A stretch of DNA of 64,000 nucleotides from a candidate division FCPU426 bacterium (GTDB lineage Bacteria > Oederibacteriota > Muellerivitia > Muellerivitales > Muellerivitaceae), in the NCBI GenBank assembly GCA_963771075.1, contig CAVYSE010000020.1:79651-143650 (forward strand), written 5' to 3'. The translations under genes were made by a program, and so were the position numbers. Below, in pieces: positions 1-64,000 of this stretch (positions are counted from its first letter, which is position 1; each line of letters starts with the position of its first letter). Below the pieces are notes generated by a model that saw nothing but the letters and a program-made list of their open reading frames with translations, did no database searches and was not told the DNA's origin.

Positions 1-1
1 C

Positions 2-829
2 TCCAAAAAGAAACCCAAGTCCAAAAAAGCCACAACGGCCTGGGATCGGGTCCAACTGGCCCGCCACGCCCAAAGACCTTTCATGATGGACTATATTCCA
101 CGTATTTTTCACGAGTTCGTGGAAGTGCATGGAGACCGTGCTTTTGGCGACGACCCGGCCATGGTCACGGGCTTCGCCCTGCTGGAGGGCCTGCCGGTAG
201 CGGTAGTGGGCCAGCAAAAGGGGCACGATACCAAGGAAAATATCCGTAGAAATTTCGGCATGTCCCAGCCGGAGGGCTACCGTAAGGCCTTGCGGGTGAT
301 GAAATTGGCCGAGAAATTCCATAAACCCATCATCACCTTTATCGACACGGCTGGGGCCTATCCTGGATTGGGCGGGGAAGAAAGGGGACAGGCGGAAGCC
401 ATCGCCCGAAACCTCCTGGAAATGGCGAAACTGAAAACCCCTATTATCTCGATCATTCTGGGCGAGGGCGGAAGCGGTGGAGCCATTGGAATCGGCGTGG
501 CCAACAAAGTACTCATGATGGAAAACGCCTGGTATTCGGTGATCTCGCCCGAGGGTTGCGCGGCCATCCTTTGGAATGACCGGGAAAAGATCCAGCAAGC
601 TTCAGAGGTTTTAAGGCTTTCGGCGCCGGACCTCATGAGATTTAAGGTCATCGATGAGATCATCCCAGAACCCGTGGGCGGCGCCCAGTTAGATCACGAG
701 AAAACATCTGCCACACTGAAAACCGCCATCTTGAAACATTTAAGACCACTCTTGAAATTGAGCCCCAAAGCTCTCGAGGAACAACGCTACAAAAAGTTTC
801 GTGCAATGGGTCAAATTAAAGAAAAGTAA
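2..829 (+). CDS. accA: Acetyl-CoA carboxylase carboxyltransferase alpha subunit (5' end outside window)
   Basis: Frame open from base 2 (...AWDRVQLARH); motifs HGDRAFGDD, RNFGM, GYRKALR, FIDTAGAYPG, GEGGSGGA, YSVISPEGCA. Confidence 0.97.
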   Translation, partial: SKKKPKSKKATTAWDRVQLARHAQRPFMMDYIPRIFHEFVEVHGDRAFGDDPAMVTGFALLEGLPVAVVGQQKGHDTKENIRRNFGMSQPEGYRKALRVMKLAEKFHKPIITFIDTAGAYPGLGGEERGQAEAIARNLLEMAKLKTPIISIILGEGGSGGAIGIGVANKVLMMENAWYSVISPEGCAAILWNDREKIQQASEVLRLSAPDLMRFKVIDEIIPEPVGGAQLDHEKTSATLKTAILKHLRPLLKLSPKALEEQRYKKFRAMGQIKEK

Positions 830-871
830 CCGTCCCAACATGTTTGTTGCCCAAAGAAACCAAAATCAAAA

Positions 872-1675
872 ATGAACACACTCCGGCAACCAGAAAAACC
901 CATCTTGCTATACAGCCCAATGAAGATTTCTTTTTTTATTCATCTTATCCTTATTTCAACCGCTTTTTGCCTCATGGCTCCGAATGGGGTTTTAGCAGGT
1001 CCACGGATTGTGCTTTATGCGGCGCATGGAGGAGATGACACGGGCGTCAGCGGCAAGGGACAACTTGAGAAAACATGGAACCTGAAAGTGGCCCAGTCCC
1101 TGCAAAAGGCTTTGTCGGCGGACGGGTTTGACGTGGTGATGGTGCGAACCAAGGATGAATCCATTCCAGACGATCAATGGGTGGCCCAGGCCAATGGATC
1201 GGGTGCGGGAGCCGTTTTGGTGATCCACGCCGAACGGGAATGGACAGGCCAAATGAGCGGTCCCCTTGCCGTAGTGGAACCCCCCACGAGCATGAACACC
1301 CCGGAAACCCAAGGAATTCAGCGATGGGGATCCATCCCCGTTTCCCGCTTCCGACAGAGTTTGCGGCTCGCCAAGGCCCTGACCCAGGCTTGGGGGAAAA
1401 ACGCCCAGCTTTCCAACCTGTCCGACAGCCGGGCCCTGCCGGGCGAAAGCATTTCACCGGACGGGAGGGTCCTAGCCTGCGCCCACCAATCCCTTCGCTA
1501 CTTGATCCTTCCGGCCGTGGTAATTGAACCCCTCTTTTTGACTTCTTCTCAGGATCTCAAACGCATGTCGAACGATGAGGGGCTGCAAGATTTCGTATCG
1601 AAAACGGCGCTGGGACTTCATTCTTTTTTTTCAGATGTACCCTTGAAAGGTTTTACGAATGGTTTTAGAGATTAA
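872..1675 (+). CDS. N-acetylmuramoyl-L-alanine amidase (Amidase_3 family), exported; start uncertain
   Basis: Hydrophobic signal; AAHGGDD, EKxxNLxVA, VIHAE and PAVVIE motifs supply the H/E/H/E residues. Confidence 0.8.
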   Translation: MNTLRQPEKPILLYSPMKISFFIHLILISTAFCLMAPNGVLAGPRIVLYAAHGGDDTGVSGKGQLEKTWNLKVAQSLQKALSADGFDVVMVRTKDESIPDDQWVAQANGSGAGAVLVIHAEREWTGQMSGPLAVVEPPTSMNTPETQGIQRWGSIPVSRFRQSLRLAKALTQAWGKNAQLSNLSDSRALPGESISPDGRVLACAHQSLRYLILPAVVIEPLFLTSSQDLKRMSNDEGLQDFVSKTALGLHSFFSDVPLKGFTNGFRD

Positions 1676-2303
1676 ACCCAAATACGGACCGTCCATCCGA
1701 CGCGGTTTGATCGCTTGGCTTTTTCTAGGCCTTGGCCTTACCACACTGGTGGCGTTTAGTTGGTGGAAATGGAAGCACCACGTCGCATCGGCTCCGATCC
1801 AACTTGCGGGGCAGCCATTGGAGCAAACCCCGCTCTTTAACCCCCATGACAAGCCCATGACGATCGTGCTGAAGGGTTGGGATATCGAATCGGGTCGTGT
1901 GGTGGGTTTCAAAACGGTGATTCATCAAAGTAAGAACCGATACAACCAGATCAAACAGGCGGTTTTGGCCTTTTTGCATGGTCCCCGGCAAGGAAAGATC
2001 CAGGTGCCCGTTCCAGAGGGGATGGAGCTCAACCAGCTTTACCTGACACCGGAGGGTCTGGCGGCCGTGGACCTCGAAATGGATGGGGTTCAGGATGACG
2101 CCTTCGGATTCTTTGAGGAGGTCCTCTTCGTGAGGACTTTGATCGGATCCCTGTCTAGTAATTTTTTCGAGGTGAAACAGGTGAAAATCCTGGTGGACGG
2201 GAAAGACGCCCCTTTAATGGCGGGGCATTACGCCCTGGGCACATCCGAGGTCAATGTACCACTGGCCGCATCCAAACCAAAAGTTCCCACCAACATTCCC
2301 TAA
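1659..2303 (+). CDS. GerMN-domain membrane protein
   Basis: One N-terminal TM; LHGP, AAVDL, VKQVKILVDG and MAGHY patterns; usual neighbour of Amidase_3 genes. Confidence 0.75.
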   Translation: MVLEIKPKYGPSIRRGLIAWLFLGLGLTTLVAFSWWKWKHHVASAPIQLAGQPLEQTPLFNPHDKPMTIVLKGWDIESGRVVGFKTVIHQSKNRYNQIKQAVLAFLHGPRQGKIQVPVPEGMELNQLYLTPEGLAAVDLEMDGVQDDAFGFFEEVLFVRTLIGSLSSNFFEVKQVKILVDGKDAPLMAGHYALGTSEVNVPLAASKPKVPTNIP

Positions 2304-2322
2304 AAGGGAAGGCTTGTTTAAC

Positions 2323-2351
2323 TTGCAAAGGGCCAAAAACCCCGTTATTTT
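2323..2351 (+). promoter_or_regulatory. Putative sigma70 promoter of valS
   Basis: TTGCAA-N17-TATTTT upstream of ATG 2384. Confidence 0.4.
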
Positions 2352-2383
2352 CATTGGCTCAACCCCGTTTCCCAGGAATAAAA

Positions 2384-5035
2384 ATGGAAAACCAACCCGA
2401 AAACCAATTGCCAAGCGCCTATAACCCCAAAGAAGTGGAAGACCGCTGGTATCAGGTATGGGAAAAATCCGGGGACTTTACCGCTGATGCTTCCTCCCTC
2501 AAGCCGCACTTCACCATGGTCATTCCCCCGCCGAACGTGACGGGAAGCCTGCACATGGGCCATGCCCTCAACAATAGCCTTCAAGACCTGGTGGCCCGGT
2601 ACCGCCGAATGAACGGGTTCGATGTTCTTTGGCTTCCGGGCTGCGACCACGCCGGGATCGCCACCCAAAACGTGGTTGAGAAGGAACTGAAAAAAGAGGG
2701 CAAGAACCGCAATGACCTGGGCCGGGAAGCCTTTGTGGAACGAACCTGGAAATGGAAAGAGCAATATGGCGCCACCATTATGCGTCAATTGCGCAAACTG
2801 GGTTCTTCCTGCGATTGGAGCCGAGAACGCTTCACGATGGATGAAGGTCTGTCCAAGGCGGTGCGCCAGGTTTTTGTGACACTCTACAATGAGAAATTGA
2901 TCCAACAGGATTACTACCTCATCAACTGGTGCCCCCGTTGCCAAACCGCCCTTTCGGACATCGAGGTGGAACACAAGACACTGGAAGGCGCCTTTTTCCA
3001 CCTGCGTTACCCCTTCGCGGATGATCCCTCAAATGGACTGGAAGTGGCCACAACTAGGCCGGAGACGCTTCTAGGGGACACGGCTGTGGCCGTGCACCCT
3101 GAGGATGATCGGTATACGAAACTGGGGGGGAAAAGCGTGATCTTGCCGCTTTTAAACCGCCCCATCCCCATTGTGGTCGATACCTATGTGGACCGCGCCT
3201 TTGGGACGGGCGTTGTGAAGATCACCCCGGCCCACGACTTCAATGATTTCCAGGTGGGGAACCGCCACAAGCTGGAGCGAATTAACATTCTCAACCCCGA
3301 CGGGACCCTAAACGAGAACGCGGGGCCTTATAAGGGCATGGACCGTTTCGAAGCCCGCAAGAAAATCGTGGCCGACCTGGAAGCCCAGGGACTTTTGCTA
3401 AAAGTGGAACCCCATGAGCATAACGTGGGCCATTGCTACCGTTGCCAGACGGTAGTGGAGCCTTATTTCTCCAAACAATGGTTCATGCGGATGAAGCCCT
3501 TGGCGGAGGTAGCTCTTAAGGCGGTAGAAGAAGGGAAAACGAAATTCGTACCCGAGATGTGGCGAACGGAATATGAACGTTGGTTGGGCGGCATCCAGGA
3601 TTGGTGCATCAGCCGGCAGATATGGTGGGGGCACCGCATTCCTGTTTACACCTGCGAGAATTGTAATCACCAATTCGCATCGGTTGAGACTCCGACGGCC
3701 TGTCCTCAATGTTCCCAAACGAAGTTGGCGCAGGATCCGGATGTTTTGGATACCTGGTTTTCCTCCGGCCTTTGGCCCTTTTCCACCCTGGGTTGGCCTG
3801 AAAATGCCAAGGACCTGGCCACTTTCTATCCGACCAACCTTTTAGTTACGAGCTGGGACATCCTTACGTTTTGGGTATCCCGGATGATGATGTTGGGATT
3901 GAAATTCATGGGCCAGGTCCCTTTTAAAGAAGTCTACATCCACTCCCTCGTGGCCGATGAGGAGGGAAAGAAGATGAGCAAATCCAAGGGCAATGTGGTG
4001 GATCCCCTGCTCATGATCGAAAAATACGGCACCGACGCCCTGCGATTCACCATGATGAGCATTGAGACCCGCCAGCGATATGTGGCATTGACTCCGCAGA
4101 GGCTTGAATCTTCCCGCAATTTCGTGAACAAGCTCTACAACGCCACGCGGTTTGTGTTGATGACTCTGCCCAAGGACCAGCCCGCGCCGACCATAGATTT
4201 GAAGAACCTGGCGTTGGAAGACAGATGGATTCTCTCCCGCCTTTCCCAAACCATCGCCGAAGTTACCATGGATTACGAGAAATACCGGGTGGCGGAGTTG
4301 GCCCAGATCCTTTACCGCTTTTTATGGAACGAAGTCTGCGATTGGTACTTAGAGGCGGTTAAACACCGTCTATATAACGAGGCGGACCCGGCTGAAAGGG
4401 ACCGGGCCCAGGGCGTGCTGGTGTCCGTTCTGGACGCTGTGCTGAGGCTTTTGCATCCGGCCATGCCCTTTGTAACGGAAGAACTTTGGTCCCGCCTTCC
4501 AGGCAAAACCCAATCCATCATGAAGGCTCCCTGGCCGAAACCGGGGGACTATCCGGTCGATGAGAACGCCATATTGCGATTTGAGTTTTTGAAGGAAGTG
4601 GTGACGGCGGTGAGAACCAGCCGAAGCGAGCTGAATATTCCCCCGGCAGGCCACTTGAAAATTTTCATGAAGGGAGACAAGCTTCAATTCGCCCCCCATT
4701 CGCCCGAAACCGCCCTGTTAAAGGCTTTGGCCCGGGTTTCAGAAACCGTTCCGGCGGCCGAACGCCCGCCTAAAACCGCCCTGGCGGTGGTGAAGGGCGG
4801 GGAAATTTACCTGCACCTGGAGGGTCTGATCGACCTGAAGGCGGAGGCGGCCAAACAGCAGAAGGAACGGGTGAAACTTCAAAACTATGTGAAGTCTATC
4901 GAGGGAAAACTCTCCAATGACCAGTTTGTTCGAAACGCCCCCACCCAGTTGGTCGAGGGCGAAAAGGCCAAACTAATGGAAACCCAGGAAAAAATCGCCC
5001 GCATCGAGGGCAACCTGAATTTCCTCGAGAATTGA
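2384..5035 (+). CDS. valS: Valyl-tRNA synthetase
   Basis: PPPNVTGSLHMGH, DHAGIATQ, DWCISRQIWWGH, KMSKS, C-terminal coiled coil; ATG 2384 preferred over TTG 2354. Confidence 0.98.
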   Translation: MENQPENQLPSAYNPKEVEDRWYQVWEKSGDFTADASSLKPHFTMVIPPPNVTGSLHMGHALNNSLQDLVARYRRMNGFDVLWLPGCDHAGIATQNVVEKELKKEGKNRNDLGREAFVERTWKWKEQYGATIMRQLRKLGSSCDWSRERFTMDEGLSKAVRQVFVTLYNEKLIQQDYYLINWCPRCQTALSDIEVEHKTLEGAFFHLRYPFADDPSNGLEVATTRPETLLGDTAVAVHPEDDRYTKLGGKSVILPLLNRPIPIVVDTYVDRAFGTGVVKITPAHDFNDFQVGNRHKLERINILNPDGTLNENAGPYKGMDRFEARKKIVADLEAQGLLLKVEPHEHNVGHCYRCQTVVEPYFSKQWFMRMKPLAEVALKAVEEGKTKFVPEMWRTEYERWLGGIQDWCISRQIWWGHRIPVYTCENCNHQFASVETPTACPQCSQTKLAQDPDVLDTWFSSGLWPFSTLGWPENAKDLATFYPTNLLVTSWDILTFWVSRMMMLGLKFMGQVPFKEVYIHSLVADEEGKKMSKSKGNVVDPLLMIEKYGTDALRFTMMSIETRQRYVALTPQRLESSRNFVNKLYNATRFVLMTLPKDQPAPTIDLKNLALEDRWILSRLSQTIAEVTMDYEKYRVAELAQILYRFLWNEVCDWYLEAVKHRLYNEADPAERDRAQGVLVSVLDAVLRLLHPAMPFVTEELWSRLPGKTQSIMKAPWPKPGDYPVDENAILRFEFLKEVVTAVRTSRSELNIPPAGHLKIFMKGDKLQFAPHSPETALLKALARVSETVPAAERPPKTALAVVKGGEIYLHLEGLIDLKAEAAKQQKERVKLQNYVKSIEGKLSNDQFVRNAPTQLVEGEKAKLMETQEKIARIEGNLNFLEN

Positions 5036-5042
5036 GCCCGCG

Positions 5043-5894
5043 TTGAAACCCAACATCACCTGGAATCAAGTTCGTCCGCTCCTTCGCCAGGCTCTGGAGG
5101 AAGACGGAGCCTTTGCCGACCGAACCACTTTTTCCACCGTACCAGCAAATGTGAAGTCCCGGGGGAAAATTCTTGCCAAGCAGGACGGCGTCCTGGCGGG
5201 ATTGCCCATCGTCGAAGCGATTTTCAAACTAGTTGATAAGAATTGCCGGGTCGTCTTTCGGGTGAAAGAGGGCGCCAAGGTGCGATCCGGAGCAAGGATA
5301 TTGACCTTTTCCGGCCCGGCTCGGGCCTTTCTATCGGGTGAACGGACCGCTCTTAACTTCTTAAGCCGCCTTTCGGGTATCGCCACGCTGACCCGGCAAA
5401 TGCGAAATTTGATAGGAACCGACAAGCTTTATGATACACGCAAGACGACGCCCTTGTTGCGGCCCCTGGAGCGCTACGCGGTAAGGGTGGGCGGGGGTCG
5501 AAATCACCGGTATAACCTACGGGGCCACGTCTTGGTTAAGGACAACCATATCAAGCTTGGCGGCGGGGTTTACCAATGTGTCATGAACGCCCGGAAGAAA
5601 TACGGGCCGAAGGAATTCATCGAGGCGGAAGTGGAAACTTTTGAAGAAGCCGCAGATGCCCTTCGGGCGGGCGCGGACCTGTTGCTGGTGGATAATTCTT
5701 CGCCGACCCTGGTGAAGAGGGTCCTGAAGCTGGTGAAGGGGAAGGCCCAAGTGGAAATTTCCGGCGGGCTCACCCGCTCGACCATTACCCGGTTCAAGGG
5801 TCTGAAGGTGGACCGTTTTTCCTCGGGCGCACTGACCCATTCGGCTCCTTCCATTGATTTTTCACTTGAAATGGAAAACTTTGAACAATTCTAA
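5043..5894 (+). CDS. nadC: Quinolinate phosphoribosyltransferase
   Basis: ERTALNFL, SGIAT, DTRKTTP, NHR, KDNH, EISGG, GALTHSA. Confidence 0.96.
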   Translation: MKPNITWNQVRPLLRQALEEDGAFADRTTFSTVPANVKSRGKILAKQDGVLAGLPIVEAIFKLVDKNCRVVFRVKEGAKVRSGARILTFSGPARAFLSGERTALNFLSRLSGIATLTRQMRNLIGTDKLYDTRKTTPLLRPLERYAVRVGGGRNHRYNLRGHVLVKDNHIKLGGGVYQCVMNARKKYGPKEFIEAEVETFEEAADALRAGADLLLVDNSSPTLVKRVLKLVKGKAQVEISGGLTRSTITRFKGLKVDRFSSGALTHSAPSIDFSLEMENFEQF

Positions 5895-6738
5895 AAACTA
5901 CCCAAAGGCCCTGACGCCTGAAACCTTGCGCAAAGGACTCTCCACCCGTTTTTTCGGCAAACCTTTCTATTGTTTTAATGAGCTGACTTCAACCAATGAT
6001 CTGGCCTCCGAGTTGGCCCGGGGCGGAGCTTCCGAGGGAACGACGATCCTGGCGGAAATCCAAACCAAGGGGAGAGGCCGGCATGGGCGCAAATGGGTAT
6101 CCCAACCCGGCAAATCCCTGACCTTTTCGATCGTCTTGAGACCCACCCTTTCCCAGGATCGTTTCGGTGAATTGACCCTAACTGCCGCCGTGGGAGTGGC
6201 GAGGGCACTGGAAAAATTCGGATTCCACCCCGCCATCAAATGGCCCAATGATGTACTCCTGTCCGGACGCAAGGTCTGTGGCATTTTGACCGAAACCGGC
6301 CCTAAAAAAGATAAAATGACATCGGCGATCTTGGGTATCGGCTTGAATCTTTCCCAGGTCCTGAAGAATTTCCCTCTTGAATTAAGGGAAACCGCGACTA
6401 GTTTGAGAATGCAAACGAAAGGAAAGATTCCGCCCCGGGAAGTGCTTCTGCAACAAATCATGCATCAGTTGGAGGAGTCTTACGAGTGGGTCAAGGAAGG
6501 GAAATTCCACCGGGTGTTAACGGAATGGCGGAAACGGTCAAGCCTTACCGGTAAACAAGTGCGGGTCGTTTTAAGTGGCCGGTCCATCTATGCCCAGGTG
6601 TTGGACGTGGACGAGCGGGGGGCCTTATTGGTGCGCACCGATGTGGGCACAGTGGAAAAATTGACGGCAGGGGAAGTGGAGACCTTACGGTTGAAACCCT
6701 CCGGACCCGTCGCGCGAATGAAAAGCAAGGAATCCTAA
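5881..6738 (+). CDS. birA: Biotin--protein ligase lacking the N-terminal HTH; start uncertain
   Basis: STND, QTKGRGR, KWPND, KVCGILTE, GIGLN. Confidence 0.92.
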   Translation: MNNSKNYPKALTPETLRKGLSTRFFGKPFYCFNELTSTNDLASELARGGASEGTTILAEIQTKGRGRHGRKWVSQPGKSLTFSIVLRPTLSQDRFGELTLTAAVGVARALEKFGFHPAIKWPNDVLLSGRKVCGILTETGPKKDKMTSAILGIGLNLSQVLKNFPLELRETATSLRMQTKGKIPPREVLLQQIMHQLEESYEWVKEGKFHRVLTEWRKRSSLTGKQVRVVLSGRSIYAQVLDVDERGALLVRTDVGTVEKLTAGEVETLRLKPSGPVARMKSKES

Positions 6739-7491
6739 ATGCTTAGCGCCGTTGACATCGGCAATAGCCGGGTTGTCACAGGATTGGTAAGGGGCCGAAA
6801 GGTCCATCATAAGATCATTCTACCGACCCGGGACCTGCTGATCCCGGGCAAGGCCCATCGTTGGGCCCAGAGCCTCAAAAGGGCTTGGGGATGGCAGGAT
6901 TCGGTCGTTTCCAGTGTGGTACCCAGTGTCGACGAAAACGTACGGAAAGCCCTTACTGAAACATTCCGAAAACCGCCTCTCTTTGTGGACGTTCGGAGAG
7001 ATCCGGGGCTGCCAGTGCATTATAAAAATCCTTCCGAAATCGGGGCTGACCGGGTGATCAACGGTCTCGCCGCGAGGAAACTCTATGGGGCTCCCGTCAT
7101 CGTGGTGGATTATGGCACGGCCACCACTTTCGACATCGTTGACAGCCGGGGGGGGTACCATGGGGGGGTGATCCTTCCTGGAGTGGGTATATCCCTCCAA
7201 GCCTTGCATGAAAAAACGGCCAAACTCCCCTTGGTTCCCTTTGCAAAAGTCAAAAATCCCATTGGGTTGACCACACAGGAAGGCATTCGTTCCGGGATCT
7301 ATTTTGGAACCCTTGGCGCGACCCGTGAAATACTGCGGGGTATCCGCAAGCAATTGCGGCGACAGGCTCCCGCCGTGGCTACCGGTGGATGGTGCGAGGT
7401 GTTTCGTGGGACAAGCCTTTTCCGGCGTATCAACCCGGACCTGACGCTGATTGGCCTCTCTCTTTATTGGAATGAACGGAACCATGGCTAA
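6739..7491 (+). CDS. coaX: Type III pantothenate kinase
   Basis: VDIGNS, SSVVP, IGADR, VVDYGTATT, GGVILPG, VATGG. Confidence 0.95.
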   Translation: MLSAVDIGNSRVVTGLVRGRKVHHKIILPTRDLLIPGKAHRWAQSLKRAWGWQDSVVSSVVPSVDENVRKALTETFRKPPLFVDVRRDPGLPVHYKNPSEIGADRVINGLAARKLYGAPVIVVDYGTATTFDIVDSRGGYHGGVILPGVGISLQALHEKTAKLPLVPFAKVKNPIGLTTQEGIRSGIYFGTLGATREILRGIRKQLRRQAPAVATGGWCEVFRGTSLFRRINPDLTLIGLSLYWNERNHG

Positions 7492-9841
7492 TATCGAACA
7501 ACTGGCCGCCGAGGAAGAAGCCATTTTCAACATGCGGCGCAGGGAATGGACTAGGCGTTTTTTTATCTTTTTTGGATTTGGCGCCTTTTTCGCGGGCTGG
7601 GGCCTTTTCGCCGCGGGACGACAGGGCCCAGGTGCGCTGGTGATTCTCCTCTCGTTCCTGGTTTTTGGCGGCCTCCTTGGGTTATTCGGCCTATGGGGTA
7701 AGACGAACGCCTACACACTCCTGGCGGCGCTGTCGGCGGGGTCTGCGGCATTTCTGCTTTATCATTTCAGCCATTGTCCTTTTTTCTTTTGGGGGGCGGA
7801 CCCGAACTTTTGGCTTTCCGTACACGCGGGAGCGGTCACCGATCCGCCCTGGACTCCCTTGGCCACCCTATTGGGTCAAGCGGCGTGTTATTTGTTTCCC
7901 CGTTACCGCTTCAGCCTTCTTCCCGAGCTTTCCTCCATCATGATGGCATTGGCGGTCATGATGACGCTGTTACAGTTATTCCAACAGCTTCGCAACCAGA
8001 ACCTTTTAAACGGGCTGGTGGTGTTTTTGCTGACCCTGGTTTTGGCGGTGAGCAAACCCTGGTGGGACGCGGCCACATTGGGGTCGGGCTTGATTGTATC
8101 CCTTGGACTATCCTTGGCCATCTTACAGAGGGGCCTTTTGCGCATGGAGGAAAAACCATGGGGAGCGTTGCACATGATACTGGGGTTACTTTTTTCCACC
8201 CATCCCCTTTGGGGTATATGGGGGGCCTTTGTCCATATCACCCATTTGGAGACGGCCAACCCCCGTTTTTCCACCACCATCCCACCCTTGACGGCAGGTT
8301 TTTCCCCTTACCTATGGGTCCTGTTCCGCACGGGAAAGTATTTTCCTTCCTGGGGGGGTAATGATCCATTCGGCCAATCCCTCAGGGACTGGCGCAAGAT
8401 ATGGGATCATCATTTTTTAACTGATTGGAACGGGAGGGAGGCCCTTTCCCAATTGGGGGGAACGGTTGGAGTTCTTTTCCTAATGATGGTTTTCCTCTGG
8501 ATTTTACATTTCATCGCTTGGACTTCGGGAAGAAGACTTACAACCAGCCCCGCCGAAGCTTGGTCCCTCGTTCTGGCCTGCGGTTTGGGAATTTTATTTT
8601 TCACCCTTTCAGGTCATCAAACCGCATGCCTTGCCGCCTGGGTACCACTGGGCCTGGGTTCCATGATCCTGACCTACTCCCAAAAAGGTTTGGAAAAAAC
8701 AACCTCGAGTCTTTTTTCCGGGGGATTCCTAGCGGCGTTGATGGGCGCATTGTTCTTGCTGGCGGGCATGATCGCTTTCGGTCAGGGCCAGAATTGCTGG
8801 AGACAAAAAAAAGATTTTCCCCTTCAACACGCTTTTAACCTGCTTCGATCTCTGGAGCAAAGGACGACATTTTTCCTGGAGGACCCCTTCGAGGCGGCCG
8901 CCTGCCGGGAAGCCATGCTCATGGAACCCCTTCGTACGCAAGTGGTTTTGCTGGATGTGAAAGATTTGGACCAACGTTGGTATGCCTCCCAGTGTTTTCA
9001 ACAGGTTCCGGAACTTCTTTGGTCCTCCCTTTCCTCCTCTCCCTGGGAGGAGTTGGTTAGCCTCGTCAAGGCCAACTCGGGGGATTGGAGCCTACAGTGG
9101 GGACTTTCCCAGATGCCGGTTTCTTGGAGTGGACCCCCCGCCGAACCAACAGTCCTCACCCTGCAATTTAAGGGAAATGGAAGCAAAGGAATACAGCCGG
9201 AAGAAGCCCAATACCGTCTGGATCTATCCTCCCTGCCCCATGAAGGCGCGGTGGAACCCCAGGAGGAACCTTATCTACAAAGATACGTCCAGGGTTTTGA
9301 GGCCCTGGGCCGATATCTTTTATCTCAAAACCGGTTTTCATTATCGATCAAGGCATTGGAACGCGCGGCCAATTTGGACCCAAGCTGGGATGAACCCCGT
9401 ATCCTCCTGAGCCAAATCTACTCCCAAGACAACGTGTTGGAAGCAGCTCGGTTGGAAATGGAAAAAACCGTGAAAGATCATCCCGCACGGATTCGGATTC
9501 TCATGGCGAAGGTGGAGGAAGCACAGAAAAAGGCGGATGAGCCAAAAACTGTGGCTTTGTTGGATGAAATGATCCACCTCAACTCTGAGTTGTCCGATGC
9601 CGAGTACCATTTGTCCCTCATCTACGATAAATTGGGCTATCCGGAAAAGGCCAAGAACCTTTTAGAAGCCTCAGTTCAACTGAATCCGCAAAAGGTGGAT
9701 GCCCAGTTGAGTTACGGGAAATGGATGGCCAAACTCGGCAATAGATTGAATGCCGAAGAAGCTTTCCGCTCCGTCCTTGCGGTGGACCCGGTCAACAAGG
9801 AAGCACAGGTGGAATTGTGGAAGCTCCTGAACCAGCCATAG
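7484..9841 (+). CDS. Polytopic membrane protein, degenerate DUF2723/TMEM260-like, with C-terminal TPRs
   Basis: Many TM segments; DPPWTPLxxLLG resembles HPPGYPLxxLL; SPYL..R...PSWG matches the next gene; TPR helices near the C-terminus. Confidence 0.6.
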   Translation: MANIEQLAAEEEAIFNMRRREWTRRFFIFFGFGAFFAGWGLFAAGRQGPGALVILLSFLVFGGLLGLFGLWGKTNAYTLLAALSAGSAAFLLYHFSHCPFFFWGADPNFWLSVHAGAVTDPPWTPLATLLGQAACYLFPRYRFSLLPELSSIMMALAVMMTLLQLFQQLRNQNLLNGLVVFLLTLVLAVSKPWWDAATLGSGLIVSLGLSLAILQRGLLRMEEKPWGALHMILGLLFSTHPLWGIWGAFVHITHLETANPRFSTTIPPLTAGFSPYLWVLFRTGKYFPSWGGNDPFGQSLRDWRKIWDHHFLTDWNGREALSQLGGTVGVLFLMMVFLWILHFIAWTSGRRLTTSPAEAWSLVLACGLGILFFTLSGHQTACLAAWVPLGLGSMILTYSQKGLEKTTSSLFSGGFLAALMGALFLLAGMIAFGQGQNCWRQKKDFPLQHAFNLLRSLEQRTTFFLEDPFEAAACREAMLMEPLRTQVVLLDVKDLDQRWYASQCFQQVPELLWSSLSSSPWEELVSLVKANSGDWSLQWGLSQMPVSWSGPPAEPTVLTLQFKGNGSKGIQPEEAQYRLDLSSLPHEGAVEPQEEPYLQRYVQGFEALGRYLLSQNRFSLSIKALERAANLDPSWDEPRILLSQIYSQDNVLEAARLEMEKTVKDHPARIRILMAKVEEAQKKADEPKTVALLDEMIHLNSELSDAEYHLSLIYDKLGYPEKAKNLLEASVQLNPQKVDAQLSYGKWMAKLGNRLNAEEAFRSVLAVDPVNKEAQVELWKLLNQP

Positions 9842-11553
9842 GGAAACCCCGCTATTGCGCCCCGAACCGACCGAGGGGTCAGGGTTGGTTGATCTTTGGC
9901 GCATTGTTTCTCATTCTATGGTTTTTCGTCTTACGCCTTCAAAACCCTGGGATCATGACCGATGACAGCGGGGAATTTTCGGCGGCCAGCTGTCAATTGG
10001 GCCTTCCCCATCCCCCCGGCTATCCTCTTTTGTGCCTTCTTGACAGGATTTTCACCCTACTTCCCATCGGCACCCCCGCATTTCGCCTCAACCTGCTTTC
10101 CCAGCTTTTTGGCGTTGGCGCTCTTCTCGTTTCCATAAAGCTTTTGCGGAGGATCTTGCCCCAAACGGAAAGCTCGCCAGGTTTAACGCTTTTTTTAGCT
10201 TGGCTAGGCATGGCCTTCTTGGGATGTCGGGATCTTTTGTCCCAAAGCCTGACTGCAAAGGGCTGTGTCTATACCTTGACCCTTCTGTTTACCGCTTGGT
10301 TGCTGATCTTGTACTGGGATCGGATGGCCGTCAAAAGAGGTCTTAGAATGATGCTTCCGTTTTTTGTCTGGGCCCTGGGTATGTCGAACCATTGGCAAAC
10401 CCATCTGGTATGGCTGCCTTTTTTAGGAGTCTGGTTTTATCAAACCCGCGCCCAATGGGGCATGAAGGAATTGGCGCGGGGTTTCACCATTGCCCTGATC
10501 GGGCTCTCCCCTTATCTTTACCTGTCCTTAAGAGGTAACCTCCATCCCCTGCCTTGCTGGGGAGATCCCAACCACTGGAGGGGTTTTAATTGGATCGTCA
10601 CCCGCAAATTGGTGTCGGGCTTGGAACCGTTCACCCGCGACTTGGATTTTTATCTTTCCTATTTGAGTCAACTCAAGCTTATTTACACGACCCATTGGTT
10701 GCCGGGTTTTGTTTTGGGTGTCCTGCCCGGCGTTTATTTTCTCGGGAAGAAGGAAAGGGACTGGCTGAGAGGCCTTTTGGTCTTGGGGATCTCAGTGTTC
10801 CTCGCGGTTGGCGTGATCCATGAAGAGAATAACACCTTCCTGGTTCCCCTCTATTTGCTTTCCCTTTCCTCACTGGTTTGGCTCGTGGCGGGTTACGGAT
10901 GGTGGGTCCTGTTCGGGAGGATCCAAAAAGGAAGAATCGGGATCATCCTTTTGCTATTGGCTATTCAATCATTTTGGACCGCTAAGGCGATGGGCCTGGA
11001 GGATAAAAGCCGATATGCCTTGGCAGGGGATTTCGCCGATAACGTACTCCTAGGACTCCCGCAAAATGCCGTTTTGATCGGGGAGGGGGATCATTACGTT
11101 ATGGGCATCTGGGATGCCATCTACGCCCGAGGTGAAAGGCCCGACGTGACCTTTGAGCCGGGGGTATTCCTGGTGCACGATTGGGGTTGGCGCCAGATCG
11201 CACAGCAAGATAGGGATTGGTCTGCCATAAGCCAATCGCCCCTTTTCCAGGAAAGATTGGAAACCTTGACGTCCCAACCCCTCCGGCATCCCCTTTACTA
11301 TTCCCTGGATAACAACAAAATGAGACTCGCCCTGGTTGCAGTGCGGGGCCGCTGGGTCAGGGAAGGTTTAGCCATGCGGTGGATTGAAATTCAGAAGGGG
11401 AAACGCGTGGAACCTTCTTCCGCGCAAACACGTCGGCTTTATTCCCTTCAAAGATTCAGGTGGAAAGCGGGCGATGAAAATGCCTGGGACCCCTCGTCTC
11501 AGGTCATCCTGGCTTATTACCGAGGGGAAGGAAGCAAAAACCCCAAAGAATAA
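9817..11553 (+). CDS. DUF2723/TMEM260-family GT-C glycosyltransferase-like membrane protein
   Basis: DDSGEF, LGLPHPPGYPL, AFRLNLLS, SNH, PYLYLSLR, WGDP, LPQNAVLIGEGD, RPDV. Confidence 0.82.
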   Translation: MEAPEPAIGKPRYCAPNRPRGQGWLIFGALFLILWFFVLRLQNPGIMTDDSGEFSAASCQLGLPHPPGYPLLCLLDRIFTLLPIGTPAFRLNLLSQLFGVGALLVSIKLLRRILPQTESSPGLTLFLAWLGMAFLGCRDLLSQSLTAKGCVYTLTLLFTAWLLILYWDRMAVKRGLRMMLPFFVWALGMSNHWQTHLVWLPFLGVWFYQTRAQWGMKELARGFTIALIGLSPYLYLSLRGNLHPLPCWGDPNHWRGFNWIVTRKLVSGLEPFTRDLDFYLSYLSQLKLIYTTHWLPGFVLGVLPGVYFLGKKERDWLRGLLVLGISVFLAVGVIHEENNTFLVPLYLLSLSSLVWLVAGYGWWVLFGRIQKGRIGIILLLLAIQSFWTAKAMGLEDKSRYALAGDFADNVLLGLPQNAVLIGEGDHYVMGIWDAIYARGERPDVTFEPGVFLVHDWGWRQIAQQDRDWSAISQSPLFQERLETLTSQPLRHPLYYSLDNNKMRLALVAVRGRWVREGLAMRWIEIQKGKRVEPSSAQTRRLYSLQRFRWKAGDENAWDPSSQVILAYYRGEGSKNPKE

Positions 11554-11575
11554 GGGGATTTTCCAAAGCATCTAT

Positions 11576-11584
11576 TGTTATAAT
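11576..11584 (+). promoter_or_regulatory. Extended -10 promoter element upstream of the PilT-TPR gene
   Basis: TGTTATAAT (TGnTATAAT) in an AT-rich gap about 42 nt before ATG 11627. Confidence 0.55.
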
Positions 11585-11626
11585 AACGATGTTTTTTAGG
11601 CCATTTAAACGATTCCGGGAGATGGA

Positions 11627-13930
11627 ATGGACCTTCAGCCGATCCTGAACTCAATGGTTGAAAAAAAGGCATCCGATGTCCATATGAAGGCCGGGGCCCC
11701 TCCCATGTTCCGCATTGACGGCGACCTTCAGCCCCAAAGTGAGACCCCGCTTACCCCCCAGGAATTGGCCGAAGTGGCCTCCTACCTAATGGATGAAAAA
11801 CAACAACGCACTTTTTTTGAAGAACACCGGGAAGTGGACTTAGCTTACGCAGTGGAAGGCCTAGCCCGTTTTCGGACGAACGCCATGTGGCAAAGGGGTC
11901 TGCCCGAGATCATCATGCGGGTAATTCCCCAGATCATTCCCCGTATTGAGGACATCAATATGCCCACTGCCGTTCTAAAACAAATCGCTTCAGAACAACG
12001 GGGCTTGATCCTTGTTACGGGTATCACCGGATCAGGCAAAAGCACCACATTGGCTTCCTTGATCAATGAGATCAACCTGAACCGATCCGCTCATATAGTT
12101 ACAATCGAGGACCCGATTGAGTTTGTGCACACGGATAAAAAATCAAGTGTTTCCCAAAGGGAAGTGGGTCTGGATACCGAAAGCTTCAAGTCGGCACTGA
12201 AATATGTGTTGCGCCAGGATCCGGATGTCATCCTGATCGGTGAAATGCGTGATGTGGAGACGGTTTCAGCCGCTATTTCGGCGGCTGAGACGGGACATTT
12301 AGTGTTCTCCACCCTTCATACGATGGATTCCATTCAGACCATTGAGCGTATCCTTGATTTTTTCCCTCCGACCCAACAAAACCAGATCCGTGTCCAACTT
12401 TCGGGAACCATTCGTGCAATCATTTCCCAGCGACTGGTTGGGAAGGCGGATGGGGTTGGAGTGGTTCCAGCTTGCGAGATATTGATCGCCACGCCCACCA
12501 TCAAGTCGCTGATCGGGGAAGGGAAAATCTCCACCATCCGGGGTTTCATCGCCGAGGGCCACAGCCAGTATGGCATGCAGACATTTGACCAGTCCCTGAT
12601 CGAATTGGTCCGAAAAGGCATGATCACCAAGGAAAACGCCATGGAACAGGCCACTTCCCCCAGTGAAATTGACCTGGGGTTAAAAGGGATTTCCTCTTCC
12701 AAAGCCTCAGCCCAATCCCTTATTTCCCAGATGGAAAACAGTCAGCAAAAAGAGCGTTTGAGTGGATGGCTAAAACGCGCCCAGGAACTTTATGGAAAAA
12801 ATAGAGAGGATGAGGCACGGGCCGAATTGCGGCGAATCCTACAGGAACAGCCAGACCATAAGGAAGCCAACGCTCTGATGGCCCGAATCCGGGAAAAGGA
12901 CGATCAATCCGAAAAGAAAAAGGATGTATCGGGTATCGTTAAAACTGCCCTTCAAATGTACCGGGAAGGAAAACAACAAGCTTCTATACTGGAGTTTCAA
13001 AAAGCCTTGGAATTGGACCCCAGTAATAAACAGGCTGAGGGTTACGTCCGTTCCATTCGCGCCGAGTTGGAAAATCAAACCAAGGCCAGGGAAATCTTCC
13101 AAACAGCACTCCAAGTCCAGCAGTCCGGTGATTTAGCTGCAGCGCTCTCCCAAGTTGAGCAGGCACTCGCCTTGGATCCAACCCACGAGCAGGCCAAGGT
13201 TCTCCAACGTAATTTGAGATTGGCGATTCAAAAGGAACAGGCCAAGGTAAAAGCGGGTGAATACAGTCAAACGGCGGTGGATTTATATAAAAACGGAGAC
13301 CTTTTGGGGGCCCTTGTTGCGTGGAACAGGGCTTATGAGTTGAACCCGGACTTGGAAGAGGTGGCGCGGTACCTCCATCAGGGTATCCAGAAACTGTTGT
13401 CTTTCGGGGTGGAGGGGATCGATTTGAACCCGGAGAAGGAAACTATTTTGGGCCTTTTTGAACAGGGCGTCCGCAGTTATGTTCGGGGCGATTTCCAAAC
13501 CGCCATTGAGTTTTTCAAGAAGGCTACGGGGAAGGCCGAAGGTAATACCTATCTAGCGGCCTATCTCCAAAAATCAACCCAGATGTTGGAAGACCAGATA
13601 AATGATATTTTCCAGGCCGGGTGGCGCGCCCACCAGGCAGGAGAGTGGTTAAACGCCCAAAAAGAGTATTCCAAGGTTCTCCGCCTTTCTCCTGGGCACC
13701 CCGAGGTGGTCCGCCAATTGGGGGAGCTGAAAATTCATATTCAGCAAGAATCCGAAAAGCTTTACCAAGAGGGGAAAAAGTCGTTCGAGGCCAACGACAC
13801 GGATCAAGCCATAAGGGTTTGGGAAAAAATATTGGAATTGGATCCGTCGAATGAAAGGGCTTTGAAAAAAATCGAGGAGGCCAAATTGAAAAAAAACACC
13901 CTCAGTGGCATCTTCTCGAAGATAGGTTAG
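11627..13930 (+). CDS. pilT: PilT/PilU-family type IV pilus retraction ATPase fused to a TPR-rich C-terminal region
   Basis: ASDVH, GITGSGKST, TIEDPIE, LRQDPDVILIGEMRD, GHLVFSTLHT, GMQTFDQSL, then about 400 aa of TPR-like helices. Confidence 0.9.
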   Translation: MDLQPILNSMVEKKASDVHMKAGAPPMFRIDGDLQPQSETPLTPQELAEVASYLMDEKQQRTFFEEHREVDLAYAVEGLARFRTNAMWQRGLPEIIMRVIPQIIPRIEDINMPTAVLKQIASEQRGLILVTGITGSGKSTTLASLINEINLNRSAHIVTIEDPIEFVHTDKKSSVSQREVGLDTESFKSALKYVLRQDPDVILIGEMRDVETVSAAISAAETGHLVFSTLHTMDSIQTIERILDFFPPTQQNQIRVQLSGTIRAIISQRLVGKADGVGVVPACEILIATPTIKSLIGEGKISTIRGFIAEGHSQYGMQTFDQSLIELVRKGMITKENAMEQATSPSEIDLGLKGISSSKASAQSLISQMENSQQKERLSGWLKRAQELYGKNREDEARAELRRILQEQPDHKEANALMARIREKDDQSEKKKDVSGIVKTALQMYREGKQQASILEFQKALELDPSNKQAEGYVRSIRAELENQTKAREIFQTALQVQQSGDLAAALSQVEQALALDPTHEQAKVLQRNLRLAIQKEQAKVKAGEYSQTAVDLYKNGDLLGALVAWNRAYELNPDLEEVARYLHQGIQKLLSFGVEGIDLNPEKETILGLFEQGVRSYVRGDFQTAIEFFKKATGKAEGNTYLAAYLQKSTQMLEDQINDIFQAGWRAHQAGEWLNAQKEYSKVLRLSPGHPEVVRQLGELKIHIQQESEKLYQEGKKSFEANDTDQAIRVWEKILELDPSNERALKKIEEAKLKKNTLSGIFSKIG

Positions 13931-13943
13931 GAAAGGGAATAAC

Positions 13944-14345
13944 ATGAAAACACTTATCGTATTGGGGGGGATCCTCATCCTCGTTTTGGCCGTGTTTTTG
14001 AATGCGAAGATGCTCGCCGAACAGGCGGAGCAATGGGTCAAGAACAATCCGAAAGATCCACACGCGCCAGAGGTTCTTTATTACGCCGCCCGTTATTGCG
14101 ATATCTTGGGCGATAACGCAAAGGCCCAATCCGTTTATTGGGAAGTTTACCAGCAGTACCCGGAAAATTCAGCCTTGTGTGCCGCTTCCCTCTATTATGA
14201 AGCCGACAATAAGGTCGAGACGTCCGCCGCTACGAGAAACTACGCGATACCCATCCTGGATATCGTGCTTAACCAATATTCAAGTGAGGAGGAATGGGTG
14301 CAAAAGGCAAAAGCTCTCAGGGACCAGGTGACTTATGTTCGATAA
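13944..14345 (+). CDS. Small membrane-anchored TPR-like protein
   Basis: N-terminal hydrophobic helix; PHAPEVLY and QQYP patterns of YbgF/BamD-like helical repeats. Confidence 0.6.
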   Translation: MKTLIVLGGILILVLAVFLNAKMLAEQAEQWVKNNPKDPHAPEVLYYAARYCDILGDNAKAQSVYWEVYQQYPENSALCAASLYYEADNKVETSAATRNYAIPILDIVLNQYSSEEEWVQKAKALRDQVTYVR

Positions 14346-15528
14346 CATTTTTAAAAGGGAAGCTTTCGCTTTCGCGCTTTTTCTTTTATTGGCCAATGTC
14401 AACTTCGCCATCGCCAAGACCATTGAGGTAGAGGTGGACGGGGATGAATCGGCGACACCCACCTTGACATCTGAAACTGTGAGCTTCACGCCCACTGTTG
14501 CTTTACCGGTTGGCAGGGCCACCGGCGCGGATTCTATCTCTGCCGCGACTAGCACGGTGACTCCACGGTTTTCCTTATCTTCTCCGACTGGTACGGCTAC
14601 TATCGCGAGTTCTGTTCCTGCCGCGACAAATACGGCGACTCCAGAACTTTCCGAACCTTCTGCGACGAATACTCCGACTCAAGAACTTTCGGATGATTCA
14701 GCGAATACCGAGGAAACACCTACCCCTACACCAATCCTGGAGCCTTCGCCCACGGACACTGAGACGGTGGTTCCGAAAAAGGAGCCTGTTCAGGCCCCCG
14801 CACGGACAGTGCCTTCGTTAAAGTTAAAAAGGGTTCGTGCAGCGCAGGACATCAGCTTTTATTCTTTCCTTTCTTCCGGGTTCGTGGTTATGGATTCGGA
14901 GCCTAGGGAAATTCTGGGATTGGTGTATGCCTTTGAAGGCGACCCCATGAGCTATAGCCAGCCCTCGGAAGCCCATGTCAAGCTTGATCATCCAACACGC
15001 TCCAAGGTGGGCGACCTGCTCACGATTTATCACCTATACAAAAAATCGTTGGACAATTCCGAGCTTGGTTTTCAGGGGTCATGGGCGGAAATTCAAGCGG
15101 TCGTGCAGATCCAGGAAATCATCAAGGATATGGCTCGAGTTAAAATCATCGAAGGTTTTCAGCCTTTTTCCAATGGGGACATGGCGCGGGATTGCGGTAT
15201 CGACGTGAAACGCTGGAAAAAAGCCCAAACCAAGAAAAATCTGCCTTTGGCCGATATTTCCTGCTCCGTGGCGGGCGGCTATCCATTGAACGTCCAATAC
15301 AAGCAAACGGATACCATCGTGCTAACGGCTGGAAGTGATAAGGGTTTGGTGGAAGGAATGGTGTTTGAATTAGACCGCAAAACCGATCGGGGATTGGAGG
15401 GAAACCCACTATTCAATCCCCTCGGATTCGCCGAGGTTTTTTTCTGCGGAAATCAATACAGCTTGGCGCGTGTTACGGAGTCCAGGGATGGCATCCAGAA
15501 GGGATTCGCGGCCTTCTACCGGCCCTGA
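14335..15528 (+). CDS. Exported protein with Thr/Ser/Pro-rich linker and TsaP/FlgT-C-like beta domains
   Basis: Signal peptide; about 120 aa low-complexity region; two similar domains (VGDLLTIYH...GD; GSDKGLVEGMVF...IQKG). Confidence 0.55.
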   Translation: MFDNIFKREAFAFALFLLLANVNFAIAKTIEVEVDGDESATPTLTSETVSFTPTVALPVGRATGADSISAATSTVTPRFSLSSPTGTATIASSVPAATNTATPELSEPSATNTPTQELSDDSANTEETPTPTPILEPSPTDTETVVPKKEPVQAPARTVPSLKLKRVRAAQDISFYSFLSSGFVVMDSEPREILGLVYAFEGDPMSYSQPSEAHVKLDHPTRSKVGDLLTIYHLYKKSLDNSELGFQGSWAEIQAVVQIQEIIKDMARVKIIEGFQPFSNGDMARDCGIDVKRWKKAQTKKNLPLADISCSVAGGYPLNVQYKQTDTIVLTAGSDKGLVEGMVFELDRKTDRGLEGNPLFNPLGFAEVFFCGNQYSLARVTESRDGIQKGFAAFYRP

Positions 15529-15537
15529 AAAAGCCCA

Positions 15538-16425
15538 TTGACCCTCCAACCATCGTCCGGCCCGCCCTCGAATCCGGCGCCGGAAGAAGACATGCATCTA
15601 CAGGGAATTATGAAGCACCTCTTTGCGGCAAAAGGTTTCGACGCTTCCAGGTACAAACGAAACTACATCAAACGCAGGATCGCCGTCCGGATGAGGGCGA
15701 CGGGTTCAGGGACTTACGAGGAATACGGCCGCTTCTTGCGGCGCAAGCCATCCGAGATGAGTCTTCTGTTGGACCGATTGACCATTCACGTGACCGGTTT
15801 TTTCCGCGATCAGGCAGTTTTCCGGGCGTTGCGGGAAAGGGTATTTTCCAATCCGACGAAAGGAGATCTTTTCAAGGTGTGGTCAGCCGGATGCAGCACC
15901 GGCGAGGAGGCCTATTCAACAGCTATCGCGCTTAAGAATTGGGCCTTGGATCATCCTCCCTTCCCGTTTGAAATTTGGGCCACGGATATCGATCCTCAAA
16001 GCGTTCAAACGGCCGAAAAAGCTCAATACCCGGTTGAGGCCCTCTCCCAGGTGGATCGGGCCAGCCTGTCACGATGGTTTTACACCCAACAAGATAAGGC
16101 GGGAATCGTGGAGGAACTGAGGAAAAATGTCCGTTTTAGGACTCATGATTTACTGGGAGGATGGCCATCGGACTTGGATGGGTTTGACCTGGTCCTTTGC
16201 CGAAACGTGATGATTTATATGACCGCGTCCCAACAGCAAATTCTTTACCACAAATTCGCAAAAGCGCTAGTTCCCGGCGGCTTTTTGGTGTTGGGTCTGA
16301 CCGAAACGCTCATGGGCAAGGCTCGAGAGTTGTTTCATTGCGTGGACGTGAAACACCGAATCTATCGGGCTCATCTGGAATCTCCGGATCAGGGTGGTGT
16401 GCTGGGGGAGGAATCCTTTGGATAG
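15538..16425 (+). CDS. cheR: Chemotaxis methyltransferase
   Basis: TIHVTGFFRD, VWSAGCSTGEEAYS, ATDID, FDLVLCRNVMIY, GGFLVLG. Confidence 0.95.
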   Translation: MTLQPSSGPPSNPAPEEDMHLQGIMKHLFAAKGFDASRYKRNYIKRRIAVRMRATGSGTYEEYGRFLRRKPSEMSLLLDRLTIHVTGFFRDQAVFRALRERVFSNPTKGDLFKVWSAGCSTGEEAYSTAIALKNWALDHPPFPFEIWATDIDPQSVQTAEKAQYPVEALSQVDRASLSRWFYTQQDKAGIVEELRKNVRFRTHDLLGGWPSDLDGFDLVLCRNVMIYMTASQQQILYHKFAKALVPGGFLVLGLTETLMGKARELFHCVDVKHRIYRAHLESPDQGGVLGEESFG

Positions 16426-17596
16426 GGCCCAAGATCACATCAACCTGGGAACGGCTTTTTCCATTTCAAAGAGGTATGAGGACGCCATCGTTGAATTCCG
16501 TAAGGCGCTGGAATTAAGCCCTTCGGACGGTGAAATCCTTTTTCAATTGGGCGGGCTTTGTACCAACCTGGGTCGGTATGACGAAGCTAAAGACTTTTAC
16601 AGGCGGGCCCTGGAGATTAACCCCATGAACCTCAATGCCCACTGTAAGTTGGGGCTTTTGCTGGAGGCGGAGGGAAAGTACGAGGAAGCGGTGGTGGAGT
16701 TCGGAAAGGCCCTGGAGTTGAATCCCGCGGACGCGGGGCTCCACAATAATCTGGGCAATGTGTTGGCCAAGATGGGCCGTTATCCGCAGGCGCTCGAACA
16801 GTACCGGAGCTATACTGCCATTAATCCTAAGAACGCTGAAATCTTTTTTAAAATGGGGTTTGCCCATGAGCAGACGGGGGAACTGGATGCTGCCATTGAC
16901 GATTACGGCCAGGCCCTCAAAATCAATCCGCGTCACGCGGCGGTTCACGCTATTTTAGGAAACGCCCTTTCGAAGAGGGGAAAATTCAACGAGGCTCTGG
17001 CCTGCTACGAGGAGGCCTTGCGTTTGAATCCCCAGGAGCCTGAGGTCCATTTCCGGATGGGGATCGTGTTGATGAACCTGGGAGATTATGACCAGGCCGA
17101 AAAAATTCTAGAACATGCGGTCCAACGGAATCCGCTCAACGCCGAGGTTTATTTGAAACTAGGAATGATCCACGCCGGGCGAGGTCGGCACGAGGAAGCG
17201 ATCCGCATGTACAAGAAAGTCATGGAGATCAACCCTCATGACGCCAGTGTTCACAATGTTCTGGGCTACATATACGATAAGCAAGGTGATTCAGAAAGGG
17301 CCATGGAGGAGTACATGGCGGCAAAGGCTCTAAATCCGAACGATCTCGTGATTCTTGATAATCTTGGAAATATTCTCTATAAAAGTGGGAAATTCGATGA
17401 GGCGGTTGAGAACTACGCCCGAGTTGTCGCCCTAAACCCGGTGAATGGGGATGCGCACGCGAAACTGGGGAATCTTTACCTAAAAAAAGGGCAAAAAGGC
17501 CTGGCGATCGAACATTGGGAAAAGGCCCTCGCTTTGGAACCCCACAACGAGATCCTCAAGAATAACCTGAAATTCGTCAAGGGAACCGCGGAATGA
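16418..17596 (+). CDS. Cytoplasmic protein of 11 tandem TPRs
   Basis: Eleven consecutive 34-aa repeats; TTG start after a GGAGG RBS, overlapping the cheR stop. Confidence 0.9.
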   Translation: MDRAQDHINLGTAFSISKRYEDAIVEFRKALELSPSDGEILFQLGGLCTNLGRYDEAKDFYRRALEINPMNLNAHCKLGLLLEAEGKYEEAVVEFGKALELNPADAGLHNNLGNVLAKMGRYPQALEQYRSYTAINPKNAEIFFKMGFAHEQTGELDAAIDDYGQALKINPRHAAVHAILGNALSKRGKFNEALACYEEALRLNPQEPEVHFRMGIVLMNLGDYDQAEKILEHAVQRNPLNAEVYLKLGMIHAGRGRHEEAIRMYKKVMEINPHDASVHNVLGYIYDKQGDSERAMEEYMAAKALNPNDLVILDNLGNILYKSGKFDEAVENYARVVALNPVNGDAHAKLGNLYLKKGQKGLAIEHWEKALALEPHNEILKNNLKFVKGTAE

Positions 17597-18231
17597 GTCC
17601 CTTGCACCAAGAGAAATCCCTGGGGGAACTTCTGCGGCAAGCGGGCAAGATCACCTCCCGGCAGATTCAGGTGGCCCTGGTCGAGCAACGAAAAAGCCAT
17701 GAACCCATTGGCAAGGTCCTCGTTCGTTTGGGCTTTGTGGAAGAAAAGGATATTTTGCAGGTGATGCAGGGCCTGTCCACGCTGACCTTCGTGGTGGGAG
17801 GGGAACTTTTCGGGGTGGAAACATTCCGGGCGAGAGAAGTTTTGAAGTACGCACCCTTTAAACCCCTTCAGGGAGGTGGAGTTTGGGTCGGCTTTTGTCC
17901 CATCCACTCGATGGAAGTGCCTATCCTGTCGCTCAGGAGGGTCTTGGGTTTGGAGGATTTTCCCAATTCCGCCGCTACTTGGTTCGTTTTTTTGGATATC
18001 CGGGGAGTTCCATTCATCATCTGGGTCGATCGGGTCAGGGAAGTGATCCGTTTCAGGGTGGACCAAATTGAATCACCGCCGCCATATCTTTTTGGAAAAA
18101 AATCCGATTTGTTTTATTGTTTAGGTAAAATAAAAGACGATCTTTACTCCATCTTGAACCCTGAAAAATTACTGGAAGAGGGGCCTATTCCGCCCCCCCT
18201 CCCAAGGGAAAATTATGCCGACCCGGTCTGA
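17593..18231 (+). CDS. MshEN-like domain fused to a divergent CheW domain
   Basis: SLGELLRQAGKITSRQIQVALVEQ, 5-aa linker, PIGKVLVRLGFV; then TFVVGGELFGV, VPILSLRRVLG, VDRVREVI. Confidence 0.8.
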   Translation: MSPLHQEKSLGELLRQAGKITSRQIQVALVEQRKSHEPIGKVLVRLGFVEEKDILQVMQGLSTLTFVVGGELFGVETFRAREVLKYAPFKPLQGGGVWVGFCPIHSMEVPILSLRRVLGLEDFPNSAATWFVFLDIRGVPFIIWVDRVREVIRFRVDQIESPPPYLFGKKSDLFYCLGKIKDDLYSILNPEKLLEEGPIPPPLPRENYADPV

Positions 18232-20426
18232 TATAAAAACAATCCGCGAAATGGCCAATGGATCCGACCAAGGGGATGCTTCCACCCATAACAACCTGGG
18301 CGTTTTTTATTATTCCAAAGGAATGTCTGCAGAAGCTCTCAAGGAGTTTCGGACCGCGCTGGAGGTGGATCCAGAGAATACCCAGGCCCTTGAGAATTTG
18401 AAGTCCGTCAACCGGCAGACGGGCCTTTATGACCGCACCCTGGAAGCCTATAAAAAATCGGTCCAGCTATTTCCCTCCGATTCAGAAGCGGTCTATAACT
18501 TGGCAAACGCATACCGCTATACCGGCCAATTTGAGAATGCCGCGGAGTGTTACCGCAAGACCTTGGAACTGAATCCCGATCATCCTTTTGCCCGTAATTA
18601 CCTGGGTATTTGTTTCAAGTGCTTGGGGCTCCTGGATGACGCGGTCAGGGAGTTCCAGCAGGCCATCGAATCCAATCCTTATTTCGCCGACCTCCACAAC
18701 CACCTGGGGGAAGTTTATTACAAGAAGGCCATGATCAATGAGGCCCTGATCGAGTTTAAAAAGGCCATCTCGCTGAGCCCGGATTACCCCAGCGCCCATT
18801 ACAACCTCAGTTTCGTGTACGGGGACAAAAATATGCTGGAGGAGGCGGAACGGGAATTCAAACGGGCAGTGGACCTCAACCCTAATTTTGGACAAGGCGC
18901 GCAGGCCCTTCTTTCCATTGAACGCTCCAAAACGATGGAAGAAAGGGTCGCGGAGCAAGTCGCCGCCCAACCGCCCGCCTCGTCGGCGGAAACCTTTATG
19001 AGCTTGGCCGCAGCCTACAAGGGGAAGGGGCTCTTGGACGAGGCCGTCCGGGAATACAAACGCGCCATTGAATTGAATCCCACCGAGGAAAGGCTTTACC
19101 GGGCACTGGGGGAAATTCTGCTGCAAAAAGGCTTGGTGGTGGACGCTCTTCAAGCCTTTCAAAAGGCGGTCGCGCTCGCCCCGAACAACGTCGAGAATCA
19201 TATCCAGAGTGGAGTGGCCCTCCGGGAACTCAACCGGAATGAGGCCGCTGCGGAGGAATTCCAAAAGGCGATCGATCTTATGCCGGGGTCGAGCATGGCC
19301 CATTTTGAGATGGGAGTGACCTATTTTAAGATGGGTGAGAGCGAGAAGGCCACCCGGGAGGTCCGGGGCGCGCTGGAATTGGACCCGCGGAACGCGGAAG
19401 CCCACTACTATCTCGGGGTTTATTATTACAAAGTAAACCTCTTTGAGGAAGCGATCCGCGAAATCACCCTGGCCATGGAGCAAAATGTTTCCATCGCATC
19501 CAGCGCGGAGGCCTTGACCTACCTGGGTCTGGCCTTGGCGGATAAGGGCCGCTTTGAGGAAGCAATCGCGGAATATAAAAAGGCCCTGGAGTTCGACCCG
19601 AAAAATTCAATCATTCATAATTCTCTAGGCGTGGCCTACAAGAACGCCAATCAGATGCCCGAGGCCATCCGCAGTTACCTCCGCGCCATCGAGTTGAACC
19701 CCCGGTACGCCAAGGCCTTTAACAACCTCGGTGTGGTGTATTTCAAGCAAAGCCAGTACGAGAAGGCGATTGAGTGCTTCCGAAAAGCCGTTGAAATTGA
19801 ACCGGACTATAAAACCGCTCAAAATAACCTAGCGGTGGCCCTCAAAAAAAAGAATGTCCTGGTTGAGGCCTCCGAGGCGCTCATCAAGCAAATCATGGCC
19901 GACCCGGAGAACGCTTCCCTCCACCAGAACCTAGGTCTTCTATATAAGAACACAGGCCAATATCCAGAGGCGATGCGCGAATTCACCGAAGCCATCCGGA
20001 TTTCCCCTAAAAGCCGGGACGCCCTGACCCAACTAGGCGAGACTCACTTGCTCCTGGGCCAAATGGACGAGGCAGTGAAGGTCTTGGCGAAAGCCGTTTC
20101 CTGCGATCCCGCCCACCCGGAAGCGCATTTGCAACTCGGGAAAGTCTATATCCGCCGGGGTTGGTGGGATGAGGCCCAGGTGGAGATGAAGAAAGCCCAG
20201 AACGTTAAAACCCGATCTGACCGAGATCCATTTTCACTTGGGCCAGATCTACCGTTCCAAAAGCTGGTGGGATGAGGCGCTCAGGGAATTTCGGCTTTAC
20301 TTGGATACGCCCACGCCTGAGGAGGATAAAGGCTCTCAGGCGATCGAGTGGATCCGTCAAATCCAGGTATGGAAATCCGAGCTCCAGGTTTCGCCGTCTG
20401 CCGGCCAATCCAAGTTGATCAAGTAA
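18215..20426 (+). CDS. Large TPR protein (about 19 repeats), frameshifted near 20200-20212
   Basis: ORF 18215-20275 plus the +1 frame KPDLTEIHFHLGQIYRSKSWWDEALREF, which completes the last TPR and stops at 20426. Confidence 0.85.
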
Positions 20427-20436
20427 TAGGAAACCT

Positions 20437-20775
20437 ATGAAACTACTCTTGTGCATGTTTTCGTCCAAAAAGCTTGAGCCGGTTAAAAAGGCCCTTTGGG
20501 AAGCCGGAATCCGGGGCGTGACCCTATCAGACGCCTCCGGCTACGGCTACCAACGGGTCCAAGTGGAGTCGGTGCAGGGAACGGATTATAAGGTACAATA
20601 CCAAGACCGTTTGAGGTTGGAGATCGTTCTTCCTGATGATGAGTTGGAGAGGGTGGTGGAGCTCCTTTTGGATGTCATTCGAACGGGCCGCATAGGGGAT
20701 GGGAAAATATTCGTCCTTCCCGTGGAAGACGTGATACGTGTACGTACCGGTGAGAGGGGCGAGAACGCCCTATAA
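20437..20775 (+). CDS. P-II family signal transduction protein, divergent
   Basis: 112 aa, colinear with GlnB; GxG35-37, Q39, Y51, TGRIGDGKIFV, IRVRTGERG. Confidence 0.93.
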   Translation: MKLLLCMFSSKKLEPVKKALWEAGIRGVTLSDASGYGYQRVQVESVQGTDYKVQYQDRLRLEIVLPDDELERVVELLLDVIRTGRIGDGKIFVLPVEDVIRVRTGERGENAL

Positions 20776-20905
20776 AGACGAGCCTTTTTCCTTTCCTTTC
20801 AAGAAAGGAGGAGGGCCTTTTCGAGACCCATTCGTGGCTGGCGGGGGTTGATCCGGCATTCGGGTTTCGCGTGATGGTGAAATAGTCCTGCTTAGGGAGG
20901 AATTC

Positions 20906-21268
20906 GTGGCTCAAAAAATATTATTGGTGGATGACGCATCCTTCATGCGCATGATGCTTAAAAATATCCTCGTTGGTGCGGGGTATGAGGTGGCTGGGGA
21001 GGCGGAAAACGGGGCCAAGGCCATCGAACAATTCAAGGCCCTAAAGCCGGATTTGGCCATCATGGATATCATCATGCCCGAGATGGGCGGGATTGACGCG
21101 GTACGAGAAATCGTAAAGATGCAGCCCAGTGCGAAAATTCTAATGTGTAGTTCGATGGGGCAACAATCACTAGTAGTTGAAGCAATACAGGCCGGGGCAA
21201 AAGATTTCATCGTCAAGCCTTTCCAACCCTCCAACGTGCTGGAAGCGGTCAAGAAAGTCCTCGGCTAA
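20906..21268 (+). CDS. cheY: CheY-like response regulator 1
   Basis: VDDASFMR, MDIIMP, SMGQQ, FIVKPF (Bacillus/Thermotoga type). Confidence 0.93.
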   Translation: MAQKILLVDDASFMRMMLKNILVGAGYEVAGEAENGAKAIEQFKALKPDLAIMDIIMPEMGGIDAVREIVKMQPSAKILMCSSMGQQSLVVEAIQAGAKDFIVKPFQPSNVLEAVKKVLG

Positions 21269-21307
21269 GCCGAAATCGGGGACGAATCCAGAAAGGTGCG
21301 TCGCGCA

Positions 21308-21946
21308 ATGTCGTTCGATTCCCAATCCTTCACTGATTTTCAATTGGATGCGCTCCGGGAGGTGGGCAACGTTGGGGCCGGGCACGCCGCTACAGCCCTT
21401 TCCCAAATGGTGGGGCGGCCCATTGGCATGTCCATCACCCAGGTGCTCATACTGCCCACCGACCAAATCGCTGGCTTCTTGGGCGGGGAAAAAGCGGATG
21501 TGGCGGCCGTTTATATGCCGGTTTATGGCGATCTTTGTGGCGTTGTGTTGATTTTTTTTCCCTTGGACCTCCTGCCCGATCTGGCGGGACTGCTGTTGAA
21601 AAGGGATGTCCTGGCTTCCCAGGAATTGTCCGAGATGGATCGCTCGGCTATCAAGGAATTGGGTAGTATCCTAACGGGATCTTATTTAAGCGCCCTTTAC
21701 CGCTTTATCCATGTCCAAATGATTCACGGTGTTCCTACCCTCGTCGTGGACATGGCCCAGGCCATTTTGGACACGGTTTTGGTGGACCTGGAGCAGGACA
21801 ATGATTTGGCCATCGTGATTGAAACCCGCTTGACCGAAAACGACAGGCAGCTGACGGGGAGGTTTTTTCTCCTGCCTGAGGTAGGAACCCTTCCCAAATT
21901 GTTCAACGCTTTCAATCAATCCATCGAAACGCCCGGCAATGCCTGA
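21308..21946 (+). CDS. cheC: CheC-family phosphatase 1, partly degenerate
   Basis: DALREVGNVGAGHAATALSQM; SAIKELGSIL; DMAQAIL. Confidence 0.9.
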   Translation: MSFDSQSFTDFQLDALREVGNVGAGHAATALSQMVGRPIGMSITQVLILPTDQIAGFLGGEKADVAAVYMPVYGDLCGVVLIFFPLDLLPDLAGLLLKRDVLASQELSEMDRSAIKELGSILTGSYLSALYRFIHVQMIHGVPTLVVDMAQAILDTVLVDLEQDNDLAIVIETRLTENDRQLTGRFFLLPEVGTLPKLFNAFNQSIETPGNA

Positions 21947-22424
21947 GACGGAATGGCCCGTCGGCATCGCTGAAATGAAAATCGCCAAGGGCCCCGACCG
22001 CTTTTCCGCCATCGGGCTGGGATCCTGCGTGGGGGTGGCCCTTTGGGACGGCGAAACGGGCTGGGGAGCTTTGGCCCACGTCATGATGCCGGCGCGAAAC
22101 GCCACCGCCCAGTTGCCTGTTCCGGGAAAATACGCGGATACTGCCGTGGAATGGGTCCTTTCCGAGCTGGTCCAAAAAGGGGTCGACCAGGGAAGGTTGA
22201 GGGCCAAGTTGGTGGGGGGGGCGAACATGTTCAATTCCATCCAATTCAACCCCTTGCCAATCGGTCTGCGGAACGTCATGGCCTGTCGGCGGGAATTGGC
22301 GAAAAGGGGCGTGCCCGTCGTAGCGGAAGATGTGGGAGGTGTCCGTGGGAGATCGGTCGTTTTTTTCCCCAAAGATGGAAGGCTTTCGATTCGCTGCCTT
22401 AATCAGCCGGAACGGTGGATTTGA
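21939..22424 (+). CDS. cheD: Chemoreceptor glutamine deamidase
   Basis: GLGSCV, AHVMMP, KYAD, KLVGGANMF, IGLRN, EDVGG. Confidence 0.95.
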   Translation: MPETEWPVGIAEMKIAKGPDRFSAIGLGSCVGVALWDGETGWGALAHVMMPARNATAQLPVPGKYADTAVEWVLSELVQKGVDQGRLRAKLVGGANMFNSIQFNPLPIGLRNVMACRRELAKRGVPVVAEDVGGVRGRSVVFFPKDGRLSIRCLNQPERWI

Positions 22425-22996
22425 TGAACCCGATGGATAAGTCCCAGGAAGATCCGGTTTGGAACTCGCCAGTCTCGTCAGATCGGGGGACGTCTGCGCT
22501 CGAGGATCTAGCCGGGTCCAGAGACCCACAAGCCCAATTGATCCTATTTACCCTTGCGGGATGCGCCTTTGGGATTCCAATCCGCCAAGTAAGGGAGATC
22601 TTAAGGGTTGGAAACATCACGCGTATGCCCAAAGCGCCTTTTTTCCTGGAGGGAGTCATTCATTTGCGGGGCCGGATTACCCCGGTCATCGATTCCCAAA
22701 AAAGGCTCGGACTGCCAAGAACGGACCGTAACACGGATAGCCGTATCCTGGTGGTTGAATGGAAAGACCTCGTGATGGGACTAATCGTGGATAGGGTCCT
22801 GGAAACCTTGAGGGTCTATCGATCGGAGTTGAAACCGATCCCGGCAGGGATCGGGCTGGGGGTCGACCCGTCCCTTTTCTCGGGCCTTTGGGAGGGACCC
22901 GGGAGGGAGGTGTTGTTGTTGAACCTGGAAAACATGATTCGGCTGGAAGAACTTAAAAAGGAGCCCGACACACGGTCCGGCCCCCAGGAGGAATAA
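22424..22996 (+). CDS. cheW: CheW coupling protein
   Basis: FGIPIRQVREI, GVIHLRGRITPVID, GLIVDRV. Confidence 0.93.
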   Translation: MNPMDKSQEDPVWNSPVSSDRGTSALEDLAGSRDPQAQLILFTLAGCAFGIPIRQVREILRVGNITRMPKAPFFLEGVIHLRGRITPVIDSQKRLGLPRTDRNTDSRILVVEWKDLVMGLIVDRVLETLRVYRSELKPIPAGIGLGVDPSLFSGLWEGPGREVLLLNLENMIRLEELKKEPDTRSGPQEE

Positions 22997-22999
22997 GCC

Positions 23000-23362
23000 G
23001 TGCCTATCAAGGTCTTATTTGTAGATGATTCTGCTTTTATGCGTGGAATCTTAAAGGGAATAATCCTGAAAGATCCCTATGTCCTGGCAGGAGAGGCGGA
23101 AAACGGAAGGGAAGGAATTGAGAAATTCCAGGAATTAAAGCCCGACTTGGTGACCATGGACATCGTGATGCCTGAGATGGACGGCATTGATGCGGTTAAA
23201 GGTATCCGGGAAAGAAACCCCGATGCGCGTATCATCATGGTTTCCGCCATGGGTCAGCAATCCATGGTGATTGAGGCCATCCAAGCGGGCGCAAGGGATT
23301 TCATCATCAAGCCTTTCCAGCCTCCGCGTGTCCATGAAGCCCTTAAAAGGGTGATGGGATAA
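23000..23362 (+). CDS. cheY: CheY-like response regulator 2
   Basis: VDDSAFMR, MDIVMP, SAMGQQ, FIIKPF. Confidence 0.93.
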   Translation: MPIKVLFVDDSAFMRGILKGIILKDPYVLAGEAENGREGIEKFQELKPDLVTMDIVMPEMDGIDAVKGIRERNPDARIIMVSAMGQQSMVIEAIQAGARDFIIKPFQPPRVHEALKRVMG

Positions 23363-24462
23363 TGGCGGAAAACGCGGTCAACGGCGGCCCCGACATGATA
23401 CGGGTTCTTGTCGTGGATGATTCTTTTTTCATGAGGAAACTGATCGTGGAAGCCCTGGAGGCTCCGGGCAGCGGAATAAAGGTTGTGGAAACGGCTTCCG
23501 ATGGGTTGGACGCATTGCGGAAGGCCAAAACGTGCAAGCCTGACGTAGTGACCCTGGATGTGGAAATGCCCCGCTTGGACGGGCTTGAGACGCTGGCCCG
23601 GCTTATGACGGAAAGTCCAATACCTGTCGTCATGCTTTCCAGCCATACCGGAAAGGGCACGGATGCGACTCTGAAAGCCCTCGAACTGGGCGCAGTCGAA
23701 TGTGTCCTTAAACCCGCTGGGATCATTCCGGGATCGATGAGGGGGGTGGAGAAGGAATTGATCGAAAAGATCCGGCTGGCTTCGCTTTGCAAGCCCCGCC
23801 CCGGCCGCATCGCTTTGGGGTCCTCTTTGGCCCCTGCCCCACAGGCTCCCCCGACGTCCCGGCAGGATCGGACAAGCCATTCTGCCCAATTCCTGGTCTG
23901 CGTGGCCGCTTCAACCGGTGGGCCAAGAGCCCTCAATGAATTTTTTTCCGTCATCAAGCATCATCCCAAAACCGCTTTCCTGGTGGTCCAACATATTTCA
24001 GTGGGGTTTACCCAGGCTTTGGCGCGTCGTTTGGGAGAGGCGGGCTCCTTGGACGTCACGGAAGCGGCCAAGGGTGAGCGAATCCTGGGGGGGAGGGGTT
24101 ATGTCGCCCCGGCGGGCAAGCACTTGGTGGTGGAGGGAAAATCGGCAGAATTCACTTTTCAGTTCAGCGACTTGCCGCCCCGCCTGGGGGTGAAACCCTC
24201 TGCCGATGTCCTTATGACTTCCGTAGCCAAGGCGGCCGGGGCCAAATGTCTTGGGGTGGTCCTGACCGGCATGGGACGGGATGGTACGCTGGGCTTAAAG
24301 GATATCCGCTCCGCCGGTGGAAAAACCTTCGCTCAAAACGCTGAATCCTGTGTTGTTTACGGGATGCCGAAGTCAGCCGTCGAAGCAGGGGTTGTTTCCC
24401 GCCAATTGGACTTGGAAACCATGGCTGACGAAATCAATTCCATCCTAATCGCCCAAGTTTGA
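23362..24462 (+). CDS. cheB: Chemotaxis methylesterase (REC + CheB domains)
   Basis: LDVEMP, ASTGGP, VQH, KPSAD, LTGMGRDG, VVYGMP. Confidence 0.96.
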   Translation: MAENAVNGGPDMIRVLVVDDSFFMRKLIVEALEAPGSGIKVVETASDGLDALRKAKTCKPDVVTLDVEMPRLDGLETLARLMTESPIPVVMLSSHTGKGTDATLKALELGAVECVLKPAGIIPGSMRGVEKELIEKIRLASLCKPRPGRIALGSSLAPAPQAPPTSRQDRTSHSAQFLVCVAASTGGPRALNEFFSVIKHHPKTAFLVVQHISVGFTQALARRLGEAGSLDVTEAAKGERILGGRGYVAPAGKHLVVEGKSAEFTFQFSDLPPRLGVKPSADVLMTSVAKAAGAKCLGVVLTGMGRDGTLGLKDIRSAGGKTFAQNAESCVVYGMPKSAVEAGVVSRQLDLETMADEINSILIAQV

Positions 24463-24664
24463 CCGCCGGGTTCCAGTTTTTTCCTTTAAAATAAGAACCT
24501 AAAAGTAAAACCCTGTTCATCCCAAAGACACCAGGATAGGGCATTACAAAATGAGCGATTTTCGAAGTGGTATGTTCTCAAGTCTTTCAATTTATTTTAA
24601 GCCTGGGTGACTTGGCGCCGGGATATAAGTTTTGTACTCGACTTTTAGATAGGGACGTGGAGAT

Positions 24665-26767
24665 TTGAACACCCAGGATTACAAAGAACTTTTTCTTGTC
24701 GAAGCGAGAGATTATCTCTCTACCTTGAATAATGCCCTCGTGGTCCTGGAAAAGGATCCCGGGCACGCCGAGGCGGTCAAGGAGATTTTCCGGGCTGCCC
24801 ACACCCTGAAGGGCATGTCCGCCACCATGGGTTACGCTCCCATGACCACCCTAACGCATCGGATGGAAACAGTCATGGAGCCGGTGCGGTCCGGAACTTC
24901 CAGCCTTTCTACGGAACAGGTGGACGTCCTTTTCGCTTGCCTGGACCGCCTGGAATTATGGGTAAAAGATTTGGAGTCGGGAAATGAGATTTCCGAAGAA
25001 TCCACGGGCGACCTCCTGGAAAGGCTCGAATCCCCCGCCGATTCCTCCAGTGGGACCGAGGCGTCGGCCGCCATGATGCCGGGGGTGATGACGGCCCAGC
25101 CTGATTCAAGCGGTTTTGCATTCGATGAGAATGAAAGGGAAATCCTGGCCCAGGCCAGGGTGAATGGGTTCTCGCTTTTTCGACTCCTCGTCCGGTTTGA
25201 GCCGGGGTGCGTATTCAAGGAAGTGCGTGCTTTTATGGTCCTCAAGAACCTTATCCCGCTGGGTGAGGTGGTTAAATCAATTCCTCCTGGACCGGCGGTC
25301 GAGAAAGGCGAGTTCGACCGCTCCTTCGAATTGGTCTTGGTGACCGAGAATTCCCCCCAAAAGCTGAGGGATGCGGTGCTTTCAGTAGTAGAAGTGGAGG
25401 CCGCGGAGGTGTCGCCCTTGGAGCCTTCCGAATTGGAATCCGGAACTATGGGGCGCCACTCCGAGATAGGGGACGCTAGAATTTCAAATATTCCTACAGT
25501 TCCAAAACCATCCGAGTCACCGGGCTTGACCGAGGAAAAAGCCTTCACCCTTCCTACCATCCGAGTTCATACCAGTAAGTTGGATAAATTAATGTCCTTG
25601 GTGCAAGAACTGGTAATATCCAAGGTCCGCTTCGAGATGGTTGCTTCCAACGGGGAAGTGAGGGAATTGCGGGAACCTTTGGCTCAACTTCACCACATTA
25701 CGGATGAGCTTCAGGATGAGATCATGAAAGTGCGATTAATACCAGTGAAACAGGTCTTTGACCGATTTCCACGCATGATCCGAGATTTAGCCAAGAGCCT
25801 GGGAAAACAGGTGAATTTGGAGATGGATGGGGCGGAGGTGGAATTAGATCGTACAGTGATTGACGAAATTGGCGAGCCGCTGGTTCACCTGCTTCGCAAT
25901 GCCGTGGATCATGGCGTCGAGACACCCGGTCTACGGGCCCAGGAAGGAAAAGATCCATTTGGGACCATCCGGCTACAAGCCAAACGCGAAAGGTCGTCGG
26001 TTGTTTTATCCGTCACCGATGACGGCAAGGGTATTGACCCGGATCGGGTACGACAACGTTCGGTGAGTAAAGGGTTGATGACTGCCGAAGAAGCCGGGAA
26101 ACTTACTGATGAAGAAGCGGTAAGGCTTATCGGGCAGCCAGGCTTTTCACTTGCCGAAAGGGCAACTGAGATATCGGGTAGGGGAGTGGGAGTAGACGCG
26201 GCCAAAACGAAGGTGGAGTCAATGGGTGGGAGCTTCCGCATCCAAAGCCGGAAGGGGTCGGGCACCACGATTTTCCTGCGGTTCCCCCTCACGTTGGCCA
26301 TCATTAAGGCGCTTCTGGTGAGGTCGGGCGGGGAAACTTTCGCGATTCCGGTATCGGGAGTGCTCGAAACGCTTGAGATCAACCCGAACGAAAAACGCCT
26401 CCTCCAGCTACAAGAGACTCTTTTGCTGCGCGATGAGGTTCTACCCCTTTACCGGCTGGGGGATTTGCTTGAATTAGGTGCTCCTCCTCTTACTTTGGAG
26501 CTGGAACCAGTGGTCGTGGTGGAAGTTGGAGAGTCGCGGGTGGGATTATTGGTGGATTCCATCGTTGGCCAGAATGAGATCGCAATCAAACCACTGGATC
26601 GGTTCTTAAAAAAAATCAGGGGTTTCGCGGGAGCTACCGTATTGGGGGACGGAAACATCGCCCTCGTTCTGGATGTGAACAGTCTTATCGAGGATTTACG
26701 CGAACGCCGTTATCGCGCTGATCATTCTCTTCCTGGGAAGGAAAACGCCCATGCTCTTGAACCTTGA
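24665..26767 (+). CDS. cheA: Chemotaxis histidine kinase
   Basis: FRAAHTLKG (P1), P2 VRAFMV, HLLRNAVDHG, DDGKGID, SGRGVG, PLTLAII, P5 domain. Confidence 0.97.
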   Translation: MNTQDYKELFLVEARDYLSTLNNALVVLEKDPGHAEAVKEIFRAAHTLKGMSATMGYAPMTTLTHRMETVMEPVRSGTSSLSTEQVDVLFACLDRLELWVKDLESGNEISEESTGDLLERLESPADSSSGTEASAAMMPGVMTAQPDSSGFAFDENEREILAQARVNGFSLFRLLVRFEPGCVFKEVRAFMVLKNLIPLGEVVKSIPPGPAVEKGEFDRSFELVLVTENSPQKLRDAVLSVVEVEAAEVSPLEPSELESGTMGRHSEIGDARISNIPTVPKPSESPGLTEEKAFTLPTIRVHTSKLDKLMSLVQELVISKVRFEMVASNGEVRELREPLAQLHHITDELQDEIMKVRLIPVKQVFDRFPRMIRDLAKSLGKQVNLEMDGAEVELDRTVIDEIGEPLVHLLRNAVDHGVETPGLRAQEGKDPFGTIRLQAKRERSSVVLSVTDDGKGIDPDRVRQRSVSKGLMTAEEAGKLTDEEAVRLIGQPGFSLAERATEISGRGVGVDAAKTKVESMGGSFRIQSRKGSGTTIFLRFPLTLAIIKALLVRSGGETFAIPVSGVLETLEINPNEKRLLQLQETLLLRDEVLPLYRLGDLLELGAPPLTLELEPVVVVEVGESRVGLLVDSIVGQNEIAIKPLDRFLKKIRGFAGATVLGDGNIALVLDVNSLIEDLRERRYRADHSLPGKENAHALEP

Positions 26768-27365
26768 CGATTTGACCCCAGCCCAACTGGACGCCCTGAA
26801 GGAGGTGGGTAATATCGGGGCGGGCCACGGGGCCACCGCCCTCTCGCAGATGCTTGGTAAGAAGATCCGGATCACCGTCCCGCGGGCTTCCATTTTGGCA
26901 TTGGGGGATGTGCCCCATCTGGTGGGTGATCCCCAGACCCTCGTGGCGGGTCTTTGTTTGACCATCCTAGGGGACGCGACAGGAAAAATTTTCCTCCTTT
27001 TTCCCCGGGATTCCGCATTGCACCTGGCGGATCTGCTACTTAAAAAGGAAGTGGGTACCAGCCAAATCCTTGACGAAATGGGGCATTCGGCGATCAAGGA
27101 AGCGGGAAATATCCTTGCAGGTGCCTATTTGAGTGCTTTAAATGAGTTTTTGGGCATGCTTCTTTTAATGTCCGTTCCAACCCTGGTGTTTGACATGGCG
27201 GGGGCCCTTTTGACTACTCTCTCTCACGGAATTGAGAAATCGACAAAGGTCATCGTGATCGAAACCGAATTCTTGGATGACAACAAGGTGGTGGGCGGAT
27301 ATTTCATCCTAGTCCCGGATCCGGTCTCCCTCCAGGCGATCTTCCAAGCCATCCGGGTCCGCTAA
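26751..27365 (+). CDS. cheC: CheC-family phosphatase 2
   Basis: DALKEVGN...VP and SAIKEAGN...VP, both sites intact. Confidence 0.92.
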   Translation: MLLNLDDLTPAQLDALKEVGNIGAGHGATALSQMLGKKIRITVPRASILALGDVPHLVGDPQTLVAGLCLTILGDATGKIFLLFPRDSALHLADLLLKKEVGTSQILDEMGHSAIKEAGNILAGAYLSALNEFLGMLLLMSVPTLVFDMAGALLTTLSHGIEKSTKVIVIETEFLDDNKVVGGYFILVPDPVSLQAIFQAIRVR

Positions 27366-27533
27366 AATATCATTTGGGTGGGCTAACTGAAGAGCTCCGC
27401 GATCTTATCAATAAATTATTCCAGAATTTGGCAATTCTTCCATTCAATCTCCTCCAAAGATCGTGATAAGATAGCGCGCATTAAACATTGTTTCCTATTT
27501 AGCCCATTCCAAATCCCTGGAAGGATTTAACGG

Positions 27534-28742
27534 ATGAATGAAAACCTTGCTTTATTGACCGAAATTAACGGTCTCGCCAATTCCCCCAATCCCACCCCGG
27601 CCCACCTGGCTTATGCCTGCCTGAAATGGCGTGAAAAATACCAGTTCGATACGGTCTTTTTGGCTGTTTCCGGCGCCCCCGACGAACCCATCACCGCCCT
27701 GGCTTTTGATGGAAAAGAAGAATTGGTCGATTCTGGACTTTACCGACTAGGAGTGGAGGAGCGAATCAGCCTTTCCAAGGCGTCCTATAAGACCTTTTCC
27801 GACGTAACAGGGAAACCTGTTTTCAACAAATACGGCTCCTTACGCATGCAAAAACCTAATGGGGGGATGTTTCTTAACGATTTCAAGCCGCATGAACGCT
27901 ACATCCTTTTTGGGCTGATGCATGAGGAACCCAAGTCCTATCCGGAGGCGTTGCTCAAGGAAATCCTCGGGGTTTGGAAAGACTGGCTGGGGGCACTCAA
28001 CCTGGGGTTGGATAAGGCCTTGTCGACGGGGTATCCTTCCGCACCAGTGAAAGCTTATCCAGTGGCCCCGTCCAACGAACCGCCGCTTACTCCTTCGGCG
28101 ACGAAGGCGGAACCATCCGTCGCCCTCAAAGTTCCACCCTCGGAAGAAAGTCCATCAGCATCGGCTTCCGGCTCGGGACAAAAGAGGTCGCCCGGCGAAA
28201 TACCACCTCCTCCGCATCTTTCCGTGAATGAGCCCTTCGCTCATGATGAAATAGGAGGGAAAAGGCGCCGACCTGTTTTGCTTGTGGATGAGGTGACGAG
28301 ACTTTTTAATAAAGCCTATTTTGAGGAAAGCCTGGCTATCGAGGTTGAAAGGGCCAAAAGATATCAGCGTAATGTCAGCCTGCTTTTCCTCGAGGTAACC
28401 CCCCTCGCCCCCCTCGGCGACCAGGAGAACAAGGTCGCGACCCAAGTGGCGGAAATATTATCTAACAGCCTTCGGCGGGTGGACGTCATCTGCCGGCTGG
28501 ATAAAAACCGTTACGCCATCGTACTTCCTGATACCGCCTTTAACACTTACGGGATCATCGCGAAGCGCATTTTTAAATATTTCAAGCAAATCATGGGGGA
28601 CCATCCGTTGGTTTACATAAACCTGAGTGCCTCTACCTATCCCCAGCATGTAGAAAACCACATCGCTTTATATGAACACACGGAAAAACTGCTTTCCCAG
28701 GCCAAGGAAGCCGGCCCCAATAAGGCCGTTTTGCCCGATTAA
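27534..28742 (+). CDS. Degenerate GGDEF-domain protein
   Basis: DEVTRLFN, EVERAKRY, LRRVDVICRLDKNRYAIVLP, AKEAGPNK; Pro/Ser-rich linker. Confidence 0.85.
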   Translation: MNENLALLTEINGLANSPNPTPAHLAYACLKWREKYQFDTVFLAVSGAPDEPITALAFDGKEELVDSGLYRLGVEERISLSKASYKTFSDVTGKPVFNKYGSLRMQKPNGGMFLNDFKPHERYILFGLMHEEPKSYPEALLKEILGVWKDWLGALNLGLDKALSTGYPSAPVKAYPVAPSNEPPLTPSATKAEPSVALKVPPSEESPSASASGSGQKRSPGEIPPPPHLSVNEPFAHDEIGGKRRRPVLLVDEVTRLFNKAYFEESLAIEVERAKRYQRNVSLLFLEVTPLAPLGDQENKVATQVAEILSNSLRRVDVICRLDKNRYAIVLPDTAFNTYGIIAKRIFKYFKQIMGDHPLVYINLSASTYPQHVENHIALYEHTEKLLSQAKEAGPNKAVLPD

Positions 28743-28745
28743 CCC

Positions 28746-29858
28746 ATGGATACCCGTCTCGCCCGCCTTGCACTTCACCTGACCGGGGTGATCGGACCCC
28801 GCCGTCTTAAAGCCGCGAAGGATGCCTTTTCGAACCTGGAAGATGTTTTTGGCTCACCGGAGGAAAAGCTCCAGGAACTCCCCGATTGGACCCCCTCTTG
28901 CGCGAAAAAAGTTTTGGCCTTGCGAAATCCAGCTGAAAGGGCGAAAGCCGAACTGGAGGAGGCTGCCCACCGGGGCATTCATTTATACGTTGAGGGAGAC
29001 GATGGGTTCCCGGCCGTGTTTCAAAATCTTTACGATCCCCCATTCGTTTTATGGGTTCGGGGCCAATTATTGAAGGAAGACGAAAATGCCATCGCGGTCA
29101 TCGGGTGTCGCAGGCCTAGCCCCTACGGTAAGCACGCGGCCCTTCATCTTTCGGAGGGCATCGCGGGCGCTGGATACACAGTGGTTTCGGGCTTGGCGCG
29201 GGGCATCGACTCCTTGGCCCACCGGGGAGCTCTCAAGCACCCGCAGGGGAGAACCCTCGCTTTTTTGGGAAGTGGACTTCTGAACCTTTATCCGCCCGAA
29301 AACGGGGATCTGGCGGAAGAAATCACCCAGCGGGGTGCGGTTTTAAGTGAATACCCTCTCCGCGCAAAACCACTGGCGCTTCATTTCCCCCAGCGAAACC
29401 GATTGATCAGCGGATGGTCCCGCGGGGTTTTGGTGGTTGAAGCCGCGAAAGATAGTGGTTCATTTATTACGGTGGACCATGCCCTGGAACAGGGAAGGCC
29501 CGTTTTCGCCGTGCCTGGTCCCATCGATCATCCCCAATCGGAGGGCACCCATGCGCTGATCCAACAAGGGGCCCGGCTTGTGACGGGCGTGGAGGATATT
29601 TTCCATGAATTAGGCGACTTGCGGGCGGAAATCCTCTTCAAAGCGCAGGATGGTTCAGGAAAAGTCCCGGGGAATCGGGAACTGTTGACCGAAGAGGAAA
29701 AGTACCTGCTGGAGAAATTGTCCCATGAGCCAAGACATGTGGACCAACTGATGCACGAAGCCCGCATGGACCTTCGAAAACTGAACGAGCTTTTGCTTTT
29801 CCTGGAAATGAAGGGGTTCGTTCAGCAAACCCCGGGACATTGTTATTTCAAACTTTGA
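28746..29858 (+). CDS. dprA: DNA-processing protein DprA
   Basis: DPPFVL, VVSGLARGID, FPQRNRLISG, VVEAA, FAVPG, LIQQGA, winged-helix tail. Confidence 0.96.
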   Translation: MDTRLARLALHLTGVIGPRRLKAAKDAFSNLEDVFGSPEEKLQELPDWTPSCAKKVLALRNPAERAKAELEEAAHRGIHLYVEGDDGFPAVFQNLYDPPFVLWVRGQLLKEDENAIAVIGCRRPSPYGKHAALHLSEGIAGAGYTVVSGLARGIDSLAHRGALKHPQGRTLAFLGSGLLNLYPPENGDLAEEITQRGAVLSEYPLRAKPLALHFPQRNRLISGWSRGVLVVEAAKDSGSFITVDHALEQGRPVFAVPGPIDHPQSEGTHALIQQGARLVTGVEDIFHELGDLRAEILFKAQDGSGKVPGNRELLTEEEKYLLEKLSHEPRHVDQLMHEARMDLRKLNELLLFLEMKGFVQQTPGHCYFKL

Positions 29859-29963
29859 CACTGGATTTTGCTTCTTGGTGAAAATTCAGCGGAAGGAAGT
29901 TGTGCTTGGTTAGGATCGGTGGACATTTACTGGAAGAAGGTTGTTGTGCCCTGGAAAAATAAT

Positions 29964-30746
29964 ATGGAAAAAAGCCGAATATTATTGGCGCTTTTTGCCT
30001 TGGCGCCCCCCTTGTGGGCGGGAACTGAGATAAAGGCCCTGGTGGAAGGCAGTGCCTACAAGGAGGCTTGGATCGACCTTGGGACCGTCGTAAGCGACGG
30101 ACATTTAAAGGTGCATTTCAAAGGTCCCTGGTGCCTGGGTTCCCTGATTTACGACCGGGAAACCTCCCAGCTGACCATCGTGGATGAACAGCGTAAGACC
30201 GTTATTGTCCTCACACAAGAAAACCAGGCCGCCTTGAAGGTCATCGGAGCCCTTTCCTCGGCGAAGCTCATGGGCCAAATCACGGGCTCGACCCCCAGTG
30301 CCAAGAAAACCTTCGCAATGGTCAAGGAGAATGCCCAGGCCTTCTTTAACGGGACGCCCTTTTTGAAAGAAAGCGGCCAGCCCAAGGCCGGCTTAACCTG
30401 CGATCATTACGAAACCGACTGGAACGGCCAAAAGACGCGGGAAGTTTGGACCACCGAACCGGCTGCCGCGGGAGTGGATGGGGAAGACTTCAATACCATC
30501 CGGGGCTTGGCCCATCTTTTATTGGACCTGTGCGGGAGTGAATTGGCCCAGTTGGGAGCGGACACGACGTTTTTTCAACAGAACCTACCAGAGGCTCCGC
30601 TTCCTGTTTTTGCCGATCTTTATACGAACGGCAAACATACTGGAAGATTCCAAATCCTCTCGGTCCGTTCGCGGGATATCGCCCCGGGCTCTTTCGCGCC
30701 ACCCTCAAGTTACAAGGTTTTAGGATTGCTGGATTTGTTGAAATAA
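29964..30746 (+). CDS. Exported DUF4412-like protein
   Basis: Signal peptide; AGLTCDHY, EVW, FAPPSSY patterns. Confidence 0.55.
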   Translation: MEKSRILLALFALAPPLWAGTEIKALVEGSAYKEAWIDLGTVVSDGHLKVHFKGPWCLGSLIYDRETSQLTIVDEQRKTVIVLTQENQAALKVIGALSSAKLMGQITGSTPSAKKTFAMVKENAQAFFNGTPFLKESGQPKAGLTCDHYETDWNGQKTREVWTTEPAAAGVDGEDFNTIRGLAHLLLDLCGSELAQLGADTTFFQQNLPEAPLPVFADLYTNGKHTGRFQILSVRSRDIAPGSFAPPSSYKVLGLLDLLK

Positions 30747-31140
30747 TGAAAAAACTTTTGAACAAGGCACCAAAACCCCAAGTAAAGCCCAACTATTAAG
30801 AAACTAATAACAAATCCCGAAGCCATGGAATTTGAACCGCCAAGACACATGCCGACTCTCTTTAAATATATTAAGGAGCCAGTAGGGCCCCGATAAGGGG
30901 CCAAAGGGTGCGAATTATGGCATGGGAAAAGCGATCATAATTAAATGAAGGGCCATATGGTTTTGCTTGTGTAACTTTGTCTTCGTCGTGGTGAAAGGTG
31001 TTTTGCTGGAAGGTTTGGTTCACGTTAAATCCACCCTGTTCGCGAAGAGTTTAATCAGAACATCTTTTCATAACGGTGACTATAATAAAGGCATATTCGA
31101 CCCATTTAGTTTCCCTGGGCCAAAGATCAAGGAGGCGTTT

Positions 31141-31767
31141 ATGAAGCTCTGGAGCGATACCTTCGGCGAGGGTTCGAAATTAAGGGATGATTATGTTTTC
31201 ATGAAACCCCATCCGACTCAGCACGCGATCCTGTCCCAAAACAAGAACCCCCATTTGGCTTGGGGCGAGATTCCTAGGGACGCGAAATCCCTCGTATTAA
31301 TTATGCATGATAGCGATGCTCCCCAGAGCCGGGACTTCGTAAACAAAACGGATAAAACCCTGCCCTTTGACGCCCCCCGGAGCGAATTTTTCCATTGGGT
31401 ATTGGTAGATATACCCACCAGCGGTTCCCCCATCCTGGCGGGCGAATTCAGCAAGCTGGTGACCGTCAAGGGGAAGCCGGGCCCTGCCGCGCCCCGCGGC
31501 ATGAGGCAGGGATTGAACGACTACACCACCTGGTTTAAGGGCAACCTGGCTATGGAAGGGAATTATTTCGGCTACGACGGGGCTGGCCCACCGTGGAATG
31601 ACGAGAAAATCCACCATTACCATTTCACACTCTTTGCCATCAAGGAAAAGAAATTCCCCATTGAGGGCAATTTCACGGGTAAGGACGTGCTCAACGCGCT
31701 GGTGGGAAAGGTGATCGAGAAGACGAGGCTGTCCTGTCTTTACTCGATCTACCCCAAGGCCCGGTAA
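31141..31767 (+). CDS. YbhB/YbcL (PEBP) family protein
   Basis: AAGGAGG RBS; NPHLAW, HDSDAP, FFHWV, NDY, YDGAGPPWND, HHYHFTL. Confidence 0.9.
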   Translation: MKLWSDTFGEGSKLRDDYVFMKPHPTQHAILSQNKNPHLAWGEIPRDAKSLVLIMHDSDAPQSRDFVNKTDKTLPFDAPRSEFFHWVLVDIPTSGSPILAGEFSKLVTVKGKPGPAAPRGMRQGLNDYTTWFKGNLAMEGNYFGYDGAGPPWNDEKIHHYHFTLFAIKEKKFPIEGNFTGKDVLNALVGKVIEKTRLSCLYSIYPKAR

Positions 31768-31936
31768 TTCAACCCGGTAAACGGCATCGTTGCCTTTGCG
31801 CCCATGGATGAAGGGCCCCTTTTGCCTCCGAAAAGGTTCACCTTCTCCCGGGTCTTGAAACAGCTGACCTGGTGCCGCATATTGCATCATTCTAAAACGA
31901 AGCCGATCACCCCGGTCGGCCACACGAGGGTCAACG

Positions 31937-32293
31937 ATGTCGGAATCCAAATCGTTTCTTGAGAGAAGATTGCAATCCCGGGTCCGGGTTAAGATCCCCG
32001 TGCATTACACCTTAGTGGAGAACAAAAAAGTGCTGGCGAAGGTTCGGGGCCTCCACGCCTTGGCAAAGGATTTGAGCTTGAGCGGCATGTTCGTCAAGAC
32101 CGACAAACCCGTGGCGGTTGGCGACGTTTTAAGGTTGGATATTTCCATACCGGGGAAAAAAATAAAACACTATTTCGCATTCGCTGAGGTGGTTCGAGCC
32201 TCGAAAAGCGGGGCGGGCATCAAACTTTTGCTAATGCCGGAAGAGGATAAATCGGGATTGCGGGAATACCTCGCCACCGAGGGCATCCAATAA
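31937..32293 (+). CDS. PilZ-domain protein
   Basis: RxxxR (RLQSR), DLSLSG, AEVVR. Confidence 0.88.
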   Translation: MSESKSFLERRLQSRVRVKIPVHYTLVENKKVLAKVRGLHALAKDLSLSGMFVKTDKPVAVGDVLRLDISIPGKKIKHYFAFAEVVRASKSGAGIKLLLMPEEDKSGLREYLATEGIQ

Positions 32294-32418
32294 TAACCGG
32301 GTTTTGTCCCCAGGCAGTGATCCAACCGATCCCGAGCCTTGAATTTAATTTTTTTGGGAATCCGTCGAATAATCCATCTTCTTTCCATCCCATCCCGTGG
32401 TGGTCGGCCCTCCGAAAC

Positions 32419-32447
32419 TTGACAAAGGATAGCGGCCTGCCTATTCT
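32419..32447 (+). promoter_or_regulatory. Putative sigma70 promoter of topA
   Basis: TTGACA-N17-TATTCT. Confidence 0.6.
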
Positions 32448-32523
32448 TGCCCCCACGCGCAAAAAGAAAATCACTCTCATATAAATAAACGGCGCGCAAC
32501 TAAGAGCGCATGGAGACCCTTTC

Positions 32524-35036
32524 GTGGCAAAAGTAAATAATTCAAATGCTTCCGAGGTAACGGTGGATCAAGAGGCCATGGCGGTCCATGACACCCCGTC
32601 CAATCCGGGGGTATCTGCGAATTCCGGTATCCCTGCCGGTGCAAAGGCGCCCAAGAAGAAGAAAGAAAAGAAAACGAAGAAGGAAGAGCTCAAAAAACTG
32701 GTGATCGTCGAGTCGCCCTCCAAGGCGAAAACCATCAACAAGTATTTGGGTTCGGATTTCGTGGTTTTGGCTTCCAAGGGGCACTTGATCGACCTGCCCA
32801 AGAGCAAGTTGGGAGTTGATTTGGAGAACAACTTTGAGCCCCAGTACATTAATATCCGGGGCAAGGCCTCCATTATTAAAGACCTCAAAAAAGCGTCCCA
32901 AAAGGCCCAGATCGTATTCCTTGCTACGGATCCGGACCGGGAAGGGGAGGCCATCGGGTGGCACATCAAGAATTTCCTGACGGGATTGCCGAAGCAGCCT
33001 CCCATGTACCGCTTGCGACTCAATGAAATCACCAAACACGCCATTGAAGAAGCCATGCAGTCCCCGCAGGAAGTGGACCTGAACATGGTGAACGCCCAGC
33101 AAGCCCGCCGGGTGTTGGATAGGCTCGTCGGGTACGGAATTTCCCCCATCCTTTGGAAGAATATCCGCCGCGGTTTGTCCGCTGGACGTGTTCAATCGGT
33201 GGCTTTGAGGCTAATTTACGAGCGGGAAAAGGAAATCGAGGGGTTTAAACCCGTCGAGTATTGGACCTTGGAAGCCGAGTTTTTAACCGAAGGGGGCAAG
33301 ACAATCCAAGCCCGGTTGTTCAGGGTCAAGGGGCAAAAGCCTGACCTGAAGACCCAGGAGGAGACCCAGGCGTTGGTCGACCAACTGGCCAAGGCCCTTT
33401 TCAAGGTTTCGGCGGTATTGCACCGGGAAAAAAGCAAAAAACCCCCCATGCCATTTACCACCTCCAAACTCCAGCAGGAAGCCTACAAACAACTCCGTTT
33501 TGGGGCCAGGAAAACCATGTCCATCGCCCAGGGCCTTTATGAGGGTATCGAGATTGGCGAATCGGGCCCGGTGGGATTAATCACTTATATGCGCACCGAT
33601 TCCAAGCGCATCTCCCCCGAGGCCAAGGCGGAAGCCGTCCAATTTATCCAAAAAACCTATGGGGAAAAATACAAGGGCCCGGCGGACCGGGATACCTCCA
33701 GCAAGGGCAGCATCCAGGATGCCCATGAGGCCATCCGCCCTACCTCAGTGTTCCGAACGCCCGAGAAGGTGAAGGCGTTTCTTAACACCCGAACAATTCA
33801 AGCTCTATAAACTCGTCTGGGAAGATTTCTTGGCCAGCCAGATGGCCAACGCCCTTTACCGAGAAACCTCAGTGGAAATTTCCGGCGACATCGCCGTTTT
33901 TCGGGCGACCGGCACAGAGACCCTCTTCGACGGATACACCAAGGTTTATGAGGAAGCCGCCGACGAGGACAAAAAAGAGGGGGATAATGGCCCGGAAGAC
34001 AACGGCGATTCGACCTCCGTCGTTAACGCCAATAAATTGTCCGGGATCGAGGAAGGCCAGGGGATGAAGTGGAAGAGCCCATTTCCGAACAGCATTTTAC
34101 CCAACCTCCCCCGCGCTTCACGGACGCCTCCATGATTAAAACCCTGGAAGAGATGGGTATCGGGCGCCCATCCACTTACGCGCCGACCCTAGAGACCATC
34201 CAGGCAAGGCGGTATGTGAAAAAAGAAGGCGGACGTTTCTTCCTGGCGGAATTGGGAAACTTGGTGCTGGGCATCCTGATGAAAAGTTTCCCGAAAATTC
34301 TCGATTACGAGTTCACCGCCAAGATGGAAGTTGGAGTTGGACCAGGTGGAAGCGGGTGAGTATGAATGGCGGAAGGTGATTGGGGAGTTTTACGCGCCAT
34401 TCAAGGATACTCTGGCCGAGGCGGAAAAGCTGATCGGGCGAGGAAAGGTCGAAGTTCGAGCAAGTGACCAATATCCCCTGTGAAAAATGCGGGCTGATGA
34501 TGATCGTCCGATGGGGGCGGTTTGGGAAGTTCTTGGCCTGCTCCAAGTATCCCGAGTGCAAGAACGCCAAGGGATTGAAGGAAACCACGGACGGATCAAT
34601 CCAAATTGACGACACGACGACCGATGAAAAGTGCCCCAAATGCCAGAGTCCCATGGTGGTGAAGACGGGCCGCTTTGGCAAATTCCTGGCCTGCTCCAAG
34701 TATCCGGAATGTAAAAGCACTCAGGGAATATCTCTAAAGATCCCCTGCCCGTTGGGCTGTGGTGGGGAAGTGGTTTCACGCGGGTCTCCCCGTGGGACTT
34801 TTTATGGTTGTAATAAGTATCCCGATTGCAAATTCGTTTCCTGGAACAAGCCGGTGAACCGTGCTTGTCCCCAATGCGCCAACGTTTATCTGACCGAAAA
34901 ATACACTAAAACCTTAGGGCCCCACATCTCTTGCCCGAACAAGGAATGCGATTACAAGGAACTTCCGAATAAGGAGGACTCCGCGGCGATGCCCCCTCCC
35001 CTCGTGCCGCCGCCCAGCATGGGAGGATTTGATTGA
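32524..35036 (+). CDS. topA: DNA topoisomerase I, split by four apparent frameshifts
   Basis: [52 protein letters not shown] and C4 zinc ribbons lie in successive frames. Confidence 0.95.
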
Positions 35037-35914
35037 AGGCTTCCATCCAAAAGGCCCAAATTTTAATCGAGGCTTTCCCCTTTATCCGCCAATGGTACGG
35101 CGCGACCGTGGTGGTGAAATACGGCGGCAGCACCCGGTCGACTGGAAGCGCCCGGCCGGGTGATAGCGATCTTGAAAACACCCTTCAAGATATTGTCTTG
35201 ATGAAATTCGTGGGGATGCGACCCGTGGTCGTGCATGGGGGCGGAAAAGACATCACGCGCCTTACGGAAAAATTGGGAATTCACTCCCAATTCGTGGACG
35301 GTTTGAGGGTGACGGACCTGCCGACCATGGAAGTGGTCGAAATGGTCCTGGGCGGGAAGATCAACAAGGAACTGGTGAGTACAATTCAAGGGCTAGGCGG
35401 GCAGGCCGTGGGCCTTTCGGGCAAAGACGGAGGATTGCTGGAAGCGACCCGGGTTACCTCCAAAACTGGCAAGGACATCGGTTTCGTGGGGAAAGTTTCC
35501 AAGGTTAATACCGCCCTTTTGGACATTTTGGATAAGGAACAATTCATTCCGGTGATTGCCCCGCTTGGGCTTGGGAAAGACGGCAAAACCTATAACGTAA
35601 ACGCGGATGAGGCGGCCGGGGCCATCGCAGGGGCACTCAAAGCGGAGAAACTTGTTTTTTTAACGGATGTACCGGGTATATGTAAAAAGAAAGACGACCC
35701 GAAGACCCTTTTTTCGACTATTAAAACAACCGAGGTGAACAAACTCGTGAAGAAAGGGGTCATTTCGGGGGGCATGATCCCCAAGGTGGAAGCCTGTCTC
35801 CACGCGTTAAAAGCGGGGGTGCGCAAGACTCATATTATTGATGGCACCCTACCCCACGCGCTTTTGCTTGAGATCTTTACACCTGAAGGCATAGGGACCG
35901 AGCTCATTCCCTGA
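35033..35914 (+). CDS. argB: Acetylglutamate kinase
   Basis: VVKYGG, VHGGG, GLRVT, NVNAD, LTDVPG, GGMIPK, IIDG. Confidence 0.96.
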   Translation: MKASIQKAQILIEAFPFIRQWYGATVVVKYGGSTRSTGSARPGDSDLENTLQDIVLMKFVGMRPVVVHGGGKDITRLTEKLGIHSQFVDGLRVTDLPTMEVVEMVLGGKINKELVSTIQGLGGQAVGLSGKDGGLLEATRVTSKTGKDIGFVGKVSKVNTALLDILDKEQFIPVIAPLGLGKDGKTYNVNADEAAGAIAGALKAEKLVFLTDVPGICKKKDDPKTLFSTIKTTEVNKLVKKGVISGGMIPKVEACLHALKAGVRKTHIIDGTLPHALLLEIFTPEGIGTELIP

Positions 35915-35955
35915 AGTTTTGCCTTGTCTCCATTTCTCCCCGTCCCCCCCGTATA

Positions 35956-35964
35956 TGGTATAAT
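35956..35964 (+). promoter_or_regulatory. Extended -10 promoter element upstream of nrdR
   Basis: TGGTATAAT, about 37 nt before ATG 36002. Confidence 0.55.
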
Positions 35965-36001
35965 CCCGCCCGTTGTATTTAATTGTTCAAGGAGCCTCAG
36001 G

Positions 36002-36460
36002 ATGAAGTGTCCTTTTTGCGGCCACCAGGAAGACAAGGTCATGGATTCACGGCCTTCCAAGGGCGGGTCTGCGATCCGCCGGCGTCGGGAATGTTTGAAG
36101 TGCGAGAAACGGTTCACGACCTACGAACAGATCGAGGAAATTTTGCCTATGGTGGTGAAACGGGACGGGCGCCGGGAGCCCTTCGACCGGTTGAAGATCG
36201 TTGCGGGTATCCGCAAGGCGGTGGAGAAAAGGCCGGTGTCGTCCGAGAAAATCGAGGCCGCAGTGGATGACATTGAAAATGTCTTGATGGAAAGGGCGGC
36301 CAAGGAAATTAATTCCACCGAAATTGGGGAAATGGTCATAGGAAGGTTAAAAGACATGGATGATGTGGCCTATGTCCGTTTCGCTAGCGTCTACCGCCAA
36401 TTCAAGGATATTGGCGCCTTCATGGATGAAGTCAAAAAATTGATGGCGAAAAAAAGTTAA
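36002..36460 (+). CDS. nrdR: Transcriptional repressor NrdR
   Basis: [29 protein letters not shown]. Confidence 0.98.
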
Positions 36461-36678
36461 TAAAAAAATAATCCGCCACAAAGCTAACAAAGTTAGCGAA
36501 GAAAAATGAAGGGTTGTTTTAAAAATTCCCGGTTAAAACCTCAAATTTCCTCAACAAGGGACACGCAGAAGCCCTGGTAAAGTCGGATAAAACCCAAGCA
36601 TATAATTTTGTAATTCTTGCACGGTTGAGGATGGAAATTTTGATTCAATCAAATCTTAACCGACAGGAAAGGTGAAGC

Positions 36679-37989
36679 ATGGCAAAGATTCGGCCGTTTA
36701 GAGGGGTTCGCTACCATTTGTCATCCTCCAGGGAACTCAAACGAGTGGTGGCCCCGCCTTATGACGTGATTTCTCCCGCCCAGAAAAAGGAACTTTTGGC
36801 GGCGGACCCCAAAAACGTGATCCGGTTGATCCTCGGCAACCCCAGCCACGAAACCCACCGTGCCGCGGATTATGAGGACGCGAAAAAAACATTTTTGGCC
36901 TGGCAAAGATCCGGTGTCTTAAAAAGGGAAGGGACGCCCGCTGTTTATGTTTACCGGCAAAGTTTTAAGGTGAATGGAAAAACCTACCACCGCGCGGGTT
37001 TCATCGCCCTTTCCCAGTTGACACCTTTCGGCAATAAGAAGGGGGGCATCCTGGCCCACGAGCACACGCTATCGGGGCCGAAAGCCGACCGGCTGAAATT
37101 GACCCAGGCCACGAAGGCGAATTTCAGCTGTATTTTCTCCCTCTACCCCGATAAGGCCGGAGTGGGAGCTTGGTTGAGGAAAGCGACTTCCCGCAAGCCG
37201 GATCTATCGGTTGAATACCCCAAAGAAATCCAAAACCAAGTTTGGGTTGTGATTGATCCAACTTGGGTGAAGGTTTTGCAAGGAAAAATGAAGTATGCGA
37301 CTCTTTTTATCGCCGATGGCCATCACCGATATGAAACGGCCTTGAACTATCAGAAAATTCAAACGGGCCGGATGAAGGGCGTTGTGGGAACCCGACCCTT
37401 TGATTTCGTGCAAATGATGTTTGTGGCCATGGAAGATCCGGGATTGGTGATCTTGCCGACCCACCGAATGTTACCTAAGCGAATTGTCCCATCCCCGGCG
37501 ATGCTGTTGAGCCGTCTTTCTTCCCTCGGAGAAATACACACCTACCCCAAGCCGATTTCCGGATTGGCTCCCTGGAAGTGGCTGGAAAAGCTGGGGAAAA
37601 CTCATCCCGCATTGGGACTTTCCTTTGACGGCAATAAACTTTATGCTCTTCAGTTTTCCAAGTCAGTGGCTCATAGCGGCCTCTTGAGCGATGTATCCCC
37701 GGCGCAAAAGAAACTGGACGTCACCCTTTTGCACCGCCTGATCCTGGAACCTTTTTTTGGGATCACCAAGGAAAAGGTGGAGCATGAGATCTCGTTCACC
37801 AGCCGGGCAGAGGAGGCGGTCGCAGGCTTGCGAAAAAAAGAGTTCGCGGCGGTATTCTTCCTGAACCCGACTAGGATTGACCAGCTTCGGGAGATCGCCC
37901 TCAACCAGGAGCGAATGCCCCAGAAGTCCACTTATTTTTACCCCAAACTCGTGACGGGTCTTGTCTTCAACCGGCTTGATTCGTTTTAG
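36679..37989 (+). CDS. DUF1015-family protein
   Basis: PFRG, APPYDVIS, HEHT, IADGHHRYETA, PTHR, MPQKSTYFYPK. Confidence 0.9.
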   Translation: MAKIRPFRGVRYHLSSSRELKRVVAPPYDVISPAQKKELLAADPKNVIRLILGNPSHETHRAADYEDAKKTFLAWQRSGVLKREGTPAVYVYRQSFKVNGKTYHRAGFIALSQLTPFGNKKGGILAHEHTLSGPKADRLKLTQATKANFSCIFSLYPDKAGVGAWLRKATSRKPDLSVEYPKEIQNQVWVVIDPTWVKVLQGKMKYATLFIADGHHRYETALNYQKIQTGRMKGVVGTRPFDFVQMMFVAMEDPGLVILPTHRMLPKRIVPSPAMLLSRLSSLGEIHTYPKPISGLAPWKWLEKLGKTHPALGLSFDGNKLYALQFSKSVAHSGLLSDVSPAQKKLDVTLLHRLILEPFFGITKEKVEHEISFTSRAEEAVAGLRKKEFAAVFFLNPTRIDQLREIALNQERMPQKSTYFYPKLVTGLVFNRLDSF

Positions 37990-38096
37990 GAACCATCAAC
38001 GAACTACCTTGTTAAAGAAAAGAAAGTCCTGGCTGGGTGAAGCGGGCGAAGGATTATGGACCCTTCGGCTTGTAATTGAATGAAGTTTTAGGGTAC

Positions 38097-38128
38097 AAAA
38101 GGCGGACCCTTTCGGGAGCCGCCTTTTT
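38097..38128. terminator. Intrinsic terminator-like hairpin, possibly bidirectional
   Basis: AAAAGGCGG...CCGCCTTTTT inverted repeat with an inner CCC/GGG stem. Confidence 0.7.
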
Positions 38129-38145
38129 GATTTGGGGAGATTGAT

Positions 38146-39054
38146 TTGACTGAATTGAAAAATATTTATGACAGCGTGACCGAATTGGTGGGAAAAACGC
38201 CGTTAATTGAGGTGCAATGCCATGCTGTGCCCGGCGTTCAACTTTACGCGAAACTGGAAAGTTTCAACCCAGGAGGATCAGTCAAGGATCGACCGGCATT
38301 GCGCATGATCCGAGAGGGAATCCGGTCGGGCAAACTGACTCGCGATAAGGCGATCTTGGATGCGACCTCTGGTAACACGGGAATTGCCTATGCCATGATC
38401 GGCGCTGCGTTGGGATTAAAAGTTGTCCTGGCGATACCCTCCAATGTAAGCGAAGAACGAAAACGAATTCTTGAGACTTATAACGTTGAAATACATTATT
38501 CCAGCGAAATGGAAGGGTCGGATGGGGCCATCCTCCTGGCGAAAAAGCTGTTCCAGGAAAACCCCGGGAAGTATTTCATGCCGGACCAGTACAATAACCC
38601 CGAGAACCCTGTTGCCCATTATTTGACCACCGCCGAGGAGATCATGGAACAGGTGGGGAACCGGATCACCCATTTCGTGGCGGGTATTGGAACCAGCGGT
38701 ACCTTGATGGGGACGGGCCGCCGAATCCGGGAGATCAAGCCCTCGGTGAGAATTGTGGCATTGGAACCAGCAGAATCCTTCCATGGGCTGGAGGGGTGGA
38801 AGCACATGGCTTCCTCCATTGTCCCAGGAATTTATGATCCCCACGGGTTTGATAAGAAAATATCCATCGATACCGATGATGCCTACGAGTGGGTGAAGAT
38901 ATTGGCCCGAAAGGAGGGTCTCCTGCTGGGACTTTCCTGCGGAGGAGCCCTATCGGGTTGTGTGAAGTTGGCTAAGAAAATCGGAGAGGGTTGTATCGTC
39001 ACTATCTTTCCCGATTCGGGGGATAAGTATTTGTCCACCCGGGTCTGGGAATAG
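38146..39054 (+). CDS. cysM: PLP-dependent cysteine synthase (CysM/CysK family)
   Basis: NPGGSVKDR, ATSGNTG, DQYNN, GIGTSGT, DSGDKYLST. Confidence 0.88.
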   Translation: MTELKNIYDSVTELVGKTPLIEVQCHAVPGVQLYAKLESFNPGGSVKDRPALRMIREGIRSGKLTRDKAILDATSGNTGIAYAMIGAALGLKVVLAIPSNVSEERKRILETYNVEIHYSSEMEGSDGAILLAKKLFQENPGKYFMPDQYNNPENPVAHYLTTAEEIMEQVGNRITHFVAGIGTSGTLMGTGRRIREIKPSVRIVALEPAESFHGLEGWKHMASSIVPGIYDPHGFDKKISIDTDDAYEWVKILARKEGLLLGLSCGGALSGCVKLAKKIGEGCIVTIFPDSGDKYLSTRVWE

Positions 39055-39067
39055 TCTGGGAATCGGA

Positions 39068-39478
39068 ATGCTCCAATTTACGCAACAGGCAAAAAATGAA
39101 ATGGTAGGCATTGGAGAACGCGGATACCCCTTCGAGATTTGCGGCTTGCTGATGGGCCTGGCGAGAGCAACCAGAGAAGTTTCAGAGGTATTTGAGTGTC
39201 GCAATCTGAACCGGTTAAAGCCGGAGACCCGTTACGACATGGACCCGAAGGATTACATGAAGGGAGAGGCCCTGGCTCGGCAAAAGGGGTTGGATGTTGT
39301 GGGGATTTTTCATTCTCATCCCGACCATCCAGACAAAGCTTCCGAGACCGACCGGCAGGCGGCCTGGCCCGGGTTTTCTTACGTGATCATGTCGATCCAA
39401 AATGGTAAATTCACCTCGATGAAATCCTGGGTTTTGGACGAAAAGGAACAATTCCAGGAAGAACCCATCGCACGTTAA
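39068..39478 (+). CDS. JAMM/M67 metallopeptidase (Mec-like)
   Basis: YPFEICG and FHSHPDHPDKASETD (E...HxH-x7-S-x2-D). Confidence 0.92.
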   Translation: MLQFTQQAKNEMVGIGERGYPFEICGLLMGLARATREVSEVFECRNLNRLKPETRYDMDPKDYMKGEALARQKGLDVVGIFHSHPDHPDKASETDRQAAWPGFSYVIMSIQNGKFTSMKSWVLDEKEQFQEEPIAR

Positions 39479-39541
39479 TCGGTGGCTAGTGACCCTCCGG
39501 ACTTTGATATCATGGTTCTACTTTTGTCCAAGGAGGTTCCC

Positions 39542-39955
39542 ATGAAATTTCATACTGAATACCTTTGGTTTCAAACCAAGAAACACCGCGAATACATCAA
39601 TATCACCGGCGAGGTGGAAAAGGCGGTTCAAACGAGTGGCATTCAGGAAGGAATGGTTTTGGTTTCCGCTATGCATATTACCGCCGGGGTTTATATCAAT
39701 GATGCAGAGGACGGATTGATCGCCGATATCGACGAATGGTTGGAAAAGCTAGCGCCCTTCAAACAAGACTACCGACACCATCGAACCGGCGAAACTAACG
39801 GGGATTCCCACCTTAAAAGCCTGCTGGTGCATCATGAGGTCATTGTGCCGGTCACCAAAGGTCAGCTGGATTTCGGCCCATGGCAGCAGGTTTACTACGC
39901 TGAGTTCGACGGCCAACGGAAAAAACGATTGCTAATTAAGGTGATGGGGGAGTAA
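39542..39955 (+). CDS. yjbQ: YjbQ/UPF0047 family protein
   Basis: HITAG, NGDSHLK, GPWQQ, EFDG. Confidence 0.9.
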
Positions 39956-40251
39956 TGGAGGTTTCAAAACCGGATTTTGAGAAATATCTCTTTGTTTGCG
40001 TCAATGAACGTTCCGAAGGCGAAAGGGTTTCCTGCGGTGGGACTTTTTGCGGAAAAGAACTTTCGGAGAACTTGAAAGAAAGGGTCCGGTTGGCGGGACA
40101 GGCGAACCGAATCCGGGTTTCCAAAAGCAAATGCTTGGATGTTTGTGAGGATGGCCCCAATGTTCTTCTTTACCCCGACAATTTGTGGTTTAAGCATGTG
40201 GGATTATCCGATATCCCGGCAATCCTTGAGAAATTGGGAATCCAAGCCTAA
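39955..40251 (+). CDS. Thioredoxin-like [2Fe-2S] ferredoxin
   Basis: FVCVNER..SC, KCLDVCEDGP, YPDNLW. Confidence 0.88.
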   Translation: MEVSKPDFEKYLFVCVNERSEGERVSCGGTFCGKELSENLKERVRLAGQANRIRVSKSKCLDVCEDGPNVLLYPDNLWFKHVGLSDIPAILEKLGIQA

Positions 40252-40327
40252 TATTAAGGAAGCGCCTTTTGTCCAAGGACGTTGGGACGAGGCGTTACCC
40301 TGGATAGGGGGAGATTGATTAGAACGT

Positions 40328-40669
40328 GGGGGTGACCGGTTTCGACTGGGGAACTGAACTTTTGGGTGCGTGTCGAGGCGCCATCGCTCGTCAAACATGG
40401 CAACGGTTTAACTGCCGACAATCAGTTAGCTCTCGCCGCTTAAGCGGTTAGCGTTTTACCCTTGATGCCTATTAAGGGGATAGAACGTAAGCAGTAGGCT
40501 GGTCCGGATCAGGGTTGTTCCACCGATGGACGGACGAGAAACAAAGGGACTGGCTCTCCGCCGGCCGCTCGGGAGCGAGCGGGGGGCGAGACTCTTTCCT
40601 GAGCTACGCACGTAGGGCCCATTACGGATGTTTTTCAGGACGTGGGTTCGATTCCCACCACCTCCACCA
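40328..40669 (+). ncRNA. ssrA: tmRNA, tag peptide (A)ADNQLALAA
   Basis: 5' GGGGGTG pairs with CACCTCC-ACCA 3' including G3:U; TTCGAC; T-arm GTGGGTTCGATTCCCAC; tag ORF 40414-40443. Confidence 0.96.
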
Positions 40670-40883
40670 TTTTTTGGTGAAAGATAAGCTGCCTATTCGA
40701 CTGTTCTTAAGTGTTGTAGCGTGAAAGACAAAACTCCCATACCCTAAATTGTCGCCCCTTTTTCAGGATTGGAATAAAGCTTTCTTCAAAAATCCTTTTG
40801 CCCGGGGCAATTTAAACTTTGCAAATAATATGTGTTTTGTTAGACTTTACTTCTAATTTCACTTCCTCAAGAGGCGACCATCA

Positions 40884-41912
40884 ATGAAATTACGTTTCGT
40901 CATTATTGCCATCGTTGCAGCTTTGAGTTCTGGAAATTTAGCGTTGGCAGTGGGTCCAACCTACGTTCGTGATGCGATAGCCGTTTCCACGGAATGGACC
41001 CAGGCAAACAGTCCCTATGTTCTACAAAATGACATTGTCGTTAATAAAGGCGCTGTTCTCGCGGTGGATCCGGGCGTAACGGTTCAGTTCATGGCACCCA
41101 CAACGAGCAAGCCGGGTTCGGGTCCTAACCTAGTGATCCAAGGCGGGTTGAAAGCGATTGGGAATTCCGCCACGCCGATATCCTTTATGCCGGCGGTCAC
41201 GGGATCGCTTTGGGGGGCTCTCTATTTCGCGAACGCCGATTCCTTAAATTCGGTCCTTCAAGGCTGCTTGATCAAGGGTGGACGCATCATTTTTAACGGT
41301 TGTTCCCCCACCATTACTCAGTGCGCGATTTATGGTTCCAAAACGGGAGTAGAAGTTCTATCGAATTCCCAAGCTCAAATTATGGGGAACCGCATTACGG
41401 CAAATGGTGTGGGAATCGCTTTGTTATCCGACACCGCCAGCCCCGTGATCTCCAAGAACGAGATCTATAACAATAATTTCGGGGTTTACATGAAAGATTT
41501 CGGTATCCCGACTATTTCCGAGAATCACATCTATAATAATATTAAGTACAACATGGTGAATTATTCCGCAAAGCCCTTGGCCGTTCCCAATAACGATTTT
41601 CGTTTGGCGGATGCCCAGCAAATCATGCGGACCATCTACGATGGCGCGTATAATCCGAGTTATGGCCGGTTGAATTTCATGCCTTTCGTAGGAATGGCCT
41701 CGGCTCAAACCGCTCCTGTAGTTACTTCAGCCGCTACGGCCGCCCAGGAAAAGCCAACCATTCAAGAAGAAGACTTTTGGAGCTACGGCCGTCCGTTTGA
41801 CGCGATGAAGGTGAGCAATTTAGACGCCCAGAAAAAGAAACCCTCGAGCGCTATCAAAATTCTTGCGATCGGTGCGACGGCGGTTGTGACCGTCGTTCTT
41901 CTTTTCATCTAA
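40884..41912 (+). CDS. Exported right-handed beta-helix (NosD/pectin-lyase-like) protein with C-terminal TM segment
   Basis: Signal peptide; WTQANSPY, PGVTVQF, repeated I.xN.I.xN; hydrophobic C-terminus. Confidence 0.75.
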   Translation: MKLRFVIIAIVAALSSGNLALAVGPTYVRDAIAVSTEWTQANSPYVLQNDIVVNKGAVLAVDPGVTVQFMAPTTSKPGSGPNLVIQGGLKAIGNSATPISFMPAVTGSLWGALYFANADSLNSVLQGCLIKGGRIIFNGCSPTITQCAIYGSKTGVEVLSNSQAQIMGNRITANGVGIALLSDTASPVISKNEIYNNNFGVYMKDFGIPTISENHIYNNIKYNMVNYSAKPLAVPNNDFRLADAQQIMRTIYDGAYNPSYGRLNFMPFVGMASAQTAPVVTSAATAAQEKPTIQEEDFWSYGRPFDAMKVSNLDAQKKKPSSAIKILAIGATAVVTVVLLFI

Positions 41913-42102
41913 AGCCCAAGAATTTCACGGGTTTATTTGAAGTGGTAGTTTTTTCGTTGAGCCAACCCTGCAAGGCAACTCACTTCCTAAAAATATTTGG
42001 ACAGGGCCAAATCATTTGATGACCCTCACGAAATGAAGTTTTGGCTGGATTTCCCAAACCCTGGTGAAATTCGCCACTCAATTCGCTATCCTGGGATTCC
42101 AA

Positions 42103-42468
42103 ATGTATATTGAAAAACGAAGGGAAAACCGCGTCTTTATTTCGTTGCCCGTCCGCTTTAAGGTGTTTGACTTGGAGCGCCTTCCGGAAGAAGTAAAGGA
42201 CGAGCGAATGGTCGAGAACGCACAGATTCAAGATTTGAGCTTGGGCGGTCTCCAGGTCTTATCCGCGACGCGCCTGAAGGATGGGGATGTGATGGAATTG
42301 GAAATGGAAATTCCCGGAAAAGGAATAGCCCGCTCTGTGGCCAAAGTGGTTTGGAGCCGGGAGGTGCCCCCGGGAGGCTCCTGGCAATGCGGGATCCATT
42401 TCATTCCCGTTTATGAGGAAGATCTGCGTATTCTCAACGACTTTTTTGGGACCGGGAACGTTATCTGA
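42103..42468 (+). CDS. PilZ-domain protein
   Basis: EKRRENR, DLSLGG, AKVVW, GIHF. Confidence 0.88.
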   Translation: MYIEKRRENRVFISLPVRFKVFDLERLPEEVKDERMVENAQIQDLSLGGLQVLSATRLKDGDVMELEMEIPGKGIARSVAKVVWSREVPPGGSWQCGIHFIPVYEEDLRILNDFFGTGNVI

Positions 42469-42842
42469 TGCTTTCACCCATCGAAAAACCCCGCGCTTTA
42501 AGGATTCCCCTGCGCGTTCCTCTCCGGTTACGGCTGGTTAAATCTCCCGTAGGCGAAAAACCCGAACTTGAATTTCACAACGGGAATAATGAGATGTCCA
42601 ACTTGAGTCGAACTGGTTTTTTCCTCTCGACCAAGAATTTCTTTGAGGTGGGTTCTCTATTGGAAGTGGAATTTCCGGTCAGAATTATGGAGGAGCTCCT
42701 TCGGGCGGAGGCGGAAGTGGTTCGAGCAAACAACCAAAATTTTCCAAATCAAGGCCGTTTTGAATATGGTTTGCAATTTACGTCGATGCACCCGCATTTT
42801 CGGGAAGGGTTAAATAGTTATTTGTCCGCTTTAGGGGCATAA
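42468..42842 (+). CDS. PilZ-domain protein, degenerate
   Basis: EKPRALR (first Arg lost), NLSRTG, AEVVR, GLQF. Confidence 0.8.
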   Translation: MLSPIEKPRALRIPLRVPLRLRLVKSPVGEKPELEFHNGNNEMSNLSRTGFFLSTKNFFEVGSLLEVEFPVRIMEELLRAEAEVVRANNQNFPNQGRFEYGLQFTSMHPHFREGLNSYLSALGA

Positions 42843-42877
42843 AACCGCCCGTTCAGGTTTGTCTCACCAACCTTTTA

Positions 42878-42906
42878 TTGCCCTCAGACGGCCCTTTTGC
42901 TAGAAT
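42878..42906 (+). promoter_or_regulatory. Putative sigma70 promoter of the skp-lpx operon
   Basis: TTGCCC-N17-TAGAAT with TG extension. Confidence 0.55.
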
Positions 42907-42937
42907 CCAGCCTTAAATTTTTCCACAAGGAGATTCC

Positions 42938-43456
42938 ATGCGTTTCTTATCATTGTTTTTGGCAGCCTTTCTTGCCGCGGGTTTGGCCCTGGCGGGAGAC
43001 ATCAAAATCGCCACGGTTGATCTTCAAAAACTTTTCAAAGATTATCCAGGCACCCAAAAGGCCGAGGATAAGTTGAAAGATATCGAAAAAAAGAAGATCA
43101 AAGAGTTAGCGCCGATGGAAGATGAATTGAAAGATCTTCAAAATGAATTACAGAACAACAGCTCGGTTCTTTCGAAGAAGGAAAAGCAGGAAAAAAAAGA
43201 GCTTTTTGGGCTAAAAATGGATGAGTACACCAAAGCGAAGTCACAGGTCCAATTGGACTTGCAGACCAAAGAAAGCGATATGACCCAAACGGTTTTGGGA
43301 GAGATTAAGGGGATCATCGCGGGCGTGGCCAAGGACAAGGGTTTTGATCTGGTCCTGGATTCGGAAAAAACCGCCTATGTCAAGGGCGGAACGGACATTA
43401 CGGACGAAGTGGAAAAGCAGTTTAAATCCTCATCGGATAGTTCAAGTTCGAAGTAA
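42938..43456 (+). CDS. skp: OmpH/Skp periplasmic chaperone
   Basis: Signal peptide, KIATVD, coiled coil, GFDLVLD, DITDEV. Confidence 0.9.
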   Translation: MRFLSLFLAAFLAAGLALAGDIKIATVDLQKLFKDYPGTQKAEDKLKDIEKKKIKELAPMEDELKDLQNELQNNSSVLSKKEKQEKKELFGLKMDEYTKAKSQVQLDLQTKESDMTQTVLGEIKGIIAGVAKDKGFDLVLDSEKTAYVKGGTDITDEVEKQFKSSSDSSSSK

Positions 43457-43480
43457 TCGCATTAACGGAAGCGGGTGGTC

Positions 43481-44518
43481 ATGGCCTCATCCTTCACCCT
43501 CCGTCAATTAGCCGCTGAAATTGGTGGCACCTTTACCGGGGACGGACATCTGGTTTTGACCGGACTGGCACCCCTGGATACGGCTGGGGAAAGTCAGCTG
43601 TCTTTTTTGACCAATCCCAAGTACGCCAAACTGGCCGAGACCTCACGGGCCTCGGCCATCCTGGCGGAAAAACCTCTGGAAGGACTTTCAAAGCCCTTCC
43701 TTCTATCGCCGAATCCATACGCAAAACTTCCCCGTCTTATCCAGCTTTTTTACCCATCCACCAAGCCTGAACCTGGCATCCAGGAGGGGGCTTGGGTTCA
43801 TCCCCAAGCGACGGTTGATCGATCCGCGACCCTTTATCCCGGAGTCGTGGTGGCTTCCGGGGCTAAAATCGGCCCCCGAACGGTTTTGTACCCGGGTGTT
43901 TTCCTGGGGCAGGACGCGGTCGTAGGCGAGGACTGCGTTCTTTATTCCAACGTCACCGTCCGAGACCGGTGTTTGTTGGGAAATCGGGTTATCCTTCAGC
44001 CGGGCGTGGTTGTTGGAGGGGATGGATTTGGGTTCGCCCCGGACAAAGGTACCTATGAGAAGATCCCCCAGGTGGGGAATGTGATATTGGAAGATGATGT
44101 GGAATTGGGCGCAAATACCTGCGTGGACCGTGCCGCCCTGGGTTCGACCCGAATTGGCAAGGGGACCAAATTAGATAACCTCATCCAGATCGGCCACAAC
44201 GTGGTGATCGGGGAAAATTCAATCATTGTCTCACAAACTGGAATTTCGGGGTCCACCCAAATTGGTAACCACGTCGTCATGGGTGGACAAGTCGGGCTCG
44301 CGGGCCATTTGAAGATTGGGGATCATGTGACCCTGGCGACCCGGACGGGGGTTATGGAGGATATTCCTGAAAAGGGGGTCTACTGGGGATCACCTTCCAG
44401 CCCCATGTCCGTCGAAATGAAAAACGTCGCCGCCTACCGTCAATTGCCGGACGTGATCAAGCGTCTCCGTCGGCTCGAGAAGGTTTTTGAGAAAATCGAA
44501 AAGGAAAACCAAGGTTGA
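43481..44518 (+). CDS. lpxD: UDP-3-O-acylglucosamine N-acyltransferase
   Basis: LSFL, NPY, GDGFGF, KIPQVG, DRA, KLDNLIQIGHN, hexapeptide repeats. Confidence 0.96.
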   Translation: MASSFTLRQLAAEIGGTFTGDGHLVLTGLAPLDTAGESQLSFLTNPKYAKLAETSRASAILAEKPLEGLSKPFLLSPNPYAKLPRLIQLFYPSTKPEPGIQEGAWVHPQATVDRSATLYPGVVVASGAKIGPRTVLYPGVFLGQDAVVGEDCVLYSNVTVRDRCLLGNRVILQPGVVVGGDGFGFAPDKGTYEKIPQVGNVILEDDVELGANTCVDRAALGSTRIGKGTKLDNLIQIGHNVVIGENSIIVSQTGISGSTQIGNHVVMGGQVGLAGHLKIGDHVTLATRTGVMEDIPEKGVYWGSPSSPMSVEMKNVAAYRQLPDVIKRLRRLEKVFEKIEKENQG

Positions 44519-45822
44519 GACTCCAGCGAACCCTGGCCCAACCCGCCCAATTTGAGGGGCGGGGCTTGCACACCGGCAAAACCGCCCATATCCGGGTTCT
44601 CCCCGCCGGGGTAGATCAGGGGGTATCTTTTTATCGAACCGATCTTCAGGCTTTGATCCCCCTTACCCCCTTGGGAGTGACCAATACTGCCCGTGGGACC
44701 ACCCTAAGCGGAGAAAAGGGCGCCTCGGTTCATACGGTTGAACATCTTCTTTCCGCGATCAAGGGGCTTTTTCTCGATAATTTAATTATTGAGATTGATT
44801 CGGAAGAGGTTCCGATCATGGATGGGAGCGCGGAACCCTTTTATAAGGGTTTGGAGGCCAGCGGGGTAGTGGATCAGTCCAAAAGCATCCATCCCATTCA
44901 AATACACGAAACTTTTGAAATGACATTCGGTGATATCTTTCTCAAGGCTGAGCCTTCGGAAAGTCTTGAGTTGAATTGCCATACGTCCTTCCCCTCGCCC
45001 GGCCTCGAAAATCAATATTTCCGGTTTACACTCGAAAATGGTTCCTTTGGGAACCAATTGGCGGGCGCCCGGACCTTTTGCTTTGAGCAGGAGGTGGAAG
45101 CCTTGCGCCGACAGGGCCTGATCAAAGGCGGGGACCTCCAATGCGCGGTTGTCATCGGGAAGGAGGGGGTATTGAATCCTCCCCTCCGCTATGAGGACGA
45201 AATTGTCCGCCACAAGACCTTGGACCTGCTTGGGGATCTCGCACTTTTAAACCGCCCCTTGTTGGCTAAGATCACGGTGAAAAAGGCCGGGCATCGGTAT
45301 CATGTGGAATTGGCGAAGGCGATTTTAGAGAAATTCGGCAATGGGAAGGAATCACCCGGCGCCACAAAGGGGGAAACCAAGATGATTGATATTTTGGGGA
45401 TTCAAAAGGCTTTGCCGCACCGTTATCCTTTTTTGCTGATTGATCGGGTTTTGGAACTCGATGAGAAAAAAGTGGTGGCGATTAAAAATGTGACGATTAA
45501 CGAGGGCTTTTTTCAAGGTCATTTTCCGGGGCATCCCATCATGCCGGGAGTTCTGGTGATCGAGGCGATGGCCCAGGCTGGTGGAATGATTTTTCTTCAT
45601 AACGGGGATGGCAAAAAACTGCTTTATCTGGCCGGGGTGGATAAAGCCAAATTCCGTAAACCCGTCTTTCCCGGGGATCAAATCCGTTTTGAGGTAGAGG
45701 TCCTGGTTTTGAAATCGAAAGTGGGGAAAATAGCGGGTAAAGCGATCATCGACGGAAAGGTAGCGGTACAGGCCGAACTGACCTGCGCCATCGTCGATCG
45801 AGACGAAATGGTTCAGGAATAA
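44515..45822 (+). CDS. lpxC-fabZ: Bifunctional LpxC deacetylase / FabZ dehydratase
   Basis: GLHTG, TVEHLLSA, PIMDGS, RHKTLDLLGDL; then LPHRYPFLLID, GHFP, MPGVLVIEAMAQ. Confidence 0.96.
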   Translation: MRLQRTLAQPAQFEGRGLHTGKTAHIRVLPAGVDQGVSFYRTDLQALIPLTPLGVTNTARGTTLSGEKGASVHTVEHLLSAIKGLFLDNLIIEIDSEEVPIMDGSAEPFYKGLEASGVVDQSKSIHPIQIHETFEMTFGDIFLKAEPSESLELNCHTSFPSPGLENQYFRFTLENGSFGNQLAGARTFCFEQEVEALRRQGLIKGGDLQCAVVIGKEGVLNPPLRYEDEIVRHKTLDLLGDLALLNRPLLAKITVKKAGHRYHVELAKAILEKFGNGKESPGATKGETKMIDILGIQKALPHRYPFLLIDRVLELDEKKVVAIKNVTINEGFFQGHFPGHPIMPGVLVIEAMAQAGGMIFLHNGDGKKLLYLAGVDKAKFRKPVFPGDQIRFEVEVLVLKSKVGKIAGKAIIDGKVAVQAELTCAIVDRDEMVQE

Positions 45823-45825
45823 ACC

Positions 45826-46611
45826 ATGGCCGATTTGGTAGTCGAGATCCATCCCACGGCGGTTGTTCATCCGAAGGCCCAGTTTGGCCCGGGGGTCAAG
45901 ATCGGGCCCTACGCCATCATCGATGAGCATGTGAAGCTGGGCGAGGGTACGACTATCGGGCCCCATGCCGTCGTCACCGGACGCACCACCCTGGGAAAAA
46001 ATAACCGTGTTTTTCCAGGCGCGGTGCTTGGGAGCGAGCCCCAGGACGTGAAGTTCCATGGTGAGGAAACCTATCTCATCATCGGGGATGACAATCTTTT
46101 TCGCGAACACGCGACGGTCAACCCCGGAACCGGGGAAGGATCTAAGACGGTCATCGGCGACGACAATTGGTTCATGATCCAGACCCATGTGGGACACAAT
46201 TGCGTGATTGGCAGCCACATCAAATTAGCGAACCTCGCCACCCTCGGGGGTCATGTGCTGATCGAGGATCACGCGACGATCGGTGGTGTCACCCCGATCC
46301 ACCAGTTTTGCCGGGTGGGTTGCTATTCCATGATCGGAGGCGGGTTTCGCGCGGTTCAGGACGTCGCGCCCTACATGATCGCGGGCGATGAACCACTTCG
46401 CATCCATGGGATCAACCAGATCGGACTGGAAAGAAACGGGTTTTCCAAGGAAACGATCGATACCCTCAAGAAGGCCCATAAGGTCATTTTCCGGAACAAC
46501 CTTACCTTGAAGGAGTCCATCAAAGCCTTGAATGATGATTTTCCACCCATGCCCGAGATCAGGCACCTAATTGAATTTCTAGGTTCCTGTGAGCGCGGAA
46601 TCGTCCGCTGA
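45826..46611 (+). CDS. lpxA: UDP-N-acetylglucosamine acyltransferase
   Basis: IHPTA, PQDVKF, HVGHNC, LGGHV, IHQF, RGI. Confidence 0.96.
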   Translation: MADLVVEIHPTAVVHPKAQFGPGVKIGPYAIIDEHVKLGEGTTIGPHAVVTGRTTLGKNNRVFPGAVLGSEPQDVKFHGEETYLIIGDDNLFREHATVNPGTGEGSKTVIGDDNWFMIQTHVGHNCVIGSHIKLANLATLGGHVLIEDHATIGGVTPIHQFCRVGCYSMIGGGFRAVQDVAPYMIAGDEPLRIHGINQIGLERNGFSKETIDTLKKAHKVIFRNNLTLKESIKALNDDFPPMPEIRHLIEFLGSCERGIVR

Positions 46612-46614
46612 CCC

Positions 46615-47424
46615 GTGGAAAACCATGAACCAGTCGGCTTGGTGGCGGGAGCCGGCGAACTTCCCCTCCATTTCGCCCGTCAAACCCAAATCAAAGGGCA
46701 TCCGTTATTTCTCTTCGCCCTAAAGGGTTCGGCGGATCCCCGACTTTTTTCTTTCGCAAAAAAGGTTTGTTGGGCCAACCCGGGTCAGGTAGGTTCCCTC
46801 GGCTCTTTTTTCAAGAAAAACAAAATCCGAAAGATCGCTTTCCATGGCAAAGTCCAACATGGATCCTTTTTTCAGAAGGTTCAGTTTGATTTAAAGGGTC
46901 TATCCCTTTGGATTAAGGCTAAGGACAAGTCGGGTGCGGGGCTGTTAAGGGTTTTGGGCATGGAATTAAAAAGAAACGGCATTCTCGTTTTGGATGGCCG
47001 TTACCTAATGGAGGATTTGCTTGTCTCAAGGGGGTGTTTAACCCGAACTCGCCCTCCCAAAAACTTTGCTGGTATGATCCAAAGGGGTCTGCGCCAGGCC
47101 AGGGAATTGGCCCGTTTGGGGGTTGGACAGTCTATCGTTGTGAAAGCGGGAGCCGTGGCGGCTGTAGAAGCCATGGAAGGCACCGACGAAACAATCCGGC
47201 GTGGCCGGCAATGGGCGGGAAAGGGGATCCTGCTGATCAAATCGGCGGGACCCAACCAGGACTGGCGATTTGACGTGCCTACCATCGGGTTCAAAACGGC
47301 CCAAATCCTCTCCATCACGAGGGCGGAAGGCGTGGTTCTCGAAGCCGGAAAAGCGTTCCTCCTGGAAAAAGAAAAAACCCTGCGTTTCGCCGACTCGAAA
47401 AAAATATTCATTCTGGCGGTTTAA
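46615..47424 (+). CDS. lpxI: UDP-2,3-diacylglucosamine pyrophosphatase LpxI
   Basis: GLVAGAGELP, VGQS, AVEAMEGTD, QDWRFDVPTIG. Confidence 0.92.
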   Translation: MENHEPVGLVAGAGELPLHFARQTQIKGHPLFLFALKGSADPRLFSFAKKVCWANPGQVGSLGSFFKKNKIRKIAFHGKVQHGSFFQKVQFDLKGLSLWIKAKDKSGAGLLRVLGMELKRNGILVLDGRYLMEDLLVSRGCLTRTRPPKNFAGMIQRGLRQARELARLGVGQSIVVKAGAVAAVEAMEGTDETIRRGRQWAGKGILLIKSAGPNQDWRFDVPTIGFKTAQILSITRAEGVVLEAGKAFLLEKEKTLRFADSKKIFILAV

Positions 47425-47446
47425 GCGAATAGGTCCCGAAGGGCTG

Positions 47447-48535
47447 TTAATTGTTTTTTCGCAAGATCAAAAGGGGCCCCATTAGGGCGAAAATCAAGTT
47501 GATGCTCCAAATGGCGAAAAAGGGCGGTATCGCTCCACCGTCTCCCAAGGTATGTCCGATTTGCATCCCGCCGATATAAGCTAACCCCACTAGAAGGCAA
47601 ATTCCGAAACTGGCCACCACTCCGCTGTATTTTCCCATGGACCAACCCCAGGGAACTCCCCATAGGGCGAGGATCACGCAGCCAAAGGGAAAGGCCAGTT
47701 TGTTATTAAGTTCCACCAATTCCTTGTGGCAATCCAAACCGTTCCTTTTCAATTGTTGGATATAAAGGGTCAGCTCGGCGATGGACAGCTCCGCAAGTTC
47801 TTTTTGCTCTTTGATGAAGTCAGAGGGTTTTTCCGTAAGGTCCACGACGGTCTGGTCGAACGGCAGGGTTTGAACCTCGTTATCATCTCCGTTGAATGTC
47901 CGGATATATCCGTTCTCGAAAATCCAACGCCCATCCTGGTAATGGGCAGCTTTGGCGTCCACCCTCGATTTCAAATGGGAGGCATTGTCAAATTGGAGTA
48001 CGAGGATATCCGTCATGGTGTTCTTGGTCCCGTCAAACGTGCCGATGTGGTAAAGGGTGTTGTTGTCCCCGCGCAGGGAAAGGTTCTGCCGGTACGTTTC
48101 AAGGGAGGATTCGGGTTTGTGCTCGATTTCGACTTCCTGGGTATGGCGCCTGATCTGATTGGCCTTGGGCACGACGATTTCGGAAAAAACCAGGCTCAAA
48201 ATACAAATCACGAGGCCCGCGAAAAACAGGGGAATGACAGCCTGGTAAATGTTGGCTCCCCCCGCCCGCATGGCCATCAGTTCGCTGTTTTTGGCCAAGG
48301 TGCTTAAGGCCATCAAGACCCCGAAAAGGACGGCGAGGGGAATAATCAGTTGAATCAATTCGGGGACTTGGGATATCAAGTATTTGAAGGTGAGCCAGAG
48401 CCCGGGATGATTATTGAGGATAAACTGGAGTTCCTCCAAAACCTTGACGATTAAAATAACCACCGTAAAGAACATTAACGCGAGGATAAATGGTTTGGTG
48501 AATTCACGCAGGATGTATCGGGTAAGGGTTTTCAC
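47447..48535 (-). CDS. lptG: LPS export permease LptG
   Basis: TLTRYILREF, NSELMAMRAGG, KLAFPF; GTG start overlaps the lptF stop. Confidence 0.88.
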   Translation of the reverse strand: MKTLTRYILREFTKPFILALMFFTVVILIVKVLEELQFILNNHPGLWLTFKYLISQVPELIQLIIPLAVLFGVLMALSTLAKNSELMAMRAGGANIYQAVIPLFFAGLVICILSLVFSEIVVPKANQIRRHTQEVEIEHKPESSLETYRQNLSLRGDNNTLYHIGTFDGTKNTMTDILVLQFDNASHLKSRVDAKAAHYQDGRWIFENGYIRTFNGDDNEVQTLPFDQTVVDLTEKPSDFIKEQKELAELSIAELTLYIQQLKRNGLDCHKELVELNNKLAFPFGCVILALWGVPWGWSMGKYSGVVASFGICLLVGLAYIGGMQIGHTLGDGGAIPPFFAIWSINLIFALMGPLLILRKNN

Positions 48536-49704
48536 GGCCTTGGTTTCTCTCTCTTGAAGGTATTGGATTTTAACCGTCCCCCCAGGGTTTTTTCCCCTCG
48601 AAAGGCCGATTGCTCTGAAATCACCAAATAATAAATAAGGCAGCCCGCGGCTGCCAATAGGATGTTGCCCCCCCAAACGCCCAGGGAAAGGTTCACCAGA
48701 TTTTTCTGAACGAGGATGTTTCCGAGGGTGAATAGGGAATAATAAAAGAAGATCATCACCAAGCCCAGGATGAAACCGATAAACCCCTTAGAGCGGACCC
48801 ACAAGCCGAGGGGGGCGCAAAACCAGGTCAGGGCCAGGCAAGCGAAGGGAAGGGCCAGACGTTGTTGGTATTCCATTTGCATTTGCTTCTTTAAGGCGGA
48901 GTCCGAACAGGAGGCGATCGCCTGGTCCAACTCGGCCAGGTCCAGGTCCTCGTATTCCTTCTTCACGTCCGACATCTGAGAAAGCTGGTTTTCCAAGTTC
49001 AAGCGGATCAGATAGCGGTTGAAATATAGCCGGTTATAGGTCTGGTAGTTGGTGTTATCCCAGGTCATCAAACCGTCATCCAGTTGGAAAAACACCTGGA
49101 GGTTCTTAGGGTTGGTGATCAAGCGACCGTGCTTGGCCAAGGTCGTTTGCACGGGCGCGTGGGGCGAGACGCGGTTGAACATGTGGACATTCGCAAATGT
49201 CCCGTCCGGAGCCAGCTGGTCAATGTAAAACTGGTAACCCTCGAATAGGTCGACGAAGACCTTCTCCCGTATGGCCATGTCGGCGCGGTTCTGAAGGATT
49301 TTAAAATGGATTTTTTTAAAGGTGTATTTCGCCGCCGGCACAACCCAGTTGTTAAACGAAATTAATAGGGCGGTCAGGAACGCCCCGACCACCAGGAGGG
49401 GCAGAATCAGGCGGAAAAGATGAACTCCCGCGCTCTTAAATGCGGTGACTTCCATGTCTGAACTCATGCGGCCGAACGCCAAGAGGGTCGCCATCATCAA
49501 CGACATGGGAATGGTGGTGGAAAGCACGAAGGGGATCAGGCTCAGGTAAAGCAAAAGGGCATCGCCCAGGGGAGCCTGCTTGTTGAGGACCAGGTCCAGG
49601 AGCATTAAAACCCGGTTGGTCATGAATAGAAGTGTTAAAACCGCTACGCTCAAGGCGAAAGAGGGAAGGGTTTCCATTAACACATAGCGGTAAACGGTCT
49701 TCAA
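48532..49704 (-). CDS. lptF: LPS export permease LptF
   Basis: YRYVLME, GRMSSDMEVTAFKSAG, RLALPFACL, PLG; TTG start after GAGAGG. Confidence 0.88.
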   Translation of the reverse strand: MKTVYRYVLMETLPSFALSVAVLTLLFMTNRVLMLLDLVLNKQAPLGDALLLYLSLIPFVLSTTIPMSLMMATLLAFGRMSSDMEVTAFKSAGVHLFRLILPLLVVGAFLTALLISFNNWVVPAAKYTFKKIHFKILQNRADMAIREKVFVDLFEGYQFYIDQLAPDGTFANVHMFNRVSPHAPVQTTLAKHGRLITNPKNLQVFFQLDDGLMTWDNTNYQTYNRLYFNRYLIRLNLENQLSQMSDVKKEYEDLDLAELDQAIASCSDSALKKQMQMEYQQRLALPFACLALTWFCAPLGLWVRSKGFIGFILGLVMIFFYYSLFTLGNILVQKNLVNLSLGVWGGNILLAAAGCLIYYLVISEQSAFRGEKTLGGRLKSNTFKREKPRP

Positions 49705-50044
49705 CAAGGCCTCTCGGGTTTGGACGTTGTTAATAAAACGATCAAAGGTTCGGATAACTGGCGGAGGCCCTCGCAAAAGGAACTCGCGGGGCAGTATATC
49801 ATGCGGGCCCGAAAGAGTGCCCGGATGAGAAGGAAGGCGTCCGTTCGGGGCGGCTATCCGACGAACGGGTGGAAGGCAGCGGTTCCGGCCTTGGGGAGGG
49901 GGTATCCTGATATCGGGGAATGTTCCGTTGAAAAAGCATTCGTCGGAGCCTTGAGGGGTTGTTATGATTTTAACCCGACGAGTTCGGATGGCGCCGTTTG
50001 AGAGACCCTTAACCGCTTTTGAAGACACAATGCCGGGAGAGAAT

Positions 50045-51194
50045 GTGAACCGAGCCTGGGACCGATTTTTTTCACTCGACTTTGAGGCCCGTTTTATCCG
50101 GTCCTCCTTGCGCCTGCTGGGGGTTTGGAACCCCCTGTGGACCCTTCTCGCCAGCCTATTCTGGGGTGAATGGGATACGGCCTCCCTGCCGTTTCGTTGG
50201 GCCTGGGGCTTAATGGAAGCGACCATTGCCTCCCTGGTGGCACTCCTGGTCATGGTTCTCTTTCGGTGGGCCGATCAAAGAGGCTGGTGGAAAAGGATTC
50301 CCTTCCTAGGGAGACCGGGCGGTGGAAAGTACCTGGTCCTCATGGCGGTGCTGGTGCCGCCTGGGATCGTCCTGTCTCTCCATGGGATGGTGGGGTTCAT
50401 TAACTTGGTTTTCCCAGGCGACCCAATGACCGCCCAATTCCATTGGGATTATTACGGGAAAGGCGTCTTTGGAGGTTGGCTTCTCCTGCTTGAGTTTTTT
50501 ATTTTCAAGTCCTGGCAGGATACCCGGGACGAGGTCAGGCTAAGCCAGATCAAAGCCAGGGAACTGGAAAAGGAAAGGCTTCAGGCGCTTTTAAACCAGC
50601 TCAAGGACCAAATGAACCCGCATTTCCTGTTTAACACGCTCAATACGGTGGCGGCCCTCATCCCGGAAAACCCATCCAAGGCGGAGCAGGTGGTGGTAAA
50701 ACTTTCCGCCCTTTTGCAGGGAATATTGGCTTCCACCCGGCGGACCCATCATGCGCTCGCCAAAGAAATTGAGTTTTGCGCGGATTACCTGGAGATCGAG
50801 CAAGTCCGTTTCGGCTCGCGCTTGAATTGGCACTCGACCCTGGACCCTGCGCTTGATTTGCAGAAGGTGGAGATTCCCGTACTTTTGCTTCAGCCCATCG
50901 TTGAAAACGCGGTTAAGCACGGACTTTCCTCTCTTTCCTCGGGGGGAACAGTTTGGATCCATGCCCGCCGGAGGGAAGAATGGGTCGAGTTGGTGGTGGA
51001 GGACGACGGGGTTGGTTTTGGGAAATCCCCCTATGCGGGCTCCGGGACGGCCCTGGCCAATTGCCGTAAACGTCTCGAGCTTGCCTATGACGCCCAGGGC
51101 GGGCTGGAGATATTAGGAAAGACAGGGGGGCGGAACCCAAATCATCATGAGGTTTCCCGCGGTTAGCGCGGGGAAATCAGGAGGAGAAACATGA
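50045..51194 (+). CDS. LytS/YehU-type sensor histidine kinase; start uncertain, frameshift near the 3' end
   Basis: Four TMs; QMNPHFLFNTLN, YLEIEQVRF, LQPIVENAVKHG, VEDDGVG; the shifted frame gives GGTQIIMRFP ending in ATGA at 51191-51194. Confidence 0.88.
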
Positions 51195-51940
51195 TCCGCG
51201 TTCTTTTGGTGGACGATGAGACGCCGGCCCGGGGAAGGCTCGCGAGGCTTTTAAGCGAAATCAAGGATATCCAGATCGTTGGAGAAGCCGCCAACGGTTT
51301 GGAAGCCCTATCGGCGGCCCAGGAATTTAAGCCCGATCTGGCTTTTTTGGACATCGAGATGCCTGAACTCAACGGGCTGGAGGTGGCCGAGGCTTGGGCC
51401 GATAACGGACCCGCGGTTGTTTTTGTGACCGCCTATACCGAGCACGCGCTCCGGGCTTTTGAGGTTTCCGCCCTGGATTACCTGGTCAAACCGGTCTCGG
51501 CGGATCGGTTGAGCGAGGCCTTGGACAAGGTCCGCCGTCATAAACCCCAACCCGGGCTGGAACAATTCCAATCCTTCCTGGAAAAGTTCCAGGAAAAAAG
51601 GGCCAAGCGGCGCATGGCCGTGAAGTGCGGGTCCCGGTACCGGGTGTTGGACCCCGAAAGGGTCACCGCGATCGTGGCGAAGGATCACTATGCCTCCATA
51701 CTCGTGGAGGGACAGGAGATCCTTTGTGACGACAGCCTGGATCACCTGGCTCAAAGGCTGGACCCAGGCCGGTTTTTGCGCATCCACCGGGGCGCCGTCA
51801 TCAACTTGGACTTCCTCAAGGAACTGGAGCACCAGGGAGACCGGAAGTACCTGGCGGTCCTTTCGGATGTGGCGAAAACGAAACTTCTGGTCAGCCGCGA
51901 AAGACTGGATGAATTGAAGGAAAGGTTGGGTCTTGGCTAA
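51191..51940 (+). CDS. LytTR-family response regulator
   Basis: VDDE, FLDIEMP, FVTAY, DYLVKP, FLRIHRG, VSR. Confidence 0.95.
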   Translation: MIRVLLVDDETPARGRLARLLSEIKDIQIVGEAANGLEALSAAQEFKPDLAFLDIEMPELNGLEVAEAWADNGPAVVFVTAYTEHALRAFEVSALDYLVKPVSADRLSEALDKVRRHKPQPGLEQFQSFLEKFQEKRAKRRMAVKCGSRYRVLDPERVTAIVAKDHYASILVEGQEILCDDSLDHLAQRLDPGRFLRIHRGAVINLDFLKELEHQGDRKYLAVLSDVAKTKLLVSRERLDELKERLGLG

Positions 51941-54900
51941 GACGGGTTCTTTTCATGCAGGTTCTTCGAAGGTTTGGGCCCTGGCCCTGTTTTGTACAGC
52001 GGCCCCGCTTCTGTTTGCCCAGACACCTACGGCGACAGCAATTCCCGACCTAAAGGGCTTAAGCCCGGGGGAGGAACAGCAGATCCTTCGGGCGATCGAT
52101 TCGCAAAATAATTCATCCACTCCGACAACCCTCGACCTTTCCGGTTCCGGTTCGGTTTCCTCCGCTATGACCCCGGCCCAAACTCAAACGACGCCCCAAT
52201 CCTCTCCGGGCCCGGTGACCACCGCGGACCTTTCGTCAGGGGAACCCCAGCCCCCGACGGGACTTACCATCCTGGTGTTGAAGGAAGGGGTTTATCTTTC
52301 CTGGGACGCGGGCTCCTCCACCGCGGCGACGACTTACAACGTTTATCGGTCCACCATGCCGGGTTCGGATTACAAACAAATTAACCTGAAATCGTTGACC
52401 GCGCCCTATTTCCTGGATGGCGTGCCATCCAGTATTTCACCTCCGAAAAACGGGGAAAATTACTTTTATGTGGTTACCGCGGTCGATACTCAAGGCCGTT
52501 TAAGCGACTATTCGGATGAGGTCGCCGTGACACCCAAAGATATGGAAATCCCTGAAACGGAGAAACAAGGCAAAAAAGGTGTCCTGACCGTCCCCGGGAC
52601 TGAACAGGAGGAGGAACTCAAGATCCCGGAGCAAAAGATCATCAGCCTTCAGCTCCCCGCGGATACCCAGCTTTCGATCCAGGGATATAAAAAAATCGAG
52701 GCGGATTTTTCCTTCCAGAAATTCAACCGCCCGGACCAGAATGGCATTCCATCCGAGGTGGATAGCACTACGGTGAACCAGGAAATGGTCGTGAACCTGG
52801 AGGGAAAGGTCGGCAAGAACGTGGACGTGCACGTCGATTACAGCGACGTCAACCGGGCGGGCGGGGTGGACCAAAGCAAGCAGGAAATATCCATTGTCTA
52901 CCACGGCGACAGCAACAGCCCGGTCCAGGAAGTTGCGTTCGGAGATTTGCAAATGAACCTGCCCAACACCGAATTCGCCGGGTTCAGCAAACAGCTTTTC
53001 GGCCTCCAGGCCAAATTGAAATTCGACGATTTCCGGGTGACAGCCTTTTTCGCCCAGACCAAGGGCATTTCCGAGACAAGGGTTTTTAACGGGAACACGG
53101 GCCAAGTGGATAAGGTTTACAACGACACCGATTACATACGGGAAAGATATTTTCTAATCACGAAGGAATATATCGCGAGTACCAGCGGGGTCTCCCAGAA
53201 CATGGCGCTCCCCCAGGCCAACGCCGAACAAATTTGGGTCAATTCGGGAACCGGCACCTCGACTTTGGCCACAGGGACGAATTTTATCGGGGCTTACGAG
53301 CACTGGCTTCCGGGGCGGGATTACACCCTCGATTACAACACGGGGATCATCACTTTTATCCGATCGGTGCCCATGAGCGCCCAAATTGTGGTCGGCTTTA
53401 CCAATAAGTTGGGCGCGAACCGGGGTTTGTTCGTCGTAGCCGGGGGCACCAGCCCCTCGGCGATCGGGAATGTATTGGGGTTCGGCAATTCGTCCGCGAT
53501 CGCCAACTTCCAGGTCCCGCCGGACGGGGTGATCTATACCGGAGTCAATCCAGCCAACTTGAACAATATTCTCATCAAAAACAACAATAACACGACCAGC
53601 GCCCTCTACCTGGTGGATTATTTTGACCTGGGCAGGGACAAGATCATCCCGCCCCAGCAGGACCCCAATTTCGTTTTCCAGGTCATCGACCAGGGAACGA
53701 ACGACGTTTTGCAGACCGGCCAAGGCGGTTTGGGCCAAAACTCGCAACCCTGGTCTTATGTCATGAACCAAGACTTCAATTATCTGGTGGTCACCAACAC
53801 TAACAACACCAATGTCACGGTATCGGCGGGGGTCACGACTAATTTCTCGGAAAGGGCCTTTGTGGATCCCAATGTGGACCCCTCTTTGGGGGCGGGCACT
53901 AACGGGATCTACAACGAGGCCACCGTGCCCACCAGCCTCAAACGGATACACCTGGTCTATAAAACCCAGTTAAATTATTTTCAACTCAATCGATTCAACA
54001 TCATCCGCGGTTCCGACACGGTCTTTTTGGACGGACGCAGGCTGCGCCGGGACGTGGACTACACCCTTGACTACACATCGGGGTTCCTGGACTTTCCGGA
54101 TAAAAGTATCCTCCGCCCTGACAGCCAACTGGTCATTTCATATGAATACGCGCCCTTTGGTTCCTTCAGTCAAAATAATATCCTGGGCGGTCGAATGGAA
54201 TATGACGTGACGGATCATTTTTTTATCGGCTCGACCATACTCAACTCAACCAGCCAACAGCCCCAGGATATGCCCCAGATTGGTTCCACCCCCAATTCCT
54301 TGACGGTGTTGGACGCGGACATGAAATATGATCTGGGTCCGGATGACCTGCAGGGTTTAACGGGCCTCCTCCCGGGCCTTGGGGATTGGAAACCGCCCGC
54401 AACCCTTAAACTTTCGGGTGAGGTTGCCCAGAGTTATTTCAATCCGGACACCTACAGCATGGAAGGCGAAAATGGGGTAGCCATGGTGGATAACATGGAG
54501 GGCATCGATAGCGTGACCGGCCCCACCATGAACGCCACGAACTGGATCGTTTCATCCGCGCCCGAGCAGATAAACTCCCCGGTCGTTCCCGGATACCTTT
54601 CAAGCCTCGTTTGCGACAGTAGTTCCACGAATGCCACCAATAACCGGCTTCGGTTCCGGAATGGGCCCCTTGAATTTACAACTCTTGGGGCTTCGGTGAC
54701 GGCCGGACAAATGGCTGTGAACGGCCAGGGGGGACATATTTACGCGGGTGTATTGAACAATCCCGGGACGGGCGTTGCCACGGACTCTATATCTGTCTTG
54801 CAGATCCCCTACGCGAACTTGACCAACCAAAACTGGGCTGGCCTTCGGCAAACCTTGTCCGCCACCGGATTGGACCTATCCAGCACTGTCTATATGCAGG

Positions 54901-57883
54901 CTTGGGTTTATAACGATGGTAATCCGAAGTGGATTATGTTTGATTTTGGCGTTATGAGTGAGGCCATCAACGTGGATCAGGGGCCAACCATCGAGGCGGA
55001 ACAGCTTCCCCTTATCCCGCAGGATGATATCGGGTTACTGACAAATTATTTCAATTCTTTGACGGGCCCCGGCGGGCCAGTTTCCCAAGTGGGGGGGGAG
55101 GAATATCCATTACAGATGAATCCCAGGGAACCCAGGAAGGACAGGGCAATAACATTCTCGATACTGAAGATACAAACGGCAACGGGGTATTGGATACGAC
55201 GGACGCTTATTACGAATATGGGGTCCAGGCCGCCTGGACCGGATGGCAAATCGTTAAGATTCCAGTGAATTTCTCACAATCGGATGGACTGTATCAAACT
55301 GATCAAGGGGTCAATTACTTTTTCCATAACCAAAACCCCAGTTTGGCGACCCCCACCCTTATCCGCACGATCCGGTTTTGGATGACCGGCGTCTCCGCGA
55401 CTTCCGCCGTCAGCGGATATGTTTTGTTTGAAAGCATCCAGTTCAACCATAACCTCTGGCAGTTGGAGGTCGATCCCACCGCCAACGCTTCTGAAGGGGT
55501 GACCATCAACACCGAAAAATTCGACTGCAGTTCCATCAGCCAGGACCAGGACCCGGGATATCTTCCCACTACCCGTTTTATCGTGATCCCGCCCGGAACC
55601 AGCAGTTCCTCGATCCTGGCGAAAGAAAAATCGCTTAAAATTACTTATGATCTGTCCGACAGCGACACCGTAACCTATACGGCTCCACCCTCCGCGGCCC
55701 CCGTTACTTTTCCTAACTATTACGCTACCCGCTTTTTCAACCAGGGAATCGATTTTACTGATTATTCGAATCTCGCGTTCGATCTTTATGTGCGAACTAA
55801 CAGTATCGAACCGGGTGAAGTCCTATTCATCAGAATCGGAAATGACCAACAGGACTATTACCAGTACAACATTCAGATGAGCAACCAATTTTATGGAAAT
55901 TGGAATACCATCACGGTCCCGATCGACGGTTCGGACGGCAACCGGGATACGGTCGGAACCCCCTTCATCAACCGGGCCACCCAAGTTAGTTTCGGGGTTT
56001 TGTCGCCGAACCATGAGAATGGCCTGACAAAGGAACTTTGGATCAATAACTTGCGGGTAAATACGCCCAACCAACGCACCGGGCTGGCCCGGCGGGCGAA
56101 CGCGACGCTCGTATTGGGCAACAATTTCGCCACGGTGAACGCCCGATATCGGGAGGTGGACTCGGGGTTCACACAGATCGACCAAACTGACAACCATTTC
56201 CAGCATTCCACTCAATATGGTCTGGACTATACTTCCAATGGGGTCAAGTTGTTTGACCAGCCCCTCGTGACCCAATTTTCCTACACGAACCAGAATCTCT
56301 ATACCGAGACCGCCCTACTCCAAAACCCCTATTACAGCGCCCTCCCTAACGCCCAATCGGAAAACACTACCGGCAGTATTTCCTACACCAAAGACCTGGG
56401 GCCGGCCTGGGGCCGTTTAACGAATTTTCGCCTGTCTGAAAGTACCTATGATGAGGCAGACGTCTATCAGCAAGCCTATTTGAATCAACCGGGTATCCAA
56501 GGGAATACCCAGAAAGGCAACCAGACCTATACGGTTGCTTCCACCTATGACGCCCCCGGCAAGGTCATAGGCTTTCCCGTGGGCACCAACCAGTTTTCCG
56601 AGACCTATATTCTTTCCTACGACACCCAGGTCTTCACTACTGACCCGAACCTTTCGAATTATAACCGTACCACCGAGAACGAAACCTACGGGTGGACCAA
56701 TACAACGGAGGTTTTCAAAAACCTGGTCTTTACCCCGGGCTATACCCTGAACCTGGTGGACGCCATGGGAAACACCAATTCACCGGGGGTTGCCGGTGGC
56801 GTGAACCAATTCATCAATTTCCAGGAAAGGGACCAGCCCAAGGCGGGGTTGACCTATCGGGGGGTTCCCGGGGCTATCCCGGCGGTGAACTATACCGGTT
56901 CCCAGCAAGTGGACAACGTCACCTATCCGGAAGGCCCCCGGCTGAACACCTCCAATAGCCTCAACTATTCCCTCAATTTGTCGCCATCCCTTTGGTGGGA
57001 TCCCTTTAAAACCATCGCTTTGACGGCCTTCGCGGGCCGAACGGAAAACGCCTCATCGGCTATACCGAATTTCAGGGCCCTGCCTGCCGAGCCGACTTTC
57101 GACCAGGTATGGGGAATGGACCCGGATAACGCCTATGCCTTGAACTCGACCCAGTCCCTGACCGATCAGATCAATTTCAGCTTCAGGCTATTTGATTTTT
57201 GGGATTTCAAGCCGACTGGTTCCTGGACCACGCAGGGAAACCTATTATCGCCTGGCACCAACCCCGTGACCCAGCAAAGCGACACCTTGGGTTTCACGAC
57301 CGTTTATAACCGCAAATTACTGGTCATACCCTTCATCAACGTTGGTTTTGACTCGGCCCAGTTCCAGTACACCCGGACCGATTCCACCCAATGGGATAGT
57401 TCCTCTCCCCCGGTCATCTCTGGCCAAAGCGCCAATGAAACCTATTCATTCACGGTGCCTTATGATATCGCCAAACAATCCCAAGGGAATGTCAGGTATC
57501 AACGTACGGATGGTTTCACCAACACCAACGGGATCATCACCAACCAGACCGATGACCAGTATTCCATCCAATACAACCAGAAATTCCTTGAAAATGAGAT
57601 TTTGCACATTCCCTTCACCCATTGGAAAATCAAGTTCGACCAGGCGATCGAGCTTCAGGCGAATTTCCTGGCGGAGTTCGTAAATAACCTCAGCCCGAAC
57701 TACAGCCTTAATAACCTTCAGACTGAAAAATACCGCGGCACACTACAGCTCAATTACAATGCCATGAAAAACCTGAGGATCGGGTTGGGGGTGGTAAACG
57801 AGTACTTTGTTGAGGACAATCCTTACCCCTACCTGGGTTACGATATGTGGCAGATCAATATCTCCGGCGAAGCGAGGTTTTAG
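51933..57883 (+). CDS. sprA: SprA/Sov-like large outer-membrane protein (about 1980 aa), one frameshift near 55091-55098
   Basis: Signal peptide; NLEGKVG, KQLFGLQAKLKF, DYTLDYTSG, GEVAQS, MVDNMEG, DTEDTNGNGVLD, LWINNLR; C-terminal Phe. Confidence 0.72.
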
Positions 57884-57885
57884 TG

Positions 57886-60800
57886 ATGCTTTCGACTGGG
57901 AAAAAGGGCCTTACTTTTAACCACCCGCGGTTGATCCGAAATCAACTTGTCCTAACGGTATTCCTTTGTTTCCTGTCGATGACCCGGGGAGCGGGCGCTC
58001 AAACACCAACCCCAACCCCGCTTCCGTCTCCTTCGGCCTTCACCGCGGCATCGGGGAATGGGGTGGTGACCTTGGGGTGGAACCCGCTTTCGGGCGCATC
58101 TGATTTTTTCATCTACAGGGCCGAATCAGGGGCTTACTATTCATCCATAACCCCCGTTCCCGTAGCGACCGTCATGGCTTCCGCCAGCCCGTTGACCTAC
58201 ATTGATGGACAGGTCGCGAATGGCGATTCTTATGTTTATACGGTCATGGGGCAGGATTCCTCTGGAAACCTTGGCTCCCCCGCGACCGTAGCGGCTAACC
58301 CCTACGCGCCTCCCCAAGCGATCCAAACCTTGACGGTTCATTCCTTGCACGCCGGAGCCCTGGACCTCTCTTGGCAAGTTCCCCTTTCTTCCTATCCGGT
58401 TACCGGGTATCAGGTCTACCGCTTGGGGGTTACCACCACACCCACTCCTCTGGGGACACCACCGAACGCCTCGCCGACCCCGACCTTTAACACGGGGCCT
58501 ATTCCGGCTTCAACTGTGATCGCGGCGGGTGCTCCTATTACGCAAGTCTCCTTAACATCCTATTCGGATCAACCGCAAACTTTGGCTAATGAGTATTTTT
58601 ATTATGTAGTATTAGGAATGGATTCGAATGGCGTCACTGGATTCACGCCCGCTAATTCAAGTGTGGCCGGATACCCGCAATCCAATAAACCTTACGCCCC
58701 GATATTGTCCGCTGAATTGGCGGCCACTTTGACTCCCGTCCCCGCGAGCGGCGGTTATGGCGTCATGCTCCAATGGACGGGTTCCTTGGATTCCGAGGGG
58801 GTAACGGCTTACCAGGTTTTTTCGAACGGCGCCACATTAGCAACTATCCTTGTGACCCAGACCCCCGTCCCAATCGCGACCTATCAAGACCAGACAATTT
58901 CTTATTCCGCCAATAGTCCGGCGACTTATTCGGTCATGGCTATCAATGGAAACGGAATCAGTTCCATCCTTTCGAACTCGGTTGCCGAAACAATTACCCA
59001 ACCATCCATCAATGGGGTTGTTTCGGCCATTCCCATACCCACCAATGAATCAGTTTCCATTAGCTGGAGCCAGGGAATTACGGGAACCTACGGCATCGCG
59101 GGATATCAAATATTCAAAAGTACTTATCCCAATCCATTGGCAACCACAGGGACCCCAGTTGCTACTCCCACTCCTTTCGCAACGATCATCGTCACCCCTT
59201 TTGGAACACCGACTTTGGTTTGCATAGATTCCGCTGTCACGGACGCAAGTGGCCTAACCTATTGGGTCCAACCCTATGCGGCTGTTACGGCGGGGGGAAT
59301 AGCCACCACGCCAACCTACTTGGATCTGGGCCCGACTCCAGTGGCAACCGTGGCGGTGGCCACAGCCCCGGGAAATAACGCCTTTCAATTGGCTTGGACG
59401 AGCGGTTCTACAGGATTTTATGGAACACCTGTGGCTTATCAAATCTACCGCGAGTACTCCACCACCACTACCCCCACCCTTACACCCGTCGCCACGGTTC
59501 CATTTGGACAGATCAACTATACCGATTACGCGAGCGGAGTGACCGCGAATACGTATTTTAGTTATCAAATTTCCGTCCTGGATTCTTTGCAAAATCAATC
59601 CGACCTATCTCCCTCTTCGAATAGCGTTTATATCAATTCCAGTTCGCCATTAAGCCCTCCCTTGGCCCCGGTGGCGCTTCCGGTCGTGGGAGGACCGAAT
59701 ACTTTGGTTTTTCCATGGCTGTTGAACCCGACCACGGACGCAGTCACCGTTTACAATGTCTATGGTTTCGATTATCCAACGAACCCAAGCGTCACGCCCC
59801 TCAGTACTTATGTGCCCCCTGTGACTTCACCAACCATGACACCCGTTTTTGTATCGCCCGCCACCCCTTGGGTCGTGAATAATTATTACTTAACGGCCCA
59901 GGGCCCGTCGGGTTCCAGCCTGCCCACAACCCTATCTTGCCTCGGCGCTTCGGCTATTACCTTATCGGCGGCCATACCTCCCACTACCCAGGCAGTTTCC
60001 CTCTCTTGGAATGTGAACGTTCCGACGACCACTCCGCCTCCATTGGATAGTTTTGATGTTTATCGTTCCGTTATCCAGGGAAGTCAATTTACCCCAATTG
60101 CCACCGTCCTTTACCCAACCATGGTTTATACGGATACGACCGCTTCGGCGGGACAATCTTTCTATTATCGCGTCACGGCCCGGTCCAATGGGGTGGAGAG
60201 TTCGCTGCACCCTTATCCCCGGATCACGCCAAGTTCGGAAACGGGGATATTCACTTGGCCCACGGCTCCCGTCAGTTTGACGGCCAGTGGCGCGGTTTCT
60301 TTCACCACATTGAGTTGGTCGGCTAATCCCGGCTCCGACGGCGTCAGTTATTATATGATCCTTCAAAACGGCACTCCGGTTGCCACGGTTATCCCAACCC
60401 CCAATGCCACGATCATTGCCGCGACGATCCAGGATACGCCGGGGGTGGAAACGGGATATCAGGTGGCAGCCCAAAACAACCAGGGAAGCAACGCCTCATC
60501 TGTTTCGGTATTGCTTTCTTATAACGCCGTTCCAACCCTAAGCCTGGGACCCCCAACTTGGGTGAGTCCAACGCCTAATGCCACCCCCGCCTATCCCGCG
60601 GGCGTTTGGATTTCAGGGTTCTCTTTCAACAGCACTCCAACCCCGGGAACAGGGGTGAATAGCTATTCCATTTTCCGCTCGATAGTGGCAACCCCCATAT
60701 CCATGTGCGTCACATGTTGGACCCTGATTGGTACCGTTACGGCGCCGACTTCCTTGACGACCGCTACTCCAGTTGTATTCTTTGATTCGGCCGTCCCGAA

Positions 60801-62466
60801 TGGTGGCCCGGTAAGCGGCTATGTGAACTATTACCAAATAGTTCCTCAGAACGGTTCGATATCTGGCAACCCCAACCCGCCCGGGGCCATTCCGGTAACC
60901 TTCTGGCCGGCCGCACCGGCAAGCCTCGTTTCTCGGGTGTCGGCGACCGGCACTACCATCAACTTGGCTTGGTCCCAGGCGGGCAACGCGCCGGTGACGG
61001 GTTATGATGTTTATCGAAGTACCTATGCTTTCTCCCCAACCACCTATTTATCCAGCACATCGGGTTCAGTCACGACCTTCTCCGATAATGGTCCGCTCAC
61101 CTATGGGGTTGCCTATTATTATTGGGTTGATGCAGGAGCCCAGGGAGTGACCAGCGCCCCGGCAAGCATGGGAGCTTTGGCGGTCGCCGCACCGACGCTG
61201 ATCCTTACCCCCGGCCCTGCGGTCAATAACTTGTACTGGAATCCTGTGGCAGTGCCGACGGGGAGTCCCGTTACGGGTTATTCCGTCGAAAGTATGACCC
61301 TACCCTCCATCCCCATCCCTCCCCTGACCCCCACCCCGGGATTTGTGGCCATTGGGCCTTCCATTATCGAGGGCCTGAATAACACCCAATACGCTGACAA
61401 TAGCGTTCAGGACTCGAATTCTTATGTGTATCAGGTCGCGGCCGCGGCCAATAATCCGTGGGGTGGAAGCCCCCTTCTCGGCGCGTTTTCAAATCGAGTG
61501 GGGGTAGGCGTTACAGTTGTCCCACAGCCCGTTAGCAATTTGCAGGCGGTTTCGGGGGACGGATTGGTCCAACTTCGCTGGAATTATCAGGGGACACAAA
61601 AATTCACTTACATTCTTCAACGGAAATTGGGTTCGGCACCCGTGTCGGAGTACCAAACCATCAAATCGTCTTTCCAAGGGGTGAATTACACCGACACGGG
61701 GGTTCTGGACAAAACACTTTACAACTATCAGGTGATCAGCGTTGACTCGGGCGGATTGACGTCCATACCGGCAGTGGTTTCTGCGCTGCCTGCGGCTCCA
61801 CCTATCGTTGTAAGCCCGCAGGTATCCCTTCTTCAAAACCAGGCAGGAAATCAGTTAACCTGGGCGCCGGCCAATTATCCCACCAACAATTATGATCCAA
61901 CCCGTATGTATCCTTTGGGCGGATACTATGTCAACCGTTCCACGGATGGAGGAGGAACCTATCAATTGGTGGCGGTTGTTTCCAGTTCCCAAGGTGTGAC
62001 CAATAATATCTCTTATACCGATCCGGTGACCCTGGTGAATGGGTCCACTAACACCTATCTCATTGAGGCTTTTGACTCCCCCGCGGGCGCCTCGGTCAGC
62101 AACGTTAGCATGGTCCATGAAACTCCCTACAATCCCATAACCGCTTACCCCTTGAGCGCCGGAGCTGCTTTGGATTGCAATGCCATTCGGCCTAATGGAC
62201 CTACACCTGTACTTCATGTTCGATTCGTGGTCACGAACCCCGGCAAGGTGGAAATTAAGGTTTACACCTTGACGGGTACCTACATCAAAACAATATTTGA
62301 GAATGACAATGTACCCATCGGGGTTTGGGGCTTGCCCGGCAATCAGTATCCCGTCTTTTGGGACGCTCGCAATATGGGTGGTGCTCTGGTGGCATCGGGT
62401 GTTTATCTGGTGACCGTGGAAATGAACGGGCACCAGGAAATCGACAAGGTGGCTGTTATCAAGTAA
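57886..62466 (+). CDS. Large exported FN3-repeat, Thr/Pro-rich protein with FlgD-Ig/T9SS-like C-terminal domain
   Basis: Signal peptide; roughly a dozen LxW..Y.VYR..Y.V.A repeats; ends IKVYTLTG..WDARNMGG..VASGVYLV..KVAVIK. Confidence 0.85.
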   Translation: MLSTGKKGLTFNHPRLIRNQLVLTVFLCFLSMTRGAGAQTPTPTPLPSPSAFTAASGNGVVTLGWNPLSGASDFFIYRAESGAYYSSITPVPVATVMASASPLTYIDGQVANGDSYVYTVMGQDSSGNLGSPATVAANPYAPPQAIQTLTVHSLHAGALDLSWQVPLSSYPVTGYQVYRLGVTTTPTPLGTPPNASPTPTFNTGPIPASTVIAAGAPITQVSLTSYSDQPQTLANEYFYYVVLGMDSNGVTGFTPANSSVAGYPQSNKPYAPILSAELAATLTPVPASGGYGVMLQWTGSLDSEGVTAYQVFSNGATLATILVTQTPVPIATYQDQTISYSANSPATYSVMAINGNGISSILSNSVAETITQPSINGVVSAIPIPTNESVSISWSQGITGTYGIAGYQIFKSTYPNPLATTGTPVATPTPFATIIVTPFGTPTLVCIDSAVTDASGLTYWVQPYAAVTAGGIATTPTYLDLGPTPVATVAVATAPGNNAFQLAWTSGSTGFYGTPVAYQIYREYSTTTTPTLTPVATVPFGQINYTDYASGVTANTYFSYQISVLDSLQNQSDLSPSSNSVYINSSSPLSPPLAPVALPVVGGPNTLVFPWLLNPTTDAVTVYNVYGFDYPTNPSVTPLSTYVPPVTSPTMTPVFVSPATPWVVNNYYLTAQGPSGSSLPTTLSCLGASAITLSAAIPPTTQAVSLSWNVNVPTTTPPPLDSFDVYRSVIQGSQFTPIATVLYPTMVYTDTTASAGQSFYYRVTARSNGVESSLHPYPRITPSSETGIFTWPTAPVSLTASGAVSFTTLSWSANPGSDGVSYYMILQNGTPVATVIPTPNATIIAATIQDTPGVETGYQVAAQNNQGSNASSVSVLLSYNAVPTLSLGPPTWVSPTPNATPAYPAGVWISGFSFNSTPTPGTGVNSYSIFRSIVATPISMCVTCWTLIGTVTAPTSLTTATPVVFFDSAVPNGGPVSGYVNYYQIVPQNGSISGNPNPPGAIPVTFWPAAPASLVSRVSATGTTINLAWSQAGNAPVTGYDVYRSTYAFSPTTYLSSTSGSVTTFSDNGPLTYGVAYYYWVDAGAQGVTSAPASMGALAVAAPTLILTPGPAVNNLYWNPVAVPTGSPVTGYSVESMTLPSIPIPPLTPTPGFVAIGPSIIEGLNNTQYADNSVQDSNSYVYQVAAAANNPWGGSPLLGAFSNRVGVGVTVVPQPVSNLQAVSGDGLVQLRWNYQGTQKFTYILQRKLGSAPVSEYQTIKSSFQGVNYTDTGVLDKTLYNYQVISVDSGGLTSIPAVVSALPAAPPIVVSPQVSLLQNQAGNQLTWAPANYPTNNYDPTRMYPLGGYYVNRSTDGGGTYQLVAVVSSSQGVTNNISYTDPVTLVNGSTNTYLIEAFDSPAGASVSNVSMVHETPYNPITAYPLSAGAALDCNAIRPNGPTPVLHVRFVVTNPGKVEIKVYTLTGTYIKTIFENDNVPIGVWGLPGNQYPVFWDARNMGGALVASGVYLVTVEMNGHQEIDKVAVIK

Positions 62467-62500
62467 AGTACCCTGCGAATCAACCCTTCAGGAGGGTTTT

Positions 62501-63208
62501 GTGGCCACTCCGCTTTGGAACAAAAAATTAAAATGTCCTTTTTGCGTTTTTGAGTTCGAGACGACCCGGCTTCGTTCCTCTGTCATCAAGATCAAGGACA
62601 AACAGACCGATTTTGGAAGTATATATGAAGGAGAGTGCCCCTATTTATACGCCGTTACAGTTTGTCCCCAATGCACTTTTGCGGCCCTGAATAAGGATTT
62701 CGATTCGATACGCGCTGGCGCGGAGCCCATGATCATGGAAGTCAGCAGGCAAATCCGCCAATCGGCCAAGAAAAAACCAAATATTTTCGATCTCGGGATC
62801 TCGACTCCGGAAGTGGCGATCAAACGGCATGAATTGGCCATTACCTTCATGAAAATCAGGAAATATGGGGACCTGGGTATACTGGCGGGGCTTTACCTGC
62901 ATTTGGTATGGATCTATCGCTTAATGCAGGATTACGAAAACGAGAAAAAAGCCATGGCCCAAGCGGCAAAGGCCTATGAAGAGTTTTTTGACAAGGGAAA
63001 CCGGCTTCCGGAGAACCTGGGAGAACCGGGTGTCCTTTATTTGATCGGCGAACTCAACCGGCGGCAAGGCTTATATAAAGACGCCAGGCGTTTTTACGAA
63101 CGCGCCTTGGCCAGCAAGGAAATCCGGGCTTTTCCCCGTATCGCCGAGATGACGCGTGACATGATGTATGCCGCTAAGCAGCAGATGGAAATGAATGGAA
63201 TCGAATAG
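62501..63208 (+). CDS. DUF2225-family protein (Zn-binding CxxC pairs plus TPR)
   Basis: CPFC, TDF, VCPQC, LYLHLVWIYR, LYLIGELNRRQG. Confidence 0.85.
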   Translation: MATPLWNKKLKCPFCVFEFETTRLRSSVIKIKDKQTDFGSIYEGECPYLYAVTVCPQCTFAALNKDFDSIRAGAEPMIMEVSRQIRQSAKKKPNIFDLGISTPEVAIKRHELAITFMKIRKYGDLGILAGLYLHLVWIYRLMQDYENEKKAMAQAAKAYEEFFDKGNRLPENLGEPGVLYLIGELNRRQGLYKDARRFYERALASKEIRAFPRIAEMTRDMMYAAKQQMEMNGIE

Positions 63209-63251
63209 GTCTTTTGAAGCGGGGTGCGTTGGCTTATTTGAGGGGTTGCCT

Positions 63252-64000
63252 GTGGCTCAGGTTCGATTTTTGTCTTCCTTTTTAGACGCTTTTCTCGACT
63301 TCCTTTTCCCGAAAATATGTGATTTTTGCGGAGCCCGCTTCGAAGTGGGCCTATCCAATACCCTTTGCGTGTCCTGTTTTGACGCCATTTCACCCTATTC
63401 CGATCCAGTTTGTTCGCATTGTGGGGAAGCGCTGGCCCAGGGGGCTTTCGAGGGCTCAACCCTTTTAAGGTGTTTGGATTGTGGTGAAAAGGATTATTTT
63501 CTGGATGAGGTCAGGGCTTATGGGGAATACTCGGGAGCCCTGCGAATCGCCCATCATTCTTTCAAATTTGAGGGAATGGAAGACTTGGGGAGTCTTTTGG
63601 CGGAACGAATGGCCCAAATGATCCCCATGAGTTTTGTTGAAAAAGGCTGCGTTGTTTGCCCTGTCCCGCTAAGTTTGGAACGGGAAAGGGAAAGGGGATA
63701 TAACCCCTCTGAAATTTTGAGCAGGCATATTTCCCTGGCGAAGGGATTGCCAAACAAGAAACTGCTCCAAAAAATCAAATCAGTCCCGCCACAGATGTCC
63801 CTATCGAAGGAACAACGATTACGAAATCCGGAAGGCTCTTATCAAACAATCCCCGGGGTTTCTTTGCCCGAGCGGGTAGTCCTGATTGATGATGTTTTCA
63901 CAACCGGGGCAACCCTGGAAGAATGCGCAAAGGTGCTAAGAAAATCCGGGGTCCAGTGGGTCGGGGCGGCGGTTTGGGGACGGACACCGCTTTATTTTTA
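63252..64000 (+). CDS. comF: ComF-family phosphoribosyltransferase-like protein, runs to the window edge
   Basis: Translated by hand: LDFLFPKICDFC, four CxxC, FKF, PVPL, RGYNPS, LIDDVFTTGATL. Confidence 0.92.
   Translation, partial: MAQVRFLSSFLDAFLDFLFPKICDFCGARFEVGLSNTLCVSCFDAISPYSDPVCSHCGEALAQGAFEGSTLLRCLDCGEKDYFLDEVRAYGEYSGALRIAHHSFKFEGMEDLGSLLAERMAQMIPMSFVEKGCVVCPVPLSLERERERGYNPSEILSRHISLAKGLPNKKLLQKIKSVPPQMSLSKEQRLRNPEGSYQTIPGVSLPERVVLIDDVFTTGATLEECAKVLRKSGVQWVGAAVWGRTPLYF

Follow-up and report, generated by a model that had tools for sequence, protein, structure and literature searches.

A SprA homolog with an N-terminal fibronectin type III domain, CTD-tagged cargo, and PorV-like barrels in a phylum outside the Bacteroidota

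A gene at 51933-57883 (+) in the window, the whole stretch of 64,000 nucleotides that we analyzed, codes for a protein of about 1,980 amino acids that sequence profiles and predicted folds together establish as a homolog of SprA along its whole chain. The same genome codes for cargo with a C-terminal sorting domain (CTD) and for PorV-like carrier barrels, and we put the probability that this SprA-like system is a type IX secretion system (T9SS)-type exporter at roughly 85%. The chances are about even that release in this exporter is motor-free and uses private carriers. The widest form of the proposal is tentative and, taken as a whole, rather doubtful: the entire uncultured phylum would run a motor-free T9SS in which the SprA gate is passive, co-transcribed PorV-like anchors take the cargo once, and a fibronectin type III (FN3) domain replaces Skp, SprE, and Plug.

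The host phylum comprises 99 genomes in 23 families, "Candidatus Firestonebacteria" included, and this placement rules out a Bacteroidota host, as the earlier note had supposed. The nearest named matches among the best 120 listed were 67 to 68% identical and came from Desulfuromonas, Thermodesulfobacteria, and Tectomicrobia. SprA was found in 92 of the 99 genomes, with 7 of the 99 over the TIGR04189 cut-off in a genome search, and our literature search, which covered the main texts of mostly non-subscription journals, found no paper on SprA in this phylum.

Reading frame of the sprA-like gene

The gene starts at a TTG codon, with an AGGA box upstream (both read by eye), and is split into two overlapping open reading frames, 51933-55268 (1111 aa) and 55190-57883 (897 aa). 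The shift between them falls in a homopolymer of eight G residues (55091-55098, +), a site placed by an extra G in the independent run X2 and by the frames of same-genus genomes. From 55028 onward the second frame is open, and it includes a conserved LDTEDxNGNG block, which lies at the same place in the intact homolog P0001. Two separate genes can be ruled out, as the second frame continues the SprA motifs and all 37 full-length database homologs are single chains of 1767 to 2161 aa. No second SprA paralog was found in this genome; the gene is single copy. No RNA record is listed for it, a result that carries no information about expression.

Judging from the sequences compared, the frame break is most likely an assembly error, because a 276-base contig of X2 over 54923-55197 has one extra G (G9) and intact frames of 1973 and 1974 aa are present in two same-genus genomes (G002 and G003). 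It is very unlikely that this strain has a truly broken sprA or turns it off by phase variation in the poly-G run. Some room for that reading is left by X2, which also differs elsewhere and could come from another strain, and by X1, X3, and X4, none of which has a contig across the poly-G tract; against it stand the open frames in both relatives and in the 37 full-length homologs, the 117 cargo genes kept in the genome, and P0001, which at the aligned position has no G-rich codon run beyond GGSG. Further genes of the same assembly are also split (a flagellar hook gene at C7:47052-49176 and a cargo gene at C7:51111-53065).

Homology to SprA and the N-terminal domain

The N-terminal half of the translocon (52650-55090, +), delimited with TIGR04189, 6H3I, Foldseek, and a list of strands, consists of about 11 predicted long barrel strands plus cap and lumen domains. 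It matches TIGR04189 with an E value of 1.7e-49 and 168 bits (cut-off, 200) and SprA of Flavobacterium johnsoniae (6H3I/6H3J) with an E value of 2.4e-15, with query residues 273-421 aligned to SprA 161-305 and 680-877 to SprA 687-882, and its best four Foldseek matches are all SprA (best E value, 3.3e-25). The C-terminal half (55091-57883, +), characterized with AF2, Foldseek, and VIA-align, contains in this order an acidic DTEDxNGNG motif, cap domains with a beta-sandwich fold, about 25 long amphipathic strands in succession, and a terminal Phe. This half has no sequence match in Pfam, NCBIfam, or the PDB; its AF2 model has a mean pLDDT of 85.7, and the top four Foldseek matches are again SprA (best E value, 1.4e-20). 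The SprA-type blocks in the expected order and the terminal beta-signal Phe, both claimed in the earlier note, are therefore borne out, the former by profile and PDB matches for the N-terminal half and by fold for both halves, and the latter by a Phe that is invariant in 40 of 40 alignment rows.

Comparison with relatives extends the match. Two homologs, the intact same-genus P0001 (238 bits) and P0034 (252 bits), score above the TIGR04189 cut-off of 200, and a profile of 39 intact homologs is colinear with SprA of Parabacteroides distasonis (E value, 3e-83). SprA scores here are 135 to 252 bits versus 3177 for P. distasonis. The models together contain 11 plus 25 to 26 long strands, predicted in two separately folded halves, a total of about 36 to 37 versus the 36 strands of the SprA barrel (PMC10994853). 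VIA-align placed residues 88-930 of the C-terminal model on 6H3I 1233-2401 with a Z score of 16.0, an rmsd of 14.3, and 715 aligned positions, but for this half MtrB ranks above SprA (Z score, 17.7), so SprA is not singled out. The halves, folded separately, have TMq values to SprA of 0.36 and 0.18 with an rmsd of 14 to 26 Å, and with MtrB ahead for the C-terminal half, a closed 36-strand barrel goes beyond these models.

The largest departure from SprA is at the N terminus. A predicted Sec signal peptide (residues 1-29; 51933-52019, +), which by eye ends in LLFA before Q, is followed by a disordered linker rich in T, S, P, and Q (52020-52250, +; pLDDT of <50, model residues 1-73) whose T+S+P content is 26 to 49% in 32 close homologs. 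Next comes an FN3 domain (residues ~107-201; 52251-52535, +), supported by a phmmer match to 3MPC (E value, 0.0097), an AF2 pLDDT of about 90, and a Foldseek TMt to 3MPC of 0.77. This linker and domain had been proposed from the sequence beforehand, and both are confirmed; the FN3 domain marks one clade. Of 147 full-length homologs, 39 have a single copy, 1 has two, 16 have three, and 91 have none. SprA of P. distasonis has none, and the system can do without the domain, which SprA lacks in 5 of 20 loci of the phylum. The conserved N terminus that SkpA encloses in SprA was not found here: in the host family, TIGR04189 positions before ~90 are unmatched, most matches start near position 95, and the linker and FN3 domain stand in its place. 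We infer a periplasmic location for the FN3 head from its place ahead of the first barrel strand; in F. johnsoniae SprA, this place is taken by the SkpA-binding N terminus, which is periplasmic.

Neighborhood, cargo, and carriers

Directly downstream lies the gene for a T/P-rich FN3-repeat protein (57847-62466, +) with a type A T9SS sorting domain at ~62200-62451 (TIGR04183, 26.1 bits, over the cut-off). Its likely start, ATG 57886, is 2 bases past the sprA stop, and a CTD protein also directly follows sprA in 13 of 20 loci from other genomes of the phylum, making it a candidate dedicated cargo or partner. Upstream, a LytS-type kinase and LytTR regulator (49964-51940, +; Pfam His_kinase, Response_reg, and LytTR) overlap the sprA start; they are found upstream of sprA in three of four loci of family f1 (among L071-L090), a family-level and variable context. 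A conserved context is the divergent lptF/lptG pair (47447-50253, -; PF03739), which is not part of the pore and which 12 of 20 loci have upstream of sprA. The window also contains a skp-lpxD-lpxC/fabZ-lpxA cluster. The earlier claim that no gldKLMN or porV gene lies in the window stands for the 14 flanking open reading frames that we scanned, among which there was no gld or porV gene, while PorV-family genes are present elsewhere in the genome.

Cargo with a C-terminal Ig-like CTD, a feature of the Bacteroidota T9SS, is present. TIGR04183 has 61 matches in this genome (60 of them at the C terminus), and a CTD profile built from the genome itself finds 117 open reading frames, all with the match C-terminal. 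All 60 phylum genomes of good quality have CTD-tagged cargo, with 8 to 80 detected cargo genes per genome.

PorV-like barrels are likewise found in 60 of 60 phylum genomes. This genome has 23, and of 12 scanned, 11 pass the cut-off of the PorV/PorQ family (NF033709) and none reaches the PorV equivalog cut-off (NF033710). Carriers are linked to cargo by gene order: 14 of the 23 lie directly behind a CTD gene, versus 97 of 2233 background open reading frames, and across 30 genomes a CTD gene is upstream of the carrier in 26 of 30 carrier loci. A carrier-CTD complex was predicted with a score of 0.92 versus 0.06 for the best control (run agreement, 96%; partner pLDDT of ≥86), at a mark reached by 116 of 157 solved pairs and 2 of 215 mismatched pairs; as a PorV-CTD complex has already been solved (8GL6), this prediction indicates likeness, not binding. 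The tails of 12 carriers contain TPR in five, OmpA in two, and FN3 in two, with none in four. In F. johnsoniae, twin cysteines join SprF to the GldK track (PMC12635249), and a twin-Cys tail is absent from all 23 carriers. FadL-type barrels can do other jobs, BamG being an example (PMC12611786), and by analogy some of those here may do so too. With 117 CTD proteins and 23 PorV-like barrels, the suggestion of a minimal system is not borne out for cargo and carriers; the system appears motor-less but not minimal.

Energy for release and comparison with known systems

In line with the earlier note, which saw no gldKLMN gene in the window, no GldKLMN energy chain is recognizable, genome-wide or phylum-wide, in Gld searches that had no positive control. 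GldM was found in none of 99 phylum genomes, and GldL (over its cut-off) and GldN in none of 60, with no control genome over the cut-off for any of the three; plasmid records yielded no gldKLMN locus to serve as a positive control. In this genome there is no family-level match to GldL, GldM, GldN, PorP, or PorU, and the PorP/SprF profile TIGR03519 was not found. The genome search turned up PorV-like barrels and neither PorU nor any Gld protein over its cut-off. PF20094, the profile for Plug, which we take to be a GWxTD-domain protein, has no match in 60 phylum genomes and none over the cut-off in controls. PorU-type peptidase C25 is absent from all 17 genomes of the host family, in a search that was positive in 8 of 60 phylum genomes. 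Two candidates were rejected: a GldK candidate (C11:287371-288573; 84 bits versus a cut-off of 350, searched in this genome only and without a positive control), which is a generic formylglycine-enzyme-family (FGE) protein with better matches to SenA and EgtB and an unrelated neighborhood, and a GldL candidate (C7:67231-68523) with an E value of 0.2 that looks chemoreceptor-like by eye.

In the motor-free scheme, cargo would cross the inner membrane via Sec, fold, and enter the SprA-like pore from the periplasm, where its CTD would dock on the carrier loops at the lateral gate, a step that is energy-free in F. johnsoniae (PMC10994853). The loaded carrier would then leave the gate without being recycled, and the cargo would stay on it at the surface through an uncleaved CTD, given that the host family has no PorU-type sortase and many cargo genes share a transcript with a carrier of their own. 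The cell wall or partner proteins might then capture those carriers whose tails are periplasmic OmpA, TPR, or FN3 modules, and release would become one-way with no rotary motor involved. The FN3 head may act as a tethered periplasmic docking or gating module in place of SkpA, SprE, and Plug; this is the weakest step. Motor removal in F. johnsoniae traps cargo on the translocon, and energy is needed for its release (PMC10994853), so motor-free release requires a changed gate.

The same export route could instead use a Ton/Tol-type motor, with ExbB-ExbD and a TonB/TolA-like arm acting on the periplasmic TPR, OmpA, or FN3 tails of loaded carriers to draw them away from the pore; we consider this unlikely. 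ExbD is present in 60 of 60 phylum genomes, so a proton-driven motor is available, this genome has four ExbBD-TonB operons, and release is energy dependent in F. johnsoniae (PMC10994853). The best candidate is a phylum-wide operon (G000:C6:127651-135704) coding for an OmpA lipoprotein, a ~1000-aa TPR protein, an unnamed ~600-aa barrel, ExbB, ExbD, and TonB. Its barrel occurs in 57 of 60 phylum genomes, at least 46 of which have exbD downstream of it at a distance of 2.5 kb or less, and the nearest Atlas clusters of the barrel are commonest in Rhodothermota, Spirochaetota, and Bacteroidota. The TPR protein reaches 117 bits with PorW/SprE (cut-off, 250), but it is far closer to CpoB/YbgF (297 bits) and a Pal-like lipoprotein heads the operon, which is more simply explained by an envelope role of the Tol-Pal kind. 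As both the operon and the export system are near-universal in the phylum, their co-occurrence is uninformative. Nor was any exbB, exbD, or tonB identified among the sprA neighbors of 20 loci (31 neighbor proteins scanned) or adjoining any PorV-like gene in this genome. The earlier note's suggestion of a route that is energized differently stays conjectural, as the 20 loci, which represent 14 families, show no alternative motor in genetic linkage with sprA.

A canonical-style rotary motor and track that have diverged beyond Bacteroidota-trained profiles would be a quite improbable explanation. The low SprA scores mean that the partners could be equally diverged, and without a positive control the Gld searches leave room for a strongly diverged GldL or GldM; parts of a diverged motor can escape notice, as PorN in Cytophagia did in a published homology survey (PMC7323717). 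Against this, SprA, PorV, and CTD profiles of the same libraries detect homologs in 58 to 60 of 60 genomes, the sole GldK-like match is the lone FGE-family protein in an unrelated neighborhood, and the carriers have no twin-Cys tails. Hardly probable at all is a SprA-descended barrel with a non-export job, such as envelope biogenesis alongside LptFG: the divergent lptFG genes and the skp-lpx cluster would fit it, but CTD cargo and PorV-like carriers are universal and a CTD protein so often directly follows sprA.

T9SS is confined to the Bacteroidota or the FCB superphylum in reviews and surveys (PMC11205867; 10.1101/031039), and in the structural model motor-driven release is its essential energy step (PMC10994853). 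A non-FCB phylum with pore, carriers, and cargo but no detected motor would, if true, mean another energy source or none, which bears on T9SS evolution and on the design of a minimal surface-display system. Should the motor-free reading hold, the rotary motor and sortase of Bacteroidota would have been added later and would have allowed carriers to be recycled, and the stripped system would be a natural test of the T9SS energy need. It may also offer an enzyme-display route for relatives such as the cellulolytic Goldbacteria (PMC7031533).

Among known systems, the closest likeness is to SprA of F. johnsoniae (6H3I, 6H3J, 8GL6, and 8GL8) and Sov of Porphyromonas gingivalis, with colinear TIGR04189 blocks, the top fold match, about 36 predicted long strands, a terminal Phe, a single copy, and co-occurrence with type A CTD cargo and PorV-family barrels. 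The protein here is shorter (about 1,980 aa versus 2,403 aa in F. johnsoniae), begins with the T/S/P linker and FN3 domain instead of a SkpA-binding segment, and comes from a host outside the Bacteroidota with no match to GldL, GldM, GldN, PorP, or PorU. Type B cargo of F. johnsoniae has cognate PorP/SprF shuttles, with cell-wall anchoring proposed through PorE (PMC12618676). As in those pairs, the carrier gene here is directly 3' of the cargo gene and the cargo is likely anchored at the surface on its carrier; unlike in them, type A-like tags (TIGR04183) are paired with carriers of the PorV/PorQ family (NF033709), to which the OmpA, TPR, or FN3 modules are fused. The "Incertae sedis" class of the Bacteroidetes, which presumably corresponds to the relatives of Rhodothermus and Salinibacter, likewise combines the pore and PorV-family barrels with no detected PorK/L/M/N counterparts. 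In that class, Sov and PorV are present and PorK/L/M/N were not found (PMC7323717). It lies within FCB and keeps PorU, PorQ, and PorZ, whereas the host family here is without C25/PorU and combines the FN3 head with many private carriers.

Identity of the split sprA-like gene

The sprA-like gene lies at 51933-57883 on the + strand as two overlapping ORFs, an N-half (51933-55268, +) and a C-half (55190-57883, +), whose frames join at a G8 run (55091-55098, +). Both ORFs encode one SprA-like chain of about 1,980 aa, as the second frame read from the G8 run continues into an LDTEDxNGNG block that P0001, an intact homologue from the same genus, has at the equivalent place, a single contig of sequencing run X2 (possibly another strain) carries one extra G across the run, the frame is open in two same-genus genomes (1973 and 1974 aa), and the C-half retrieves 37 full-length homologues of 1767-2161 aa. 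No contig from the remaining three sequencing runs bridges the G8 run. The frame break is most likely due to an assembly error. A flagellar hook-like gene (G000:C7:47052-49176) and a cargo gene (C7:51111-53065) are likewise broken into several ORFs, which suggests further indel errors in the assembly.

By sequence and fold, the protein belongs to the SprA family, with a different head. The earlier note had proposed a SprA-like translocon, to be checked by HMM and Foldseek, and both comparisons, run on the halves, agree with it. The N-half matches TIGR04189 (E 1.7e-49, 168 bits against a cut-off of 200, which P0001 exceeds) and, among PDB entries, Flavobacterium johnsoniae SprA (E 2.4e-15), with its blocks in the expected order, while profile and PDB sequence searches gave no match for the C-half. 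A profile of 39 intact homologues is colinear with Parabacteroides distasonis SprA (E 3e-83) over SprA 166-1632 and weak beyond. In models of the two halves, folded separately from 40-row alignments, the C-half (mean pLDDT 85.7) has about 25 consecutive long strands up to the terminal Phe, and the N-half (mean pLDDT 69.6) has a disordered linker, a confident FN3 domain and about 11 long strands. The predicted total of 36-37, picked by hand from DSSP lists, agrees with the 36 strands of the F. johnsoniae SprA barrel (PMC10994853, section 4). Four SprA entries head the Foldseek matches of both halves (E 1.4e-20 for the C-half, 3.3e-25 for the N-half), with TM-scores that are low (0.36 and 0.18), as expected, because half-barrels are being compared. 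In VIA-align the C-half falls on SprA 1233-2401 (Z 16.0, rmsd 14.3, 715 residues), with MtrB ranked above SprA (Z 17.7). An internal segment of three other SprA homologues (P0034, P0068 and L091) matches the phage tail-tube profile NF052337 (E down to 3e-8), and this tail-tube-like segment is common to these SprAs and Bacteroidota SprA.

Host phylum, missing components and carriers

The host, suspected in the earlier note to be non-Bacteroidota, is indeed so, as its phylum comprises no more than 99 species genomes, spread over 23 families. SprA is present in 92 of the 99 and in 58 of the 60 good ones. An LpxC-FabZ fusion, typical of Bacteroidota and relatives, is encoded at 44515-45822 of the window in this non-Bacteroidota phylum. 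P0064, a SprA labeled by NCBI as Candidatus Firestonebacteria, shares 69% identity along its entire length with the SprA of a phylum genome (G027), and a homologue from Elusimicrobia (P0068) lies farther away; Goldbacteria/FCPU426 are placed beside both groups in part of PMC7031533. The genome studied here probably belongs to an FCPU426-type lineage. Passages of PMC11205867 and 10.1101/031039 confine the T9SS to FCB or Bacteroidetes. Our literature search found no paper on SprA in the host phylum, nor did a search by terms of PMC8542988, PMC12204202, PMC13755416 and PMC5445135. Motor-less sets are already partly in print, as one fringe class has Sov and PorV and lacks PorK/L/M/N (PMC7323717).

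The lack of a recognisable gldKLMN set extends beyond the window. In profile searches run without a positive control, GldM was found in none of 99 phylum genomes, this one included, GldN and GWxTD in none of 60, and GldL in none of 60 over the cut-off (one weak match); in this genome, searched likewise without a positive control, there was no PorP/SprF, and the only GldK-like match was an FGE-family protein far under the cut-off. C25/PorU was absent from all 17 genomes of the host family, with the same search positive in 8 of 60 phylum genomes. PorV, also missing from the window, has 23 PorV-like barrels as counterparts elsewhere in the genome. The system would probably work in the manner of a T9SS, but the motor, hub and sortase expected of a canonical T9SS were not detected, so it does not count as one.

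In this genome (96.7% complete), TIGR04183 has 61 matches, 60 of them C-terminal, and a profile built from the genome itself picks out 117 proteins with a C-terminal sorting domain (CTD). Cargo tags and PorV-like barrels each occur in 60/60 phylum genomes. Carriers directly follow a CTD gene in 14 of 23 cases, against 97 of 2233 background ORFs (paralogues are not independent), and the cargo-then-carrier order recurs in 26 of 30 loci, one per genome. A scan of 12 carriers put 11 above the PorV/PorQ family cut-off and not one above the cut-off for the PorV equivalog; eight of the 12 bear periplasmic TPR, OmpA or FN3 tails. No carrier has a twin-Cys tail. The predicted complex of one carrier with the CTD of its upstream gene scored 0.92 (best control, 0.06), with 96% run agreement and partner pLDDT of at least 86; 116 of 157 solved pairs attain the mark for such predictions, as do 2 of 215 mismatched ones. 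As the PorV-CTD complex is already solved, this prediction indicates likeness to it only.

Two PorV-family barrels (G000:C7:185937-187709 and C14:38566-40593) are fused to FlgD-Ig/CTD-like and OmpA peptidoglycan-binding domains and are candidates for cell-wall tethering. Two CTD proteins in opposite orientation (G000:C17:145834-146082 and C17:158818-159066), each in a 1494-codon frame with an identical C terminus, are possibly an inverted duplication. Short proteins, anti-sigma-like by eye, with a terminal CTD-like domain (G000:C11:322807-323529, C21:69607-70359 and C3:366545-367354) sit upstream of cargo-carrier pairs, two of them behind ECF-sigma-like genes.

Proposed release of loaded carriers

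According to the abstract and section 12 of PMC10994853, loading of cargo onto PorV inside the F. johnsoniae pore takes no energy, and the motor is required to pull the loaded carrier away. By analogy, cargo here would load onto its carrier inside the pore. As the host family has no sortase and many co-transcribed carriers, we infer, with a probability of about 0.5, that each carrier serves a single time, as an anchor, and that capture of the carrier tails rather than a motor would make release one-way; part of PMC12618676 proposes such single-use anchoring for type B cargo and its cognate PorP/SprF shuttles.

The main rival, possible but clearly less probable, is that a Ton/Tol-type motor drives release. 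The genome holds four ExbBD-TonB operons plus flagellar MotAB, and one of these operons is nearly phylum-wide (locus L032, G000:C6:127651-135704: OmpA/Pal-like lipoprotein, 1010-aa TPR protein with CpoB-like repeats, ~600-aa outer-membrane barrel, ExbB, ExbD, TonB-like protein). Its barrel, without a Pfam or NCBIfam match, is encoded by 57 of 60 genomes of the phylum, at least 46 of which have exbD next to it, and its neighbours in the Atlas are found in Rhodothermota, Spirochaetota and Bacteroidota; however, the operon resembles Tol-Pal and was not seen among the sprA neighbours in 20 loci. Both single-use anchoring and a Ton/Tol-type motor are likelier than the other explanations: a diverged Gld motor is doubtful, a sprA truly broken in this strain is improbable, and a role of the barrel other than export is the least credible.

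The FN3 head and the sprA neighbourhood

The added FN3 domain noticed earlier is modeled with confidence and recurs at the N terminus of 56 of 147 full-length homologues (one copy in 39, two in 1, three in 16; none in 91). A fast tree built from just the barrel part, with 60 rows and P. distasonis as root, groups the 26 FN3-bearing rows into a single clade (support 90, not starred) with one change of state, nested in a 34-row clade to which the 19 phylum loci included in the tree all belong (support 100). In F. johnsoniae, SprA has a periplasmic N terminus that folds within SkpA (PMC10994853, section 8), so the FN3 head is probably periplasmic and would replace that segment. The gene immediately 3' of sprA codes for a CTD protein with FN3 repeats. 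In 13 of 20 loci the gene directly after sprA encodes a CTD protein, namely 13 of 15 with an FN3-bearing SprA and 0 of 5 without FN3 (one clade, so not independent). A DUF2225/TPR gene lies at 62501-63208 of the window, between the cargo gene that follows sprA and a comF-like gene; members of the DUF2225/TPR gene's cluster turn up in only 2 of 26 sprA loci, whereas comF is downstream in 14.
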